This document shows, in pieces, positions 1 to 64,000 of a DNA stretch of 64,000 nt. A program made the translations under genes and the position numbers. This DNA is from a virus. The DNA is taken from IMG/VR virus record IMGVR_UViG_3300011189_000006, positions 27,135 to 91,134 of that record, one strand, 5' to 3'. Below the pieces are notes generated by a model, which worked only from the letters and a program-made list of their open reading frames with translations, made no database searches and was not told the origin of the DNA. Within the stretch, counting starts at the first letter, position 1; each line of letters starts with the position of its first letter.

Positions 1-374
1 AAATAATCCATAAACTCACCTATTGCATTATTAGTATCTTCTTTACTGAAGTAGCCAGTGAGTTCCATTACAATATCACCTTCACTCATTCCATTCAGTA
101 TCGATTTTTTAAAAATTGAATATAAACCAGTATATACACGTCCTTGTAATTGTCCTTCAAAATTACTTGGAGAGTACTGTGCATGTCTTGATGAAGAGTT
201 TGGTGGTGTGCCTTTCTTAACAGCACCAGATGATATATCGGAAAAAAACTCAACACCATCAACAACAATGTTGCCTCTAGTATTAATCTCTACTTTTCTA
301 CCAAATAAGCTAAGTATTTTACTTTTTTTACTTTCTTTCATCATTCTTTGTTTAAAGCTATCTATGTTTTTCAT
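1..374 (-). CDS. Hypothetical protein, truncated by the window edge (MKNIDSFKQRMMKES...)
   Basis: Open minus-strand frame from ATG at 374 running off the left end. A TTAATATATA motif lies upstream (~400-409). It displaces the + strand shadow ORF 58..504. Confidence 0.7.
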   Translation of the reverse strand, partial: MKNIDSFKQRMMKESKKSKILSLFGRKVEINTRGNIVVDGVEFFSDISSGAVKKGTPPNSSSRHAQYSPSNFEGQLQGRVYTGLYSIFKKSILNGMSEGDIVMELTGYFSKEDTNNAIGEFMDY

Positions 375-556
375 CTTGTGTTATTTTTTTTTATACAAAT
401 ATATATTAAATAAGAAGTATGGCAAAACTTATAATGATATATTCAACTATTTAATACTTATGGTCTATAACATTATAATGTCTGTTGTATGTAATACATT
501 ATAGTTTATTTATGACAACAAATTATTTTTTTCAAATACAAATACAAATAAATAAA

Positions 557-1342
557 ATGTCTGATAAAATAAAATTCAAAATTAAAAATGATATGTTTCC
601 CGATTTCATATCAAAATTAAAAGACTTAACGAATATTGATAAGACAATAAAGTTAAAAATAGACAGGGATAATATACTTATGTACTCTATGCTAGGTAGT
701 GGTTCTATAATGGTAGCTTTTAAAAATTATATCCTAAAGACTAGCGATTATCTAGAAACAAAAGAAGATATAGAATACACATACGATATTATTATCACTA
801 GTTGTGATAAGTTTGTAAAGAATCTTAGTTTTATAAAAGAAGAAGATTTAATTGGTATGGTTATTACACATAGAGATTCTAATGAGAATGATGATGTTAG
901 GGTTGCTAGAAAAATAGAAATAAAGGGTGGTAAACTAAAAGTAAATTGGCTAGCAGGTGAGTACTATGAGGTGAGAGATTTAACCAAAGAAAAATTAGAA
1001 GAAAATCTTGACTTAGACAATAGAACTTGGAACTTTTCTCTTACACAATCACAATTTAGTGATGTGAAGAAGCTATCAAAAATAAACACTGACAATATAA
1101 TAACGTTCAATGTTGATAAAGGAAAAGTATCTATATTTGAAAGAGCAGCATGGGATTTAGAAATTGGGATGATAGAAAATATTGATAAGAACTTTATATT
1201 TAATAAGAGGTTTTTAAAGTGTGTTGATGAAACAATGGAAAACATAGAGTTTAGTTTGTTCGACACTTTCATACTTGTCAAAAACAACGATAACAATCTG
1301 ATGTTGTCATATGAACAAGATTTTTCAGATGAAGATTTATAA
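557..1342 (+). CDS. Probable DNA sliding clamp (gp45/PCNA-like)
   Basis: ~260 aa, acidic, with two similar halves (F..F...LKDL..ID / F..VKKLSKIN). It sits next to the PolB fragments. ATG 557 follows an A-rich leader and is preferred over 485. Confidence 0.5.
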   Translation: MSDKIKFKIKNDMFPDFISKLKDLTNIDKTIKLKIDRDNILMYSMLGSGSIMVAFKNYILKTSDYLETKEDIEYTYDIIITSCDKFVKNLSFIKEEDLIGMVITHRDSNENDDVRVARKIEIKGGKLKVNWLAGEYYEVRDLTKEKLEENLDLDNRTWNFSLTQSQFSDVKKLSKINTDNIITFNVDKGKVSIFERAAWDLEIGMIENIDKNFIFNKRFLKCVDETMENIEFSLFDTFILVKNNDNNLMLSYEQDFSDEDL

Positions 1343-1357
1343 AAAAATAAAAAATAT

Positions 1358-1705
1358 ATGATTGATAGAGATAACGACTTAGACTTAAAAAAACCTATTT
1401 TTGTTCTATATGTTAATGGTGAAGGATATTCAAGACATAATACAGAAGAAAAGATAGATCATTACAAGCATTACTTAGAAAAAGATAATATAACACTTGT
1501 TGTTATTGTATCCGATAGGGATTCATTAGAAATAGTGTGGAATGGTAGTGATTACATGAAATCTGATCAACTACTACAAACTGATATTGATAAGATAAAG
1601 AAAAGTATGTGTAAAATATATGAAGTGGTATCCGAAGATATTACAGATGCTAACATAAAAAGAAAGTTAAGAAAATATCTAATAGAAGATATACTAGATG
1701 AATAA
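1358..1705 (+). CDS. Hypothetical protein with C-terminal R-x-x-x-I-x-x-I-L motif
   Basis: ORF track; co-directional within the operon. Confidence 0.7.
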   Translation: MIDRDNDLDLKKPIFVLYVNGEGYSRHNTEEKIDHYKHYLEKDNITLVVIVSDRDSLEIVWNGSDYMKSDQLLQTDIDKIKKSMCKIYEVVSEDITDANIKRKLRKYLIEDILDE

Positions 1706-2450
1706 AAAAGTAATACACGGCGACTGTTTTGACTATATGCCAAATATAGCAAGTAAAAGTATAGACTTGATATTTGCAGATTTACCATATGGGACTACTA
1801 AGTGTAAGTGGGATTGTATTTTACCACTAGATAAACTATGGTTAGAATATAAGAGAATAATCAAAGATGATGGTGCTATATTATTGTTTGCTCAGACACC
1901 ATTTGATAAAGTTTTGGGAAGCTCTAATTTAGAAATGCTAAGATATGAATGGATATGGGAGAAAACACAATCTACTGGGTTTTTTAATGCAAAGAAAATG
2001 CCTATGAAATCGCATGAGAATATTTTGGTATTTTACAAAAAACTACCAACTTACAATCCACAGATGACAAATGGGCATAAACCTATGAATTCATATACTA
2101 AGAAAGCATCTGTTCAGAATAAGACAAAAATATATGGGAAGGTAGATAAAGATGTAAGTGGGGGTGGTGAAACAATAAGGTATCCTAGAAGTGTACAGAT
2201 ATTCCCTTCTGATAAGCAAAAAAACAAATTAAATGGAACTATACACCCAACACAAAAGCCGTTAAAACTTATAGAGTTTTTCATAAAATCGTATACAAAT
2301 AAGGATGACTTAGTATTAGATAATGTAGCGGGTAGTGGAACAGTTGCCGTTGCGTGTGAGAACTTAGAAAGAAATTATATAGTCATTGAAAAGGAAATAG
2401 AGTATTATAATATTATATTGAAAAGATTAGAAATTAATAAAAATTTATGA
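1698..2450 (+). CDS. Orphan N6A/N4C DNA methyltransferase (beta class)
   Basis: IHGDC, catalytic DLPY, HPTQKP and SAM-binding DNVAGSGT motifs. Confidence 0.93.
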   Translation: MNKKVIHGDCFDYMPNIASKSIDLIFADLPYGTTKCKWDCILPLDKLWLEYKRIIKDDGAILLFAQTPFDKVLGSSNLEMLRYEWIWEKTQSTGFFNAKKMPMKSHENILVFYKKLPTYNPQMTNGHKPMNSYTKKASVQNKTKIYGKVDKDVSGGGETIRYPRSVQIFPSDKQKNKLNGTIHPTQKPLKLIEFFIKSYTNKDDLVLDNVAGSGTVAVACENLERNYIVIEKEIEYYNIILKRLEINKNL

Positions 2451-2514
2451 AATTACATTAAACATAGTACTTAGTAAAAACTATAAATAAAAACGAATAA
2501 TAAACAAAAACTCT

Positions 2515-3231
2515 ATGAAGGCTGAAACCAAAAAAGAAATAGAGTCATTGAAAAAACAAGCGAGCAAGCTAAAAAAGGAAGTTGATTACTACAACGCCTT
2601 ACAGCTTGCTCTTTGTTAACCCCCGCTAATTTATTTAGGGGGGGGTGGATGACTAAAATTAGTATTAAACGGAAGCTATGGTGCTTTTGCTGCTCCTTAC
2701 TTTATCTTATATAATAACCACGTTGCTGGTACTATTACATCAGAAGGTAGGGAACTTACAAAAAAGATGGACAAAGATAATGAGGACTATTGGTACAAAC
2801 AATGGCACTTAGACTTTGAATTGCATAAAAAACTATACATTGATAATGTAACACAAATATCTGAAAAAGAACCAGTTAGTATATATGGTGATAGTGTAGA
2901 TGGGAAGTCCATTATAAATACACTAGAGGGTAAATTTACGATAAAAGATCTTTATGATAAACAAAATAAATTATCTATCAGAAAAGATAAAGAAGTTATA
3001 CCTGTTAACTTTAAGTCATTAAATTGGACTGATGATGAAAAAATACATTATTCTAAGGTGAAGAATATAATTAGACACAAAACTTCTAAAAAGAAATGGA
3101 AAATAAAGAGTGGTGGTAAGGAAATCATTATAACAGAAGATCATTCCCTAATTGTTTTTAGAAATGGTGAAAAAATGGAAATAAAACCAAAGGAATTAAA
3201 AAGTGGTGATAGAGTTATAATACATAATTAA
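2515..3231 (+). CDS. Family B DNA polymerase middle fragment (fingers/motif B to YGD) fused to split-intein IntN; frame interrupted by a 42-nt insert
   Basis: ATG 2515 MKAETKK...NALQLAL, [insert 2614-2655], KLVLNGSYG...AGTITSEGR...SIYGD, then SVDG intein start. All parts are in the same frame as ORF 2767..3231. Confidence 0.88.
2614..2655 (+). other. 42-nt in-frame coding-gap insert with TAA and TGA stops and a GC-rich hairpin (candidate translational bypass element)
   Basis: CTT|TGT TAA CCC CCG CTA ATT TAT TTA GGG GGG GGT GGA TGA CTA|AAA. Hairpin at 2619-2646. Removing the insert restores Q-x3-K-x3-N-x2-YG. Confidence 0.8.
2893..3228 (+). other. Split intein N-fragment (IntN, 112 aa, Ser1, no Cys)
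   Basis: Block A SVDGKSII directly after PolB YGD; block B IITEDHSL; KPKELKSGD; then stop. Confidence 0.92.
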
Positions 3232-3260
3232 AAAGACTATAGACAGAATAGAACTAGCAT

Positions 3261-3398
3261 ATGAAAAAAGAAAATTATAAACTTTTAGAAATTGAAAGTG
3301 TAGAAGAAATTGGAAGCTTTGAGGATGAATACGTATATGATTTAGAAATGGAAGACGAATCACATACCTTCATAGCAAATGATATATTAGTACATAAC
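3261..3398 (+). other. Split intein C-fragment (IntC, 46 aa, no Cys)
   Basis: Block F EYVYDLEM..HTFIAN; block G ILVHN followed by +1 Thr of TDS. Confidence 0.93.
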
Positions 3399-4577
3399 AC
3401 AGATTCAATTTTTGTATCATTCAAACCATGTATGGATCACTGTGATTGGAAAAATAAAGTATTTAACAAAGAGTATTTAAACTCTATTGATAAACCATTC
3501 ATAGTATTATCAAGAACTAAACTAGATATAGACAATCCAAATTTAGTTGGGAAGATTATATCTAATAATAACACGGAAGATGATATTGATAAATTTGAAG
3601 AACTTTTAAAAAAGCCACATGATTTAATTTTAATGGATGGGTTTTACTCTAATAACAGAGATATAGTAAAAATTGTTAAAGACATGAACTTTGGTGATAA
3701 TCTAATCTGGAACTGGTCTAATGAAGTTGACTTTATCAACGGGATTGACCAAATAAGATTTGCTAACTTCTTCAAACAAATGCTTGATGAACATGCTGAT
3801 AGTTATGGTGTTGAGAATAAAGAAGATTTTGAATTAGAAAGAATATCAGAGTCTATTATCAATATAGCTAAGAAAAAGTATATCCAACACATATTATTCG
3901 AAGATGGAATTCCTTATGAAAGAATGGATTATATATTCCCAAAAGGTGTTGAATTAGTTAGATCATCAACACCCGCATTTGCTAGAACTAAGATTGTTGA
4001 TATTGTAAAGTATTTATTTTCTCACCCAGATACATTTAATATAAAGGATTTGTTAAGATTAGTTAAAGACCTTAGAAATGAGTTTGAATTAGCAGATATT
4101 GATGATATATCAATGCAATCTTCCGTTTCTAAATATGATGTTAAGGTTATAAACGATAAGTCGTTACCACTTCAATTTGTAAGTGGTGCACATTTTGCAG
4201 TCAAGTCGGCAGCACATCACAACTATCTATTAAACGAGAACAAGTCACTACAAAATAAGTACGAGTTTATAAAATCTGGGACTAAAATAAAGTACTATGT
4301 TTGTAAGGATAAAAAGATAACAGGTATGTTTGCTTATATAAGAGGATCTTATCCTATCGAAATGGCACCAGAGATTGACTATGATACACAATTTTCTAAG
4401 TCTATACTATCACCTATAAATTCTATTATAGAGCCACTAGGGATGCCAGAAATAACCAAAAGGTTATCAGTGGTAATGGATATATTCTCTGGGTTTGGTA
4501 TGTCACCAAATAAAAAGAAAAATGACGATGATGATTTGGGAGATATTCACGATGATGGCGATGATTTTCCATGGTAA
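3261..4577 (+). CDS. IntC plus family B DNA polymerase C-terminal fragment (palm/thumb)
   Basis: HN|TDSIFV, AKKKY, KGVELVRSSTP and KIKYYV gp43-like motifs. Confidence 0.93.
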   Translation: MKKENYKLLEIESVEEIGSFEDEYVYDLEMEDESHTFIANDILVHNTDSIFVSFKPCMDHCDWKNKVFNKEYLNSIDKPFIVLSRTKLDIDNPNLVGKIISNNNTEDDIDKFEELLKKPHDLILMDGFYSNNRDIVKIVKDMNFGDNLIWNWSNEVDFINGIDQIRFANFFKQMLDEHADSYGVENKEDFELERISESIINIAKKKYIQHILFEDGIPYERMDYIFPKGVELVRSSTPAFARTKIVDIVKYLFSHPDTFNIKDLLRLVKDLRNEFELADIDDISMQSSVSKYDVKVINDKSLPLQFVSGAHFAVKSAAHHNYLLNENKSLQNKYEFIKSGTKIKYYVCKDKKITGMFAYIRGSYPIEMAPEIDYDTQFSKSILSPINSIIEPLGMPEITKRLSVVMDIFSGFGMSPNKKKNDDDDLGDIHDDGDDFPW

Positions 4578-4584
4578 TTAAAAC

Positions 4585-4622
4585 AAAACTCTTACTATTT
4601 CATATAATAGTAAGAGTTTTTT
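4585..4622. terminator. Inverted repeat, probable (bidirectional) terminator after pol
   Basis: aaaactcttacta...tagtaagagtttttt. Confidence 0.65.
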
Positions 4623-4626
4623 AATT

Positions 4627-4947
4627 ATGCATATAAGGAAGGAAATAATACAAGGTGTTGAATATAATTTCTATAATGATATAGATTATAAAACTGTCTT
4701 AAATCACTGTAACGAAGGCACAGATGGGTTTATGTATATTCTTATTAAAGATTTAGAAGAAGAAAGCAAAAAATTTGAAAGAAGTTCTAAAATAAATAAT
4801 ATATTAAATAATACACCAATACTTACAATTGATAATATAAATAACTCATACATATCATCTTACCTTTATGGGTCAGAAGACATTGATACATTTTTGAGTA
4901 TAATAATAGATAAAATAAGAAGAGATTATAATAATACCAAGTACTAG
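4627..4947 (+). CDS. Hypothetical protein
   Basis: ORF track. Confidence 0.65.
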   Translation: MHIRKEIIQGVEYNFYNDIDYKTVLNHCNEGTDGFMYILIKDLEEESKKFERSSKINNILNNTPILTIDNINNSYISSYLYGSEDIDTFLSIIIDKIRRDYNNTKY

Positions 4948-4949
4948 GA

Positions 4950-5130
4950 GAGTAAACCATATATTTAGTGAACTACTTAACCGCTAAAGGCGGTTAAGTT
5001 TCAAGAGTCAACACTTCCTCTAATGAGGACAGTTCGTCATGATTTTCGGTGGCAGTCCCTGACACCGTATTATTTTTAATTAAAGCAAAGTTTTTAATGT
5101 TTATAGCTGCATTAATATCTCTATCATGTT
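4950..5130 (-). ncRNA. Predicted TnpB omegaRNA (reRNA) overlapping the tnpB 3' end, guide ~TAAATATATGGTTTAC; 5' boundary approximate
   Basis: Known architecture of IS605 right ends; the terminal hairpin is visible in the sequence. Confidence 0.6.
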
Positions 5131-6263
5131 GTGCGTTACACTCCTTACAAGACCACTCACGGTCTTTAAGCGTTAATTCGTGGTTTATGTCTCCACAACT
5201 AGAACAAGTCTTGCTAGAGGGATCGTATCTACCTATTTTAAGTAGATTAACACCATACCAATCACATTTGTATTCTAGCATAGTGGTAAACATACCCCAC
5301 CCAACATCTGAAATAGCCTTGGCTAGTTTTCTATCTTTCATCATGCCTTTAATATCTAAATCTTCTATAGCTATAGATTGGTTCTCTTTAACTAGTCTAG
5401 AAGATTCCTTATGTAAAAAGTCTTTCCTTTGAAAAGCCGTTTTTTCATGTATTTTTGATAATTTCCTTTTAGTACGTACTCCTTTGTTTCTAGAGTATTT
5501 CCTTTGTGTATATTTTAACTTTGATTCATTATTTTTTAAATATCTAGGATTATTGACTTTATCTCCTTTTGAGAATACCATAAAATCTTTAATGCCTAAA
5601 TCTATACCAATGGTCGTCTCAGCTTTTATGACTGGCTTAGGCTTTCTGCCTACACCAGTATCACATGATATGCTTACATAATACTTACCAGTTGGTCTTC
5701 TAGATATAGTAGCGAACTTTATCGCTCCCTTTGCCGCTCTATGCAACTCAATTTTTATACCTTCTCTGAATTTAGGTATGGATAGTTTTCCATCATCAAA
5801 ATATATATTTTGTGGTATATGGAACGATTGCTTACCACTCCATTTAGACTTAAATTTAGGATAGCCACTTGTTTTTCTACGAAATCTTTTAAAAGCATTA
5901 TCTAGGTTTTTAATTGGTGCTTGTAAGGTTTGGCTATTTATTTCTTTTAACCACTCAACATCTTTTTTAAGACCAGGTATTTGCTTTATTAGGTAGTAAC
6001 AATCAAAAGGAGTTGTTTTATTTTCGTTAGAAGAATTGTTTACCTCCAACCCTATATTATATATGAATCTAGCAGAACCAATATGTTTATTGATTAGTTC
6101 TACTTGTTCCTTATTTGGATATAATCTGTACTCAAATGCTCTTAACATAATGTATATATTAATAAATATCCCTTCTCTATTACTATTCTAGATTTTATTT
6201 GTATATTTGCCTACGCCTTACATCACATCGGCTGAAGACCAATGTGTTTCACGACATGATTTT
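4968..6263 (-). mobile_element. IS200/IS605-family element (tnpB only, IS1341-type)
   Basis: Right-end hairpin acttaaccgc-taaag-gcggttaagt ending GTAGTTCAC on the minus strand. Left-end hairpin cacatcggctgaagaccaatgtg (6225-6247). TTAT putative TAM lies just outside the left end. Confidence 0.85.
4994..6148 (-). CDS. tnpB: RNA-guided endonuclease TnpB (IS605 OrfB)
   Basis: HTH AFEYRLYPNKEQ; RuvC D-E-D intact (GIDLG, IEDL, DRDINAA); Zn finger CSSC/CKEC. Confidence 0.95.
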   Translation of the reverse strand: MLRAFEYRLYPNKEQVELINKHIGSARFIYNIGLEVNNSSNENKTTPFDCYYLIKQIPGLKKDVEWLKEINSQTLQAPIKNLDNAFKRFRRKTSGYPKFKSKWSGKQSFHIPQNIYFDDGKLSIPKFREGIKIELHRAAKGAIKFATISRRPTGKYYVSISCDTGVGRKPKPVIKAETTIGIDLGIKDFMVFSKGDKVNNPRYLKNNESKLKYTQRKYSRNKGVRTKRKLSKIHEKTAFQRKDFLHKESSRLVKENQSIAIEDLDIKGMMKDRKLAKAISDVGWGMFTTMLEYKCDWYGVNLLKIGRYDPSSKTCSSCGDINHELTLKDREWSCKECNAQHDRDINAAINIKNFALIKNNTVSGTATENHDELSSLEEVLTLET

Positions 6264-6300
6264 ATAAATTAATATATAGTATATAAAAATAATGTAAAAT

Positions 6301-6801
6301 ATGAATGCCCTTATGAGATATGATGGTTATACATCAAGTGATAGAGTGGATGATTTACTAGATAAAATATTAAGATATGGAATTGGTTCTATAACAGAAC
6401 TTGAAATATCATTTTTAGACTCATATTCATGTAATGAAGAAGAATCCATACATAATATTATAATAAAAGAAGAATCTGAAAAGGTTTTTGAAGATGATGA
6501 TAGTAACTTTAGGTTTGAGTATTCACATACTGAAATTCTTGATGAAGAGAGGCATTTTATAGGTACTCTATATGTACCAGATATGATTTTAAATAAAAGA
6601 CATAAAATAGAAGGTATATTAAGTGGTAAAATAATATTATTCCATAATGGTACTACATCACCAGACTTTTATCATTTTATTGATAATAAAACACATTACG
6701 ATGTATTTGAGTTCTGTTCTAGACTAGAATATGAATTAGATATGTTTATTGATTATGTAATAGGTGAGATAACTAATAATGATTTCGAATCAAAGGTTTA
6801 A
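6301..6801 (+). CDS. Hypothetical protein
   Basis: ORF track; TTAATATATA upstream. Confidence 0.75.
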   Translation: MNALMRYDGYTSSDRVDDLLDKILRYGIGSITELEISFLDSYSCNEEESIHNIIIKEESEKVFEDDDSNFRFEYSHTEILDEERHFIGTLYVPDMILNKRHKIEGILSGKIILFHNGTTSPDFYHFIDNKTHYDVFEFCSRLEYELDMFIDYVIGEITNNDFESKV

Positions 6802-6811
6802 GGTTTAAATT

Positions 6812-7336
6812 TTAAAGATTTCTGGGTAAGTCAGCATCTGTATCTTCTGGCTCTATATTCTCATCATCCTCTAAATCGCTATAAAAGTCTTCCTCCTCTA
6901 AATAATATTCATCAGATTTTCTTCTTTTTTCTTTCTGTATCTGATTAACATAATAACCAGCGATTATAAATTCAGTACCAGCCCAAAGTAAAAACTCTGA
7001 CATTGTCATAAATTTATAATGGTGTAATAAATATAATACCATACCAGTCTGTCCTATTATAAAACCAATTGATGATTCAAACCTTTTCTTAGAGAAAAAT
7101 GATGGCTCATCAGAATATATTTTACAAAATTCTCTAATCACCCATTTCAAATTCATCCAACCAAAGAATCCGTATATAAATATGTTTCTATTTTTTTTAG
7201 TATCAGTACAATTGTCACTACATCTTCTTTTACTAGTACCTGTTTTTAAATTTACTTGAATAGTTTTATTGCCTCTTGATCTACTCTTTGACACATCTAG
7301 GTTAATTACGTATCTCTTTGATTTCTTGTTTTCCAT
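6812..7336 (-). CDS. Membrane protein with 2-3 hydrophobic segments and an acidic tail (possibly holin-like)
   Basis: Hydrophobic segments IGFIIGQTGMVLYLL and FLLWAGTEFIIAGYY. Confidence 0.55.
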   Translation of the reverse strand: MENKKSKRYVINLDVSKSRSRGNKTIQVNLKTGTSKRRCSDNCTDTKKNRNIFIYGFFGWMNLKWVIREFCKIYSDEPSFFSKKRFESSIGFIIGQTGMVLYLLHHYKFMTMSEFLLWAGTEFIIAGYYVNQIQKEKRRKSDEYYLEEEDFYSDLEDDENIEPEDTDADLPRNL

Positions 7337-7499
7337 ACAGTATATATTATTTTATGAAAATAGATTATTAATATATAAGCCATATTTGATTATGGGCTTA
7401 ACGAAAACATTACAATCTTTGCTAAAAGAGCAAAACAAACACTTTATATCGGTTGATAATAAGTTTTTCAAAAGATGGAAATATATTATTATACTTATT

Positions 7500-7859
7500 A
7501 TGAAAATGAATCCAAATTATAAACATTGTGTTATATACAGAAAAAGGTATAAAAGACTAAATTACTTTGTGGTTGTTGGGTTAAAATATAGTGGTGAAAA
7601 TGTTAAGAGGAGAACTTCGGGATTTGCTAAAAGATATATAAACCGACATAGAAATTATAGATGTATATATTGTGATGATAAGTTAAATTATGATAATGCT
7701 ACTTCTGATCATATAATACCAATAAGTAGTGGTGGTAATAACACGAAGGTTAATTTAATTGTGTGTTGTAGATACTGTAACAACGAAAGGGGAAATACTC
7801 CATTTAGAGAATACTTAAGATATAAAAACAAAAACTATAGAAGTATAAAATTCATATAG
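7500..7859 (+). CDS. HNH endonuclease
   Basis: CIYC...DHIIPISSGG.N...NL..CC..CN; ATG 7500 is the likely start. Confidence 0.85.
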   Translation: MKMNPNYKHCVIYRKRYKRLNYFVVVGLKYSGENVKRRTSGFAKRYINRHRNYRCIYCDDKLNYDNATSDHIIPISSGGNNTKVNLIVCCRYCNNERGNTPFREYLRYKNKNYRSIKFI

Positions 7860-7862
7860 TGT

Positions 7863-9059
7863 TTATAAGTATTTTAAAGCCTCTATCTTCTTGGAATAAT
7901 CAATATCGTTATAATTTGGCTTATATTTGTTTTTAGGAATCCATTTTAAGTCCATGACATCCTTGCTAAAGAAACCCTCTAGGTCAAGGCTTTTGTAAGC
8001 ATTTGGTTTTACCTCACATAGTTTATTTAAGTCCTTAACTTTTGATATTTTATGTAACAATCTAAATGGGTCTTCAACATTTTTTTTATCAACAATATCT
8101 TCAAATAACTTTTTCCATAAAAATACAGGATATCCTTCTATTATTTTTTCTTGTGATTTCTTAAACCCTGCTAGGTCATTATCGAAAAAATATCTTAAAT
8201 CTAAGTCATTAGTTTCTAAGAAGCGATAATCGGTGTTTATACCAACCATACCAAGACTATTAGGAAAAAATAAAGAATCTAAATATCCCTCAAATATAGT
8301 TAGTGGACTAGAAAAGTCTACATTTAATATATTAAAATAGTAAGATAGTTTATTATAGATAACCATCTGATTTATATCTGGTTCTTCAACATTTTCTTTA
8401 CCATGGTTGGTCCATTCTAAAAGGTTTTCATAATTGTATATTTTAAACATTCTTCTTTTCCCCATCTTCAAATTACGAATTTGCATACCAAGAACCTTAT
8501 CATCTCTTTTGTTGAGCATTATTATAATCCATTGAGATTCATTTTCGTTTATCCAAAATTTACCTTGATAAATGTTAGTATGTGCAGAAGGTGGTATTCC
8601 TCTATCTACTAGATACTTATATATACCACTATTAGTAACAATTGGCTTAAAATCTGATATCGGTGTTATATTTTCATTGAATACTCTTTCAAGTTCTGAT
8701 AAATCAATTAAGTCATCAAACTTAGCATCTACAAAATCATTACTATAATCAGTATATGTCATAACACTATCTAGATATTCAATCATTTCTAATTTCTTAT
8801 CAGGATCTATTTGTTCATTATGGTCTTTGGCAAACTTATCTAATGTAGTTTTTTTATCACAGTTAAAGCATACGTAAAAAAGTCTATTCAAATATAAGTT
8901 CCCTCTCTTAGCATTATTATTATTATGACTATCTCCACAGTAAGGGCATGCAAAATTGAATCTATCATTATAATCAATGACTTTTCTTTTCTGTGTGTTA
9001 GAAAATTCTTTACTAACTACCTTCTGTATTATATTTTTTATGTAATCTTTATCCATCAT
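7863..9059 (-). CDS. DNA primase (T4 gp61-like)
   Basis: Zn-binding CPYCGDS...CFNC; TOPRIM FEGYLDSLF and FFDND; DLN. Confidence 0.9.
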   Translation of the reverse strand: MMDKDYIKNIIQKVVSKEFSNTQKRKVIDYNDRFNFACPYCGDSHNNNNAKRGNLYLNRLFYVCFNCDKKTTLDKFAKDHNEQIDPDKKLEMIEYLDSVMTYTDYSNDFVDAKFDDLIDLSELERVFNENITPISDFKPIVTNSGIYKYLVDRGIPPSAHTNIYQGKFWINENESQWIIIMLNKRDDKVLGMQIRNLKMGKRRMFKIYNYENLLEWTNHGKENVEEPDINQMVIYNKLSYYFNILNVDFSSPLTIFEGYLDSLFFPNSLGMVGINTDYRFLETNDLDLRYFFDNDLAGFKKSQEKIIEGYPVFLWKKLFEDIVDKKNVEDPFRLLHKISKVKDLNKLCEVKPNAYKSLDLEGFFSKDVMDLKWIPKNKYKPNYNDIDYSKKIEALKYL

Positions 9060-9131
9060 TATATATATAGTTTTAATGTAACTAAGTTCACTATATGATT
9101 GACATTTAACTATAATTTGGTATAATGTTGA

Positions 9132-10253
9132 TTAGTTTCCCTCTTTCTTAGAATTTTTATTCTTATCTATGCTTTTTCGAGATTTCTTTCCTTTAAATTC
9201 CTTATTAAGTTCTCTTCTTTTATCAACTAGTTCTTTAGATAACTTAGCTAAATATTCTGTTTGTTGGTTATGTTGATTAGCAAAGTCGTCTTGTCTATTA
9301 TCTGGTCCTTGTGGATAAAGCCTACTAGTCATGTTTCCAAATTGTGTAAGTGATAGTACTGAACTTTCTTTACCAGGTGTTGATATTTCTTCATCAAACT
9401 TTTTAATGGTCTTAGTAACATTGTCAGGATTTTTAGTTCTCTTAACAACATACTTTATAATATTGGGAAACTTTTCTTTGGTTATGTTAGCTATTAAATC
9501 TTCTATGTGTTTGGCATTTTTTAAATCATCATCAGAAAATCCTAATATAGCCTTTATACCAACTCTATCAGAAAATGCATTTATCCTATTCTTAAACTCT
9601 AGAAGTGCTTCTCCTTTAAGTACTTCTGTATTGGTGGTTATACCACCCCTAGAAGGTGATGAAACACCAATAAACTCACAATTCTTTAAATATTTTTTAA
9701 CTAATTCGTTTTCCGTAGGTATTCCCACTAAAACTCTCTCATATTCTTTTTCATAATTGAACAAATATGCAAATTTTAGTAAGTTATTGTACATTAGGTA
9801 CAACTCTTCCTCTGTTAGTATATTGTCTATAATCCAAGAAACACCCTTAATTATGGATTCTCTTTCATGTCCTCTTGCAGTAATTATAGAAAAAATTGAA
9901 CCATTTGTCAAACACTCTTTAAAGTCTTGCCAAGATGGTCCATAATTTTCTTTACTAATAGCTTCCTTCACATCTAATAAAAAAGCATTATCTTCCCTGA
10001 GTCCATCGTCTCTGAATTCAGAAAAGGCTTTCTCTGGATTGTTATTAGACAATCGCCATTTATCAGAAGCATCTCTAACATTTGCATAAAAAGATGTAGA
10101 AATGCTTTTTTCAACCCATTTACCATCAACCAACTCTTCCATATGTATCGGTGTTGACATATCTAATACGTTATCATCCCAATCGAAACTATAATATAGG
10201 AGGTATTTATCCGAACTAGATTCGGATATGTATTGGTTAAAGCTTTTGAGCAT
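9132..10253 (-). CDS. HAD-like phosphatase family protein with capsid-targeting-like N-terminus
   Basis: FDWDDN (motif I), ITARG (motif II), FSDDD.KN (motif IV). Confidence 0.6.
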   Translation of the reverse strand: MLKSFNQYISESSSDKYLLYYSFDWDDNVLDMSTPIHMEELVDGKWVEKSISTSFYANVRDASDKWRLSNNNPEKAFSEFRDDGLREDNAFLLDVKEAISKENYGPSWQDFKECLTNGSIFSIITARGHERESIIKGVSWIIDNILTEEELYLMYNNLLKFAYLFNYEKEYERVLVGIPTENELVKKYLKNCEFIGVSSPSRGGITTNTEVLKGEALLEFKNRINAFSDRVGIKAILGFSDDDLKNAKHIEDLIANITKEKFPNIIKYVVKRTKNPDNVTKTIKKFDEEISTPGKESSVLSLTQFGNMTSRLYPQGPDNRQDDFANQHNQQTEYLAKLSKELVDKRRELNKEFKGKKSRKSIDKNKNSKKEGN

Positions 10254-10258
10254 TGGTA

Positions 10259-10567
10259 TTATTTTTTCCTTTTTGAAAAAGAGTCAAAAGATTCTAATGC
10301 AGGAAGCTCTTGTGCTTCATCATCATCTTCATCATCATCTCCTTGAGCCTGTCCTTCTTCATCGAAGTCATCCTCTTTTTCAAAGTCATCAAAGCCTTGA
10401 ACATCATCACCTTCTTCTTGTGATTGTCCTTCTTCTTGATCACCTTCTGTCAATTCAATAGTAAATTCTTCTACTACTTCATCGTCTTTTTCTGCCTTTA
10501 CCTCAATAAATCCGTCTTTTTCACAAACTTCGATACAGTAATCGCCTATTTCAATTTTAGTTTTCAT
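10259..10567 (-). CDS. Very acidic hypothetical protein
   Basis: D/E-rich; TTAATATATA upstream. Confidence 0.7.
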   Translation of the reverse strand: MKTKIEIGDYCIEVCEKDGFIEVKAEKDDEVVEEFTIELTEGDQEEGQSQEEGDDVQGFDDFEKEDDFDEEGQAQGDDDEDDDEAQELPALESFDSFSKRKK

Positions 10568-10676
10568 ATAATTAATTATTTTTTATTATATATTAAAAAT
10601 CTACATCCCTTTTATATAATAAAAATCCACTTGTTTTTAACATAAACAAGTGGATCTGGTATATTTGTTCCTTTAC

Positions 10677-10970
10677 CTATTTCTTAGTTTTTTTAGTAGG
10701 TGCTTTTTTAGTAGGTGTCTTCTTAGTTGATACTTTTTTAACATCTTTCTTAACATCTTTCTTAACATCTTTCTTAGGGACTTTCTTCTTATTAGGTTTT
10801 TTCTTTTTAAAATCACCATCTTTTAAAGTCTTTTTCTTTACTTTTTCAACTTTTTGTAAAGGCTTACTAGGATTTTTCACAATAGGTTGTGCCACTCCAA
10901 TGCTTGGTTCTTTTTTATCTGTTTTAATACCAAATAATTTCTTGAAAAATTTAATAATTGCTTTTATCAT
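10677..10970 (-). CDS. Lys-rich, histone H1-like low-complexity protein
   Basis: KKDV x3 and PTKK repeats. Confidence 0.65.
   Translation of the reverse strand: MIKAIIKFFKKLFGIKTDKKEPSIGVAQPIVKNPSKPLQKVEKVKKKTLKDGDFKKKKPNKKKVPKKDVKKDVKKDVKKVSTKKTPTKKAPTKKTKK
10741..10776. repeat. 12-bp tandem repeat (acatctttctta) x3 encoding KKDV
   Basis: Read directly from the sequence. Confidence 0.85.
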
Positions 10971-11063
10971 TTTTAGTTTATTTTTTCAGTATATATTATA
11001 GAATACAAATCCCTTTTTGTTAAAAATAGTAAACAAACCACCTAATTTAATATATAACATTAT

Positions 11064-12674
11064 ATGAAATTTAGGTATAGTAAGGAAAATGAGGAATTAA
11101 TAGTATCAGAAGCATCTAGGATAGAATACCACCAAATGAGTATTTGGTTAACAAGACACGTAAAGGGATATAGGTATATGCCACCATTTAAAATGGGTGT
11201 GTGGGATGGTAAGCAGAAATACTTTAGAGATGGTAAAATAAATTTGGGACTGTGGAAAGAAGCTCTTAGAGGGTGTTCTGAAATAGGCGTTTCTTTTAGT
11301 GTAGATAATAAAGAAGATTTCCCAATAAACAGAGATGTTACATTAGATAAAGTTACTAAATTCTGTGATAACTTTTTTAAGACACACAAAGTAAAAAATA
11401 AAAAAGGCGAGTGGGTTAAATTTATGCCATATGAACACCAAATTCAGTCAGCATATAAGATACTTAAAAACAGATATTGTATGGCAGAAGTTGCCACATC
11501 TGGTGGTAAATCACTTATAATATCAATAGTTTTATTCTATACTTTGAAAAATATAAAAAAGGATGCTAAATTTCTAATAATAGTACCTTCTATAACATTA
11601 GTTACCCAGTTCTATGATAATTTTATAGAATATAATTTTGGTGACAATAATTTAGTAGATATGAAAGAGAAAGATTCTGAAGAAATACTAAATAAAAAAC
11701 ACAAACCATGTGATATAAGGGTAGAAGAAGTTATGTCAGATAAACCTAGAAAACATTCAGGTGAAAAAAATGCCAATGTCTATATAGGAACATATCAATC
11801 CTTGGAAAAGTGGCCAAAGACATTCTTCGAAAAATTTCACACAGTTGTTACTGATGAGGCACATGGTGCAAAATCGAAGTCACTGACTAAAATACTCAAA
11901 AGGACATTTGGTACTGCATACTCTAGATTTGGTGTATCTGGTACATTCCCAGAAGAGGATACTTGTGAGATATTGACTATACAATCTGTATTAGGTCCAA
12001 AAATAACAGAGGTATCAGCAGATGAATTAAAGAAAAAGGGAATCATATCTGATATGCAAATAAAGGCAGTTATAATGAATCATAATGATCCAGAATTTGG
12101 TGATAAAGTTAAACAAATACGTAAGGCTGGAATGGGTAAAGAAGCATTAGGCATAGAAAAGGATTATATACACATATCTGATAAAAGACTTAATTTAATA
12201 AAGAAAATAGTTAATAAGTGTGATAACAACACATTAGTGTTATTCCATACAATAGAATATGGAAATACTGTCTTAAAGGAATTAAGAGAAAGCCTACCAG
12301 ACAAAGAGTTCTATTATATTGATGGTGGTGTTAGTGGCAAAGATAGGGAAAGGATTAAAAAAGAAATGGAAAACACAGATGGGAAAACTAAGGTCTTAGT
12401 TGCAAGCTATGGAACATTGAGCACTGGTGTCTCTATAAATGCTATTTTTAATATATTGTTTATAGACTCGTTTAAATCTGAACAAGTTATTATACAATCT
12501 ATTGGTAGAGCGTTAAGGTTACATGATGAAAAAAAGGTAGCAACTATCTTTGACTTGGTTGATGTATTTGATAGCAATAGTTTTAATAATATATTATGGA
12601 AACACTTTAAAGAACGCCAAGGTTTCTATGACAAAAGAAAATATCCTTATAAGTTTATAAAAATAAATTTGTAA
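11064..12674 (+). CDS. uvsW: SF2 DNA helicase UvsW
   Basis: ATSGGKS, DEAH, SGT, VASYGTLSTGVSI, QSIGRALR. Confidence 0.92.
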   Translation: MKFRYSKENEELIVSEASRIEYHQMSIWLTRHVKGYRYMPPFKMGVWDGKQKYFRDGKINLGLWKEALRGCSEIGVSFSVDNKEDFPINRDVTLDKVTKFCDNFFKTHKVKNKKGEWVKFMPYEHQIQSAYKILKNRYCMAEVATSGGKSLIISIVLFYTLKNIKKDAKFLIIVPSITLVTQFYDNFIEYNFGDNNLVDMKEKDSEEILNKKHKPCDIRVEEVMSDKPRKHSGEKNANVYIGTYQSLEKWPKTFFEKFHTVVTDEAHGAKSKSLTKILKRTFGTAYSRFGVSGTFPEEDTCEILTIQSVLGPKITEVSADELKKKGIISDMQIKAVIMNHNDPEFGDKVKQIRKAGMGKEALGIEKDYIHISDKRLNLIKKIVNKCDNNTLVLFHTIEYGNTVLKELRESLPDKEFYYIDGGVSGKDRERIKKEMENTDGKTKVLVASYGTLSTGVSINAIFNILFIDSFKSEQVIIQSIGRALRLHDEKKVATIFDLVDVFDSNSFNNILWKHFKERQGFYDKRKYPYKFIKINL

Positions 12675-12712
12675 GGATTTAATGAGAACGTTCTTGTAAA
12701 AATATATACTAT

Positions 12713-15130
12713 ATGTCTGTAAATACAAAGTTAACACTATCGGTAAAAAGTGGTCCTGGTGATATAGTTGGTGTCACTGAAATCCAATCAATAAATGGTA
12801 GGGCTGACTTTAATGGAATACAATTTACTGAAGCTGGATCATATATACTAACTATAACACCAGATAACATAAATGTCGAAAGTGCTGAAGTAGAAATAAA
12901 TGTATCACCAGAGGAAGATTTTATCCCACAAGATAATCCAATCGAACAGAGTGAAGAAGGAGAAGAAGAACAAGAAGCATTAGAAGGGTCTAGACCTATT
13001 ATAAGCCAAATAAAAGAACCTACTCTAGATTTAAAAGCTATGCAATTTGATGCTAGTCCTAATGAGGGAGATAATAGCGAACTTTTGACTAGTCTGGGAT
13101 TTACACCATTTCTTTGGTATAATGGTGTTCAGATGAGAGTATCAGATATAAAATCATTGTATTTATATTATGAGAATAATATCCCAAGGTGTAGAGCAAT
13201 TATAATAGACACACTTGGATTCATAGGTACGCAAGATAGTATGCCATTAAATGATACTAAATTTGAACTTTTTATAAATTCTGGCTCTGATATTTTAAAA
13301 TCTATACATCTTAGATTTAAAATGCAATTTAACCAAGAAAACAAGAAAAATGGTACATATACAATTACTGGTACTTTAGATGTAGATAATTTTTATAAAA
13401 AAGGCTACAAGTCATACAAAGGAACTTCTTTCAATGTTCTAAAAGAATTAGCAGTAGAGAATGGTATTGGATTTAATTCAAACATAGGAAATACAAACGA
13501 TACAATGACTTGGAGAAAAAATGGTAGTAATATACCAGAATTTGTAAAGAATGTAGTCAAACATTCGTATATATCAGATAATTCTTTCATTTTAGGTTAT
13601 TATGATTATTATTGGTGTTATAACTGCATTGATATCGAAAAGGAGTGGAATAGAGATATAAAAAATGACCTAGGTCTTAACACACAAGGATTGTCTTCAT
13701 TAGATAGCAACATGGAACTAACACCACTAGTTCTAACAAATGATGCTAGTTCTGATGCATCTGGATTCTATTTCAATAAGTATAGATTTAGGAATAATTC
13801 AACGTATCAGACAACAAATAGTGGTATTTATACAATTTCAAGAGTTTATGATAGAAGCACAAAACAATTCTTAAAATTTGATATAGATTCTTTAAATTCT
13901 GATAATAGTGATAATATAATTTTAAAGGGAAGACCAAACGATACAGAAGAATTAAAACAAAGTTATAATACAGATTATGGTGGTAAGATAGATACTGATA
14001 ACATCCACCAAAACTATATGTATGCTCTTTCACAGAATGAAAGAAATGTTAAGAACTTACATAACATATCAATTGAATTAGATATGCCACAGCCAAACTT
14101 TAATGTTTATAGATATCAAAAAATAAGAGTGAATTTTATTAACCAAAAACAGACACCAATAAATACGGTTGTTGTAAATGAGAGGCTAACTGGTGAGTGG
14201 TTAATCACGGATATATCTTTTGTGTGGAAGAGGGGAACTTTAACACAGAAGTTAACTATTGTAAGAAAAGAATTAGGCAAAACACTAAAAGAAAAAGAAA
14301 CTCAACAAACCGAAGATACTGCTGAAAATAATTCTGAAATAAATGAAAATCCATTAGATAATTTACAAACAGAAGGATTGGAATTACAAGAAGAACAAAA
14401 TGATGATTTTATATTTAGTGGTGGTACTTTCACAGAGGGTGAAGAGTTCACAGAGAGAGAATTCCAAGGTGAAGAAGAATCAGAACTTACTATACCACCA
14501 GAAGACCAAAGGCTTTATGAAACTGAATCTAACCAAATAAATAATAGTCCAACACCTATATCAGAGGGGAATTATAATATAGATTTTATAGAAGGGAGTT
14601 ATGTAGATAACCAAGGTAATGACATAGAGGTTTGTCAGATTGATGGAAGTGCTATAAATGTAAAAGTGGTTGGTAAGTATCTGGATATGAAAGAAGCAGC
14701 ACGAAGTGATGGTATATTACTTAGTGTTAATTCTGGATTTAGATCACCGATAGATACTATAAACACGAAGTCAAATAATGGTGTCTTAGTTAGAGCTAGC
14801 TCACAGAAATACCTATATGATAACTGGGTAGCTAGAAAACCTGGATTTAACTTAGCCGCAAAGCCATATACTTCTAAACATGGAAATGGTATAAGTTTAG
14901 ACTTAAATACTGGTAGTAGAACAAAGAATACATTAAATGAATCTTTATATTCTTGGTTAATTAAAAACTCATGGAAGTATGGATTTGTTAGATCTGTTAG
15001 AAGTGAAGAGTGGCATTTTGATTATTTACCAAACTTAATAAATAGTTCACAAGGTGGTCCTTACTCTAAACTAGCTGCCAACGACTCAAATTTATTTTTT
15101 AGTGATTTGGGCTTAGATAGATTAAGCTAG
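12713..15130 (+). CDS. Baseplate hub-like protein with C-terminal M15 (VanY-like) peptidoglycan peptidase
   Basis: C-terminal SGFRS, AAKPYTSKHGNGISLDL and EEWHFDY. Hub-like ending LTGEWLITDI...QKLTIVRKE. Adjacent to the gp5-like gene. Confidence 0.75.
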   Translation: MSVNTKLTLSVKSGPGDIVGVTEIQSINGRADFNGIQFTEAGSYILTITPDNINVESAEVEINVSPEEDFIPQDNPIEQSEEGEEEQEALEGSRPIISQIKEPTLDLKAMQFDASPNEGDNSELLTSLGFTPFLWYNGVQMRVSDIKSLYLYYENNIPRCRAIIIDTLGFIGTQDSMPLNDTKFELFINSGSDILKSIHLRFKMQFNQENKKNGTYTITGTLDVDNFYKKGYKSYKGTSFNVLKELAVENGIGFNSNIGNTNDTMTWRKNGSNIPEFVKNVVKHSYISDNSFILGYYDYYWCYNCIDIEKEWNRDIKNDLGLNTQGLSSLDSNMELTPLVLTNDASSDASGFYFNKYRFRNNSTYQTTNSGIYTISRVYDRSTKQFLKFDIDSLNSDNSDNIILKGRPNDTEELKQSYNTDYGGKIDTDNIHQNYMYALSQNERNVKNLHNISIELDMPQPNFNVYRYQKIRVNFINQKQTPINTVVVNERLTGEWLITDISFVWKRGTLTQKLTIVRKELGKTLKEKETQQTEDTAENNSEINENPLDNLQTEGLELQEEQNDDFIFSGGTFTEGEEFTEREFQGEEESELTIPPEDQRLYETESNQINNSPTPISEGNYNIDFIEGSYVDNQGNDIEVCQIDGSAINVKVVGKYLDMKEAARSDGILLSVNSGFRSPIDTINTKSNNGVLVRASSQKYLYDNWVARKPGFNLAAKPYTSKHGNGISLDLNTGSRTKNTLNESLYSWLIKNSWKYGFVRSVRSEEWHFDYLPNLINSSQGGPYSKLAANDSNLFFSDLGLDRLS

Positions 15131-15171
15131 GATTGATAATATTTTATATATAAGGAAAATATTTAATACTG

Positions 15172-17025
15172 ATGGCTGAGGATAAAAACCCTTTAGATAA
15201 ATTAAGAGATACAGCAGTTGCAACTGCCGAGGGTCTGAAAAGACAGTACGGCATAGGTGCTAATAATAATCCTTGGCCACAGACCGAGTACCAACCTATT
15301 TTGGGATTAAATTCTAATAGACAAACAAAGGGATTCCTTCCTTCTGCAAAAATAGAACCTATTAACAAAGAAGGTGAAGGTGGTGCAGATGGTGAAGGAC
15401 GTATAAATAGATTTGGTAACTACGAATATAAAGATTGGCGAGGACATTTGCTTAACCCTGCTAAGGAGGTAGATGGTCTAGAACATGATAAGTTTAAAAA
15501 AAGTATAAGAATACCAAAATCTGATGATTCCCTTGTAGATAGTCCATATTCAACTAGGGATTTCTATGCTATATTTAATGACAATACAACAGATTATTTT
15601 AAACATGGACTTCAAGTTATAAATGGGGAGAGTGGTGTGCTTGGTTCATCACCTGGTACATCTTTTGAAAACAATGATCCTATTATATATGGCTTTGAAG
15701 TGATAATAGATGATATATCTTCTCCTTTACTTAATGGTGCAATAGATGATTTTTTAAATAATTATTCAGGTGTTAGTGAAATAGCAGCAAGAAGACCAGT
15801 CTATGAAGATTTCAAAAAACAGTTTACTAAGTTCTTCAAAACAAGGGGGACTGTATTAGAGAGAGAGACCGATAATGCTAGTATTTCCAAATCTAGAAAT
15901 TCATCATCACCAGAATTACAAACTGGACAAGGAATAGGAATAACACAACCTGGTAAAGCTGCATACATGGCATATTATCTAAAAAAAGTAGGTGGCTTAG
16001 GGAACTTAGCAGAGAGAAACACAGCTACTGAAAAGAAATATTTAGTAGATTATAATAAGGATGTAATAACCTTAGATTTCTTAGAAGATACAAGCCAGAG
16101 TGTTACCACACTTGCACATCTATACAAGTTGTTATATTGGTCTAAACCTAATGGAAAGGGCATTATACCAGAGAATTTACTTAGGTTTAATTGTGATATA
16201 ATAGTATCTGAAATAAGAAATTTTAAGCGTGTTAAGAAAACACTTAACAGTGTGCAAGAAGGAACACCACCTCAGCTAGAAATAGTAAAAGATAATGTAT
16301 CTAGGCAAGTTTATTCTCTTAGAGATTGTCAGTTATACTTTAATGGGATGCCACACCCCAATGATATTGATATGACACAAACACCATCAGTTTATGATTC
16401 ATATAGTATACAGTTTGACTATAAATACACTTCTAATAAATTAGAAAGATTTATGCCAACACCAAATGGAGATGGACAATATGTTGGTTATGATGGTGGT
16501 GCTATTTGGAAAGTTGGTAATAAAGGTGCTACAACAGCGGCAGGTGGTAATAGTATATTATCTTCTGTTCCTAATTTCTATACTACTGATGAAAATACAT
16601 ATAACAAAACTGGAACAGATGGTAGGTTCTTATTATCTAGACCAGAAAATGGTAGAACAGAAAGAACTTTCAATTCAGAGGATTTAGATAATCTTGAATC
16701 TTTTAAAAGACAAAGTACATCTTTTGGAAAAAGACTAAAGAACAGACTTGAGGATGTTGCCATTAGGTCAGCAACTAGAGAGTTACAAACTTTTGTAAAT
16801 ACTAGAACTGCTATACTTAATAGAACTTTAAATAAAATAATAACTGCAAATGGAATAGTTGGCGTAAGACCACCTAGAAATGTTTATACAGATAGACCAT
16901 TAAGTGCTGGGGAAAGGATATTCTATGACGTTAGAGGGGATTTAATAAACTTTTTAGGTAATGCAGCAGGTGGTGCTTTAGGTGGTGGTGGTATAATAGG
17001 TGGGAATCCATTTTCACCAAGATAA
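15172..17025 (+). CDS. Putative virion structural protein (tail/baseplate region)
   Basis: Large ORF between the hub and spike genes. Confidence 0.55.
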   Translation: MAEDKNPLDKLRDTAVATAEGLKRQYGIGANNNPWPQTEYQPILGLNSNRQTKGFLPSAKIEPINKEGEGGADGEGRINRFGNYEYKDWRGHLLNPAKEVDGLEHDKFKKSIRIPKSDDSLVDSPYSTRDFYAIFNDNTTDYFKHGLQVINGESGVLGSSPGTSFENNDPIIYGFEVIIDDISSPLLNGAIDDFLNNYSGVSEIAARRPVYEDFKKQFTKFFKTRGTVLERETDNASISKSRNSSSPELQTGQGIGITQPGKAAYMAYYLKKVGGLGNLAERNTATEKKYLVDYNKDVITLDFLEDTSQSVTTLAHLYKLLYWSKPNGKGIIPENLLRFNCDIIVSEIRNFKRVKKTLNSVQEGTPPQLEIVKDNVSRQVYSLRDCQLYFNGMPHPNDIDMTQTPSVYDSYSIQFDYKYTSNKLERFMPTPNGDGQYVGYDGGAIWKVGNKGATTAAGGNSILSSVPNFYTTDENTYNKTGTDGRFLLSRPENGRTERTFNSEDLDNLESFKRQSTSFGKRLKNRLEDVAIRSATRELQTFVNTRTAILNRTLNKIITANGIVGVRPPRNVYTDRPLSAGERIFYDVRGDLINFLGNAAGGALGGGGIIGGNPFSPR

Positions 17026-17037
17026 AAAAAATATAAT

Positions 17038-17847
17038 ATGGCAGATAAGAGTAAAACGTATGTAGGTGTAGTAGAAGATAATGCTGATCCTAAGAAGCTA
17101 GGTAGGTTGAAAATAAGAGTCATGGATGTCTATGAAGGTATATTAACCGAAGATATCCCTTGGGCAAATCCTTGGAAGGATTTAAATGGCAATGAATTTA
17201 ATTTACCAGAAATAGGCAAAGTGATGGTGGTTACATTTGATCAAGGTAATGAGAATAGTCCAGAATATATCTATGCAGACCATTATAATGTCAATTTGGA
17301 GAAGAAGCTAGCTTCAATGGATATCTCTGATTATAAGTCTATGAAGTCAATTATTTTTGACCATAAGACACAGTTCTATATAAACGATACAGAAGGTTTA
17401 AAGCTAGATTATAAATATAACAATCTTAATATAAAAAGTGATTCTATAAACTTAAACTTAAAAGATAATAATGCTAATTTAAATCTAGGAGATGAGTCTG
17501 CTGACCAACAAGCAATACTTGGTAACTACTTCATAGATTGGTTAGGTAAATTTTTAGACACATTACAAAATGGTGGTTTATATAATGCTGGTGGGCCAAC
17601 AATGGCTAATCCTGCATTGGTAAAGTTAATACTTGAGTTTAAAGCAACAAAAGATTTAAAATTTTTATCACATAATGTTAATGTTGTTGATAACAATGGT
17701 GTGAGGACAGTTGCTAATAATAATAGAGAAGATGAGGCACAATATGGAGATGCCTGGACTTCATCACAAGAAGAAAATAACTTAACCGATATAAAAGACG
17801 ATAATAACAAACCTAAAGATGGTCCAAGAGATGAATTTAATGTTTAG
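17038..17847 (+). CDS. Baseplate spike protein, gp5/VgrG OB-fold
   Basis: GVVEDNADPKKLGRLKIRV...IPWA...P..G..V.V.F..G. Confidence 0.85.
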   Translation: MADKSKTYVGVVEDNADPKKLGRLKIRVMDVYEGILTEDIPWANPWKDLNGNEFNLPEIGKVMVVTFDQGNENSPEYIYADHYNVNLEKKLASMDISDYKSMKSIIFDHKTQFYINDTEGLKLDYKYNNLNIKSDSINLNLKDNNANLNLGDESADQQAILGNYFIDWLGKFLDTLQNGGLYNAGGPTMANPALVKLILEFKATKDLKFLSHNVNVVDNNGVRTVANNNREDEAQYGDAWTSSQEENNLTDIKDDNNKPKDGPRDEFNV

Positions 17848-17895
17848 TTTATTTGATTTTTATATTTAATACATAAGTAAAATAATATACTACTT

Positions 17896-18138
17896 ATGAT
17901 TCCCACAGAACACAATATTAGCATTTCATATAATGAGAGAAGACCAATTGATCAGGAGGAAGTAATAATTGGTGGTGTTACACAATCTGTGATAGTTTAT
18001 TCTATACCATATTATCTAGCATATATACATAATTTGAAAATTGGTGCAGAAGGAATAAAATATAACAGTTCAGGACAAACAGGGAAAGATATAATGCTCA
18101 ATACTTATAATTGGATCATCACGGATGGTGGGTTATAA
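17896..18138 (+). CDS. Hypothetical protein
   Basis: ORF with AATATATA upstream. Confidence 0.55.
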   Translation: MIPTEHNISISYNERRPIDQEEVIIGGVTQSVIVYSIPYYLAYIHNLKIGAEGIKYNSSGQTGKDIMLNTYNWIITDGGL

Positions 18139-18286
18139 ATCTAAGTGTTAGTATTATTTCCAATAAACACGGTTATGGGAGGCATATCTTCTCTGACCCT
18201 AATATTCACATTTTCTGGTTTTATAACCTCTAACTTTATCTTTGGATTTACTTGTTCATCTTCTTCCATATTTGTCTTTATTTCAA

Positions 18287-18784
18287 TTATAATCCACCAA
18301 CTGACATTCTGCTACCATCTAACCTAATGGGTGCTTTAGGAGTCCTTAAAACAACTGGTGGGAGGGAATAGTCTTGTTCAATATATCTAAGTCTATTTTT
18401 GTCTTTTTTAGTGCTTTTATTAGGAACTATCAGCTTCTCTTTAATTGATAGTCTGCTTTGGTCTATTTGTTCTTCTGTTTTTCTAAATTTTTCCATATCA
18501 TCTAAAGATGGGTAAAGTATTACTTGTCCCTTAATTATATTAAGTGGATTATCGATACCGTTTATAAATAATATGATATCTATGTTTTCTAAACTCATAC
18601 CAACTTCGTTGGCTTCAAGTCCATATATTTTTTGAAATATTATATCAATTCTCATAATATCACCTTGGTCAACCGTATAACTGTTTAAATTAACATCTGA
18701 CCTATATGTTAGGTTAGGTGTTGATAGGTCAAATAGTCCATTTGGTGATTCTTTTTTAATATCTGCAATTGATTTAAAATCCAT
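18287..18784 (-). CDS. Baseplate wedge protein, gp53/LysM-like
   Basis: YTVDQGDIMRIDII...ILFINGIDNPLNI..GQVILYP; start at MDFKS (18784). Confidence 0.7.
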   Translation of the reverse strand: MDFKSIADIKKESPNGLFDLSTPNLTYRSDVNLNSYTVDQGDIMRIDIIFQKIYGLEANEVGMSLENIDIILFINGIDNPLNIIKGQVILYPSLDDMEKFRKTEEQIDQSRLSIKEKLIVPNKSTKKDKNRLRYIEQDYSLPPVVLRTPKAPIRLDGSRMSVGGL

Positions 18785-18797
18785 AATAAGTTTATTT

Positions 18798-20585
18798 TTA
18801 TAAGTCGGTCTCTTTTGTTGATGCACCGTTTTGGGATGGTGGGAGTGTTGGTCCAACCGAATCAGGATCTGTTGATGCACGAATACCAACTGGTAAATTA
18901 TTAGTAGCACCATTACTTGTAGTTGTAGTATTTGTATTAGTAGTTTGGCTACTGATAACCTCTGTCCCAGTCACATTTTCTACTTGATTAACATTATCTT
19001 CAGTATTAAAGAAGTAACCACCACCATCAACATATTCACCATCCCCATTTGGTGGTGTGGATATATCTGATAAGTAATCTTTTCTAGTATTTATAGTCCT
19101 TAAATATCCTGTATTAAATTTAGCTAGTATTTCTTGAAGCCCTAATGGTCTAGCATTTGTAAGAGTGAACCCAACTGTTATATCAGATGGTAAATCATTG
19201 AATGATAATGTTGGTCCTAGTTTTAAATTCACTCTATCAGTATACATATCACCAGAACAAAATATTGGTCTAAGTGGATTACCTACTGTTATATGCCATG
19301 GTGTAGATGGTAAGCCTGATAAGGCATGTGTTATACCTAATAATTGAACTCTATATTTTTGAATAGTTTTAGAAATAGAATCACTTATGGCATCAAACAA
19401 TCCAGCAGCATTACCAGCAGCATCAGTAATAGCATCTAAACCAGCTTCAGCATTACCTTCTATTATATTGTTCACTAAATTAACTACTTTACTTTTTATT
19501 TCCTCAAAACTTTCTGTAATCGCTACTATTATTTCACCTATAAGGCTAGATATACCATTTTTACCAGTCCATCTATTTATATTGTTGGCAAAGTTAGACG
19601 ATAAGCCATAGTTTGTACTATTTGATGTACCAAAAGATGTAGCATTAGATACTATATCCATCCATGCAATAGTTGGATCTATACCTGATATAAACTTTTG
19701 TTCATACTTAACAACCATTTTTATAGATACGGTACATGATAGTCCACTACCATTTTCTCCATAACCAATTGTTTTTCTTCTCTTAGCCATTTTTATTATA
19801 TTAGGATTCCCAGTTGGTAAAGGTTGGTCATTGTTATCTAGTATTCCTAGTTTAGCCAAGAAGTCCCTTTGTAAATTCTCAGTAAATCCTGCTAATGGTA
19901 TGAAGTTAATTCCACTACCCATTCCACTACCTGCACCACCAATGCTAAAATCCTGACCTAGATTATTTATAACCTTTGTAAAGTCAGCATCTGCATCCTC
20001 CCATTTCTCACCAAAATCTATGTCTAGGAAATCTTCGCTTTGTGGCTTCCACCCAATCAGTACTGATAGTGGTGGTGTTCCACCTTTATCTAATATATTA
20101 TCCTTCATTGGTTTATCAAATCGCCTAGCTATCATTAATCTATTATTTGGAAAAACTCCTATATCTTTTAGATATGCAAAGTCTTGTGCTCTTAAAGCAG
20201 CCTTGCTAGAGAATGATAATTTTTCTATTATGTTTAAAATACTAGTATCATATATATCATCATTGTGTAGTACACTTCTATTCAATGTGTTGTATGAAGA
20301 ATCAAATCCAGTAGAATCTTGATCTGTACCTATTTTTCCGATATTCCCCCAAAATTGTGGTATTGAACGACCTGTGAATAGTGAAACTCTTGACTGTATG
20401 GGATTACCATCACTATCTAGATTAGATGATGATTGTTTTCTACCAGCATTATAATCATTAACATTGACATTTCTGGTAGCACCGCCTGTGAAATTAGATA
20501 TCCCATCACGTGTTGGCCCACTCCTAGTAACCAAACCAAGCGGAGATCCACCTAATACTGGGGATATATTTACACTATTAGCCAT
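18798..20585 (-). CDS. Putative baseplate/tail structural protein
   Basis: PWHITVGNPLRPI...LGPTLSFNDLP...FTL; upstream of the gp53-like gene. Confidence 0.55.
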   Translation of the reverse strand: MANSVNISPVLGGSPLGLVTRSGPTRDGISNFTGGATRNVNVNDYNAGRKQSSSNLDSDGNPIQSRVSLFTGRSIPQFWGNIGKIGTDQDSTGFDSSYNTLNRSVLHNDDIYDTSILNIIEKLSFSSKAALRAQDFAYLKDIGVFPNNRLMIARRFDKPMKDNILDKGGTPPLSVLIGWKPQSEDFLDIDFGEKWEDADADFTKVINNLGQDFSIGGAGSGMGSGINFIPLAGFTENLQRDFLAKLGILDNNDQPLPTGNPNIIKMAKRRKTIGYGENGSGLSCTVSIKMVVKYEQKFISGIDPTIAWMDIVSNATSFGTSNSTNYGLSSNFANNINRWTGKNGISSLIGEIIVAITESFEEIKSKVVNLVNNIIEGNAEAGLDAITDAAGNAAGLFDAISDSISKTIQKYRVQLLGITHALSGLPSTPWHITVGNPLRPIFCSGDMYTDRVNLKLGPTLSFNDLPSDITVGFTLTNARPLGLQEILAKFNTGYLRTINTRKDYLSDISTPPNGDGEYVDGGGYFFNTEDNVNQVENVTGTEVISSQTTNTNTTTTSNGATNNLPVGIRASTDPDSVGPTLPPSQNGASTKETDL

Positions 20586-20618
20586 TCTTTTGTATAATTT
20601 TATTTATATATTAAAGAC

Positions 20619-21008
20619 TTAGTAATCTCTAACTATTTGTGAGTTAGAAAACTTTGATAGATTAGACAAGACATTGTCTATTATTTTAGGATTTTTTCTG
20701 AATTCGTTATAAAATATTAGGACATTGAAGTTATTATCTCCCAATATTTTTTTAAGGTTTAATAATTTTTCTACAGAAAATTCTTTCTCAAAGTCTGGTA
20801 TGTAGTAAATATCTTTATTTTTATCAATAGCCTGTTGAATTTTATTAAATATTAGTATTTTTAAATATGTTTTATCTTTCTTAAAATCAACATCTTCATC
20901 ATCCACTATTTTTTTTATATCTACTATGTATTTATTCTTTATCTTATTAACTTTTACAAACTTGTCAAATTTCTTTCTGGTTTTACAATATACACAAAAA
21001 AAGTCCAT
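20619..21008 (-). CDS. Hypothetical protein
   Basis: ORF track. Confidence 0.65.
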   Translation of the reverse strand: MDFFCVYCKTRKKFDKFVKVNKIKNKYIVDIKKIVDDEDVDFKKDKTYLKILIFNKIQQAIDKNKDIYYIPDFEKEFSVEKLLNLKKILGDNNFNVLIFYNEFRKNPKIIDNVLSNLSKFSNSQIVRDY

Positions 21009-21130
21009 TCAATCTTACATTATTTTACATATATATTTGTATTATAGCCTTCCCTCAATAGAGTGTGATTAAACATTATTAATATATAATATATAATAAC
21101 TATTAGCCACCAAATAAATCAAGGTCTATT

Positions 21131-22738
21131 ATGATAAAAAGCAAAGAAGTTAGAATAAAAGCAAATACAAGGAATATTAAAAGATTAAGAGAATGTAAGA
21201 ATAAAGATTTAAAAATAGGGGATTATTTGGATATACCAATATCTTTTCTAACTAGTGGTAGTCATCAGAAAGTTAGTTGTATATGTGATGTATGTGGTAA
21301 AGAGACACAGATAATGTATCAAAAATATATTAAAAATATATCTAATGCTGGTTATTATTCTTGTAGTTCAAAGTGTTCACAAGATAAGGTTAAGAAAACC
21401 TCTAAAGAGAATTGGGGTGTAGAACATTATTCTAAAACAAATGAGTATGAAAGCAGAGTTAAGAAAACTAATTTAGATAAATATGATAACGAATATTATT
21501 TAAGTTCTAAGAAAGGTAAACAAGTTATAAAACAATCTGTTCTTACTAAATATGGTGTTGATAATGTTTTCTCAAATAAAAAGATAATTGATAAAATAAA
21601 GAAAACTAACATAAAGAAATATGGTGTTGATAATCCATCAAAGTCAAATATTGTTAAGGATAAAATAGGTAAAAAAAGTAAAGAAAATTGGATTAAACAG
21701 TATAAAAATCATTATAAAGATAAATATGACTTAGATGTTATATCCCTTGATAATAGTATATATGATATTGTTTGTGAATCTTGTAATAAGACATTTAGTA
21801 TAAATAAATTTTTATTATCAAACAGGCTTCAATTAAACATGGATATATGTACATTATGCAATCCACTACTATCTTCTAAATCAAGCTATGAATCAAAAGT
21901 TTTAAACTTTTTGGAAAGTATATATGATGGTCAGATATTAACAAATACTAGAGGGATAATAAAGCCATTAGAATTAGACTTTTATATCCCAGACCTAAAA
22001 ATAGCTATTGAGTTTAATGGATTATATTGGCACAATGAGATGCATAAACCAAAAGATTACCATTTTAATAAACACAAAATGTGTAAAGATTTAGGAATTG
22101 AATTATTTCAAATTTGGGAAGATGATTGGTTATACAAAAACGATATAATTAAATCTGTTATAAAGAATAAGTTAGGAAAAAATGTAGAGAATAAAATCTT
22201 TGGAAGAAAGTGTAAGGTAGAATATGTTCCTAGCAAAATAGCTAACCGCTTTTTAGAGGATAACCACCTAAAGGGTAGTTCTAAATCTAAGACAAACATT
22301 GGTCTTTATTATAATAATGATTTGGTAAGTCTTATGTCGTTTGGTAGAAATAGAGTATTTATGAATAAGAATAGCATGGATGTTTATGAATTACATAGAT
22401 TTTGCAATAAAATAAACCATTCTGTTATTGGTGGTGCATCAAAATTATTAAAATTTTTTAAAAATAATTTTGATTTTAAAGAACTTATCTCATATTATGA
22501 CAAGTCTTTCGGATTTAAATCTTTCTACGAGAGTATTGGATTTGAATTTATAAAAGAAACTAGCATTAACTACCACTATATAAAGAGAGGTATCAGACTA
22601 CATCGTTATAATTTTAACAAAGCTAAACTAGTAAAATTAGGATATGATCCAAACATGACAGAGAATGAAATAACTAAATCTATGGGAATCTACAAAATAT
22701 ATGGTGTTGGTAATTACAAATATTCAATTAGCAAATGA
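21131..22738 (+). CDS. Free-standing homing endonuclease-like protein (KYGVDN repeats, Zn fingers, PD-(D/E)XK/Vsr-like domain)
   Basis: CDVC and CESC; repeated KYGVDN; ELDFYIPDLKIAIEFNGLYWH; IWEDDW. Confidence 0.8.
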   Translation: MIKSKEVRIKANTRNIKRLRECKNKDLKIGDYLDIPISFLTSGSHQKVSCICDVCGKETQIMYQKYIKNISNAGYYSCSSKCSQDKVKKTSKENWGVEHYSKTNEYESRVKKTNLDKYDNEYYLSSKKGKQVIKQSVLTKYGVDNVFSNKKIIDKIKKTNIKKYGVDNPSKSNIVKDKIGKKSKENWIKQYKNHYKDKYDLDVISLDNSIYDIVCESCNKTFSINKFLLSNRLQLNMDICTLCNPLLSSKSSYESKVLNFLESIYDGQILTNTRGIIKPLELDFYIPDLKIAIEFNGLYWHNEMHKPKDYHFNKHKMCKDLGIELFQIWEDDWLYKNDIIKSVIKNKLGKNVENKIFGRKCKVEYVPSKIANRFLEDNHLKGSSKSKTNIGLYYNNDLVSLMSFGRNRVFMNKNSMDVYELHRFCNKINHSVIGGASKLLKFFKNNFDFKELISYYDKSFGFKSFYESIGFEFIKETSINYHYIKRGIRLHRYNFNKAKLVKLGYDPNMTENEITKSMGIYKIYGVGNYKYSISK

Positions 22739-22786
22739 TATACGTGAACATCAACAAACCACGTTTGTCTTTTTAATATATATGAT

Positions 22787-24175
22787 ATGGAAAAATATTC
22801 GGACAAGTTTTTAAATCATTCACATAAGCTAAAAGATAGTGTTATTGGTATGGAATTTGAATTTTATATGAAAGAAATGTCATACTATAAAACAATAGAA
22901 ATGCTTAACAAAGAATTAAGCCCAGTGAAGGTATGGGGTTTTAGACAGTATCACTCTAGCTTTAAACCAGATTTTAACAATTTTAAGATAGAACCAGACT
23001 TATCTGGTGGTTCAAATATGGTAGAATTAGTAACTGGTCCAATGAATTATTACGATGCTAAGTATTTTTTAGTTAAAATAGTAAAGTTTATACAAAATTA
23101 TGGATATACAAATGAGAAATGTTCATTACACTTTAATGTTTCTTTTAATGATGATGAGATAGATCTAAAGGATATAAACATTCTTAAATTGATTTTAAAT
23201 ACTGATGAGGAAGAAATATACAGAGCATATCCTTCTAGAAAGAACAATGTATATGCTAAGTCTGTTAAAAACGTCATTCCTTTTAAAGAGTATGATTTTT
23301 TTAATATTCCATTATCTGTTGTTAAAAATAACATGAGACTACCTAGTGATAAATATTACGGTGTTAATGTTCTAAATATTAACTCACCAAGGGATGAACA
23401 AAGGGTAGAATATCGTTACATTGGTGGTGATGATTATGAGAAAAATTTAGGACAAATAATATATTTTATGGAACGTTTTGTTATTAGTGTGAGGGATAGT
23501 ATAACACTACCTTTTAATAACGAAGATAAAAATAAGCTAGAAGATTATTTAGAAGAAAACATATCATCATATAAGAACTTATCTAGTTATGATAATTTCA
23601 TTGTTGAGCTTCCTAAGATACAAATACAAATTGATCAGAATAGTAATTATGATGTAGTAAACTCCTATTATACTAGTATTTATGATAAGATTTATAATTT
23701 CATAAAATCTTGTGATGAATTAAAAGAAGGTATAATGAATTACGTTACACAAACCCAATCATTAGAAATAATAGATGCTGATATAAAAGCAACATCTACT
23801 ATAAAAACTGTTGATTTGGTTAACTGCACACTAACTGGCATATTCTATGATTGTTATATAGTAGGTTCTGAACTTATGAACTCTCAGATAACAAGATCAA
23901 AATTATATCAAAGTGATGCATATAAAAGTAAAATTCTAAATTGTAATATAGAGACTTCAACATTAGAGGATTGCTATTTCGTAGAGGGGTACTTAAATGG
24001 TGATATGAGAGGAGGTGTTTATCGCTCTGGTAAATTAGGTCCTTATGCAAGTATGGATTCTAATGTAAAAGTTATTGATAACGATAGGAATTTCTTTGAT
24101 ACCAAGTTTAACTCAGAAGATGACAAGGCTAGTGATAAAAAAGGACTTAGTGTGTTTGGTAAAGATTTTAAATAA
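22787..24175 (+). CDS. Putative amidoligase (COOH-NH2 ligase family)
   Basis: GMEFE, EPDLS, ELVTGP, CSLHFN, KYYGVN, VEYRYIGG. Confidence 0.75.
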   Translation: MEKYSDKFLNHSHKLKDSVIGMEFEFYMKEMSYYKTIEMLNKELSPVKVWGFRQYHSSFKPDFNNFKIEPDLSGGSNMVELVTGPMNYYDAKYFLVKIVKFIQNYGYTNEKCSLHFNVSFNDDEIDLKDINILKLILNTDEEEIYRAYPSRKNNVYAKSVKNVIPFKEYDFFNIPLSVVKNNMRLPSDKYYGVNVLNINSPRDEQRVEYRYIGGDDYEKNLGQIIYFMERFVISVRDSITLPFNNEDKNKLEDYLEENISSYKNLSSYDNFIVELPKIQIQIDQNSNYDVVNSYYTSIYDKIYNFIKSCDELKEGIMNYVTQTQSLEIIDADIKATSTIKTVDLVNCTLTGIFYDCYIVGSELMNSQITRSKLYQSDAYKSKILNCNIETSTLEDCYFVEGYLNGDMRGGVYRSGKLGPYASMDSNVKVIDNDRNFFDTKFNSEDDKASDKKGLSVFGKDFK

Positions 24176-24243
24176 TTTTAAATAATTCTATAAATTACTA
24201 AACAAATTGCCTTTTTTGTATATAACTAAGAAACAATTTAATT

Positions 24244-24681
24244 ATGATAGAAAATGGAAAATTAGTTTCAGTTCACTACACTGGAAAAGTAAAAGGTAGC
24301 GAAGAAGCATTTGATAGTTCAAAAGATAGAGACCCACTTAAATTTCAAGTTGGATCTGGACAAATTATACCAGGATTTGAGAAATCTATTCTAGGTAAAA
24401 ATGTAGGAGATAAGGTAACTATTGATGTATCTTCAGAAGAAGGATATGGAAGTATTCGTGAAGATCTTTATGCAAAAGTAAATCAAGATCAATTACCAGG
24501 TGATGTAACAGTTGGGCAACAACTACAAGCACAATCAGATAATGGTCAACCAGTTAACGTTGTGGTAAAAGAAGTCAATGAAGACCATGTCTTAGTTGAT
24601 GCAAATCATCCATTAGCGGGTAAAGATTTAACTTTTGATATTGAAGTATTAACAGTAGAAAATGTAGAAAAAGAGGATTAA
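24244..24681 (+). CDS. FKBP-type peptidyl-prolyl isomerase (SlyD-like)
   Basis: VSVHYTG, FDSS, GQIIPGFE, DANHPLAGKDLTFDIEV. Confidence 0.95.
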   Translation: MIENGKLVSVHYTGKVKGSEEAFDSSKDRDPLKFQVGSGQIIPGFEKSILGKNVGDKVTIDVSSEEGYGSIREDLYAKVNQDQLPGDVTVGQQLQAQSDNGQPVNVVVKEVNEDHVLVDANHPLAGKDLTFDIEVLTVENVEKED

Positions 24682-24701
24682 TAATCCTTAATATCTAGTA
24701 C

Positions 24702-24735
24702 AAAAAAAGCTTGTGGAAACACAAGCTTTTTTTTT
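24702..24735. terminator. Bidirectional rho-independent terminator
   Basis: aaaaaaagcttgtg-gaaa-cacaagcttttttttt between convergent genes. Confidence 0.9.
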
Positions 24736-24748
24736 GTTAATAAAATAA

Positions 24749-24946
24749 TTAATAGTTAGGTGCTACTTTAATAACTTCTACGTAGTCATTATGCCACCCC
24801 CTAAATAGGTTCTTTTTTCTAAGGGAATGGACAGAGATATCTAGTGCAGTAGAATCGTGTTTTTTATATAACTTACCTAGGTTAGTAAATACTTCAATTC
24901 TACCAGTTAGTTTCCACCTAAGACATATAACACTTGCATTTCTCAT
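24749..24946 (-). CDS. Hypothetical protein
   Basis: ORF coupled to the upstream gene. Confidence 0.6.
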   Translation of the reverse strand: MRNASVICLRWKLTGRIEVFTNLGKLYKKHDSTALDISVHSLRKKNLFRGWHNDYVEVIKVAPNY

Positions 24947-25545
24947 TATATAATTATTGATTTACTATTAGTACCAATCTTTATACCATCTGTTGTCTCT
25001 CCACTTAGTATTTCATCCTTAGATATTAATCTTATATTTGGCTTATTTTCCATTGATAAGAATATTTCTCTTGCTTTTGATATATTAAACTTTATTTTAA
25101 AAATATCAAAGTACATAAAATTTTCAAATCCTTCCCTATCTGTTTTTATTTTTTCAGATTTAATATACTCACTAGCATAATCCTCCTTAGACAAAGAACT
25201 AAATACACCTTCCTCATCTACCATCTCTTCAATCATTTCTCTATCAACACTAAACTCTCTATTGCCCTTTTTACTAAACCATATTTCAAAAAGATCTATA
25301 TTATCTTTTTCCATAAACAATCTCAAGTCGGGTTCTTTTCTCTCATACTCAACACCAATATTGTCCAGAAATACACTGGCTTCTTTATCATACTCTAAAG
25401 CACCACCAAATGGTGTAAAGACTTGATATCCCTTGGATAGTTGGCTTTTGTTTAGACAAAGGAGGTAATCATCTCCCATTTTTATAGATGCAAATGATGC
25501 ACAAGATACTCTTACTTTATTTTCCATATTTTTCGTATAATTCAT
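24946..25545 (-). CDS. SMODS-associated NUDIX-like protein
   Basis: RVSCA...I....YLL...FTPFGG...DLR...WF...RE...REMIEE pattern. Confidence 0.65.
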   Translation of the reverse strand: MNYTKNMENKVRVSCASFASIKMGDDYLLCLNKSQLSKGYQVFTPFGGALEYDKEASVFLDNIGVEYERKEPDLRLFMEKDNIDLFEIWFSKKGNREFSVDREMIEEMVDEEGVFSSLSKEDYASEYIKSEKIKTDREGFENFMYFDIFKIKFNISKAREIFLSMENKPNIRLISKDEILSGETTDGIKIGTNSKSIII

Positions 25546-26251
25546 TGACCCCTAATAGTCGGTGTATAGTACCATCTATTTCTGTTACTTTACTAGCATG
25601 AAAGTGTCCGTAATAATGATTCGCTATTTTGTTATTTTGCTTTATAATTCTAAATGCTTCTGTTATAAGATACCTCTCTGTGTGTAAATCTGTCTTCAGC
25701 ATATCATCATTCATTGCCATGTTATCCACAAATATCCCAAACCCATGTGTAGTATCTGGATAACAGTACACAGGTGATGTGTGTGTCACGATAGTATCTA
25801 TGCCTCTTATACTAGATAGTATTTCTTCATTTAATTCAAAGCTCTCATCACCCCACCAACTCTTTTGGACTCTATTTTTATCGGCTATTATTCTACTAAC
25901 TCTGTCTACACTTATTGCACCACCCATAAAGAGTATATTTTTGGATGATATATTAATCACTGAATAATCCTTTACAAAAGTTATGTTAGTAAAGCCAAAT
26001 GAGTCATTGTCAAAATATGGCTTGTAATCGTGGTTTCCTCTTATTGCATATAGATTTATACATCTTTCGTATAAATCATCATTGAGAGATGATAGTAATT
26101 CATTCTCATTATTAAAATCAGTAAATCCAATACCAAAATCTCCAACTTGTATGATATTAGCATTATTTATATCATATCGATTAATTAAATCAGTTATGAC
26201 ATAATACTTTCTATGTATATCTCCCAAAAAAAGCAATCTTTTTTCTTGCAT
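25517..26251 (-). CDS. Calcineurin-like metallophosphoesterase
   Basis: GDIH, QVGDFG, RGNHD, GGAISVD, THT, GHFH. Confidence 0.92.
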   Translation of the reverse strand: MQEKRLLFLGDIHRKYYVITDLINRYDINNANIIQVGDFGIGFTDFNNENELLSSLNDDLYERCINLYAIRGNHDYKPYFDNDSFGFTNITFVKDYSVINISSKNILFMGGAISVDRVSRIIADKNRVQKSWWGDESFELNEEILSSIRGIDTIVTHTSPVYCYPDTTHGFGIFVDNMAMNDDMLKTDLHTERYLITEAFRIIKQNNKIANHYYGHFHASKVTEIDGTIHRLLGVNELYEKYGK

Positions 26252-26268
26252 AATTATTATATTATTTT

Positions 26269-26637
26269 TTATGTCAAAGTTTCAAAAATCCTAGATAAAT
26301 TAAAATCTCTAGTTATACATTTGATACTTTTACCACTTAATGGTATATATGCTTCAATCAATCCTTCTATTTCATATATAGCATCTAAGTTTAGTGTATA
26401 AACCACATCATGTATTATATGTTTATATCTTGATGCTATGATAACACCAACTATAAGATTATCTGAGTTTCTTTTTGTCCAAGTATCAATACTAACCCAG
26501 AAATGACCACATAATATTTTGTGCGATGTACCCACATTGTACATCTTTCCATCTATTTTAATAACTTTAATAGCTTTGTTACAAATAAATCCGTTACTCA
26601 ATAAGTAATCGCTTAAAATTTTTAATGATATTTCCAT
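26269..26637 (-). CDS. Hypothetical protein
   Basis: ORF track; C-terminal RDFNLSRI. Confidence 0.65.
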   Translation of the reverse strand: MEISLKILSDYLLSNGFICNKAIKVIKIDGKMYNVGTSHKILCGHFWVSIDTWTKRNSDNLIVGVIIASRYKHIIHDVVYTLNLDAIYEIEGLIEAYIPLSGKSIKCITRDFNLSRIFETLT

Positions 26638-26652
26638 ATTAATATATAGCTT

Positions 26653-27603
26653 ATGATAACATGCAAATATAACGAATTTTTACTAGACAAGGAATTTAAT
26701 ACCATATTATTTGAAACTTTATTTATTTTAGAGACTAAAGGAGAGTGGGTGGATAACAATACATACGAATGGAATATGGAAAAGAAATCAAAACTAAAAA
26801 AGTTTTTAGAAAAACTTCCTAAGAGTAGCTTAAAGAAATACTTTTATAAACTTATGTCTAGTCTAAAAAAATTACCAAAGAACAAAAGAAAAAGACTGGT
26901 ATTATCTTTATCAACATTATTCTTTACATTTGCTAGCATAAGCTTCTATTTACCAGATGGTGATATAGATAAGGATTATGTTGAAGCTAATGATAGAGAC
27001 TTCTATAAAGAACTTTCTAATACTATAAAAGAATTTAGTAAAGTTGTTATCACTAAAGCTAAGTTCACAACTGCACAGAAGTATGTAAAGGAAATAGAAA
27101 AGGGTTATTCTAATGACAGAGGTGACTATGGTAATTTTGTAAAGACTGCTTATGGAAAAAGGTTTGTTGGTAGTAATTACGGTATATCAGCACCAGTTTT
27201 AATGGAGTATACAAACAAATTACCAAGTAAGGAGGATATGATTAATCTAAAGTATACAACTGCTTTAGATATATATAAAAAAAAGTATTGGGAACGACAG
27301 AACTTAGATAGCCTTAATAACCAATCAATAGCTAATATAATATATGATGGCTGTGTTAACCAAGGAATAAATGGTATGAGAAAAATATTAAGAAAGGCAT
27401 TTAATGAAAACTCAATACCAATAACATCTAGCGAAAATCCGTTTAGTGAAGATTTCTTAAATCTAGTAAATGAAGTTGATTCACAAAAGCTCTTTAATTC
27501 CATAAAGAAAGAGAGAATAGCAAAATATAAAGTATCTAGAACCTTCAAAAGACATGGGAAAGGATGGCTTAAAAGAGTAAATTCTATAAAGTATAGTGAT
27601 TAA
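26653..27603 (+). CDS. GH108-family lysozyme with N-terminal extension
   Basis: EKGYSND..D.G, NYGIS, IYKKKYW, D.CVNQG, GWLKRV. Confidence 0.8.
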   Translation: MITCKYNEFLLDKEFNTILFETLFILETKGEWVDNNTYEWNMEKKSKLKKFLEKLPKSSLKKYFYKLMSSLKKLPKNKRKRLVLSLSTLFFTFASISFYLPDGDIDKDYVEANDRDFYKELSNTIKEFSKVVITKAKFTTAQKYVKEIEKGYSNDRGDYGNFVKTAYGKRFVGSNYGISAPVLMEYTNKLPSKEDMINLKYTTALDIYKKKYWERQNLDSLNNQSIANIIYDGCVNQGINGMRKILRKAFNENSIPITSSENPFSEDFLNLVNEVDSQKLFNSIKKERIAKYKVSRTFKRHGKGWLKRVNSIKYSD

Positions 27604-27617
27604 CTAATATTTTTTTA

Positions 27618-27625
27618 TATATTTG
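27618..27625 (+). promoter_or_regulatory. Bacteroidota-type sigma-A -7 element TATATTTG (representative copy)
   Basis: The same motif occurs upstream of genes at 28783, 29686, 30954, 36723, 53961, 59467, 62252 and 63114, and on the minus strand at 42847, 43995 and 50482. Confidence 0.75.
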
Positions 27626-27637
27626 TAAAAAAATATT

Positions 27638-28246
27638 ATGAAAGTCTATCTTACTATGTTACCAATCTATATATTTTTCATTTTAATTAAAAATATAGGA
27701 AAAACTATCCTTATAACACTCACTATTCTGTCTTATTGTTTTGCTGGTAGTTTTACGGATGATGTTTATGTTAGGAGTGTTATAGAGGAAGTAGAAGTTC
27801 CTACTGGATATGTATATGTATACCATGATGCTAACAATACTGATGGTGTTTCTACTATATTTTTAGAAGAAAAGGTTGATATTAACAAGGGAACTATAAC
27901 ATATGAAAGCTACGGGGGTCTTAATATTATTTTGTGGGTCTTATTTGCTTTCTTAGTAATAATAACTATTATAATTTTGGTAGATGATGGCGTAGGTGAT
28001 GGCTATGAACTAGATGATGCCTTGAAAAGAACTGTTGTTTTCTTTACAAGGTCAACTATGAACAGAGATAGCATAGATTACATAGTTCTGGATAGATTCC
28101 TACTCAGGACAGACGATATGAATACTACCAGTCAATATAATATAACTAGAAATATATATAATATAGGTGATGTAATGAGACTTCCTAAATATAACACTAT
28201 CTTATTAGAAAGAAAAAGGAAGCTTAAAAAACTAAAAATAAGTTAA
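27638..28246 (+). CDS. Membrane protein
   Basis: Hydrophobic segments; C-terminal ERKRKLKKL. Confidence 0.7.
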   Translation: MKVYLTMLPIYIFFILIKNIGKTILITLTILSYCFAGSFTDDVYVRSVIEEVEVPTGYVYVYHDANNTDGVSTIFLEEKVDINKGTITYESYGGLNIILWVLFAFLVIITIIILVDDGVGDGYELDDALKRTVVFFTRSTMNRDSIDYIVLDRFLLRTDDMNTTSQYNITRNIYNIGDVMRLPKYNTILLERKRKLKKLKIS

Positions 28247-28735
28247 TTACAAGTATGTCAAATTCCTTGTCGATACATTAGGACTTTGAAATCCTATATG
28301 GTTTTTATCACCACCACCATCTACTAGAGACATTACTTTATCTACTATTTGAGTTGTGTTTATCCCCTTGTCATACATATCAGAAATCATATCGGGATAA
28401 GAGTCCATTATTTTATTTATTGTAATTGGTGATAAGTTTTTTTGTTTTAGATTATCTAGGACTTCAGAGAATATATCTTGTTTAGAATATATTTCATCTA
28501 TCTTTTCCATCTCATCAGCATCATCTAAATCTCTTAAATCACTTACATCAGAGGGATTTCCTTTCTTTCCTCTATCTTTTTTAAAAACAAATGAGACATC
28601 TCCACTACCAGTTGTACCAGTTTGTCCTGGTAATGCCCCTGGTTGTGCAGATACAACAGCACCCATCCCACTAGATGAATCACCACCACCTTCACCATCT
28701 TCAAAAAATTTGTTATAACTAGCTAAATACTTCAT
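28247..28735 (-). CDS. Gly/acidic-rich protein with capsid-targeting-like N-terminus
   Basis: MKYLASYNKFFED; TTAATATATA upstream. Confidence 0.7.
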   Translation of the reverse strand: MKYLASYNKFFEDGEGGGDSSSGMGAVVSAQPGALPGQTGTTGSGDVSFVFKKDRGKKGNPSDVSDLRDLDDADEMEKIDEIYSKQDIFSEVLDNLKQKNLSPITINKIMDSYPDMISDMYDKGINTTQIVDKVMSLVDGGGDKNHIGFQSPNVSTRNLTYL

Positions 28736-28948
28736 AATTTATATATTAAATAAAAATATTATGTTTATCTAAATTTTATTCTTATATTTGTACAAACAAA
28801 ATAGTTATGGCAACTGATATAGGAGATTTGAAGGAGATGGATTTTGACGAGTTTACTACTTTGTGCCTAGGTGGATTGGATTTCCGAGAAAGGAAATGCC
28901 CAATACAACACTTCATTAGAACTAATATCTTGGAATTTTGTATAAATT

Positions 28949-29169
28949 ATGATATATAAAGGATTTAGAAGCTTAAAAAAAGCAAACCACCTATAAACGT
29001 GTTGGTCGAACTACAACATAAGATTATTGGTATTGGTGCACCAGAAAGAGAAGGATGGACTAGTGTTGGTAGATTGAGACCAAATGGTAGGTTTAGCATT
29101 AAACAAAATGTTAGTAATACAGTAGATTTTAGATCACCAACACACTGGAAATTAATAATCGAAAAATGA
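28949..29169 (+). pseudogene. Frameshifted DUF551-like gene (MIYKGFRSLKK/SKPPINV...PTHWK)
   Basis: The frame continues only after a -1 shift in the A7 run at 28975-28981. Confidence 0.5.
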
Positions 29170-29838
29170 CAATAAAAATAAACTGTAAGTATAACGATAA
29201 TGGTGCTTGGTGTACCAATAAGAAAATTAAGAGGCCATTATTTGGATTAGGTGCAAGAAGATTTTACTTATCATCAACATTTAACGATTGATTATATCGA
29301 TGGAACTTATGCGGAGGGAATAGATTGTAAAGGAAATAGATGGGGAGTTCATGCAAGTGGGAACGGTGATTGTTTCAATCACAAAATAGAATTTGACTTA
29401 TTAAACAAAATAACTGATGGCAATTTTTAAACAATACATGCGAATATGAGAAAGACTAGAGAACAAAGGAGAAATGAAAGTTCTGAAAAGGTATGTAGGG
29501 AACTTAGATACCAAATGGCTAAATATGGCTTAATAGGTGATTGGGGTGCTATAAATAAACACTTTGATTGTTGGATGAATAATGCAAAGAGTAATAAGTA
29601 CAAAAGACCTTAACACTTTATATCAAAAACAAAATATATTAAGTGATATATTTTGTTTTTATTTGGTAGTCTAAATTAAATAGTATATATTTGTGCTATA
29701 ATAGAAATAATATTAAAATATATAATTATGTTAATTGGAGAAAATTGGTATTACTGGGACAAAGATTCAGAGCAATGGAAGCCAGAATCTTATAAATTTG
29801 AATTAACAAAATAAACAAATTATAAAACTAATACACTT

Positions 29839-30141
29839 ATGAACATACATTTTTATTTAAATAACGAAGAAGAAACACCAATAACATCTTTACACGACTT
29901 AGTAAGCAACCCATTCTCATTAAATGATATAATTAATTTAGATGTAGAAGAACTTTATCCTGCTGATTACAATAAGTATAAAGAAGATTTTAGAAGAAAG
30001 ATGGTTGAAGATAGTGAAGAGTTCAAAAAAACCTTTAAAAGAAAAAGTGTTAAGTTGGTTAAAGAGGGTAAGTTTATGAATATGAAAATAATGTCAGAAA
30101 GCAAATTAATTATAGAGTATCATTGTGAATTAGTAGATTAG
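29839..30141 (+). CDS. Hypothetical protein
   Basis: ORF track. Confidence 0.7.
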   Translation: MNIHFYLNNEEETPITSLHDLVSNPFSLNDIINLDVEELYPADYNKYKEDFRRKMVEDSEEFKKTFKRKSVKLVKEGKFMNMKIMSESKLIIEYHCELVD

Positions 30142-30216
30142 GTATGCTGATAATAACCATTGGTTTATAAACGAGACTCCTAGAGTACAGTATTAATAAT
30201 TATACAAACTTTAAAA

Positions 30217-30441
30217 ATGAGAATAGCTAAGATAGCAAATGAAGGCAATGTATATGAATTAACTAGATATCCAAATTTTATAGAAAGGTTTTTTGGTATA
30301 AAGACAAGAACTGATGTATATGAAGACACAGGAGATTCATATAGTTATGGTGGTAGAATATATGTTGATCAGAAGGGAATAAAAATAAGAAATGGATCTG
30401 AAGTCCAACAAATTATTGAATATTGGAGACGTAGATTATAG
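30217..30441 (+). CDS. Hypothetical protein
   Basis: ORF track. Confidence 0.6.
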   Translation: MRIAKIANEGNVYELTRYPNFIERFFGIKTRTDVYEDTGDSYSYGGRIYVDQKGIKIRNGSEVQQIIEYWRRRL

Positions 30442-30691
30442 TAATTATACAACAAACTTATATATCATGAGAAAAGCTAATAATACAAAGAAAATATTTA
30501 CAGACTATTATTTAAATGGTTTTAGATGGTATAGAAAATGTCGCAAAGTTAATTGGTATAAGCATCAATTTACGAAAGATGCTTTAGAACTATCACCAAA
30601 CTTTACTGGTACTTGGTGGGTTTTGTATGGGAAGGTAAATAGATATAGCAAAGTCACCAAAGAAGAAAAATGGTAATATAACAGAGAAAGT

Positions 30692-30910
30692 ATGAACAAA
30701 ACATTAAGATTAGCAGCAGAAAACATTTTAAAGAATTTACTTCTTGAATGCACAGAAGATCAGAAAACAATATTTAAGCGTATGTATTGTCACAAAAACT
30801 TAGAGTTACCGATAAATGATGCAGTTGATCAAATATCAGATGATAAAATTGATTGGGCTATCACACAGTGCGAAAGAAGCGTAGTTAAAAACAGAGCATC
30901 AATAATTTAA
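30692..30910 (+). CDS. Hypothetical protein
   Basis: ORF track. Confidence 0.65.
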   Translation: MNKTLRLAAENILKNLLLECTEDQKTIFKRMYCHKNLELPINDAVDQISDDKIDWAITQCERSVVKNRASII

Positions 30911-30997
30911 ATAAAATTTATTGTTTTTCGTAGTTTTAACCAATTAGTAGTTGTATATTTGTCTATATTAAATAATTAAAAGAAAGAAGTGATAATT

Positions 30998-31200
30998 AAA
31001 CTCTTTTGATTGAAGATAAACTAGGATGTTAAAACCGTCAGTACTCATTAGAGCACTGTTTAGCGTTTGTCTACCCGAATCTGTATCAGCAGTTGTTTTA
31101 TTAGAGATATGTAAAGAATAATAGTGTATCGCCCTGCGAAGTCAGTTTAAAAGCTAAAGCTATTTGATACATTCTAGAGTGATACTAGTCAGAAGAGTTT
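30998..31200 (+). ncRNA. ~200-nt rod-shaped structured RNA (6S-like architecture, unassigned)
   Basis: 14-bp closing stem 30998-31011/31187-31200; 9-bp stem 31021-29/31169-77; stem 31059-68/31149-58; TATATTTG promoter at 30954. Confidence 0.6.
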
Positions 31201-31273
31201 TTATTAAAATAATTAACCCTTTAATTAAAAGTAAATAATAATTTAAGTAATCACGTACTGGATATGGATGTAG

Positions 31274-31512
31274 TACTTACTACCTGACCTATTAAAAGCC
31301 AAATAGACAACGTGTTGGCAAATTATTATACTGTTTATCAGCAGTTGTGTTTATTTTTATGATGTTTAACTAGCTTTGAAAGCAAAACATCCCAAGTGAT
31401 GCTGGTTTTGAAGAGGCTATATAATTACTTACAAAGTAATAAAACTCGTACTGACTCTTAACTGAGAAGTACATGTATATATAAAAGGCAGGTAAAGATC
31501 CTGAAGTAAGTA
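31274..31512 (+). ncRNA. ~240-nt multibranch structured RNA (unassigned)
   Basis: tacttac/gtaagta and tacctg/caggta closing stems. Internal hairpins gccaa/ttggc, gatgttt/aaacatc, attactt/aagtaat and gtact/agtac. Confidence 0.5.
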
Positions 31513-31535
31513 ATTTTTTATTAAAATTAAATATT

Positions 31536-31664
31536 ATGAATATAAAGGGAATGTTAATATATGTAGGATCAGCAATTATACTTTTTATAATATGTTGTTT
31601 AATAGACAGGTATGGTAATAAGCCCGATAAACCTACTCCTCCTGGATTTAGATGGGGGGATTGA
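31536..31664 (+). CDS. Possible 42-aa single-TM peptide (MNIKGMLIYVGSAIILFIICC...)
   Basis: ATG after an A/T-rich leader; hydrophobic stretch; overlaps the next RNA-like element. Confidence 0.4.
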   Translation: MNIKGMLIYVGSAIILFIICCLIDRYGNKPDKPTPPGFRWGD

Positions 31665-31776
31665 AGGAAACCGTTAAGCCTTGAATACGGTGTGATTAAA
31701 TTAAATAGTCCCAAAACAGATAAACTCCTAGATGAGGTAATGTAATAAGAGGTTAATCACTAAAGATAGGTAGGTT
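31630..31776 (+). ncRNA. Four-way-junction structured element
   Basis: aacctac/gtaggtt enclosing tcctcc/ggggga, accgt/acggt and gtgattaa/ttaatcac. Confidence 0.45.
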
Positions 31777-31781
31777 ATAAG

Positions 31782-31910
31782 ATGTAGTATTAAGTTAATC
31801 AATCGTCTATATAGTAGGATAGTTAGCTAACAGCGTACAGAAATGGGTGCAAGTACCATTTGGTTATTAAATAAGAAATTAGGAGTCGAAATCTTTAGTT
31901 AATACTACAT
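31782..31910 (+). ncRNA. Degenerate tRNA-like cloverleaf (31796-31866) enclosed by a perfect 12-bp stem
   Basis: Acceptor TAATCAA/TTGGTTA, D stem GTCT/GGAT, T arm ATGGG-TGCAAGT-ACCAT with canonical spacing. Anticodon stem mismatched, no CCA. Clamp atgtagtattaa/ttaatactacat. Confidence 0.6.
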
Positions 31911-31921
31911 ATTATATTTAT

Positions 31922-32039
31922 TAAGTGTACCAACTAATTGTAATAAGGTTGGAAGTAATAATAGGGAAATAGCTAGTTACTCAGCCCGAACTCAATTGGG
32001 GGATTTTGCCAAGAGGTTATGAAAAACAAAATACACTTA
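31922..32039 (+). ncRNA. ~120-nt multibranch structured element
   Basis: taagtgta/tacactta closing stem; ccaac/gttgg and agtaat/gttact arms. Confidence 0.45.
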
Positions 32040-32128
32040 GGCAAACAATTTACAGAAAAAAGACAATCAGTGACACGCATTAGACGAAACGTAGTAGAAT
32101 TTTGATTCTAGCGACATTATCTTTTTAT

Positions 32129-32210
32129 CCATTTGTAGTAGTGATAACCCGAACAAAGCTAAAGTACACAAAAGGTTATAGGCGATGTACGCTACTACAG
32201 ATGGTTTTTT
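32129..32210 (+). ncRNA. ~76-nt element with 15-bp closing stem followed by a T-run
   Basis: ccatttgtagtagtg/cgctactacagatgg; inner ataacc/ggttat. Confidence 0.5.
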
Positions 32211-32234
32211 AATAAATATATAGTATAAGTTATA

Positions 32235-32747
32235 TTAGTGGGGTTCTACTTCCTCAATGTCAACTATTTTCAATCCTCTATCATCAATTATTGCAATTTC
32301 ATACTCATCTGGGTATTCAGCTCTATTACCTAATGTTGAAGACATATCAATATTTTCTGATGACATTTCAATAGTTACAATGAACCACTTTTTAGTTTCT
32401 TCTCCGTAACGGTGTAAAAAAGACTCTACAAAATCATAATCATCATACATATCTTTATCACCTACAAAAGATTTACCTAAATCTTCTTTGTTTATATCAT
32501 CAATACTATCAACATTCAATAATCTATAAAGGATGACTGTATTTGGAATGTCTTGTATTCCATATGGGAAATCAGTATTACAGAAATCATTTAATCTATC
32601 AAGAATTTCATAATAATCACCATATGGACCACCCTTTACCTCATCGTGATAATATTTATTTGCGTAGTCAAGTGCTATTTCATTATAGTCATCTTCATCA
32701 AAATTTTCATCATAGTCTTCAAATAATTTTAAATACTTCATTATCAC
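32235..32747 (-). CDS. Putative ADP-ribosyltransferase-fold protein with capsid-targeting-like N-terminus
   Basis: LYR...GKSF...DEYEI (R-S-ExE spacing); MKYLKLFED. Confidence 0.45.
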   Translation of the reverse strand: MIMKYLKLFEDYDENFDEDDYNEIALDYANKYYHDEVKGGPYGDYYEILDRLNDFCNTDFPYGIQDIPNTVILYRLLNVDSIDDINKEDLGKSFVGDKDMYDDYDFVESFLHRYGEETKKWFIVTIEMSSENIDMSSTLGNRAEYPDEYEIAIIDDRGLKIVDIEEVEPH

Positions 32748-32858
32748 AATATTTTTTATAACCTATATATTAATTTAGTTAAACCCATGTTAAATCATTG
32801 AAGAAACAAACATGCATATCTTTACACAGAGTAATTATTAAACAACATACAAAATAAA

Positions 32859-33062
32859 ATGAAAAAATTAGTTAGAGCCTTACAAATTTTTAACAGATAC
32901 ACAGATAGTGAGTTTCCTACTAGTTGTGTACACAATCAGATGTTCGTACATGTTGATCCAAAACAAGTCAATAATTCAGATATAATAGAGTTGGAAAGTA
33001 TTGGCTTTGAAGTAGATTATGGACTAGAGTGCTTTGTATCTAATAAGTATGGAAGTTGTTGA
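32859..33062 (+). CDS. Hypothetical protein
   Basis: ORF track. Confidence 0.65.
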   Translation: MKKLVRALQIFNRYTDSEFPTSCVHNQMFVHVDPKQVNNSDIIELESIGFEVDYGLECFVSNKYGSC

Positions 33063-33119
33063 TATTAGTGTATAGATAAGACAAGATGGCTAAATATAAT
33101 ATTAATCAGAAATAAAAAA

Positions 33120-33326
33120 ATGGATAACAACGAATTAGAAAGAATTAGCGATTTGATATGGTCTACATTAAACGCAGTAGATAATCAAGATTTGAGCAAA
33201 GATGAACAAATTGATTTGATTAAACCAATAATAAGGGAATGTCATAGTTCTTCAAGAAAACTCGGAAGGAGACAAATATTAAACCATCTAGATGAAGAGA
33301 TTAATCATCTACGCAAAGATGTATAA
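33120..33326 (+). CDS. Hypothetical protein
   Basis: ORF track. Confidence 0.6.
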   Translation: MDNNELERISDLIWSTLNAVDNQDLSKDEQIDLIKPIIRECHSSSRKLGRRQILNHLDEEINHLRKDV

Positions 33327-33397
33327 TAAATATTATACACAAATAACAAAAACCCTTTTTAGTTAAAAACTTTAAGTGTTTTTATTATATAATCCAT

Positions 33398-33796
33398 ATG
33401 AGTAAGATATTAGCACATGTACCATCAAGGTTCGAAGACCTAATGATAACGAATTACCATCTTCTAGCAATTGATGCTAAAACAGGTGAAATATTTAGAT
33501 TTCCATTAGATAGTGATTATGAGTGGTTTATTGGTAGTAAAAATTATATTGATGGTTTGATAGAGGTTAAGTTATTAAAAAATAAGATAAAAAAGAAAAA
33601 CATATTCTGTATGCTTGGCACACATAACTATGAAAATGTTGGTGTACAAAAGGCAAGGGGTTTATATAATAGTTTTGACCCAATAACTAGAAAAGTTCAA
33701 GAATGTACTATTTGTGGTAAATATATGTATATGTATAATAAAGACGTAAAGTCTTTTAAAGGCTTAGATTTAGAGTGGATTTATATTAAAACATAG
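33398..33796 (+). CDS. Hypothetical protein with C-terminal C..G.H...C..CG zinc motif
   Basis: FCMLGTHNY...CTICG. Confidence 0.6.
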   Translation: MSKILAHVPSRFEDLMITNYHLLAIDAKTGEIFRFPLDSDYEWFIGSKNYIDGLIEVKLLKNKIKKKNIFCMLGTHNYENVGVQKARGLYNSFDPITRKVQECTICGKYMYMYNKDVKSFKGLDLEWIYIKT

Positions 33797-33816
33797 TATT
33801 TTTTAATATATAGTCT

Positions 33817-34293
33817 ATGGAAAGAATATTAAAATACTATGATTTTATAAATGAAAGTTATGAATTTAAAAACACAACAAGAGACCTCTATGACACAGCA
33901 GTTTCATATACATTCACAAATAGAGATAATATCGAATTTAGAGTAATATTTGAATTAAAAGATTATACATGGTGTAGAGTATATGGTATAGTTGGTGCTA
34001 AACAATTTAGAGAATTAGATAAACCAGATGCGATAAATGTTGTGAAAACAGTTACTGAGATAACCATCGATTTCATCAATAGGTATGATCCAAAAATAAT
34101 ATTGATAGAACACATACCCTCTGAATCAGAAAAAGATGACGAACTCTATAGACCAAGTGATGAAAACAAAAGAACTAGAGTCCATAGAAGATTTTTACTA
34201 CGTCTTTTACCCAAAAATTATAAATATTCTAATGAAGGCCCAAGTTCTATGATAACTAGAATAGAAGATCAAAACAAAGAATACCATGAATAA
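33817..34293 (+). CDS. Hypothetical protein, paralog 1, capsid-targeting-like N-terminus
   Basis: Shares YTFTNRDNI.F.VIF, KPD.INV..T.T.ITIDF and RRFL with the next ORF. Confidence 0.8.
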   Translation: MERILKYYDFINESYEFKNTTRDLYDTAVSYTFTNRDNIEFRVIFELKDYTWCRVYGIVGAKQFRELDKPDAINVVKTVTEITIDFINRYDPKIILIEHIPSESEKDDELYRPSDENKRTRVHRRFLLRLLPKNYKYSNEGPSSMITRIEDQNKEYHE

Positions 34294-34738
34294 CTTAATT
34301 AAATATTACGAGTTTATATCGGAGAAGTATAATTTTGAGATTATAAACAATCCCTCACCTTTCCGTATCCAATATACTTTTACTAATAGAGACAATATAA
34401 AATTTAATGTAATTTTCACACAATTTAGTAAGTACTGGGAGCGTGAATACTCTACTACATTAGATACTCCATTTGCAATGCTTGAAAAACCTGATTCCAT
34501 AAATGTAATAGCTACTATCACTGCAATAACTATTGATTTTTTAAATAAAAATAAACCAAATGTTATAATTATACCACACATATCTAGCAAAAAAGAAAAA
34601 GAAAAAAATAACTATGATCCATATTCTGAAAATCAAAGACTCATAGCAAACAGAAGGTTCTTAACAAGGGAATTGCCTAGTGATTATATGTATACCAACG
34701 ATGGGAGTAGTTCTATAATAACTAAGAGAACTTCTTAG
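34286..34738 (+). CDS. Hypothetical protein, paralog 2, capsid-targeting-like N-terminus
   Basis: Tandem paralog of 33817..34293. Confidence 0.8.
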   Translation: MNNLIKYYEFISEKYNFEIINNPSPFRIQYTFTNRDNIKFNVIFTQFSKYWEREYSTTLDTPFAMLEKPDSINVIATITAITIDFLNKNKPNVIIIPHISSKKEKEKNNYDPYSENQRLIANRRFLTRELPSDYMYTNDGSSSIITKRTS

Positions 34739-35414
34739 CCTTTTCTTCAAGATCTTTAAGATTAGTCTTATATGGATTTTCTTTTATCATATTATGTGCA
34801 TGTATAGTATTACTAACTAAAAAATATGCCCCCTTATTTGTATAAAGGTGTTTCTCACCACCAGCCTCTATATACGAAGCACCTGGACCAGCATCACCTA
34901 CCCAATAACAATCTGCATTAGGTGGTATTGTACAACCCAAGTGTGCAAGATTGAAAAGTGTTATTGAAGCAACACCATGTACACCATCCTCATTACCAGT
35001 TATGACAACACCACCAACTTTTCCATATAGTTTGGGTTGACCTAAGTCATTAGTATCTGAATAAGCACCTATCATTCTCTCAAATATAATTTGTGTGATT
35101 GATGTTCTTTCACCAAACCATATAGCGGTTCCTATTAATATGATATCAGCATCTAGCATTTTCTGATAAATTTCTGGAAACTTATCATCTTCTGATATCT
35201 TATCAACCGTATTACCAAAGTCCATTTTATATTTTGCTACTCTAACTATTTCAACCTCTACATCTTGGTCATGATCCTCATATGCTTGTTCTACTCTTTT
35301 TAGGAGTGCATCAGTATTAGACTCACCACTCTCTTTTAGCGTACAGTTCAACATAAGGACTTTTGTTTTGTCATTATTTACATCTTCTCTAAAGTATTCT
35401 ATGAATTTTTTCAT
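34722..35414 (-). CDS. Flavodoxin-like / NADPH-dependent FMN reductase family
   Basis: NCTLK...SNT, ADIILIGTAIWFG, GKVGGVVITGNEDG. Confidence 0.85.
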   Translation of the reverse strand: MKKFIEYFREDVNNDKTKVLMLNCTLKESGESNTDALLKRVEQAYEDHDQDVEVEIVRVAKYKMDFGNTVDKISEDDKFPEIYQKMLDADIILIGTAIWFGERTSITQIIFERMIGAYSDTNDLGQPKLYGKVGGVVITGNEDGVHGVASITLFNLAHLGCTIPPNADCYWVGDAGPGASYIEAGGEKHLYTNKGAYFLVSNTIHAHNMIKENPYKTNLKDLEEKAKKFS

Positions 35415-35478
35415 ACTCTATATATTAATTTTTTAGTAGTTAAAACATTATATTAATTTTATATATAGAAGAAAAAAA

Positions 35479-35709
35479 ATGTTAGATTTTATTGGATGGG
35501 TTGCAACAATTTTAATAATAATATCATTTATATTCAGAGACATATATAAATTAAGGCTATTTAGTATGATAGGAGCTTTCTTATGGATTGTATATGGTAT
35601 CATGGCTAATGCTTATCCAATTATAATTTTAAACGTTGTAGTGGCAATTATACAAGTTTATTGGCTTAATAGAATAAAAAGAGATAAAAAGTTAGATTGT
35701 TCTAAATAA
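35479..35709 (+). CDS. Small 3-TM membrane protein (YgjV/PQ-loop-like)
   Basis: IGWVAT...LRL...GA.LWIVYG...YPII.LN. Confidence 0.65.
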   Translation: MLDFIGWVATILIIISFIFRDIYKLRLFSMIGAFLWIVYGIMANAYPIIILNVVVAIIQVYWLNRIKRDKKLDCSK

Positions 35710-35880
35710 TGTTTAGATATAAACAACAATTTAAGTCATGTACTAACATCTGATGGAATATGTCGTGGTATGAACATCCCAAATACAAACACATCACGCA
35801 CAATTAGTGAGTGGATGCAAATTCTATTGGAATAACTAAAGCCTATTCAGATACTAACGACTATTCCATTAATTGATATT

Positions 35881-36273
35881 TTAAAATTGGGATATGAAGT
35901 ATATCGACATAGAGATATAACTAATTAATAAGATAACAAAGACTATGTTTTCGTATTTTTTAAGCGTTTTATCAATTATATTACTACTATCAGATAGATA
36001 ACTTATTTTATTACCACGTAGTAAATTAATTGTTGAGTTTAATAGGAACATTCTGCTTATACCCATATAGAATAAGAATATAAAAGCATCAATAGAGAAG
36101 TAGAAAATAAGGTATGATACTAGCGACCAGATAAGTACATTATATACAAAATCTACTTTATGCCACATTTTCATATATACATATTTGTGTGCACTACTTG
36201 ACTTCCATACATAATAGTCCTGCAAACCCTCTATTATAAATATTACCGATATTATTGCTATTATTATTTCCAT
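35881..36273 (-). CDS. Membrane protein
   Basis: Multiple hydrophobic segments. Confidence 0.65.
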   Translation of the reverse strand: MEIIIAIISVIFIIEGLQDYYVWKSSSAHKYVYMKMWHKVDFVYNVLIWSLVSYLIFYFSIDAFIFLFYMGISRMFLLNSTINLLRGNKISYLSDSSNIIDKTLKKYENIVFVILLISYISMSIYFISQF

Positions 36274-36317
36274 TTTTATTATATTTTTTATAAAGATACA
36301 ACTAAATATTTAATTCC

Positions 36318-36671
36318 TTACTTTTTATTGAAAATATATTTAACCCATGCAAACCTTTTTCGATTATCTAAATAATCAAAATCCTTCTCATTTTTATATG
36401 CTTCTATCTCAAAAGATATATTTCTATAAGCACCTTGCCCAGATCCAAATATGAACAGTCCAAAAAAGTACTCTAATATATAAACGATATAGAATAAAAT
36501 GACTAGCATTTCTTCTTGTTGTTTTATATGTATTTTCTCGTGGTTTAGTGTTTTAACAGTAGAATAAGACCTTAAAATAATATAAGGATATAATGTTATT
36601 CCACCTATTTTCATAAACCAACTAAGATTGTCTAGAATTTTGTTTGATCGAATAACGATTGGTATCTTCAT
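36318..36671 (-). CDS. HExxH zincin-like small protein
   Basis: GITLYP, HEKIH..QQ.E, ISFEIEAY. Confidence 0.65.
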   Translation of the reverse strand: MKIPIVIRSNKILDNLSWFMKIGGITLYPYIILRSYSTVKTLNHEKIHIKQQEEMLVILFYIVYILEYFFGLFIFGSGQGAYRNISFEIEAYKNEKDFDYLDNRKRFAWVKYIFNKK

Positions 36672-36798
36672 ATTTTTTGTTTATTATTATATATTATTTA
36701 CGTAAAATGTAAATTATTTTAATATATTTGTAGCAGATTAAATTGTACGCATTTAAATAATAAGACTAAAATTAATATATAATAATAAACAAAAAAAT

Positions 36799-36975
36799 AT
36801 GGATAAGAAAACAAAAGAGGTGCTAGACAAGTTAAGACTACCAATCCACTATACTTTTATAGCAAATTATATATTAAAAAGAGATGAAAAGTATACCTTA
36901 TTATTTTTAAAAGAATTAGAAAATCTTGGATATATTAAGGAACACTCTGCTGGTGGATACTATGTAGCCGTATAA
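36799..36975 (+). CDS. Small protein, possibly winged-helix (58 aa)
   Basis: MDKKTKEVLDKL...LKELENLGYIKE; TTAATATATA upstream. Confidence 0.5.
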   Translation: MDKKTKEVLDKLRLPIHYTFIANYILKRDEKYTLLFLKELENLGYIKEHSAGGYYVAV

Positions 36976-36993
36976 ATACTTTATATATACAAT

Positions 36994-37824
36994 ATGATGA
37001 GAATATTATTTATGTTGTTGATTATTAGTATATTATACTCGTGTTCTGTTTTTAAAAAAAAAGACATAGAAGTTTACACTAAATCTAGTTATATAACATA
37101 CACACCATTAGAACTCCCTATCTTAAAAAGTAATAGAACAGAAGAAGATGGTATGATTTTTATAGAAGAAGCAATGTTAACACACGAACCAGTGCTTCTA
37201 TCTGAACCAATTCACTTATTAGTATCACCAAAAGCCTCTGGTAAAAAAGAGAATTTAATAGATATAAATAATAAAATAGACACCTCTTTGGTAAAATATG
37301 ATGATATTGGAATAATAGCTTATAATGTTCCTAAAAAATTCAAGGTGAATGAATATTCTACAATAAAGCTAAGAATATCCAAATCAGATGATGCCATTGC
37401 TATTGTTGGTGGGAATAGAGGTATATCCATAATAGGTAAAAATTCTAAAGATAAAGTTATTTTAGAGTCTATAAAAATAGATGATATAATGACTGCCATA
37501 CTATATAGTGATAATGATTCTGCTATAATAGAACTTGTTAATAAGAACGAGACACAGAATATACACAAAAATGGATACACAGAATGGATTTGGCGAATAA
37601 AACCACTTAATGATAAGCCAAATTACCTAAAACTTATAGTAAGTATATCTGGTAGGGATATAGTAGTTTACGAGAAAACAATACCAGTAGATGGTGATTT
37701 TTGGTTTGAATCAACTTCGTGGTTAGAAAAGTGGTGGGAAGTTTTAGCCACCACTCTAATAATACCCATCGTTATACCTATTTTTATTTATTATAAAAGG
37801 AAATCAAACAAAGAGAGGTCTTGA
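36994..37824 (+). CDS. Lipoprotein with C-terminal TM anchor
   Basis: Signal peptide with LYSC lipobox; C-terminal hydrophobic helix followed by KRK. Confidence 0.65.
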
Positions 37825-39072
37825 AGACATCATCTCGTTTACCTGTTTTTTAACTTCACTTATAGTATATTCGTCATCGATGTTACAAAGAACAACATCT
37901 ATTAAATAAACTATCTTTACCATATCTTTTTCTACTAAGCCTCTTGTAGTAACTGCTGGTGTACCTATCCTTATACCAGAGGTTACAAACGGAGATTTAG
38001 TATCGAATGGTATCATATTCTTATTAACTGTTATATCAGCACTCTCTAGAGCCTTTTCTGCTTCCTTACCATTGATATTTTTATTATTTAAATCTATAAG
38101 AACCATATGATTATCAGTTCCACCAGATACTATATTATATCCTTTTAAAATAAACTCATCTGATAATTTCTTAGAGTTTTTAATAACTTGTTTTTGATAC
38201 TCTACATACTTAGGAGTAAGTGCTTCACCAAAGGCTATGGCTTTACCAGCTATGATGTGTTCTAATGGACCACCTTGTGTACCAGGGAATATAGATGAAT
38301 CAAGTATTGACGACATTTTTTTAAAATCCCCATTTTTAAGTTTTATACCAAATGGATTTTCAAAATCTTTACCCATTAATATAATACCACCTCTTGGTCC
38401 TCTTATCGTTTTATGTGTAGTTGATGTTATTATATGACAATGGTTAACTGGGCTTTTTAAAAGACCAGCAGCTATAAGACCAGAAGGATGAGCCATATCT
38501 GCTAGAAGTATAGCACCAACTTTATCTGCAACTTCTCTGAAGAATTTATAATCTATTTCTCTAGAATAAGCAGATGCACCAGCTATTATTAATTTAGGTC
38601 TTTCTTTTAAAGCTATCCTCTCAACCTCTTTATAGTCTATAAGACCAGTATCTCTATCAACACCATAAAATAGTGGTGTATACAATTTACCAGAAAAATT
38701 AACAGATGATCCGTGAGTTAAATGACCACCATGTGCTAAGTCAAATCCTAATATCTTATCACCTGGATTTAAACAGACTGAAAAAACTGCGGTATTGGCC
38801 TGAGAACCAGAATGTGGTTGCACATTAACATATTCAACACCAAAGAGCTTCTTAGCTCTCTCAATCGCAAGTATTTCCACCTCATCTACTACCTGACACC
38901 CACCATAATAACGTTTACCTGGGTAGCCCTCAGCATACTTATTTGTCAAAACAGATCCACATGCATCCATAACATCTTGACTAGTAAAATTCTCACTTGC
39001 AATAAGCTCTAGGCTATTTACTTGTCTTTCTCTTTCCCTTTCAATTAATCTAAATATCTCTTTATCTTGCAT
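37804..39072 (-). CDS. glyA: Serine hydroxymethyltransferase
   Basis: [45 protein letters not shown]. Confidence 0.98.
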
Positions 39073-39107
39073 GTTTTTATTTTTATATATTATAGTCAGA
39101 AAACTAA

Positions 39108-39135
39108 AAAAGTCCTTAATTTCTTAAGGACTTTT
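39108..39135. terminator. Inverted repeat / terminator
   Basis: aaaagtccttaa-tttc-ttaaggactttt. Confidence 0.7.
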
Positions 39136-39150
39136 AATATAAATGTTATA

Positions 39151-39474
39151 CTAAGATGATTGCCCTATCCTATATGCAATGTCAAAATTGTGTCTTATTG
39201 CCATTTCTATATCAAAATCAGGTGGTAAGTTATTTGAATCATTTGCCATTTTAGTATACCAATCTTTCCAATCAGCTTGCTTTACAATTTCATATTTCTC
39301 ATTTTTGTTAACAATACCAAACTTTATGATTACACAATGTGGTGTTGGGAATTTAACGCTTATTGGGTTTATAACCAAGCTTTCCACATTCTTAGCTTTC
39401 ATAATAAAGATATCAGCTATTTTTTTATACATTCTATATAAAAATTTATTTCTTGAAATTTCAAATTGATCCAT
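39151..39474 (-). CDS. Hypothetical protein
   Basis: ORF track. Confidence 0.65.
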   Translation of the reverse strand: MDQFEISRNKFLYRMYKKIADIFIMKAKNVESLVINPISVKFPTPHCVIIKFGIVNKNEKYEIVKQADWKDWYTKMANDSNNLPPDFDIEMAIRHNFDIAYRIGQSS

Positions 39475-39477
39475 AGT

Positions 39478-39714
39478 TTAAATATTAATTAGGTATCTGT
39501 AAAAACTTTTACCAGTTTTTACAAAAATTGTTATTATTAAATCCATAATGAGCCATAGCAAAAATATAACACCAAGTATGTTAGCAATTATTGGCATTCC
39601 ATTTTCAACAAACGACTTGTATATTAATGAGAATATAAACAATTCAGCAATCATATACCAAAATGTTATAAACACTCTGTGTACTAAATTAGTAATAAAG
39701 AATATAAAGTTCAT
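39478..39714 (-). CDS. Small membrane protein
   Basis: Two hydrophobic segments. Confidence 0.6.
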   Translation of the reverse strand: MNFIFFITNLVHRVFITFWYMIAELFIFSLIYKSFVENGMPIIANILGVIFLLWLIMDLIITIFVKTGKSFYRYLINI

Positions 39715-39800
39715 AATATTTTTATTTAATCAAATATAATAAAATATATTGACATACACTAATTTATTAAATAATTTTAGTTCTTTATCTTCACAACCAC

Positions 39801-40412
39801 CTATTCTGTGTACTTCTTATAGGAATAATATAAGAATAGTGTTGAAAATAATAATAAGAAATATAGTTCGAAGTATGTAGCTATAACCATCAATAGTATA
39901 ACCGTAATCATAGAAATTAAGCCAGTCTTTTTCTTATGCTTGGGTATACTTTTAAGTTCTAAAAAAGATTCTAATATAACACCACCATCGAGGGATGTTA
40001 TTGGTAACATATTAGTTATAAATAAAGTAATATTTATAATCATCATATAGATTAAAAACACATCTAGGAGAGCAATCTTTAAATAGGTAGTAAGTAGTAA
40101 TATTATGAATGAAATACCAAATAGTATTAGATTAGACAGTGGTCCAGAAAATGTTATAAAAATATCATCTTTTGGTTTTATATTACTAGACATCGATGCT
40201 GATCCAAATAAAATACCAATGTCAATACCATACACCTCATAACCCAGCGATAAGGCTGATCTTGCATGTGCTAGTTCATGAATTATTACGGATATAAATA
40301 TTGCTAATACTATTTCTATATTAAAAAATATGAATAATAGAAGAAAGAATAAGCTAAATGTAATTTGAACACCTTTGAATTTGAAAAGTTTAATACTTGT
40401 AAAAGTTGATAT
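39801..40412 (-). CDS. M50 site-2 intramembrane metalloprotease (no canonical start codon)
   Basis: The frame extends upstream of ORF-track start 40235 to include IIHELAH; also SGPLSN and NMLPITSLDGG. Only ATA/ATC/ATT candidate starts precede HELAH. Confidence 0.8.
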   Translation of the reverse strand: MSTFTSIKLFKFKGVQITFSLFFLLLFIFFNIEIVLAIFISVIIHELAHARSALSLGYEVYGIDIGILFGSASMSSNIKPKDDIFITFSGPLSNLILFGISFIILLLTTYLKIALLDVFLIYMMIINITLFITNMLPITSLDGGVILESFLELKSIPKHKKKTGLISMITVILLMVIATYFELYFLLLFSTLFLYYSYKKYTE

Positions 40413-40446
40413 GATTTTTATTTTTATTTATTTTGTGATTAATATG

Positions 40447-40965
40447 CTACTCACTTTTTAGCCTTTTTTTAGCACTATTAAAAGCGTTTTTGTAGCTTAC
40501 TAATTGCCCAACGCTTTGTCCAATAGTCCTAAAGTTATGTACTTTTAAAACAAGATACATATACTGTGCATTATCACTTAATGATAATACATTTACTCGA
40601 TTGTCTCTTACCACGCCTTTAAACTTATTCGGCAACATTTTCAAGGACTTAAGTCGTTTGTATATCTTTTTATCTGAAAAGTTATTAGCTTCTAAATATG
40701 ACATAAGGTTAATAATATTCTTTTCCAATTCTGATATATTATCAAGAGTATGATTAAGTTTATAAGCTCTTTCCTTCATCTTAAGGTAAGAAGCACCATC
40801 ATATATTTCCCTTTTGTTATAAAGAGTAACAGTAGCTTCTGTTAAAATACTGCTAGTTGCTAGATAATCTAGAAATGATGATAGATTTTCTTCGCTATGG
40901 AAAATTCTTAATTTCTTAGAGTATCTATTCTTTTTAACTGTCCATAGTTTATCATTCATAATCAA
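40447..40965 (-). CDS. Hypothetical protein
   Basis: ORF track. Confidence 0.65.
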   Translation of the reverse strand: MIMNDKLWTVKKNRYSKKLRIFHSEENLSSFLDYLATSSILTEATVTLYNKREIYDGASYLKMKERAYKLNHTLDNISELEKNIINLMSYLEANNFSDKKIYKRLKSLKMLPNKFKGVVRDNRVNVLSLSDNAQYMYLVLKVHNFRTIGQSVGQLVSYKNAFNSAKKRLKSE

Positions 40966-42050
40966 TTTATTTCTTCACCAGTTTCCTTATAGGCTGGGTT
41001 TATTAGCTTTAATCTAATGCTTTTACCATCTCTAGCATTTCTATCTACATATGGTCTTAGTACAAATCCCTCTCTTATGTGAATACTATTACCAGATACT
41101 AATTCTTTCCCTTTACATAACTTAATTATTTCTTTAGGTAGCGAATAATTAGTTTTAGTCTTTCTGATACCCTCCTCTTTGTTTTCATACAAAACTATTT
41201 CCTCTTCTTCTAGTTTTATATTACCATCAAAAAGAATAGGCACCCATAAATCTAATAGGTCTTGAGGAACTTTGTCATAAGGAATTGATATACTATTAAC
41301 CCTTACATCAAATATAAGAACAGAAGGCTTAATCCTACCATAACTATATCCACCTTGTACAGGTAGAACTTCACCAAATACTTGAACTATCCCATTATCA
41401 AAATTAGACTTAATCTTATTAACTATGTCATCATTTTTAGAAGCCTGCCAATATGTATTTGTTTCACTATCATCAATACATAAGCCTTTTTTAAGCATAC
41501 CTTTAGAAGAAACCATAGTTTCATCATTATCTAGGTCATGTGCTAGTATAAACTGACTACCATGTACTTTCTCTGTGATAATAACCCTTTCCCCTTGTAC
41601 AATTTGATTAATATAAATAGCAATTTGGTCACAATCATGACTACCTATATGGTTCATCTCATATGGTTTGACACTACCTTCCAATTCTTGGGGAATTGGG
41701 GGTTCATATTTAGATATACATAAATCATCTGATATATCGATACCTATACTATAATCGTCAAAATTAGGGACTAGGTGTTTTGGTACTAATATACCAGAGG
41801 ATATCTCACCTCTTAATCTCACACCTTTGACTCTATTATGATTTGACCCAACTAAATAATTCTCAAACGATGTCTTTATTTCCCCCTCTAGTACAGATTT
41901 TTCGGGTACAAATATTACTTCATCCCCATCTTTGTAGAGTCCCCTTTGGACTACAACTTGATAAGACCCTACTTTACCCACCTCTAATGCATCTGCATTA
42001 GGATGGGTGAATAGTTCTATTTTTTCTTTGCTTACTTTCCAATCACTCAT
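40962..42050 (-). CDS. ATP-dependent RNA ligase (DRB0094/Rnl2-type with N-terminal OB domain)
   Basis: HPNADALE, TEKVHGS (motif I), FGE, IFD, REGFVLRP, LKLIN. Confidence 0.88.
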   Translation of the reverse strand: MSDWKVSKEKIELFTHPNADALEVGKVGSYQVVVQRGLYKDGDEVIFVPEKSVLEGEIKTSFENYLVGSNHNRVKGVRLRGEISSGILVPKHLVPNFDDYSIGIDISDDLCISKYEPPIPQELEGSVKPYEMNHIGSHDCDQIAIYINQIVQGERVIITEKVHGSQFILAHDLDNDETMVSSKGMLKKGLCIDDSETNTYWQASKNDDIVNKIKSNFDNGIVQVFGEVLPVQGGYSYGRIKPSVLIFDVRVNSISIPYDKVPQDLLDLWVPILFDGNIKLEEEEIVLYENKEEGIRKTKTNYSLPKEIIKLCKGKELVSGNSIHIREGFVLRPYVDRNARDGKSIRLKLINPAYKETGEEIN

Positions 42051-42079
42051 ATCTTTTTTTTTATTTATTGGTTATTAAA

Positions 42080-42817
42080 TTACTTTTTAAGAACTTCTTT
42101 ATAGTAGTAATCATCAAATCCTTCTAGCATTTCATTCATGCCTTTTTTCTTATTACCACCAATTACTTCGTCAATTATACCGAATTCTAATGCTTCATCG
42201 GAATGTAACCAGTTGTCAACTCTAGATGAGTTTAACATGTCTTCAAATGACTTTCCACAGTTTTCTGCCAATATCTTAAAAAGAATGTAATTATACTTTT
42301 CTGCCTCAATTTGGCCTACTCTAGTATCTTGTACATTACCTTGGCTACCATGTGATACCATGTGTGTCATTACCTTTGCATATGGTAGAGAAAATCTTTT
42401 ACCTTTAGCACCAGCTGATAGAATTACTGATCCCATAGATGCACACATACCAGTATTGATAGTCGCAATATCAGACTTTACATAATCCATAACATCAACA
42501 ATAGATAAGCCACTTTTAACACTTCCACCTGGTGTATCTATATGCATAGTTATATCTGAAGCATTATCTACATCGTCTAGATACATTAGTTGTGCCATCA
42601 CAATTGAGGACATACCATCACCTACCTCACCAGTGAGCCATAGTATTCTATCCCTAAGCATTCTAGAGAATATATCCATTTGAGTAACCCTAAGTTCTCT
42701 CTCTTCTAAAATATAAGGAGTTAAGCTTGATGATATTTGCTTATCTGCATAATCTAATTTTGATGTTGAAATTCCTCTTGAATTTGCAAATTTTTTGAAA
42801 TCTTTTCCGTTATTCAT
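42080..42817 (-). CDS. clpP: ATP-dependent Clp protease proteolytic subunit
   Basis: DIFSR...DRI, TPGGSV, GMCASMG, H, EALEFGIIDEV. Confidence 0.95.
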   Translation of the reverse strand: MNNGKDFKKFANSRGISTSKLDYADKQISSSLTPYILEERELRVTQMDIFSRMLRDRILWLTGEVGDGMSSIVMAQLMYLDDVDNASDITMHIDTPGGSVKSGLSIVDVMDYVKSDIATINTGMCASMGSVILSAGAKGKRFSLPYAKVMTHMVSHGSQGNVQDTRVGQIEAEKYNYILFKILAENCGKSFEDMLNSSRVDNWLHSDEALEFGIIDEVIGGNKKKGMNEMLEGFDDYYYKEVLKK

Positions 42818-42897
42818 ATTTGTTTTTGTTGTTATTAATTAAGTGGCAAATATAGTAATATTTTTGTAATCTACCATATATATTTGATGTTATTAAT

Positions 42898-43971
42898 TTA
42901 TATAAGTTCTATGTCTTCATATCCATATTCCATAAGAATATCAATAACCTCTGGTCTATCTCTAGCAGATTTTAAAGCTCTGTAGTCTGATTTAGATACA
43001 TCAGCACCATTTTCTAGTAAATATTTTATTACTTTGATTGATGCACCATTCTCAATTGATTCTACTAACCCATCAGTCTCACAAATCTCCGCACCACCTT
43101 CAATCAGTAATTTGATCATAGGAAGCTTCGTATCATCACTAGTCATACAAGCTATATTTAATGCATAATTTGCTAAGTCAAAATCATCAACTCTATCTAT
43201 CAATGCTTCTACGTGTTTGAAATATTTCTGATCCTCAGTCAAGTAATTCATAATATGATTAATAGTATTAGATGTGAGTTTAGAATAATCAGAAAGTAAC
43301 AATTCTGTTATTTTATCTCTATCATCTGAAATTGAATAGTTTATACACATCCCATCACTAAAATTAATATCAGCACCGTTTTCAATTAAAAAATTTACAG
43401 ATTCAAAAGAACCATACCTACATGCTATAGATAAGCAATTATCATCTTCACTTTCCATATTAATATCAGCACCATTATCTATATGTGCTTTTATCACTTT
43501 TTTTAGACCATTTTTGCAAGCATTATTTAAACTAATATCAAGCAATCTTACTCCAACTCTATTAGGATTTGCGAGATACTTGAATAAAATATCATCCTCA
43601 CCTCCTAGATAAACTCTATTATTATCAAGAAATCCTCTCTTATCATACTCCTTAATAAAAGATAAATTACTACAGACATTGCATATGTTGTATACAAAAT
43701 GAATACTAGCATTTTTAAGCATATTGTATCTTGTTTCAATACAATATTCAAATAAGACTTCATCACTTCTTAACTTATCTAGATTATCCTTAGATATAAA
43801 AATAGCAGATTTAATAATAGATTTAATTAAATCTGTGTAATTACTATCAACAAAATAATCAAATAGTTTATTTTCTATACAATACTGTGAATTTAAGTAT
43901 TCTATTTTAGATTCTAGAGTTTGTGTTTCAAACCACTCAATTACGTTTTCTTGATTTTCTTGATTGTTCAT
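42898..43971 (-). CDS. Ankyrin repeat protein
   Basis: Repeated LIENGADIN / LLENGADVS. Likely start is ATG 43971, downstream of the promoter at 43995. Confidence 0.85.
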   Translation of the reverse strand: MNNQENQENVIEWFETQTLESKIEYLNSQYCIENKLFDYFVDSNYTDLIKSIIKSAIFISKDNLDKLRSDEVLFEYCIETRYNMLKNASIHFVYNICNVCSNLSFIKEYDKRGFLDNNRVYLGGEDDILFKYLANPNRVGVRLLDISLNNACKNGLKKVIKAHIDNGADINMESEDDNCLSIACRYGSFESVNFLIENGADINFSDGMCINYSISDDRDKITELLLSDYSKLTSNTINHIMNYLTEDQKYFKHVEALIDRVDDFDLANYALNIACMTSDDTKLPMIKLLIEGGAEICETDGLVESIENGASIKVIKYLLENGADVSKSDYRALKSARDRPEVIDILMEYGYEDIELI

Positions 43972-44033
43972 AACCTTATATTTTAAGTTCAATACAAATA
44001 TAGTAATATTTTTAATATAAGTAAGCCTTATTT

Positions 44034-44318
44034 TTATATTTTTCTTAATCTATTTTTATTAACCCAAACTAATTTCCCATTACCATAAACATATTTCACA
44101 AGTACACTACTCTCTGGTGTTATCACTTCTACTTCTGTGGTATTATCTAATAATAGTTTATCACCATGAGTGAGTTTTGTGTGAACTTCCATATCTAAGA
44201 TTTTCAATGCTTCAATAGCTTTGTCAACATCAGCTTTTGCTTCAAACCAATCTGTTTCAGATGTTGATTCAAAATATCTAATATTTTCAATAGCTTCTAT
44301 AATTTCTTTAAATTCCAT
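44034..44318 (-). CDS. Hypothetical protein
   Basis: ORF track. Confidence 0.65.
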   Translation of the reverse strand: MEFKEIIEAIENIRYFESTSETDWFEAKADVDKAIEALKILDMEVHTKLTHGDKLLLDNTTEVEVITPESSVLVKYVYGNGKLVWVNKNRLRKI

Positions 44319-44326
44319 TTATTTAT

Positions 44327-44932
44327 TTATTTTGGTGCTGATTTTCTAAAATCTGATAACGCTTTGTTATGTAGTGGTTTGAAATCATTATAAAGCTTAT
44401 CCCAGCTTTGTTCTGTTTTTAGAATGTTATACCATATTTTGTTAGCAGATTGGAAATCAATATATCCTTTGTCTAAAACTTGTTTAGCAAAAATAGGTAT
44501 TCTAATAGAGTGAAATAATGATTTTAAACCAATTTTAGTATCACCCTTTTGTATTTTCTTTTTTGCTTTAACCCAAGAGTTTGAACTTATATGAGAAATT
44601 GCATGTCTTATCTTTGGTATTGATATTTCAAATGTAGTGACGTAATCAATATTTTCTCTTAATATTGCCCAGGGTGGTGCATATATACATTCTATATTAT
44701 TTACTCTATGCCAGTCCAAATCTTTCTGAAATCTATCAGGTGTATAAACATGTACATTAATATTCCCCTCCACAATTTCAACACATTCAACGGAGTTGTT
44801 AGCAACCATAATAACATCCCAATCGGAAAGGCTATTATAATTGCCATATACTCTACTGCCAAATATATATACATTATGTATTCTACTATGGTGTATTTTA
44901 GACGCTCTTATTATATCATCTAGTTTAATCAT
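44327..44932 (-). CDS. Pol-beta-superfamily nucleotidyltransferase
   Basis: FGSRVYG...SDWDV; C-terminal KSLFHSIR helical domain. Confidence 0.8.
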   Translation of the reverse strand: MIKLDDIIRASKIHHSRIHNVYIFGSRVYGNYNSLSDWDVIMVANNSVECVEIVEGNINVHVYTPDRFQKDLDWHRVNNIECIYAPPWAILRENIDYVTTFEISIPKIRHAISHISSNSWVKAKKKIQKGDTKIGLKSLFHSIRIPIFAKQVLDKGYIDFQSANKIWYNILKTEQSWDKLYNDFKPLHNKALSDFRKSAPK

Positions 44933-44935
44933 TTG

Positions 44936-46555
44936 TTATATTTGTTTAGCTAATCTTTCTCTTATTTCACTAAAAGTGGTTTGATTAAAGAACTCACCAT
45001 CTTTAAATATTACCTTTAATTCATTATCGTCTTTGTTTACTTCTTCCCAAGATACTTGATCTATAAGAACATACTCACCATCTTTTTTAATAACCTTTAA
45101 AAGTCCTTTTGCGGATTTCTTAATACCAGAATCAGTAATAGGATCTTTGAACACTTCTATTCCTTCTATTTTTCCATCTACCTCAATCTCAACATATGTA
45201 GCTTTTTGTGCCATCCCGTGTGTGTCTCTTGTTACCATTTGTAAAGAATAAGAACCAACACCTAGTACAACATTAGTTGTTGCAAAATTCTTAAAAGAAA
45301 GTCTTTCATATATCCTTTCTGCTCTATCATAATTTATAGAATCGCCATAAATGACACCTACCTTTTCATTTAGCTTAACATATCCTTCCTTAGATTTTAC
45401 ACCACCAAATGTATCATATAATAGCTCTACAACACCTTTAAAGGAAGGATGGTCTATATCACAGTCTTTAGTATTATCTAGGCTATTATAACCACATATG
45501 ATATCAACTGGGTCGCCAGAGTCTGGTCTAATAACTATCTTACCTTCTCTTCTAAGTATTAATTTCTTTAGCCTAGGCATATATTCATTCAAAACCTCCC
45601 ATAGGTCAAACGTGTCAGATACTAAAGATAGGATACCTGTTGGGTTGTCTATTATTAACTTTTTAAATGTTGCAAACTCTGCAATCTTTCTAATTTCTTC
45701 ATTTGATAAGTTGTCAACTTCCTCTTTTGGTGAGTTCAGATACTCACATACAATATCATCTAATTCCCCTTTTTTTATAAGCATTTCATAGAATCCTACA
45801 TTAGCAGAGGTTACTGAGTGTTCAGTAGCAATCACTGAATTAATAACCACTTCTTTTTCATCATAGAACATTCTAGTTGCTGGTATAACTGGTAAGCTAT
45901 CCCCACCTTTTGATGATGATGCAAATCCAATACCACTGTTTATAATACTAGATTTACCACTTAGACCCCTCATTGCAAAATCGTGATTTTGATAATCAAC
46001 AAACCACATGTTCTCGCTATCAGTTTTAGTTATCCACTTGGTAGAAAGCCTTCTCAACGCAAATGATAATGTTGCGGATGTTGGTGCTTGCCATGCCTCA
46101 GCAGAGTTTATAGTCTCTAAATAATTAACTAACCAATCAAATATTTTATTATTCAATGGTTTTGTATTAACGATAGTGGTCATTGGTACTTTATAAGGTA
46201 TTCTTTCACCTTCTGTAATTGACCTAAATTCTAATGGAAGATATCCTAACTTATGAAGGTCTTTAAAATGTGATACATCAAATGGCTTATCCATCATTAA
46301 CATATCAGTCATATCTTTTCCAAATTGGTCAATTTCTTCAATAGGTCTATTAAAGAAATTTTCATCCCAATCTTTTTTCATTTTTCTAGTAGTCATCTGT
46401 GATCCAATAACCACTACTTTACCATCGTTTGGACAATTACTATGTTTACCACTTCTTGGTGTAAGGTTTGACTGCATCAAAACACTACCATTTGGTAGCA
46501 TTGCTTTATGTCCTGTTTTATAGACATCTGTGTAATATATTTCTAAAAAATTCAT
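44936..46555 (-). CDS. NAMPT-like enzyme (probable Namat, nicotinamide ADPR-transferase)
   Basis: TDVYK.GH, HDFAMRG, ATEHS, SLVSDTFD, VIRPDSGDP, IYGDSI, KDPITDSG.KKSAKG. Confidence 0.9.
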   Translation of the reverse strand: MNFLEIYYTDVYKTGHKAMLPNGSVLMQSNLTPRSGKHSNCPNDGKVVVIGSQMTTRKMKKDWDENFFNRPIEEIDQFGKDMTDMLMMDKPFDVSHFKDLHKLGYLPLEFRSITEGERIPYKVPMTTIVNTKPLNNKIFDWLVNYLETINSAEAWQAPTSATLSFALRRLSTKWITKTDSENMWFVDYQNHDFAMRGLSGKSSIINSGIGFASSSKGGDSLPVIPATRMFYDEKEVVINSVIATEHSVTSANVGFYEMLIKKGELDDIVCEYLNSPKEEVDNLSNEEIRKIAEFATFKKLIIDNPTGILSLVSDTFDLWEVLNEYMPRLKKLILRREGKIVIRPDSGDPVDIICGYNSLDNTKDCDIDHPSFKGVVELLYDTFGGVKSKEGYVKLNEKVGVIYGDSINYDRAERIYERLSFKNFATTNVVLGVGSYSLQMVTRDTHGMAQKATYVEIEVDGKIEGIEVFKDPITDSGIKKSAKGLLKVIKKDGEYVLIDQVSWEEVNKDDNELKVIFKDGEFFNQTTFSEIRERLAKQI

Positions 46556-46899
46556 ATTGTTGTTTTTTTATAAGTTATGCTTAATCCCAATTCTTTTGCT
46601 ATTTTTATTTCTTTACTAACCATCTTATCTTTATTCCACCCTGGTATTTTATAGACTACCATTTCTACACTTTTTTCTATAAAAGCTTTAGATAAAGATA
46701 ACCAGAGTTCTAAGTCAATGGGTTCTTCCTTAAAATTTAAAAGTGTATGACTATAAGTTACTGGAGAAAATGCTATAACAGATTTCTTATTTAATTCTGC
46801 TATGTATAAAGACACCAATGCAAAGTTATTTTCTCTTGTATACGGATTATCGTCAAAATATGGTGAAGAAACAAAAACGATTTTATCTTTAGTATTCAT
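46552..46899 (-). CDS. DUF1937-like / nucleoside deoxyribosyltransferase-fold protein
   Basis: FVSSPY, AFSPVTYSH, IPGW....V..EI..A. Confidence 0.7.
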   Translation of the reverse strand: MNTKDKIVFVSSPYFDDNPYTRENNFALVSLYIAELNKKSVIAFSPVTYSHTLLNFKEEPIDLELWLSLSKAFIEKSVEMVVYKIPGWNKDKMVSKEIKIAKELGLSITYKKTTI

Positions 46900-47788
46900 T
46901 TTTAAAAATGTCTAGTTGTTTAATTTTCTTAATTTCATATGGGTTATTCTCCATAAATGAATCATCACTTATCTCCGAATAACTGTTAGTTGAGTAAATA
47001 CCGTCAAAATATTTATTGAGTTCTTTAAACCCTTTAGAAAAAACACCATGTGATACTATTAAATATATTTCAGTATTAAATTCTCTTTTAGGTCTTTTAC
47101 TTAATATAACTTTAGCAATCTCAATAAATGTTCGCCCACCATCACATATATCATCTATGATAACAAATTTGTTAGCATCTGAATCAATTAATGGTACTTC
47201 TGTATGTGATATCTCACCAGTAATTAAGTTTCTTACTTTTGATGCCATAATCACTCTATCTCTATCAAAGATTTTTGCTATACCAAACGCCTTCTTCAAA
47301 GCTCCAGCATCAGGTGATATAATACTTGTGTCATTACTATAGATATCTTTAGTGATATCTTTCATAGCAAACATAACTAGTTCTACATTGGATATTTTTA
47401 TATAATTATTCACACAAGCCTCTATCACATCAGAGTGTGAGTCATAAACACTTACTGATTTATAGTTTTGTAAGTTTATGATTGGTGCAATAACATTTTT
47501 TATGTAGTTAGAGCCACCTTCACTAAATTTTCTATCAGATCTACCACCTAGGAAGTATGGTATATATAAGTTTATATTTTTAATACCCATTTCTTTAAGT
47601 GATGCAGTTGCACTTATTATAAGTTCTAAATCTTTAAAACTACATAAGCGGCTTTTTATAGTCACATTATCATCTGTGTTTGGTGTTAACACATGTACAA
47701 TATCAACAGACTGTTGTCCATCAGGAAACCTTGATATTTTATATTTTATTTCTGAATTTTCAGAAGTTAAATCTAAAACTATGTCCAT
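46889..47788 (-). CDS. PRPP-synthetase-like enzyme (probable Adps, ADPR-PP synthetase)
   Basis: FPDGQ, IPYF...RSDR, DSHS, ISPDAGA, IIDDICDGGRTF, SHG.FS. Confidence 0.9.
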   Translation of the reverse strand: MDIVLDLTSENSEIKYKISRFPDGQQSVDIVHVLTPNTDDNVTIKSRLCSFKDLELIISATASLKEMGIKNINLYIPYFLGGRSDRKFSEGGSNYIKNVIAPIINLQNYKSVSVYDSHSDVIEACVNNYIKISNVELVMFAMKDITKDIYSNDTSIISPDAGALKKAFGIAKIFDRDRVIMASKVRNLITGEISHTEVPLIDSDANKFVIIDDICDGGRTFIEIAKVILSKRPKREFNTEIYLIVSHGVFSKGFKELNKYFDGIYSTNSYSEISDDSFMENNPYEIKKIKQLDIFKNEY

Positions 47789-48063
47789 ATTTCATTATTT
47801 TTTTCCAGAAAGTCTTTCTGAGTTCCTAATTTATCAATTTCAAAGTTATGGACTTCGTGTGAGAAATACTCAAAAGTGAAATCAATATTACTTTTTTCAG
47901 ACACCATTTGTTTTAAAATTTCTTTTAGCCTTTCCTCATCTAGTAAGTATTTTTTTTCAAGTTCTATTCTGAATAACTTACCACTGTCAATAGGAGTCAA
48001 TAATTTATCTTTAGATTCATTATTTTTATATACTTGACAGCTTACTATTACCTTTCTTCTCAT
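47779..48063 (-). CDS. Hypothetical protein
   Basis: Translationally coupled ORF. Confidence 0.6.
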   Translation of the reverse strand: MRRKVIVSCQVYKNNESKDKLLTPIDSGKLFRIELEKKYLLDEERLKEILKQMVSEKSNIDFTFEYFSHEVHNFEIDKLGTQKDFLEKNNEIWT

Positions 48064-48245
48064 TTGTTTACGATTTGTATTTTTAATTGTCTTATCTTAC
48101 ACTTAATCCAATGCTTATCTTTAGATGATAATTCTTCATTAGTAATACCTAAGATTTTTTGAAGCTCGTCAGATAAATAAGATTTATTGCTATTTGTATT
48201 GTAATTTGGTTCTTCTGTTTGGTCAAAGTCGAATTCGTATGCCAT
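48060..48245 (-). CDS. Hypothetical protein
   Basis: Translationally coupled ORF; C-terminal IRQLKIQIV. Confidence 0.6.
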   Translation of the reverse strand: MAYEFDFDQTEEPNYNTNSNKSYLSDELQKILGITNEELSSKDKHWIKCKIRQLKIQIVNK

Positions 48246-48409
48246 TTTTTATTTTTTATTATAATACTATTTATAGTACTATTTTTTAATTTGTTTAATG
48301 TATTATTTTAAAGTATTTATAATTTTCAACCAATTGAATATTTATTAATGTTTAAAATAAATCACCTTACAATACTTGTAGTACCTATATAGTCTTATTT
48401 ATGAACTAA

Positions 48410-48934
48410 TTAAAATTTCCAGTTAAAAATGTTTTTTAATTCCCTTTTATCTAAATCAGTGAAATTATTAAATCCCCTTTTTATTAGAAAATCCTTCACT
48501 ACACTATCTTGTTTATCTTTCAATGAATAAGCTATATTTTTGACCTCATCATATGATAGGTTAAAAAATTCTATAACTGGTATCTTATCAATACCTATTT
48601 CAATAGCAGCTATAGCTCTATGTCTGCCTTCTTGTGAGGAGGAATCCCTCACTATATAAGGTATTGGGAATTTATCCCCACTCAACATATCCTGAGCATA
48701 CTTTCTAGCTTTTTCTATTGATACTGCATTGGAGTCAATAGTCTCTTGATATGTTAATCCAAGATTTTCACCAACGTATTTAATATACTCTTTTGGATTC
48801 ATATACTTTAGTATAGCAGATATATCCTTGCTTAATATAGAATACAATGGGTGCTTAAATTCCACGTGGTCATATATTCGGTTCATGTCAAAGGGATTTA
48901 TTTTTTGACTAAATTCTTCAAATTTACTTATCAT
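48410..48934 (-). CDS. ParB/Srx-like domain protein with capsid-targeting-like N-terminus
   Basis: KFPIPYI...QEGRHRAIAA...IPV; MISKFEEF. Confidence 0.65.
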   Translation of the reverse strand: MISKFEEFSQKINPFDMNRIYDHVEFKHPLYSILSKDISAILKYMNPKEYIKYVGENLGLTYQETIDSNAVSIEKARKYAQDMLSGDKFPIPYIVRDSSSQEGRHRAIAAIEIGIDKIPVIEFFNLSYDEVKNIAYSLKDKQDSVVKDFLIKRGFNNFTDLDKRELKNIFNWKF

Positions 48935-49208
48935 GTTTTATTGATAAGGTTAGAGATTTAAAAATCAATAAATCAATCATATTACTTCTTTTTATTTTTA
49001 TTACTTTTACTTATAGATTTTATGTTTTCTATAAGTAAACATAATAGTAATACAATAGATGATGCCAATATTTCCATATGAGTATATATTAGTCAAATAA
49101 CTTATTTCTATAGTTTAAATGTTAAGATAACTTAAAATTATTAAATATATATTATATATCATGATGTTGCATGTTTTTGACTAATATACAGTATTTTAAA
49201 ACTTAATA

Positions 49209-49667
49209 TTAATCTTCACTTATTGGTTTCAAAACAAGGGAATTAAGTGCTTTTATGAATCCGTCTTTGTAACATAAGTTTATATCTTTATATAAATCAG
49301 AATCTATATTAACCAATTTTTCATCTGAAAGATATCTTACATTATAGACAAAATAATAATCATTACTAACAGAATTACTACTATATGTAACAGTCATAAT
49401 AATCCCATATTTGGTAAATAACCAATTTTTTAAATCCCCTCTTGTAGGTGCTAAAGTATAGTCACTATTTTGAAAGAATTCTACCAAAATAGGAGTTTCG
49501 CTCTCATAACCGATTTCATAACCGATTTCAAATCTACTTAATGCAGTTTCTTCATTCTGAGTTCTTCTTATTTTATCTCTCCAAATTGAATATGCCGAGT
49601 AACAAGTCTCATTATACTCCTTTTTCTTCGCTAATGCAGCTACATCAAATGATATTACCTTATCCAT
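49209..49667 (-). CDS. Hypothetical protein
   Basis: ORF track. Confidence 0.65.
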   Translation of the reverse strand: MDKVISFDVAALAKKKEYNETCYSAYSIWRDKIRRTQNEETALSRFEIGYEIGYESETPILVEFFQNSDYTLAPTRGDLKNWLFTKYGIIMTVTYSSNSVSNDYYFVYNVRYLSDEKLVNIDSDLYKDINLCYKDGFIKALNSLVLKPISED

Positions 49668-49669
49668 AT

Positions 49670-50062
49670 TTAAATTAATTTATTAATTTTTAAATCTCTA
49701 ACCTTATCAATAAAACATCCTAAGTGAACTAAACTTACACCTTCAGAGTAATATCCGTTACTTATACCAAGCCACCTTATTGTGACATAACCTTTAATAG
49801 TTGCCATATTGTAGAAACTATATGTATAACTCTCGCCAATACCATCGCCACTTCCTTCATTGGAATTACATTCAGATTTTAATATAGGACTATTTAACAA
49901 ATCATCTAGACTACCATTTATATCATCTATCACAACATCTTCACAACAATCTTGAATATGCTTCATAGAATATTTATTTCCATCTGATAATAGAAAAACT
50001 ATCTCATTTTTTTCATTATTAATATTAACGTCTAATATAATCTTTCCTAAAAGTTCATCCAT
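49670..50062 (-). CDS. Conserved phage protein (H.QDCCE.V...NGYYSE family)
   Basis: HIQDCCEDV and SNGYYSEGV motifs. Confidence 0.7.
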   Translation of the reverse strand: MDELLGKIILDVNINNEKNEIVFLLSDGNKYSMKHIQDCCEDVVIDDINGSLDDLLNSPILKSECNSNEGSGDGIGESYTYSFYNMATIKGYVTIRWLGISNGYYSEGVSLVHLGCFIDKVRDLKINKLI

Positions 50063-50263
50063 AGGTTACTTTGGTTTTATATTTCTTAATTCTTTTTTAT
50101 TTCTTGATACTTGTGACTTATCTGCCTCAATACCTTTCTTCTCTAGAAATGAAAAGAAATTTAGCCTAGTTTTTAAATTTTTAACACTGTCCATAATGGT
50201 TTTTTTAAATTAATACTTGACAAAAATATAACAAATAAATGTAATAGCCTAATAATCACTAGA

Positions 50264-50464
50264 TTATTTTATGTTATATATATTCTTAATAGATGATATT
50301 CTAGATATAATACCCCACCACTGCGTAGAATATAGGTTATGACACTTATACATAAGGTCACTATTATCTACAAATTTACTATAATCTTTTTCACAACCTT
50401 CTATACTTCGTTGTTTATTAAAAAGAAATCTACAATAAATCTCATAACTATTCTCTAAAATCAT
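50264..50464 (-). CDS. Hypothetical protein
   Basis: ORF with TATATTTG promoter upstream. Confidence 0.55.
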   Translation of the reverse strand: MILENSYEIYCRFLFNKQRSIEGCEKDYSKFVDNSDLMYKCHNLYSTQWWGIISRISSIKNIYNIK

Positions 50465-50534
50465 ATTTATTTATTTTCGTGCAAATATACAAATAAATAT
50501 TTGAGTAAAGAAACTATTAATAATATATATCACT

Positions 50535-51095
50535 ATGAGTGCTGGAAGAAGAGTTAATACAAAAAGTAAAAGTTGGGGAACACCTAGTAAATACATAGAT
50601 GTTATAAAATTATTTTTTGAAGGAACTATTGATTTAGATCCTTGTTCTAATGAGTACTCCATTGTGAACGCTGATATAAATTATATAGTGCCTCAAAATA
50701 ATGGATTAATAGATTCGTGGAATTATAAAAGAATATTCGTAAATCCCCCATATGGTAGAGACAAGGATAGTTCAACATCCATAAAAGATTGGCTAAGAAG
50801 GTGTTTATTTGCCCATAGAGATCATAACTCTGAGGTTATAGCATTAATACCCGTTGCCACAAATTCAAGCCACTGGAAAGAGTTTATATTCCCTAAAGCA
50901 AATTCTATATGCTTTCTCTACGATACTAGACTTAAATTTCTAGAAAACGGTCAGAATGGTGGGAAAGGTGCTCCAATGGCATGTTGTTTGGTATATTGGG
51001 GCAATGATTATAATAAATTCTATAACTCATTCATAGACTATGGTGCAGTTTTGCCACTAAAAACACTAAAAGATAAGAAAATAGGTAAGTATTAA
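50535..51095 (+). CDS. Phage N6-adenine DNA methyltransferase
   Basis: W.TP, DLDPCS, FVNPPYG, LIP..T. Confidence 0.9.
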   Translation: MSAGRRVNTKSKSWGTPSKYIDVIKLFFEGTIDLDPCSNEYSIVNADINYIVPQNNGLIDSWNYKRIFVNPPYGRDKDSSTSIKDWLRRCLFAHRDHNSEVIALIPVATNSSHWKEFIFPKANSICFLYDTRLKFLENGQNGGKGAPMACCLVYWGNDYNKFYNSFIDYGAVLPLKTLKDKKIGKY

Positions 51096-51337
51096 TTCTG
51101 TAATAAGGAAAATTCATTCTCATATACACCAATCACACCAGAGTCTATAAGTTTAGACCTAACATAATCTAAATGTACACAAAACAAATTTCCATCATCC
51201 TCTTCATAGTATTTTTCCATATCTAGAAATATAGTATCCGAATTGGATAGCAAAGCCACAGATGATAGAATATTAAAAGCATCTTTTCTTTGACTAGATT
51301 GTACCATATCCTCAATCATCATTTTGTATTTTTTCAT
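51092..51337 (-). CDS. Hypothetical protein
   Basis: ORF track. Confidence 0.55.
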   Translation of the reverse strand: MKKYKMMIEDMVQSSQRKDAFNILSSVALLSNSDTIFLDMEKYYEEDDGNLFCVHLDYVRSKLIDSGVIGVYENEFSLLQN

Positions 51338-51826
51338 AGTTTGTTTGTTTGTAAGTTATGTTATATGATATTCGTAATTAGTTTTAGGTATTAACAATAT
51401 TTAACTTTTTCTGGTAAATTAAATATCTTACATATTGCCTTTTTTCTATTATCAATAGAAATATAACGATCATATTCAGCAATTGATTTCTTTAATACCT
51501 CACTTATTCTTTGATTAATTACCATTTTGTTTAAACTTATTTTATAATTATAGTATAATGTTTAAGAATGTTTAATTAAGAAAAATATGGCTATATATAA
51601 AGAATATAAATACCAGAACAGTAAAGGTTACTCCTCCTATATCGTAAGCAAGAAAACTTTCTGGGGTGGAAAAAAATTAAAGAATTTCCAATAGGTTATG
51701 AGTGGGATATGGATCTAAATAAATTAAAAATATCTCTAAACAAATCTAATAAAGAACTAGATTTGTTTTTGGAATTACTTAAATCAAAAAATAACACTAT
51801 ATTCATATCAAATTAAAAATAATACT

Positions 51827-52042
51827 ATGACAAATACAGAAATTAAAAAAGAGCTTTCTAAACAAAAACCCTTAGCAATTTTTAAATACATTAGAAAAGG
51901 TGTAGCATATCACTACACAGATTTAAATCAAGATAGAGTTAGTTTTGAGATACCAGTTGATGACATGGGTGATGCAGATTTTAAATCTAGTATGGATGCA
52001 AAACTATTAAATAGGTGGATAGTAAATAATGATGAGATATGA
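51827..52042 (+). CDS. Hypothetical protein
   Basis: ORF track. Confidence 0.7.
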   Translation: MTNTEIKKELSKQKPLAIFKYIRKGVAYHYTDLNQDRVSFEIPVDDMGDADFKSSMDAKLLNRWIVNNDEI

Positions 52043-52344
52043 GATTATTTGACACAGGTGGTATTGACAATGAAACTGTAGACCTTGATGACGTTGAGAT
52101 ATATTCACACTTGTCAAGCCATTATGAAACATTGCGTAACTTAATGTTTCAGGAAATAGGATACTCATACTGCTATATGAATTATTGGAATAATGATATA
52201 TATAGTGTATATGATTCACAGAAAGAAAGAATCAATGAACTTATACAATATTTTACTGATAACGAGAAAGATAATAGAGGGGATGTGTTGTGGTTTAAAG
52301 AGCAAGTATTTATATTTCAGTGTGAGATAGAAAACATGTGCTAA
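52039..52344 (+). CDS. Hypothetical protein
   Basis: ORF track. Confidence 0.7.
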   Translation: MRLFDTGGIDNETVDLDDVEIYSHLSSHYETLRNLMFQEIGYSYCYMNYWNNDIYSVYDSQKERINELIQYFTDNEKDNRGDVLWFKEQVFIFQCEIENMC

Positions 52345-52357
52345 ATTATTTAAAATT

Positions 52358-52630
52358 ATGATAAAAACAATTATTACTAGAATGAATAAAAAATCTAAAC
52401 TATATGCTATAATATTAGGACTAACATTATTCTTTGTTTCCTCTATATTTACATCATTTGGAATATCACTTATAATAGTGGTATCTAGTGGTGTTATAAT
52501 ATCTATCATAGACCAATTCAAAGAAAATGGCATTATGATACATAACCAAAGATGGAAACCAATATTATATTTATCCTTTGTTATAGTCCCATTAACTATC
52601 TTTTTACTAACATTATTTAAATCATGTTAG
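52358..52630 (+). CDS. Membrane protein
   Basis: Hydrophobic segments. Confidence 0.6.
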   Translation: MIKTIITRMNKKSKLYAIILGLTLFFVSSIFTSFGISLIIVVSSGVIISIIDQFKENGIMIHNQRWKPILYLSFVIVPLTIFLLTLFKSC

Positions 52631-52875
52631 TAAAAAAAATATTTGCGACTGATAAGTTAAAGCACCTTGTATTAGGACTCTTAATTTACTCTGCACTCAC
52701 ACATTTAGTAAGTCCTCTTATATCACTACTAATCACAGTATTTATAGCAATTGCTAAAGAAGTAATATGGGATAAATTACTAAAAAAAGGAACTCCTGAA
52801 ATTCTAGATGTTATAATGACAATAATATTCCCATTTTTCTTGTTTCTAATCCAAACTTATCTACTACCACTATGA
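52624..52875 (+). CDS. Small membrane protein (DK..H...KE..D motif)
   Basis: DKLKHLVLG...AKEVIWD...G..E..D. Confidence 0.65.
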   Translation: MLVKKIFATDKLKHLVLGLLIYSALTHLVSPLISLLITVFIAIAKEVIWDKLLKKGTPEILDVIMTIIFPFFLFLIQTYLLPL

Positions 52876-53834
52876 AAACAAAGCAAGAAAAAAATATAAA
52901 CGTATTATCATTATTTGACGGGATGTCTTGTGGACAAATAGCTCTTGATCATCTAGGATTTAAGATAGGTAAATACTTTGCATCAGAAATTGAGAAATCA
53001 TCAATAAAAGTAGCTAGTCATAATTATCCAAATACTATACATATCGGTAATGTTACTAGTATAGATTCTAAAATCCTACCAGATATAGATTTGCTTATGG
53101 GTGGTAGTCCATGCACTGACTTCTCTATGGCAGGTTCTAAAAATGGACTTGATGTTAATGAGGTTCAAGTATATAGTTTAGACAAGTATATAGAACTAAA
53201 AAACAATGGATTTACCTTCTCAGGGCAGTCATATCTTTTTTGGGAGTTTGTAAGATTATTCAAAGAAACTAAGCCTAAGTATTTTTTACTTGAAAATGTG
53301 AAAATGAAGAAAGTTTATGAAGATATTATAACTAAAGAACTAGGTGTAGAGCCAATTATGATTGATAGTGCTTTAGTATCTGCACAGACTAGAAAAAGGC
53401 TATACTGGACTAATATACAAAATATCAAACAACCCGAAGATAGATGTATTAATATAGAGGATGTTGTATATGATGATTCATATAAGACATTTACTAATCC
53501 AAGAATAGCTTTGTCTAAGAAAGCTACTAAGAACTACGTAAAGTGGGATATATCTGGTAAGGGATATTGGTCTCAACAAGATAGAGCATATTATAGAAAT
53601 AGTAAAATGTGTACGTTACCCAAATCTAGAGCAGGTAGTAAATTAAATATCGTTGTTGATTATGATAATAATATTTATAGAAGATCACACCCAATAGAGG
53701 TAGAGCGATATCAAACAATACCTGATAATTACACGCTAGTTGATGGTGTGAGTAATACTAAACGTCTGGAGATGGTTGGGAATGGTTGGACAATAGATGT
53801 TATAAAGCATATTCTTAAATATATGAAGTTTTAA
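52872..53834 (+). CDS. C5 cytosine DNA methyltransferase
   Basis: LSLFDG, GGSPC, LLENV, Q.RKR.YW, GNGW. Confidence 0.93.
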   Translation: MKTKQEKNINVLSLFDGMSCGQIALDHLGFKIGKYFASEIEKSSIKVASHNYPNTIHIGNVTSIDSKILPDIDLLMGGSPCTDFSMAGSKNGLDVNEVQVYSLDKYIELKNNGFTFSGQSYLFWEFVRLFKETKPKYFLLENVKMKKVYEDIITKELGVEPIMIDSALVSAQTRKRLYWTNIQNIKQPEDRCINIEDVVYDDSYKTFTNPRIALSKKATKNYVKWDISGKGYWSQQDRAYYRNSKMCTLPKSRAGSKLNIVVDYDNNIYRRSHPIEVERYQTIPDNYTLVDGVSNTKRLEMVGNGWTIDVIKHILKYMKF

Positions 53835-53985
53835 GTCTTATCACCATAAATAAATACAATTGCTATAGTCAACCTATTGACTTTAATCATTCTATTTAAA
53901 TCAAATCTATTACTCATAACATTTATATTTGTAATTAATAGAATGTTTAATATTTTTTACTATATTTGTAAATAAAAATATACTT

Positions 53986-54225
53986 ATGAGAAAAATGAAA
54001 AATATATCGGTTGATAAAGAATACCTTAGAAATCTTTTGAAAAGTGGCAGACAAAAAGCTATTTTCGGATTAGGTGGTTTTTCTGGTAGTACAGCATTAA
54101 GTTTTGAAATAGTAAATCACGATGGTTATGTAACAGAAATCTGTGAAGAGTCAGGATATTGTCAATGGACAAATATGAATGGAACAGAAATGATGTCAGT
54201 AAATATAAATACTATAACAATTTAA
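53986..54225 (+). CDS. Hypothetical protein
   Basis: ORF with TATATTTG promoter. Confidence 0.6.
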   Translation: MRKMKNISVDKEYLRNLLKSGRQKAIFGLGGFSGSTALSFEIVNHDGYVTEICEESGYCQWTNMNGTEMMSVNINTITI

Positions 54226-54235
54226 ACAAACAAAT

Positions 54236-54508
54236 ATGGAAACATCAATTAAGAACCCACTAATATTTTTAATAAACACCGAAAGAAATCAAGAAATGAT
54301 ATCTTCGTTCAACTGTATAGTTGATGTTCTTACACACTCTAGTGGTATAGAAAGTGCTAAAAAAAGTATAGAAACCGATTTGACAATTTATTTCTATGAT
54401 TATTTTTCTATAATTATAGAAGAAAAGAGTATTAAGGTAATTCAGAAAAAATTTCCAAACCAAAGCTATACAAGTTTTAAGAACAACACAATTTTAATAT
54501 TTAGTTAA
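54236..54508 (+). CDS. Hypothetical protein
   Basis: ORF track. Confidence 0.55.
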   Translation: METSIKNPLIFLINTERNQEMISSFNCIVDVLTHSSGIESAKKSIETDLTIYFYDYFSIIIEEKSIKVIQKKFPNQSYTSFKNNTILIFS

Positions 54509-54550
54509 ATAAGAAAGAAGTTTGTAATTGTTACTATTAATATATAAGTA

Positions 54551-55012
54551 ATGATTAAAAGTTTTAGATTGTTTAACGAAAGCATACACAATATTCAATA
54601 TAGCAAAGAAGTTGATGAAGATGGTGATAATATCGAAATAAGTGCTTATTTAGATGGTAGTAGTATTGCTAAGTTATCTTTTGAAATCCTATATGATGCA
54701 TATGAATATGAATTTAGTGATGACTTCACAGAAGATGAATTTGATGCTATTTATACAGATGTGAGTATTGTTAAGTTATCACACATTGAAGTAAATAAAG
54801 ATTATATGAGAGAGGGCGTAGCTAAAAAACTTATTAGTTACGGAATAAGCCTTATGATAAAAGAGGGTTATAATGAATTCTTTTTAAATGCATCACCCAT
54901 GGGCTTCCATGGGATGAGATTACAACCACTTATAGAATTTTATAAATCATTTGGATTTAGAGAAATACTTAATCAGGGAAATAATTCATTAATGGCTTTA
55001 GTTATTAAATAA
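54551..55012 (+). CDS. GNAT acetyltransferase with capsid-targeting-like N-terminus
   Basis: IEVNKDYMREGVAKKLI, LIEFYKSFGF; MIKSFRLFNES. Confidence 0.85.
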   Translation: MIKSFRLFNESIHNIQYSKEVDEDGDNIEISAYLDGSSIAKLSFEILYDAYEYEFSDDFTEDEFDAIYTDVSIVKLSHIEVNKDYMREGVAKKLISYGISLMIKEGYNEFFLNASPMGFHGMRLQPLIEFYKSFGFREILNQGNNSLMALVIK

Positions 55013-55028
55013 ATATTCATAAAGAACT

Positions 55029-55283
55029 TTATATTCTTGGTAAATTCGATATATTATCTTTCTTGGTGTCATTCGGGACTGATTTTATATTATTACTAGA
55101 CACAATAACTTCAGTCAGTGATTGATAGTTTTCATTGAGAGTATAAAAATTACCTTGTTTATTTTTTATTCTGTAAATAAGTTCTGGCTCTGAAACTATT
55201 TCTGTAATAGTTTCTTCATTCTTATAAGCTATTCTAAATATTGTATTAGCCTGGTTTCTATGTGTTATTATATATTCTTTCAT
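55029..55283 (-). CDS. DUF3892-like protein
   Basis: IKSVPNDTKKDNISNLP ending. Confidence 0.55.
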   Translation of the reverse strand: MKEYIITHRNQANTIFRIAYKNEETITEIVSEPELIYRIKNKQGNFYTLNENYQSLTEVIVSSNNIKSVPNDTKKDNISNLPRI

Positions 55284-55374
55284 ACTTGTCTTATATATTA
55301 AAATATTTTTTCCGCTTATATTAAAACATTTGCTTATTTTTTCATATATTTATAGAACTACAAAAACAAAATAA

Positions 55375-55683
55375 ATGGAAAAAATGAGATTAGGAAACCT
55401 TATAGATGAGGTTGTAAGTAAATGGAGTTTTGATAACTCTTGGAAAGCATGTGGTGATAGCCACACCTTTCAATGTGATTTAAGTAATCATACAAAAAAA
55501 GAAAATTCAATAGCACCATCCATAATAAATGATAAAGCAGTATGGGTGTGTAGACTAACAACTAATGGTGGTGTGTCTTGGAACACTGCCGATATGTCAA
55601 TTCCAAAGTGGTTATTTGAATATTATATGAAGTATAAGACAAATAAAATATCGGCTAGTCAAATAGAATATAAGATTCACTAA
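55375..55683 (+). CDS. Hypothetical protein
   Basis: ORF track. Confidence 0.65.
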   Translation: MEKMRLGNLIDEVVSKWSFDNSWKACGDSHTFQCDLSNHTKKENSIAPSIINDKAVWVCRLTTNGGVSWNTADMSIPKWLFEYYMKYKTNKISASQIEYKIH

Positions 55684-55744
55684 AAAGAGTAGCATTGGAT
55701 TGTGGTTGTTCAGTTTAAATATATAAGGAAAGTAAAGCAATACA

Positions 55745-56569
55745 ATGTCTTTAAAAAGTATAAAAATGTTTGGTGATTATATTATAGAGAATACGAATAA
55801 TATAAACACAAATTTCTGGAAATGGTTTGGTGATAGTAAGGTTATAAGTGATAATAAACCAACTGTTTGTTATCATGGTACATCATATAAAGATATAAAG
55901 TCATTTAATTATGAGATGATAGGATTAACAACTGGTAATGATGGTCACTATGGATATGGTATGTACTTTTCATATGCTAAGAATGAAGCTAAAATATACG
56001 GAGATTATATATACGAGTGTTATATTAAAATAGAAAAACCATTTACTGGAACATTTGAAAATATAAAAGAATTAAAAAAGATAGGGGTAGAAAACATAGA
56101 TGATATAATAAACACTTCTATTGACTTTGGTTCATTAAAAAACAACTTTTTAGGAAAAAATGATATTGCTATCAAGTTCTTATCATATATAGAAAATAAC
56201 AACATTAAAAAAGCATGGGAATATGTGTTTAATAATAATGGTGATAGTGATTTTTATAACGATCTTAACGATATTATTGAATATACTACATTAAAAAAAC
56301 ACAATGGTGTTATACCAGATTATGTAATAGATTTCTTGGATAACAACAATATTAATGTTATATTTGAAGAAGGATTTGCTAATGAACAGACACTTCATTG
56401 GATAACTGACTTGGGTAATGATAGTAAGAAAGTTACAGATTCTATTATAAGTCTAGGATATGATGGTGTTATATATGGGAGCGAGGTAGTTCCCTTCTAT
56501 AGTAACCAAATAAAGTCTGTACAAAATCTCGGAAATTGGGATTTAAATAATAATAATATTTATTTATAA
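55745..56569 (+). CDS. ART-PolyVal-like (ADP-ribosyltransferase-fold) protein with capsid-targeting-like N-terminus
   Basis: FWKWFGDSKV...P.V.YHGT...G.GMYFS...A..YG...GYDGVI...E...F.SNQIKS. Confidence 0.7.
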   Translation: MSLKSIKMFGDYIIENTNNINTNFWKWFGDSKVISDNKPTVCYHGTSYKDIKSFNYEMIGLTTGNDGHYGYGMYFSYAKNEAKIYGDYIYECYIKIEKPFTGTFENIKELKKIGVENIDDIINTSIDFGSLKNNFLGKNDIAIKFLSYIENNNIKKAWEYVFNNNGDSDFYNDLNDIIEYTTLKKHNGVIPDYVIDFLDNNNINVIFEEGFANEQTLHWITDLGNDSKKVTDSIISLGYDGVIYGSEVVPFYSNQIKSVQNLGNWDLNNNNIYL

Positions 56570-56601
56570 ACTTTTTAATAATAATTACATACAAAATAAA
56601 A

Positions 56602-56907
56602 ATGGTTGCTTACAAACTAATTAGAAAAATGAAAGATGGGACGTTGTCACCACTTTTCATAAACAAGAAAAGTAGAATTCCTTTAAATACCTGGCTAGAT
56701 GCCGAATCCCATCCTACAAAAGGATTTGCATACAGAAAAGGTTGGCATTGTACTGTAACGCCAAATGCACCACACCTATCTACAAAAGATAGAATATGGG
56801 TTGAGGTTGAAGTAGATGATTTTGAATATTATAGGCGACCAGAGTCACAAGGCGGGACATGGATACTTGCACAAAAAATGAGAATTATTGCAGAGTTAGA
56901 CAATTAA
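56602..56907 (+). CDS. Conserved phage hypothetical protein
   Basis: AYKL.R, HPTKGFA.RKGWHC, SQGG.W. Confidence 0.75.
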   Translation: MVAYKLIRKMKDGTLSPLFINKKSRIPLNTWLDAESHPTKGFAYRKGWHCTVTPNAPHLSTKDRIWVEVEVDDFEYYRRPESQGGTWILAQKMRIIAELDN

Positions 56908-56930
56908 TCGATTAATTAAAAAATTATTAT

Positions 56931-57233
56931 ATGAACAGAATTGATTCCAAAGAAGTTGCAAAAACAATATCTAATGAAGATCTTAGTATTATGTTTAATA
57001 ATGCAAAAGCTAGTGTAAAAGACTGGAGGAAAAGAAGTCTTGTGAATAAGTCTATGACAATCGGAGTATCATGGAATATTCTAGCCAAAGATTTTAATAT
57101 AAACCACGTGTATAATATGTTAATTAAAACAAATATGATTAGAGAGTTTGGAGAGTTTCTCCCAAATACAATTAAGAAACATAAATACAAGAAGGATGAA
57201 AGAGAGCCTTATCATGAAAATCCAAAATTTTAG
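56931..57233 (+). CDS. Hypothetical protein
   Basis: ORF track. Confidence 0.7.
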   Translation: MNRIDSKEVAKTISNEDLSIMFNNAKASVKDWRKRSLVNKSMTIGVSWNILAKDFNINHVYNMLIKTNMIREFGEFLPNTIKKHKYKKDEREPYHENPKF

Positions 57234-57235
57234 AA

Positions 57236-57418
57236 ATGAGTAAAAGTGTTAGAAAGAAATGGTATAATTTACAACTTTACGTACTAGAAAAAAAGTATAA
57301 TTTACTAGATAATAGAGTTGATAATGAAGAAGTAAACTATAACGTCTATATATCTACCATAGAAACCATAGACAAAGAAATGTTCATATTAAAGACAAAG
57401 ATTAACAATTTAAATTAA
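57236..57418 (+). CDS. Hypothetical protein
   Basis: ORF track. Confidence 0.55.
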   Translation: MSKSVRKKWYNLQLYVLEKKYNLLDNRVDNEEVNYNVYISTIETIDKEMFILKTKINNLN

Positions 57419-57421
57419 AAG

Positions 57422-58078
57422 ATGGGTTATAGAACTAGAATAAGTAGAATACCAAAGTCCTTATATAAGGAGATAAGGACTTTGGATAAAGACTCACTAA
57501 ATAATAAATATCCACAAGAAACTGAACCAGAAGAATATGTTTATATCCCAGTTGATAATTTTATAGAGGAATTATATGAATTTGGTAAATATACTGGATT
57601 TTCGCCACCAAAAGGTTCTACCTTACAATTTTTCGATAACGAAGATTTAAATAATGATTATGATAATTCAGATACAACTCTTAATATTGTAACTAAAGAT
57701 TTCTTTAAATATATCATTGATCATTACTCGGAAGTAGTTAAAGAATATTATAAAGATATGATTACACCATTTTACCCAGATGAGAGGTTTGGTAGATCCG
57801 AATTCATCAAATCAATGCAGGTTAGCTATAATTTTGAAAATAATAACTATAATTTTGACTTTACAACAATCACTGAAAGAGAGCAGAATTCATTATATAA
57901 AATATTAGAACATATTAAAAGTTTTTCGACAGAGTGGGATGGGATAGAACCCTATGATATAGAAGGTGGTGATAAAATAACAAGTAGTTGGAAAATAGAA
58001 TATATAATTTTTGAACTTGTTAGGCTATACAAAACATTTGATTGGGATAATGACATGCTAGTATACCACGGAAGCTAA
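57422..58078 (+). CDS. Hypothetical protein
   Basis: ORF track. Confidence 0.75.
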   Translation: MGYRTRISRIPKSLYKEIRTLDKDSLNNKYPQETEPEEYVYIPVDNFIEELYEFGKYTGFSPPKGSTLQFFDNEDLNNDYDNSDTTLNIVTKDFFKYIIDHYSEVVKEYYKDMITPFYPDERFGRSEFIKSMQVSYNFENNNYNFDFTTITEREQNSLYKILEHIKSFSTEWDGIEPYDIEGGDKITSSWKIEYIIFELVRLYKTFDWDNDMLVYHGS

Positions 58079-58314
58079 TGTTAAATAAAAAATGATAAAG
58101 TACCTTAAATGTTTAAATTGGAAAGGATTCTTAATTGTGTTGTTACTTTGCATGATTGGTGCATTGGTAAATGAGAATGTAACTAATTTTTCAGAATGGC
58201 TTTTAATTGTTATATTATTTGGAATTCCCATATCTATGTGTGTGTTATTTATTGACAAAACATAATATAAAACTCTCTTTCATATTTTAATATATAATGA
58301 AAGAAATATCTTAA

Positions 58315-59004
58315 ATGAAGGAAATAGAGAAAGAGGTAAATGCGAAATTTAAAAACCTAAGAACTATAACTGCTTTGGTTGCATCATTACAATCTCCATC
58401 TATGATAGTCACTGGTAAAGGTGGTTTGGGTAAAACTTATAACATTAAACAAACTATCAAGAGTATGGGGATAAGAAAGGCTAACTTTAAGGAGATGGTT
58501 GGGTACACAACAGCTAGAGGTTTATATGAAGTCTTATATGATAATAAAGATTCTCTTATATTAATAGACGATTGTGATGAAGCCTTAGAGGATAAAACAA
58601 GTATAAGTTTATTGAAAGCAGCACTAGATTCCTATGATGTTAGAACTATAACATGGAATGCAAAGGTGAGTAAAAATAGTAAATATCCAAGTAGTTTTGA
58701 TTTTACAGGATCTATCATATTTATAACAAATTTAAACGTTGATGATATAGACCAAGCAATACTTTCTAGAAGTATGGTTGTTGATTTAGCAATGACAAAT
58801 GAAGAAAAATTAGTTAGAATAGAATCTATTTTGAAATTTTTAAATCCAGAATTTTCAATGGAAGTAAAACAAGATGCTCTTAACTATCTTAGAGAAAATG
58901 GCAAAACTTTTGATGTGAATTTGAGAACACTAGGTCTTATATCCAAACTAAGATATAACTATCCATATAATTGGCAACAATTATCTAAAACAATGATAAA
59001 ATAA
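58315..59004 (+). CDS. AAA+ family ATPase
   Basis: Walker A GKGGLGKT, Walker B LILIDDCD, IFITN, SRS. Confidence 0.88.
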   Translation: MKEIEKEVNAKFKNLRTITALVASLQSPSMIVTGKGGLGKTYNIKQTIKSMGIRKANFKEMVGYTTARGLYEVLYDNKDSLILIDDCDEALEDKTSISLLKAALDSYDVRTITWNAKVSKNSKYPSSFDFTGSIIFITNLNVDDIDQAILSRSMVVDLAMTNEEKLVRIESILKFLNPEFSMEVKQDALNYLRENGKTFDVNLRTLGLISKLRYNYPYNWQQLSKTMIK

Positions 59005-59015
59005 TACATAACAAA

Positions 59016-59456
59016 ATGAGTAAAATACACACTAAATTTAAAATGTTTACCGAAAATGTAGATTCTAAAGAACTCACAAAGGACGAACTAAAGCATATCC
59101 TAACTGGATATCTAGACGCTGCTCTTTGGACAGAAGAGGAAAGGTTAGAGGAAGAGGCAGAGGAAGATGGAAAAGACTGTGATATAAGTATTAGTAATGT
59201 AACACCTGACTCTATTTATAAAGTTATTAAAGATATCAAAAAACTTATACAGGAATGCCCAGCAGGTGTTGCTGAGGCAATTGATAAAGGTGGTTATGAA
59301 CAATTAGGACATGATATACATCTAAGTAGCAATGGACATGGTGCTGGATTTTTTGATAGGGGATATGACAATGGTGATTCGTTACAGGAATGTGCTAGGA
59401 AATTAGGTGAAACTCATATCTTTATTAATAATGACTGTTCTATTACCATAGAATAA
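59016..59456 (+). CDS. Conserved phage protein (GHD..L..NGHGAGF.DR) with capsid-targeting-like N-terminus
   Basis: YLDAALW and GHDIHLSSNGHGAGFFDRG. Confidence 0.7.
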   Translation: MSKIHTKFKMFTENVDSKELTKDELKHILTGYLDAALWTEEERLEEEAEEDGKDCDISISNVTPDSIYKVIKDIKKLIQECPAGVAEAIDKGGYEQLGHDIHLSSNGHGAGFFDRGYDNGDSLQECARKLGETHIFINNDCSITIE

Positions 59457-59490
59457 TTTAAAGTTGTATATTTGTAAAAATTAAAATATT

Positions 59491-59847
59491 ATGAAATTTG
59501 AATTCGCAAAATTTACAGAAGTTACAGACTTCGCATTTAGAGTAAATACCGACTATAAAGAGTCTGGATATACAAGAATATTTATATGTTCAGATACTAA
59601 TGATTTCTGGCTTGCTAGAGTCCTTAAAAATTATGGTGAAGATTATGAAGAAATTGAGGGATCTTATATCCTAGAACGTGAAAAAATACCCAAAGAACAT
59701 AAAGGGCAAAGCTTAACAATCTCTAGAACTAGGCAAATTCTCAAAGAAGATACGTTCGAGAATTGGGAATACTTTGTTTTTGATAACATAGAGGATGTTA
59801 TTGACAGAATTGATGGTGGATTTGGTATCAATAACTTAGAAAAATAA
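59491..59847 (+). CDS. Hypothetical protein
   Basis: ORF with TATATTTG promoter. Confidence 0.7.
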   Translation: MKFEFAKFTEVTDFAFRVNTDYKESGYTRIFICSDTNDFWLARVLKNYGEDYEEIEGSYILEREKIPKEHKGQSLTISRTRQILKEDTFENWEYFVFDNIEDVIDRIDGGFGINNLEK

Positions 59848-59851
59848 CATA

Positions 59852-60250
59852 ATGTTCGATAGAATAGATAAATATCTAACACATGAGTTATCAGAAAAAT
59901 ATGGGTCTTCTTTTGAAAGAAGGGATTATTATGAACTTGAAATATCATATAAGACTCTTCTCAAAGGAAAGGGGAAAGAGACTGGTCTAATGTTCCTTAT
60001 TGATGTTACTGATAATCACTACATATATATAAATCTATATAAAGAAGGTAATTGCAAAATGGTATTCACGGCAGATGATAATTGTATGACACGAAATATG
60101 GACATTAAGCATGTTGAGATTCTATTCCCATTGTTTATAAAGTTAGTAGATGAATTTATCGGATTATGTGAATCTTTTAATAAATTTAATTATAAGGAAG
60201 TGTCTAAACAAGAATTAAGAAGTCATTCAATTAAAAGCATAATCGATTAA
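59852..60250 (+). CDS. Hypothetical protein
   Basis: ORF track. Confidence 0.65.
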   Translation: MFDRIDKYLTHELSEKYGSSFERRDYYELEISYKTLLKGKGKETGLMFLIDVTDNHYIYINLYKEGNCKMVFTADDNCMTRNMDIKHVEILFPLFIKLVDEFIGLCESFNKFNYKEVSKQELRSHSIKSIID

Positions 60251-60279
60251 ACATATCAATATATTTTTATATAATACAC

Positions 60280-60492
60280 ATGGAAATAATACATGAAATA
60301 ATACAGGAAAGTGTTAGTGGGGGGTTTTTTAAGTTCCTAGGATATTGGATAATGATAGTAGTTATACTTGGTATACCAGCAAATATAATTAAATATGCAA
60401 TTAATAGACCTCTTAGACACATGAATATAAGAAAATATGGATATCCACCAAGTCATTGTGATGCCGATGGAGATTTCCTAGAAAAAGAATAG
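60280..60492 (+). CDS. Small single-TM protein
   Basis: Hydrophobic segment; GYPP.HCDADGD. Confidence 0.65.
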   Translation: MEIIHEIIQESVSGGFFKFLGYWIMIVVILGIPANIIKYAINRPLRHMNIRKYGYPPSHCDADGDFLEKE

Positions 60493-60496
60493 AGAT

Positions 60497-61027
60497 ATGT
60501 GGGGCAAATTTATAAAATTTTTAACTGCTAGGAATGAAGAAAATAAAGTATCTGAAATAAAAACTACCGAACCAGTTGAAATAGAGAGGAATTGGGAATT
60601 ATTTGAAGATATAAAACCACCACATGAAGTAGTATTAGGTGCAGTATATGTAAAAAATTTAGGATGGGTAATGGACACATCATGGTGGTATGAAGATAAG
60701 AAGTGTTGGATAATCACAGGTGCAGTAGGATCATTACCTTCAAATTTATTATATACACATTGGAAAAGATTGCACTCTTCTGACTTATCTACGAAAGATT
60801 GGAAGGTATTTAATAGAAATAAACCACCAAATAGAACTGTACTGGCTACCTGTGATAGTTATGACTGTGGAATAGTCATTGACTCAGTTTTATGGAAAGA
60901 GAGTAATCAATGTTGGAGAGTTACTGGAACTGATAAAGATTTAAAAGGACATATGCCATATACACACTGGAGAGAATTACCAATTCATCCAAATAATATA
61001 ATAAATACCAAATATGAGAAAATATAA
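60497..61027 (+). CDS. Protein with two tandem DUF551-like domains
   Basis: W..F...KPP...VL...W.....CW..TG...YTHW occurs twice. Confidence 0.7.
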   Translation: MWGKFIKFLTARNEENKVSEIKTTEPVEIERNWELFEDIKPPHEVVLGAVYVKNLGWVMDTSWWYEDKKCWIITGAVGSLPSNLLYTHWKRLHSSDLSTKDWKVFNRNKPPNRTVLATCDSYDCGIVIDSVLWKESNQCWRVTGTDKDLKGHMPYTHWRELPIHPNNIINTKYEKI

Positions 61028-61705
61028 ACTAAATCCATTAGAACACGGTTTCGAATCGATAAAAAAATACCCAGAATTATCAATAAAATATCCAATTGAT
61101 AGTGATTCATACTTTGTCAAAGTTGTGTGTTATGATAATGCTAAGGAATTAACATACTGGTATATTATTCTTAACCAATCTACGTGGGATGATAGAATTT
61201 TCTTAAGTGAAGGTTCGTATGATTTCAATAGAGATCCAGATTATGAATCACAAAATAAAGATAGGATTGTATATGGTGGACTTGTATCCAATGATGACTT
61301 CTTTAAGAACCTACTTACCCATCTTATGGGAACAACAGTTACTGATAGCGTATATGAACTACACATTAGCTAAAGACTAATGTGTTTCGGGTTTCATAGA
61401 GTTTGCTTTATCACTAAAGTCTTATTTACTCTCCACCTTTGTAATGGCAAGTCCCTTACCATATATTTATTTAATTAGGACTAACACATCCAGTTAAGGT
61501 AGGCATCCATTAACATATATATTAATAAGTTTACCTTCCCTATTGGCATTTTAGATTTTATTTGTATATTTGCCTATGTCTAACATCACATCGACTGAAG
61601 ACCAATGTGCTTTACGACATAATTAATAAGGAAGGTATGAGCAGATATGATAGTAATATTGGGGAACAAATGAGATTTGAATTTAAAAAAGAATACAATG
61701 ACTGA
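61014..61705 (+). pseudogene. Hypothetical gene interrupted near its 3' end by the MITE (truncated product 61014..61373)
   Basis: Removing 61354-61625 restores ...TDSVYKEGMSRY...KKEYND* ending at TGA 61703-61705. Confidence 0.75.
61354..61625 (-). mobile_element. 272-bp non-autonomous IS200/IS605 derivative (left end, promoter region and omegaRNA/right end; no ORF)
   Basis: 61511-61622 is similar to 6143-6260. Right-end hairpin acacattag-ctaaaga-ctaatgtgt ends GTAGTTCAT. TTAT lies at the left junction. Confidence 0.85.
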
Positions 61706-61934
61706 CATGATTATTAGATATTTAAAAGATAAGAAATGGTTTAGAAAATTAATTGCTAAACATTTCTATACAAATGACCAAATTGAAGGATGTTTCTGGT
61801 ATGGATTCTGGTTATCAAAAGCACAAGATACCTCGGTTGAGAGATTGGATGATGATAGAATTACTTTAGAACTAAAGAAATATTTAAAAAGACTAGATAG
61901 TGTTAATAAGGATGAAGATATAGATTGGGACTAA
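61698..61934 (+). CDS. Hypothetical protein
   Basis: ATG 61698 overlaps the restored upstream stop. Confidence 0.65.
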   Translation: MTDMIIRYLKDKKWFRKLIAKHFYTNDQIEGCFWYGFWLSKAQDTSVERLDDDRITLELKKYLKRLDSVNKDEDIDWD

Positions 61935-61996
61935 TATTTGAAAATATACATGTAAACAGTTATGAATTATAATATATAAGTAAAAATAATAAAACA

Positions 61997-62227
61997 ATGG
62001 CAATAAAAACTAAATTTTCAGATTACATAAAAGAAGATGTAGCTGATAGAAAAGAATTAAGATCAGTAACTGTTAAATATAGTGGTGGTGCTGAGATAAC
62101 AACTAGCATGGCAAGCCATCTAACCGATAAAGAAATCGAAAAATATTTCGAAATTGGTAAAGAATTTAATGTAGGTAGTGTTGATGATGATATGCAAAAA
62201 GTAGTTGATGTTAAAATAAATAAATAG
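61997..62227 (+). CDS. Small protein with capsid-targeting-like N-terminus
   Basis: MAIKTKFSDYIKED; AATATATA upstream. Confidence 0.7.
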   Translation: MAIKTKFSDYIKEDVADRKELRSVTVKYSGGAEITTSMASHLTDKEIEKYFEIGKEFNVGSVDDDMQKVVDVKINK

Positions 62228-62457
62228 TATAATTATACCATTTATTATTAGTACATTTGTATAACAAATATTTAACCTTAAAATACAACTATGGATAATA
62301 GAATATTAATAAACATTTGTTCATTTATTCCTTTTTTTGGGATAATTATATCTCTGATGAGCAAAATAGATTTTGTATCAAAACCTATTTTCGCATTATA
62401 TCACCTAGTATCATGTTTGTTTATAACATATGTATACATACTACACATTCTTTCAAT

Positions 62458-63093
62458 ATGAAAAAGTTAGATAGATACGTTAAAGTGAAGGGACATTCTA
62501 ATTGGTTTTTAGTATACGAGCATGGTGGTAATAAATCACAAGACTTATCATCTATGCAAGAAAAGCTCCTAAGAAGCCAAGTTTGTTCTTTACACGATGA
62601 TGATATTAAGCAAGACCTCAGACATAGGCTTGTTATGTTGGCTACTCATACTTTAGATTACGATGATATAGCTGAAAGATTTGGTACTATATTAATACGC
62701 CCTAGTGGAACTTATACTTTATTGAGAGGTAGTGAGGTAGAAAAAGAAAAATATGATAATAGCTTCCCTATCGATAATTTTTCAGATATTGTAATATGCG
62801 AAAATGATGAGAAGGCAGAATATAAATGGGTTGAATATCTTAAGAAAAGGTTTCCGAATGAAGAGATAACAACAATTAATTATTTTGATTTAAGAAATTC
62901 CAAAGAAATAGAAAAATACTTTGAAGCTGCTAAATATATAACCTTCTCAACAACGTTCAGTAATTTAGAATGGTTTGAAAAAATGGTGAAATTATCCAAT
63001 GATAAGCATAAAATAATAGGTTACTGTCATGATGGAAGCAAGTGGTCTGATATACCAAATATTAATAATCTTGAAATAGTAAAAAGTTTATGA
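62458..63093 (+). CDS. Hypothetical protein
   Basis: ORF track; ATG 62458 (MKKLDRY) is the likely start. Confidence 0.65.
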   Translation: MKKLDRYVKVKGHSNWFLVYEHGGNKSQDLSSMQEKLLRSQVCSLHDDDIKQDLRHRLVMLATHTLDYDDIAERFGTILIRPSGTYTLLRGSEVEKEKYDNSFPIDNFSDIVICENDEKAEYKWVEYLKKRFPNEEITTINYFDLRNSKEIEKYFEAAKYITFSTTFSNLEWFEKMVKLSNDKHKIIGYCHDGSKWSDIPNINNLEIVKSL

Positions 63094-63151
63094 TTTAGTT
63101 TAATTATTTAGTGTATATTTGTACAATAGAAACAACTTAAATAACTATACT

Positions 63152-63667
63152 ATGACTGCTACAATATCAAAGGCTCAATTAAAAAAAGAAAAAGAAATCA
63201 ATACAAGGCTATACTCTTTAGTTTCTAGTACTATAGTAGATTTTAAAGATAGTTTTTTAGAGTCATTTGTAGATTTTAGAATAAAAGAAATAGAGAATAA
63301 TATCACAAGACTACAGGATAAGAAAATAAATTGGACTCCAACAAGGTATGAGACAACTATACCAGATTTTGATACTTATATATCTAGGATTGAGAAAAAG
63401 CTATCTAATAAAAATATTTTGGTATTAGAGTTTATAACAGAAGCGGATAAAAATTTCGAGTCTAAACTTAACTCATTAGTATCTAAACTAGTTGAGTATA
63501 AGTTCACAACACGATATTTAAGTGTTAAGAAAATATCAAATGCTGGTTCTGAGTTTTCGTTTCTAGTATCAAATCAAGAAATAGAGGTTGAAGCTCGTGT
63601 TATATTTGCGTGTGGAGATATAAATGTTCCTCACTATAGATTCATAACTACGAAAAGGAATCTATAA
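63152..63667 (+). CDS. Hypothetical protein
   Basis: ATG 63152 downstream of TATATTTG at 63114. Confidence 0.7.
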   Translation: MTATISKAQLKKEKEINTRLYSLVSSTIVDFKDSFLESFVDFRIKEIENNITRLQDKKINWTPTRYETTIPDFDTYISRIEKKLSNKNILVLEFITEADKNFESKLNSLVSKLVEYKFTTRYLSVKKISNAGSEFSFLVSNQEIEVEARVIFACGDINVPHYRFITTKRNL

Positions 63668-63723
63668 TAATATTTTTTATAATGGGAATAAAACAAAATA
63701 CATCTTTATATATTTTGTTTTAT

Positions 63724-64000
63724 ATCATTGAGCGTAAAACACACAAGTCTTTAGCTTGTGTGATGTAAGCGAATGAAAATATTTTAGCCTTGACTTAATA
63801 TATATTGTTTAATAGTATTTGGATTTGCTTCTCCAATGGAACAAACGAAATAACCATCTGGTCAAAATGTTTTTTTCAATCCAGAAATATGTGTACAGAT
63901 AATTTTTATGGACAGAACGCCATATATGATATATACTTTCTTGTTTTAACTTTCTAACAATTGATGTAATAGATAACCGAGGTATATATCTAATTAAGAA
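63724..64000. mobile_element. Left end of a third IS200/IS605 element (continues beyond the window)
   Basis: Hairpin cacacaag-tcttta-gcttgtgtg followed by atgtaagcg, similar to the other left ends; adjacent tnpA 3' end. Confidence 0.8.
63784..64000 (-). pseudogene. tnpA: IS200 Y1 transposase TnpA C-terminus, disrupted
   Basis: ...SITSIVRKLKQES...YFWIEK / TF*PDGYFVCSIGEANPNTIKQYILSQG*. There is one extra A in an A7 run and TGA where Trp is expected. Confidence 0.8.

Follow-up and report, generated by a model that had tools for sequence, protein, structure and literature searches.

A stop-containing hairpin insert in motif B of a split phage DNA polymerase gene, a candidate translational bypass cassette of a mobile family

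What happens during gene expression to 42 nucleotides that carry a stop codon and a GC-rich hairpin in the middle of the motif B coding region of a phage DNA polymerase? The question is raised by the final 64 kb (64,000 nucleotides, here called the window) of a 91-kb IMG/VR virus contig, which is 28% GC and estimated by CheckV to be 42% complete. The sequencing runs that contain a matching stretch are lake-water and salt-lake metagenomes, and the source phage is uncultured; its relatives include the uncultured huge phages LR745206 (69% amino acid identity) and LR756502 (64%), Tenacibaculum phage PTm1, the Lak phages and others. A megablast search of a phage collection with 8 kb of the window gave no match, and pattern scans at the protein level, run on collections of viral, metagenome and genome sequences, returned relatives that were few or distant only. 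The original prediction held that ribosomes leave a leucine codon before the hairpin, pass over the stop and the hairpin, and resume at a synonymous codon behind it. The layout that it described is present in every particular: the frame opened by ATG 2515 runs to QLAL (ending with CTT, 2611–2613), and is followed by TGT, TAA, the hairpin, GGA TGA and CTA. No in-frame ATG, GTG or TTG lies between that TGA and the YG of motif B, and the first in-frame ATG, at 2767, is beyond the motif. Removal of the 42 nt was said to give the canonical PolB motif B spacing, and this agrees with the uninterrupted homologues that we examined; the same spacing is presumably that of the RB69/T4 polymerase.

Judged by its homologues, the gene that hosts the insert encodes the C-terminal part of a family-B DNA polymerase that is split between genes (Table 1). 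The corresponding 474-aa ORF of LR745206 is intact, with neither an intein nor an insert, and its residues 1–113 match two pieces of the window. This polymerase family is already divided into two or three genes: in LR745206 the N-terminal part lies about 100 kb from the C-terminal part, which is single, and the annotation of PTm1 shows this arrangement in three parts too, with a VSR endonuclease standing between the two halves of its intein. The N-terminal polymerase part (exonuclease and motif A) was not found on the 91-kb contig. The split intein of the window sits at motif C (YGD/TDS), with 29 nt (3232–3260) from the stop of its N-terminal half to the ATG of its C-terminal half, and the endonuclease gene of the VSR or Hef-like type that is found between the halves in PTm1 and PA5oct is absent there. 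Motif C is uninterrupted by an intein in one relative (L026), where it reads SIYGDTDSIF. In another, the MAG scaffold L024, the intein (4300–4730 and 4877–5020) stands two residues further on, as YCDTD/S...HN/SLFVSF compared with YGD/S...HN/TDS in the window, which means either that the intein has a second point of insertion or that its boundary has shifted. The gene call for the window polymerase is a 154-aa ORF whose start lies downstream of the start of motif B.

Table 1. Features of the interrupted polymerase locus, in window coordinates.
Feature	Position	Strand	Support or remark
Polymerase, first 33 codons (M...VDYYNALQLAL), part of the fingers helix leading into motif B	2515..2613	+	Colinear with residues 1-33 of uninterrupted homologues
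Proposed take-off codon CTT (Leu)	2611..2613	+	CTT in 11/12, CTG in 1/12 distinct site-A cassettes
Free codon TGT (2614-16) and in-frame stop TAA (2617-19), the first 6 nt of the gap	2614..2619	+	
GC-rich hairpin: C5 2620-24, 5-nt loop 2630-34, G8 2638-45	2619..2646	+	-17 to -21 kcal/mol; inner stem covaries
GGATGA, purine-rich portion of the 7-nt spacer T2646-A2652; TGA in the downstream frame	2647..2652	+	
Proposed landing codon CTA (Leu)	2653..2655	+	CTA in 12/12 site-A cassettes
Resumed polymerase coding, motif B KLVLNGSYG to ...SIYGD (first half of motif C)	2656..2892	+	PF00136 and PHROG DNA polymerase matches
Split intein, N-terminal half (starts SVDG..., stop 3229-31)	2893..3231	+	PF14890, fragment residues 92-188
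Split intein, C-terminal half, 46 aa, ends ...ILVHN, opens a separate ORF	3261..3398	+	
Polymerase C-terminal extein (TDSIFVSF... to end)	3399..4577	+	72% identical to LR745206 residues 114-473

Deletion of 2614–2655 produces exactly the sequence of the uninterrupted relatives, and alignment with two of them (L073 and L026) sets the 42 nt apart cleanly, a shared CT being the only source of ambiguity at the edges. Coding is taken up again by the AAA at 2656, which opens AAA TTA GTA TTA AAC GGA AGC TAT GGT (KLVLNGSYG). The 48-nt stretch has a predicted folding energy of -17.5 kcal/mol (z = -2.65), and its C5...G5 pattern occurs once in the 64 kb of the window, where 0.02 occurrences are expected, and once in the whole 91-kb contig. 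A search of 2300–3400 against the Rfam families, group I and group II introns and ribozymes included, gave no match at E up to 1; 42 nt is far smaller than self-splicing introns. The same interval holds no terminator-like site, and the hairpin is followed on its 3' side by GGATGACTAAAA, with no U tract. Frameshifting was rejected, as the +1 frame stops within six codons and the -1 frame runs to 2714 and never returns. Directly after the G run, at a start-codon distance from it, ATG 2649 opens a 21-codon ORF that overlies motif B in another frame; this ORF (2649–2714) is probably meaningless.

The insert is not an assembly artefact, since contigs from four runs of four studies all carry it (word depths 9–65). 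It is also present in three JGI assemblies (L019–L021), with flanks that are identical over about 220 nt. Three alleles were found: that of the window, with 8 G and 42 nt; one with the substitution G2639T, also of 42 nt; and one with G2639T that in addition lacks one G and so measures 41 nt. The 41-nt allele forms a perfect 11-bp stem that includes one G·U pair, and it is G2639T that forms this pair. Its flanks are unchanged, and the insert is therefore not read in frame. An insert-less joint was not seen in any of the contigs, a level at which rare variants are invisible.

To place the insert among its relatives we defined the close family as the 116 clusters (at the 90%-identity level) among the best 120 protein hits. 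The region is uninterrupted (...YYNALQLALKLVLNGSYG...) in 41 of the 116, and also in L026 and L073. The ORF begins at or just before KLVLNGSYG in 33 of the 116 clusters, between NGSY and GAF in 11, and further downstream in 31, among them the 154-aa call of the window; on the evidence of these starts, interrupted clusters appear to make up well over half of the close family. A profile search for the short upstream ORFs returned 519 proteins of 18–118 aa. Among the 139 upstream fragments examined, 116 terminate at ...LNGSY, mostly with one more residue before the stop (V in 52, A in 10, F in 9, S in 6, and others; none in 3), and 7 terminate at ...QLA(L). Both of these break sites are found inside one 90%-identity cluster.

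At the DNA level, a scan of IMG/VR with IUPAC patterns of the form 'motif + free codon + stop' yielded 19 interrupted and 23 uninterrupted loci. The break site of the window, which we call site A, accounts for 13 of these loci with 10 distinct inserts, or 12 distinct inserts once the window and L019 are included. Site B, which follows NGSY and falls between the Y and the G of motif B, accounts for 6 loci, and L024 is a seventh. In some relatives an in-frame ATG or GTG lies within the 3' part of the insert. In a distant relative (L016, near position 3001) homology is lost after the YGY of motif B and comes back at FGNKHAP, which suggests a larger insertion, an intron or an endonuclease gene, at the same hot spot. 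Four upstream ORFs from the protein database (P0122, P0123, P0128 and P0129) continue past YGAF and break after YFIL(FN); these may point to one more break beyond motif B, although contig ends could also account for them.

All 12 site-A and 7 site-B cassettes are built alike. The take-off codon is followed by a single free codon and a stop in frame; then come a run of five C beginning at base 7 of the gap, a stem of 9–16 bp (-17 to -31 kcal/mol over all cassettes) and a run of G, which a spacer rich in A/U or in purines separates from the last triplet. The phase of the cassette with respect to the ORF is identical at two, and probably three, insertion sites. The gap of site A is 39–43 nt long and occurs in all three phases, most relatives having 40, 41 or 43 nt; that of site B is 39–48 nt, likewise in all three phases. 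At site A the stem has 9–12 bp (-17 to -21 kcal/mol). The free codon there is TTT, GTT, TTG, TGT or, in L054, a second stop, and the stop is TAA, TAG or TGA, standing as the second codon after take-off in 11 of the 12 and as the first in L054. The G run has 5–8 G, the spacer from its end to CTA is 6–9 nt in all 12, and AAA follows CTA. CTT (once CTG) precedes the gap and CTA is its last triplet in all 12 distinct inserts; the same leucine is encoded in uninterrupted relatives by five codons, CTT, TTA, CTA, TTG and CTC. At site B the take-off codon is TAT or TAC and the last triplet AAC (5 copies), AGC or GAC, so that the edge triplets agree at only two of three bases; the spacer is 5–8 nt, rarely 13–14, one copy has a UUCG loop, and coding resumes with GGN GCN. 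The distance from the edge of the gap to the stem differs among site A, site B and L024.

Alignment of the inserts by their C run shows covariation at four inner positions of the stem, each with three to five standard pair types, together with six G·U or U·G pairs, among 12 relatives. This covariation and these G·U pairs indicate that the structure is selected, and selected on the sense-strand RNA. Homologue alignment had been proposed as a way to learn whether the 42 nt are absent or retained with compensatory change, and both occur: the insert is absent in many relatives, and where it is kept the changes in the stem are compensatory. The constant 5' position of the C-rich arm was dropped as evidence of orientation; a palindrome reads alike on both strands, and for this reason the G·U pairs alone bear on the strand. 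The 33 residues encoded upstream of the gap are rich in Lys and Glu in the window, and equally so in insert-less relatives; nothing like a nascent-peptide signal sets the insert-bearing genes apart.

Both flanks of the gap are under strong purifying selection in two insert-bearing lineages, the window and L024. Among the window, L024, L022 and LR745206, with synonymous sites near saturation, pN is 0.22–0.27 vs a pS of 0.70 upstream of the gap and 0.13–0.17 vs 0.65–0.82 downstream of it. On a tree built from the 186 nt after motif B (41 rows, with three states: site A, site B and uninterrupted), at least nine changes of state are required; sister pairs are formed by the window with the uninterrupted L073 (support 99) and by the site-A locus L061 with the site-B locus L048 (support 99). 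Judged from this tree the cassette comes and goes among relatives, and its distribution is patchy. We saw no sharp gradient of the kind that a co-conversion tract would leave; similarity among site-A loci is higher across all of the 60 + 150 nt examined around the site, and because of this the constant CTT...CTA could reflect descent shared with the flanks and not function.

In relatives, a DUF7487 protein (members of PHROG families named 'homing endonuclease') or a GIY-YIG/NUMOD3 protein is encoded 0.4–0.9 kb upstream of the polymerase, in divergent orientation where ORF strands are listed. Such a gene accompanies 7 of 10 site-A, 4 of 7 site-B and 10 of 25 uninterrupted loci. A linkage between endonuclease and cassette was considered and dropped, since uninterrupted loci carry the upstream gene about as often; the upstream slot is a hot spot in this gene family at large, independent of the cassette. 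The window has a DNA methyltransferase in this slot and no endonuclease gene beside the polymerase. About 420 bases past the polymerase stop at 4577 it encodes, on the minus strand (4994–6148), an IS605-type TnpB with OrfB_IS605, Cas12f1-like TNB and HTH domains. Further away, on the plus strand (21131–22738), is a 535-aa ORF whose first 200 residues resemble DUF7487 putative homing endonucleases (tblastn E = 2e-17).

We consider it probable, from the comparisons above, that the 42 nt at 2614–2655 are a programmed translational bypass ('hop') cassette, analogous and not homologous to that of T4 gene 60. The best explanation of the wider pattern would make it one member of a mobile family that resides in motif B of the C-terminal split PolB genes of large aquatic phages. 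Comparative support for the proposed CUU to CUA hop over a stop-containing hairpin comes from the constancy of the edges in all 12 site-A cassettes, the occurrence of all three phases, and the covarying sense-strand stem; that it is the ribosome that does the skipping, and that CUU is the codon it leaves, we infer from these features. The ribosome would read 33 codons up to CUU (2611–2613), where the C5/G-run hairpin 6 nt downstream and the nearby in-frame stop would halt its normal progress. The peptidyl-tRNA-Leu would then release CUU, the hairpin would be passed undecoded, and the same tRNA would re-pair at CUA (2653–2655), the better match for a tRNA with the anticodon UAG. The leucine codon is duplicated at site A, as a CUN pair that one tRNA-Leu(UAG) could read; such a tRNA would depend on wobble at CUU but form a full match with CUA, so that departure from the former and arrival at the latter would be favoured. 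Decoding would restart at AAA 2656 to give ...QLALKLVLNGSYG..., with EVDYYNALQLALK as the expected tryptic peptide of the hop junction, and the product would then be trans-spliced through the split intein of motif C and joined to the separately encoded N-terminal polymerase part.

The free codon varies and is sometimes itself a stop; therefore it is not represented in the protein, and skipping starts before it. The placement of the in-frame stop at a fixed position at two, and probably three, insertion sites speaks for the ribosome as the agent. Some features sit less easily with a bypass. A sense free codon (UUU, GUU or UGU) in the A site should simply be decoded, and why it would not be is unexplained. 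At site B, take-off from UAU or UAC and landing on AAC, AGC or GAC would match at two of three bases only. The steady 6–9 nt from the G run to CTA is likewise unexplained. A role for the G run as an internal Shine-Dalgarno (SD) element, as in T4, is weakened and seems unlikely because the phage's own genes show no such element: over the whole contig, GGAG or GAGG occurs within 20 nt upstream of none of the 80 ORFs of at least 120 aa. TATATA-like motifs occur in many start regions of the contig. Together these two traits suggest a promoter motif particular to the phage and a Bacteroidota-like host that does without Shine-Dalgarno pairing. Seven tRNA genes (Lys, Phe, His, Trp, Arg, Ser and Ser) are clustered at contig positions 8909–9653, upstream of the window; no suppressor tRNA is encoded, and the seven-tRNA cluster contains no tRNA-Leu.

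The same hairpin might instead be removed from the RNA, as a tiny intron-like element cut out by an endoribonuclease of host or phage and resealed by an RNA ligase. We regard such removal as unlikely, although it accounts equally well for the exact restoration of the uninterrupted sequence, for gaps that are free in length and phase, for a sense-strand hairpin that covaries and for a free codon that goes unused. It also needs no codon match, which suits the AAC, AGC and GAC of site B, and the in-frame stop could serve as a safeguard against unprocessed RNA. The distance from the gap edge to the stem, however, varies among site A, site B and L024 in a way that a nuclease measuring from the structure would tolerate poorly, and neither the constant phase with the ORF nor the duplicated leucine codon of site A would be relevant to RNA cutting. 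There is no Rfam match in 2300–3400, and both earlier natural short stop-containing inserts, those of T4 gene 60 and the yeast byps, were reported as translational. To our knowledge, no mRNA splicing of such a kind occurs in bacteria or phages. That the cassettes make up a new class of ~40-nt hairpin mini-introns in phage mRNA, cut and joined by a novel bacterial or phage activity, is by our estimate a shade more doubtful again.

Alternatively, the two coding pieces might never be joined, the gene being in decay or expressed as separate pieces (a 35-aa peptide and a product with a non-canonical start), with function supplied by reassembly of the pieces or by another polymerase. The incompleteness of the contig leaves room for this: it is ~42% complete and the N-terminal part is missing, so that a second polymerase could lie in the absent 58%. 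The family is, moreover, accustomed to a polymerase in two or three genes, and in-frame ATG or GTG codons in the 3' part of the insert of some relatives could serve as starts. We nevertheless judge it improbable. Decay is at odds with the strong purifying selection that acts on either side of the gap in two insert-bearing lineages; with well over half of the related clusters interrupted, it would also have to be rampant and yet never proceed further. Separate expression fails because the window has no start codon before ATG 2767, which is beyond motif B, and because the site-B break would divide the invariant YG between two chains; the huge phage LR745206, for its part, has one C-terminal part only.

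An explanation at the level of the DNA would make the insert an artefact of sequencing or assembly, or else a palindrome that some of the replicating genomes lose, so that an intact copy supplies the enzyme; in our view it has very little probability. Palindromes are unstable during replication and the length of the G run is polymorphic. The insert is nonetheless present in the four runs of four studies and in the three JGI assemblies, its flanking repeat is merely CT, too short for efficient and precise loss, and the plan of the cassette is kept across distant relatives; the insert-less joint went unseen in contigs, which cannot reveal rare variants. Read-through or an alternative code, by which the insert would be translated as 14 extra residues, fits the 42 nt of the window as a multiple of three and is otherwise practically without a chance: it is refuted by the 41-nt allele in the same phage population, most relatives have gaps of 40, 41 or 43 nt, both TAA and TGA would have to be read with no suppressor tRNA encoded, and the 14 residues would sit within the motif B helix. 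Because read-through, separate expression and decay fail, the choice narrows to skipping by the ribosome or removal from the RNA.

Natural long-range bypassing has been proven only in T4 gene 60 and its close homologues, and in the mitochondria of one yeast. Dozens of gene 60-type cassettes are known, all in topoisomerase genes (Manning & Atkins, bioRxiv 10.1101/2022.08.31.505936); the word 'polymerase' appears nowhere in the text of that report, and our literature search found no publication on bypass in a phage polymerase or on these polymerase inserts. For fractured genes, bypassing has been considered only as an unlikely alternative (Dassa 2009, PMC2677866).

The proposed bypass cassette resembles that of T4 gene 60 (50-nt gap; Huang 1988; Bonocora 2011) in that the gap falls dozens of codons into the downstream gene of a split, essential replication enzyme, after 46 codons in T4 and after 33 here. 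Each also has a stop where the gap begins, a stable take-off stem-loop, synonymous or identical edge codons, an A/U- or purine-rich 3' part, a patchy mobile spread, and homing endonuclease genes beside many copies. They differ in host gene, which is here the C-terminal part of a PolB and not a topoisomerase, and they have no sequence likeness. The polymerase cassettes have gaps of 39–48 nt around a C5/G5 core that does not vary; the stop is the first codon after take-off in T4, but usually the second here; there are two or three alternative sites, 8 codons apart; the insert brings no dedicated N-terminal extension or nascent-peptide signal; and the phage seems not to use SD. The endonuclease in the T4 context is the HNH enzyme MobA, whereas DUF7487 or GIY-YIG proteins, not tied to the insert, are found in the relatives here. 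The purpose of the insert may be to protect a homing-endonuclease target; since the endonuclease genes are not tied to the cassette, the idea that the gap shields a nuclease target stays an analogy with T4 only.

The byps of Magnusiomyces capitatus mitochondria, as summarised in the literature (Lang 2014; Nosek 2015), are likewise GC-rich, hairpin-like inserts, of 27–55 nt, in an AT-rich genome; they have spread like miniature mobile elements, break into essential genes at positions that are conserved, and are rich in AU towards the 3' side. There are 81 per mitochondrial genome, in contrast to one copy in 91 kb here; the present case concerns a bacterial virus and one gene region, with a standard code and ordinary stops. 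The fractured and split-intein polymerases (Dassa 2009, PMC2677866; PTm1 annotation) share with this locus a polymerase in pieces, a split intein at motif C and, in relatives, endonuclease genes at the break points. Their breaks, however, are healed at the protein level, and the 42-nt gap needs another mechanism because there is neither an intein nor a start codon behind it.

If the cassettes are indeed hopped, they would constitute a second bypass family, unrelated in sequence to T4 gene 60 and much more diverse. It would comprise hundreds of variants, with two sites, gaps of 39–48 nt, different take-off codons and hosts that probably do not use Shine-Dalgarno pairing, and this set of variants would be a natural mutational series for the way in which a ribosome leaves a message and finds it again. 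If they are removed from the RNA instead, they would represent a new kind of bacterial RNA processing. In either case, polymerase genes of this family are split or truncated by gene callers, as in the 154-aa call of the window, and essential genes of large phages are thus systematically mis-annotated.

Follow-up and report, generated by a model that had tools for sequence, protein, structure and literature searches.

Genomic context

The DNA analysed here (the window, 64,000 nt, positions 27,135 to 91,134 of IMG/VR record IMGVR_UViG_3300011189_000006) is part of a fragment of a large AT-rich phage, uncultured and lake-derived, whose host very probably belongs to the Bacteroidota. The 91-kb record is about 42% complete. 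The region 30911-32234 is probably an accessory RNA-gene cassette on the + strand, with a promoter of the TAnnTTTG type at 30951-30961; it carries two members (F1a and F1b) of an RNA family here named F1, a stem-closed module, a gene for a 42-aa protein, a spacer and a series of hairpin units, and is bounded at its 3' side by a convergent 170-aa gene (32235-32747, - strand; 22 homologues, 47-99% identity). The original prediction, made from the sequence without database searches, had placed seven consecutive structured RNA units in this region. Such a cassette was recovered in part, several of the units failing on closer inspection. From the sequence we infer the promoter, transcription, 5' and 3' ends, processing and function of the cassette.

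The predicted upstream motif, TTGTATATTTG at 30951-30961 (+ strand), is present, is of the Bacteroidota -7 box type (TAnnTTTG) and would act as the promoter. Five exact copies occur in the window, of which at least those at 6199, 30951 and 61562 precede a same-strand gene or F1a by 40-115 nt, and 23 matches were found when one mismatch was allowed, against 12.4 ± 3.6 in shuffled sequences. The same motif precedes the F1 genes of two other loci (L015 and L120). Folding of the whole region favoured the + strand (-268.7 vs -221.3 kcal/mol for the - strand). No classical short G+C-rich intrinsic terminator was found in the cassette; a T-run comes after the long stem of unit 7. The recurrence of TGTAGTA at 31269, 31783 and 32134 was borne out, with the reverse complement at 31903 and 32193, so that 5 of its 23 occurrences in the 91-kb record (both orientations) fall in the cassette; CCCGAA is also concentrated there (three of the four forward copies genome-wide).

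The region gave no blastn match in 50,697 phage records, and single flanking proteins used as queries recovered no viral loci. An alignment of the 170-aa family used as query recovered nine loci, among which L004 alone has the cassette; protein genes stand in place of the RNA units beside the 170-aa gene in L002 and L005, and the cassette is therefore regarded as accessory. L004 is 99% identical to the window over 31517-32260 and has an extra stretch of about 945 bp ahead of F1a, which adds a third copy of F1 together with an ORF of 60 aa. The make-up of the cassette is modular. A single large multidomain RNA, which the original prediction had offered as one option, is unlikely, since modules are gained or lost singly between close relatives and occur independently in other genomes.

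Protein-coding capacity

The region had been described as lacking any credible long ORF. This holds for + strand ORFs of at least 60 aa, none of which is found in 30911-32234, but not for a 42-aa gene at 31536-31664 (+ strand), whose product has one hydrophobic helix and is a predicted membrane protein. The gene is judged real from its pattern of variation: codon position 3 accounts for six of the seven population SNPs (of the seven, five are synonymous, one is N>K and one P>H), and the L004 protein differs by one substitution, all five DNA differences being at position 3.

That the remainder of the region encodes further small proteins, with structures incidental to AT-rich sequence, is extremely improbable. 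One small ORF (42 aa) is indeed genuine, a 31-aa ORF (31026-31121) lies inside F1a, a 36-aa ORF (32102-32212) overlaps unit 7, and shuffled sequences fold as well as units 3 and 6; however, the ATG of the 31-aa ORF is missing in the F1a paralogue at L004:7517-7708, no reading frame is preserved across the F1 family, a 114-aa minus-strand ORF is shortened to 70 aa in L004, and the covariation described below reflects selection on pairing rather than on codons. The CDS annotated as gp168 in Cellulophaga phage phi4:1 is a comparable artefact.

The F1 RNA family

F1 (~160-260 nt) is defined by a covariance model, R1. Scanning IMG/VR for its core motif recovered a recurrent conserved context, and R1 identified 58 copies (45 distinct) in viral contigs with scores of 58-146 bits. 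F1 is a four-way-junction RNA. In the alignment (A4), where four of the five helices had been fitted to the structure given by the model, 97.2% of cells pair over the five helices, and pairing falls to 41-57% when the partners are slid. Changes on both sides were seen in 17 of 29 pairs (114 cells), and 0 of 500 shuffles matched any measure. The closing helix of P5, which lies outside the R1 model, was detected by mutual information and covaries with five pair types; in P1, all nine pairs (9/9) change on both sides across the family. Variation in P2 and P4 is confined to A-U to G-U exchanges, which are compatible with pairing on the sense strand only. The covariation check named by the original prediction was thus strongly positive for the family of unit 1.

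P1, a helix of 9-12 bp, links the 5' and 3' ends. P2 bears a variable arm (P3) and an invariant hairpin, AACUGUAUCAGCAGUU (P4), P5 is a variable arm closed by a helix of the GAUGU/AYAUC type, and P6, a short hairpin, has a CUGAAAU loop (YUGAWAU-type; alternatively CUGAUAU) and adjoins P1 on its 3' strand. Almost no variation is seen at about 35 nucleotides of the junctions and loops, and the invariant core CUGUAUCRGCAGUUGUKUU(U)AUU takes in hairpin P4 and the 3' strand of P2. The fifth base of the P6 loop is U wherever the second junction base is not U, with one exception (L161), a correlation that may mark subfamilies only. UCAG in the P4 loop may pair with CUGA in the P6 loop, and a T-loop reading (UGAAA / NNAGA) was also considered; both loops are nearly invariant.

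Two members occur in the cassette. F1a (30998-31203, + strand; 99.4 bits with R1, E 8e-15, its sequence being in the seed) is a full member and corresponds to unit 1, whose prediction as a structured RNA is upheld by its 12-bp closing stem, its fold and the family covariation. It comprises P1 (the closing helix, with one G-U pair), the junction UUGAAG, P2, the P3 arm, the P4 hairpin CUGUAUCAGCAG, the junction UAGAGAU, the P5 arm and P6 (CUAG-AGUGAUA-CUAG), and a U-run follows P1. The AGUGAUA loop variant of P6 is also found in L147. Folding z-scores were -3.2 on the + strand and -2.3 on the - strand, and two A>G substitutions relative to L004 retain the P2 pairs as G-U.

Unit 2 had been bounded at 31274-31512. 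Homology instead gives 31213-31423, followed by a separate piece at about 31420-31520. The former is F1b (+ strand), a diverged paralogue with an enlarged P3 arm, which scores only 20.8 bits with R1 (E 0.13) and whose elements were traced by eye: P1 CCCUUUAA/UUGAAGAGG, P4 ACUGUUUAUCAGCAGU, the P2 3' strand GUUUAU, P5 GAUGUUU/AAACAUC, and P6 CCA-AGUGAUGC-UGG, with a loop AGUGAUG that resembles that of F1a. The core lies at 31081-31102 in F1a and at 31330-31354 in F1b, and these are the only two copies of its 13-mer in the 91-kb record. Compared with L004 and three lake populations, the F1b stretch 31205-31436 differs in the P1 strands only (5' strand, a 1-nt deletion; 3' strand, a 2-nt deletion with G>A and A>G), and these changes, taken against the nearest relative L004, are compensatory and jointly preserve the helix. 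F1b folds no better than shuffles (z -0.5) and may be decaying.

Hairpin modules and spacers

Against a background of 35 windows of 200 nt (mean z -0.31, sd 1.16), the z-scores of units 1 and 7 both fall in the 3% tail, whereas units 3 (-0.5) and 6 (+0.5) are no better than shuffles. Seven units are too many. The module at about 31420-31520 (+ strand) is closed by AAUUACUUAC/GUAAGUAAUU (inverted repeat I13), has a variable interior and is followed by U6; its z-scores are -2.9 on the + strand and -2.7 on the - strand, and L004 keeps both closing strands around a different, longer interior. Unit 3 overlaps the 3' end of the 42-aa gene, and the rest of it (31665-31787, + strand) is a poorly conserved spacer: one lake variant shows 26 substitutions and seven indels over 31586-31787, nearly all 3' of the 42-aa ORF.

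Units 4 and 5 had also been predicted as structured RNAs, and both do form hairpins, with only moderate z-scores. Unit 4 (31788-31916), a 129-nt hairpin, is present in some variants and absent from others, being bypassed by contig joints 31787>31917 and 31772>31917. Its 23-nt terminal inverted repeats (I1, 31776-31798 with 31894-31916) are 87% complementary, its closing stem contains no G-U pair, and its z-score is -1.7 on the + strand and -1.2 on the - strand. Set against the criteria for miniature inverted-repeat elements (MITEs), unit 4 has the 23-nt inverted repeats and TA at both segment ends, and is single-copy in the record. A reading of this unit as a tRNA mimic ("degenerate cloverleaf") was rejected, with no signal from ARAGORN or the tRNA-clan Rfam models. 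Unit 5 (31922-32039, + strand) combines a conserved closing stem, UAAGUGUA/UACACUUA, with a replaceable interior; its z-score is -2.0 (-0.5 on the - strand), and two population SNPs (31974 and 31981) disrupt predicted inner pairs. Higher-depth contigs of other genomes keep 31924-31949 and 32032-32074 and appear to have the 78-82 nt between them swapped for 16-19 different letters, the shortness of the matching sides making this weak evidence.

Unit 7 (32121-32215, + strand) is a discrete stem-closed RNA module with a conserved 15-bp stem (two G-U pairs) and U6, and was correctly foreseen as such; z is -4.1 on the + strand, -2.2 on the - strand, and -3.5 with the U-run tail. It probably forms the 3' end of the transcription unit. 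In other genomes of the same salt lakes, short contigs at 15-30x the backbone word depth match 32121-32215 with three to five differences and have unrelated flanks on both sides. In an nhmmer alignment (E 0.006) its interior matches the P5 arm of L135, which belongs to F1, and one pair differs in a compensatory manner (AACC/GGUU vs GACC/GGUC). A scan of viral sequences with the core 18-mer of unit 7 gave seven matches, all chance, in coding or GC-rich sequence, and nhmmer searches with units 3-6 and the extra element of L004 against 1.5 Mb of loci and the whole record returned only the queries themselves.

In T4-type phages, promoter-early stem-loops flank mobile gene cassettes. It is a real possibility, although short of a probable one, that the stem-closed units are DNA-level elements of a related sort, namely miniature inverted-repeat insertions or recombination/terminator cassettes that shuffle accessory genes. 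The clean 129-nt presence or absence of unit 4, with its terminal repeats, TA ends, G-U-free stem and similar z-scores on both strands, fits this explanation, as do the whole-module differences between 99%-identical relatives; the retention of closing stems around swapped interiors in unit 5 and the 31420-31520 module fits DNA as well as RNA. F1, however, is left unexplained, as its covariation tolerates G-U on one strand and its conserved junctions, which are single-stranded, are internal rather than terminal; the two G-U pairs of the unit 7 stem would be A-C on the other strand; and the 91-kb record contains a single copy each of units 4 and 5, unlike what a MITE would show. The G-U pairs in the closing stems of units 1 and 7 favour the + strand, as had been argued, and both units fold better on + than on -. 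An RNA-gene cassette on the + strand is supported, and at least two units (three with unit 7) are conserved structured RNAs.

Distribution and neighbours of F1

The impression that the cassette matches no recognisable family was confirmed. Rfam 15 at gathering score gave no match in the window, including GOLLD, ROOL, RNase P and known ribozymes and riboswitches, and none for the F1 copies in 16 family loci, where the only matches near F1 were to tRNA, tmRNA and GOLLD. At E<=5, nothing was found on F1 over five F1 loci, and at E<=10 the interval 30500-32700 gave four chance-level matches, all outside the units, with none from the tRNA clan. ARAGORN found no tRNA or tmRNA gene in the window, and the contig has no Ro/TROVE gene. 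No description of F1 was found in the literature searched, the coverage of which was partial.

F1 is restricted to phages. Two cultured Cellulophaga phages carry it, phi4:1 (NC_021788, 129598-129796, annotated there as CDS gp168) and phi17:2. Among 185,579 species genomes, the exact core 19-mer had 10 matches, with one true copy on a 37-kb MAG contig; the other nine lack the rest of the structure and were taken as chance (about four expected, an estimate). R1 run over 150 more genomes of the class of the MAG copy gave no other match. Several F1 paralogues can occur in one genome.

Six of the 39 loci have a same-strand tRNA within 500 nt of F1; for five of them the distance to the nearest tRNA is only 3-11 nt, and in four tRNAs occur on both sides. 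F1 also lies 89 nt downstream of a tmRNA in L027. About 32 of the 39 loci have no tRNA within 2 kb, and the present record has no tRNA at all, so that tRNA-linked processing cannot be general.

These neighbourhoods bear on two further explanations. The cassette might consist of cis-acting leaders, terminators or attenuators for flanking genes (the 42-aa gene and upstream small genes), in line with the U-runs that come after the 31420-31520 module, unit 7 and the P1 helix of F1a, with the position of unit 7 at the end of a convergent gene pair, and with the 60-aa ORF that lies between promoter and F1a in L004 and places F1 there in a 3' UTR position. This is nevertheless quite unlikely: the neighbours of F1 are unrelated across 39 loci, its copies in tRNA arrays have tRNAs on either side and no protein gene to control, and its 200-nt four-way junction with an invariant core far exceeds what a terminator needs; in L036, where the F1 copy is a short one of 160 nt, a tRNA begins 7 nt past F1, which requires read-through transcription.

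Still less likely, and very improbable overall, is that F1 represents a new kind of catalytic RNA, self-cleaving or otherwise, and helps to cut polycistronic tRNA/RNA transcripts. A multi-helix junction with about 35 near-invariant nucleotides and free peripheral arms is a typical ribozyme pattern, F1 sits flush between tRNAs in some arrays, and it has no conserved protein partner (no protein family is common to more than 5 of the 39 loci). Yet no Rfam ribozyme family was matched, a candidate cleavage site was not identified, most F1 copies lie outside arrays that would need cutting, and the conservation would be just as expected of a scaffold that binds protein or RNA.

Possible function of F1

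A role as a tRNA-shaped decoy is the leading guess for F1. In this scheme, host tRNA-processing nucleases would release F1 RNAs from longer transcripts, and the freed F1 would act in trans as a stable tRNA-shaped RNA that binds a conserved host or phage factor handling tRNAs, for instance by serving as decoy to a defence nuclease that attacks tRNAs. By analogy, P1 would be the counterpart of the acceptor stem, with P6 matching the T arm and P5 the anticodon arm, and UCAG of the P4 loop with CUGA of the P6 loop standing for the elbow. The analogy draws on topology and on loops whose invariance leaves no room for covariation; against it, the 3' end of F1 is U-rich rather than CCA, and ARAGORN and the Rfam tRNA model reject F1. 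As a whole, this mechanism of release by tRNA nucleases and action in trans on a tRNA-handling factor is a tentative proposal, somewhat doubtful as it stands.

Phage tRNA regions are now viewed as counter-defence loci. A more specific version, in which F1 would be a new class of tRNA-shaped phage RNA that neutralises a tRNA-acting host factor such as an anti-phage anticodon nuclease, and hence an RNA-only form of counter-defence, is unlikely. The invariant core and the anticodon-arm-like/T-arm-like hairpin (with the CUGAAAU or CUGAUAU loop) would then do the binding, and the variable arms and multiple paralogues would tune F1 to different targets.

Whatever its role, F1 is a compact, strongly covarying family with many natural variants, and Rfam 15 has no entry for it. 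Its inclusion there would put right the annotation of many phage genomes from the Bacteroidota, as illustrated by the misannotation of gp168 of phi4:1 as a protein. Because Cellulophaga phages and their hosts are in culture, F1 can be directly deleted, probed and used in pull-downs. The cassette also illustrates RNA modules (F1, unit 7, F3) moving as units between phages and within-phage loci.

Comparison with known systems

Units 4 and 5 and the 31420-31520 module resemble MITE and PeSL cassettes in that they are bounded by inverted repeats and are gained, lost or refilled between relatives, but each is single-copy, and no transposase or target-site duplication has been shown; F1 and unit 7 differ further by their RNA-level signals. 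Y RNA/YrlA was rejected as a candidate, with no Rfam match and with PF05731 (TROVE) absent from the ~42%-complete 91-kb record, control genomes being positive. 6S RNA (including Rfam 6S-Flavo) shares with F1 a length of about 200 nt, paired termini and a candidate role in trans; it was rejected in turn, as no family was matched at E<=10 and the structure supported by covariation branches at a four-way junction instead of forming a rod interrupted by a central bubble.

F1 has in common with tRNAs and tRNA-like RNAs a four-helix junction, paired ends and a hairpin with a 7-nt loop adjoining the 3' strand of the closing helix, and within some arrays it takes the "tRNA slot". It differs from tRNA in that no cloverleaf was detected, P1 has 9-12 bp rather than 7, there is no CCA or discriminator, and long conserved junction strands and an extra arm are present.

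GOLLD and ROOL are, like F1, structured phage or prophage RNAs of unknown role, often located beside tRNAs, and in L124 copies of GOLLD and F1 are 6 kb apart. They are described in PMC12286853 as RNAs of 400-800 nt that form multimeric assemblies. F1, at 160-260 nt, is smaller, and neither Rfam model matches it.

To our knowledge, the non-tRNA RNAs of phage tRNA regions (T4 rnaC and rnaD, and later GOLLD and ROOL) have gone 50 years without an assigned role. Of these, T4 rnaC (species 1, 139 nt) and rnaD (species 2, 119 nt) are small stable phage RNAs that lie in the tRNA-gene region, a few bases from tRNAs and beside a homing-endonuclease gene. Homology was rejected: R1 with filters off gave nothing over rnaC or rnaD in T4 69500-74500, the best match being 16 bits elsewhere. 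rnaC has a canonical T arm (GGGUUCGAAUCCCGG), which F1 lacks, and the host phylum differs. As a model of how F1 would probably be made, rnaC and rnaD offer the best analogy, namely release as the neighbouring tRNAs are processed.

Folding and coding content of the cassette

Folding of the stretch at 30954-32210 favours the + strand (-268.7 versus -221.3 kcal/mol for the - strand), and G-U pairs in helices P2 and P4 of the RNA family described below also fall on this sense strand, as the original prediction of + strand RNA structure had held. That prediction divided the stretch into seven structured units, for which the + strand fold z-scores, computed against dinucleotide shuffles, were -3.2 for unit 1 (30998-31203), -2.7 for unit 2 in its first-read bounds (31274-31512), -0.5 for unit 3, -1.7 for unit 4 (31788-31916), -2.0 for unit 5, +0.5 for unit 6 and -4.1 for unit 7 (32121-32215). 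Judged purely on folding energy, units 1 and 7 alone exceed the background of 35 windows of 200 nt (mean z -0.31, sd 1.16; 3% at or below -3.2), and units 3 and 6 fold no better than shuffles. The expectation that no recognised family would match was borne out, Rfam 15 yielding zero families at gathering scores over the whole window and no relevant match at E≤10 in the cassette region; ARAGORN found neither tRNA nor tmRNA.

The + strand of the stretch holds zero ORFs of at least 60 aa. The alternative that small proteins are encoded here applies to 31536-31664, which codes for MNIKGMLIYVGSAIILFIICCLIDRYGNKPDKPTPPGFRWGD. Single-nucleotide polymorphisms (SNPs) among the lake populations fall at codon position 3 in 6/7 cases and are synonymous in 5/7, and all five differences in the closest cassette-bearing relative, the 43-kb metagenome contig L004, are at position 3. 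This pattern marks 31536-31664 as a real gene, contrary to the claim that the stretch had no credible long ORF; unit 3 consists of the 3' end of that gene and a spacer of poor conservation. A 114-aa ORF at 31370-31714 (-), antisense to this 42-aa gene and to the second RNA copy F1b, is truncated to 70 aa in the L004 contig; it is likely to be spurious.

Structure of the F1 RNA family

Units 1 and 2 have in common the 13-mer TATCAGCAGTTGT, and the 91-kb record has no third copy. In IMG/VR, a scan for this 13-mer gave numerous chance matches together with a clear recurring context, ...AAACUGUAUCAGCAGUUGUGUUUAUUGUAGAGGU..., whose copies share the 5' end (AAAsUCUUUGaUUGAAGAUAAAC) and the 3' end (CCAUAACUGAAAUUUGGaCAAAGAsUUUUU) of unit 1. 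A covariance model of this family (F1), built on 17 copies, recovered 58 copies in the fetched loci, 45 of them distinct, at 58-146 bits. Helices P1, P2, P4 and P6 and the P5 closing helix are 97.2% paired across the alignment, against only 41-57% of cells in a control with slid partners. The covariation test proposed for the cassette was positive for the unit 1 family, with two-sided change in 17/29 pairs and 0/500 shuffles reaching any measure. The P5 closing helix, absent from the model and detected via mutual information, is thereby independent support for the structure. Variation in P2 and P4 is limited to A-U to G-U changes, which identifies + as the sense strand. What emerges is a four-way junction of P1, P2 (carrying the P3 arm and P4 hairpin), P5 and P6, with conserved strands at the junction and free variation in the arms P3 and P5.

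In several phages, two or three diverged paralogues of F1 lie near each other, with the core kept and the variable arms differing, as at L168 9335-9507 and 9775-9998, and at L004 7517-7708 and 8548-8753 plus an equivalent of F1b. In the window, F1b lies at 31213-31423, where the model scores 20.8 bits (E 0.13) and all F1 parts are traceable by eye: P1 is CCCUUUAA/UUGAAGAGG, P4 is ACUGUUUAUCAGCAGU, the P2 strand is present, P3 is long, P5 is GAUGUUU/AAACAUC, and the unusual P6 loop AGUGAU is the same as in unit 1. Over 31205-31436 L004 is identical to the window outside the two P1 strands, the 5' side lacking one C and the 3' side lacking two bases and carrying G>A and A>G. These changes, also seen in three lake populations, leave a perfect 7-bp helix where the window has a bulged one of 8 bp, and are read as compensatory change in a diverged F1 paralogue. 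The closing stem first assigned to unit 2 (31274-31290/31496-31512) was rejected along with its bounds, its 3' arm being better paired with 31424-31436; the latter pairing closes a separate module at ~31420-31520, which ends in U6 (fold z -2.9) and in L004 keeps its closing stem with a different interior.

Units 4-7 and modularity of the cassette

Units 4 and 5 may be DNA-level cassettes rather than RNAs. Unit 4 has 23-nt terminal inverted repeats, is omitted exactly by variant contigs, and is single-copy, with neither tRNA signal nor strand signal. The closing stem and flanks of unit 5 are kept in higher-depth contigs of other genomes, its interior giving way to 16-19 letters (weak, as the joint sides are short), and two SNPs disrupt its predicted inner pairs. 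No support was found for unit 6. Unit 7 is matched at 3-5 differences by contigs of 15-30x backbone depth that continue into unrelated flanks, which marks it as a discrete unit that also occurs in other genomes from the lakes. Two G-U pairs are present in its stem on the + strand; the interior of the unit aligns to the P5 arm of the F1 member L135, one compensatory pair included, and its 5' strand UUUGUAGUAGUG resembles the F1 junction UUGUAGAGGUA, a likeness that probably explains the recurrence of TGTAGTA.

L004 and the window are 99% identical over 31517-32260 and ~90% over 30992-31543, and L004 has an extra 945 bp in which a third copy of F1 is accompanied by a promoter, two small ORFs and F3, an element of 280 nt. 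An ORF of 60 aa also lies ahead of the unit 1 equivalent (L004 8790-8972, -), inserted in the cassette and absent from the window, as is a 100-aa predicted lipoprotein gene at L004 7717-8019 (-) with a signal peptide, a Cys and a C-terminal hydrophobic helix. The window's own F3 copy (~280 nt, ~61354-61630, -) is 90% identical to L004 7240-7515 (-), is ORF-free, contains AAACCCGAAAC and several hairpins, and has fold z -2.7 on the minus versus -0.85 on the plus strand. Where the two copies differ, minus-strand pairing is retained as G-U. F3 is antisense to the neighbouring + strand genes, and opposite it, on the plus strand, the promoter motif TTGTATATTTG occurs at 61562.

A second recurring motif, (G)UAACCUUGAAAGACCCGAA(C/A), occurs in several F1-bearing phages (L143 ~13400-13446; L162; L141/L127; L147; L036/L158/L163/L166 ~380-440), directly upstream of an F1 copy in L143 and L162. 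ACCCGAA(A/C) is found in units 5 and 7, the P3 arm of unit 1, F3 and upstream of the L015 promoter, perhaps as a common motif for tertiary contacts or protein binding.

Distribution, likely host and possible function of F1

The exact F1 core is present in 53 viral contigs. An exact-core search of genomes representing 185,579 species gave a single true copy, which lies on a 37-kb Lutibacter MAG contig, and the model found no other in 150 more genomes of that MAG's class. Cellulophaga phages phi4:1 and phi17:2 both carry F1; the phi4:1 gene (NC_021788.1 129598-129796; L130 2426-2624; 120 bits) wholly contains the CDS of hypothetical protein gp168 (129616-129774), probably a mis-annotation. No constant protein-family neighbour was found. 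From this distribution and the absence of such a neighbour we therefore infer that F1 is a phage-specific, stand-alone, trans-acting RNA gene, presumably transcribed and functional, with cis-acting terminators as a less likely rival.

The Bacteroidota -7 box is TAnnTTTG, which TTGTATATTTG at 30951 matches, with five exact copies in the window; the recurrence of this motif and the presence of F1 in Cellulophaga phages make a Bacteroidota host likely. Phage genes in the window include those for DNA polymerase, homing endonuclease and NAMPT, and the gene adjoining the cassette has relatives on viral contigs of 421 kb and 675 kb, pointing to a very large phage. The window (~29% G+C) spans bases 27135-91134 of the 91-kb IMG/VR virus record, which is ~42% complete and in which no TROVE gene was found.

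F1 copies matched no Rfam family at gathering score in 16 loci, which do yield tRNAs, tmRNA and GOLLD, and none at E≤5 in five loci. Homology to T4 rnaC/rnaD was rejected, the model having no match there and its best hit, 16 bits, lying elsewhere in the T4 stretch. A same-strand tRNA lies within 500 nt of F1 in 6 of 39 tabulated distinct loci; in five of these the nearest is 3-11 nt away, and in four tRNAs are close on both sides. One further copy lies 89 nt after a tmRNA, and the remaining loci, this window included, have no tRNA within 2 kb. L124 1-9775 is a single same-strand array with ~25 tRNAs, tmRNA (5476-5873), GOLLD (7898-8381) and F1 (1482-1667).

CUGA in the P6 loop is the complement of UCAG in the P4 loop; both loops are invariant and hence show no covariation. 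The leading proposal, tentative and less likely than not, is that F1 would be excised together with adjacent tRNAs, or by the nucleases that release them, and once freed would bind a conserved factor as a stable RNA of tRNA-like shape; that F1 is a ribozyme is much less likely. This tRNA-shaped reading draws on the tRNA slots that F1 occupies, on its topology and on its loop sequences. The closing helix would stack on the short hairpin, with the 7-nt loop of that hairpin abutting the 3' strand of the closing helix, much like the acceptor and T arms of tRNA.
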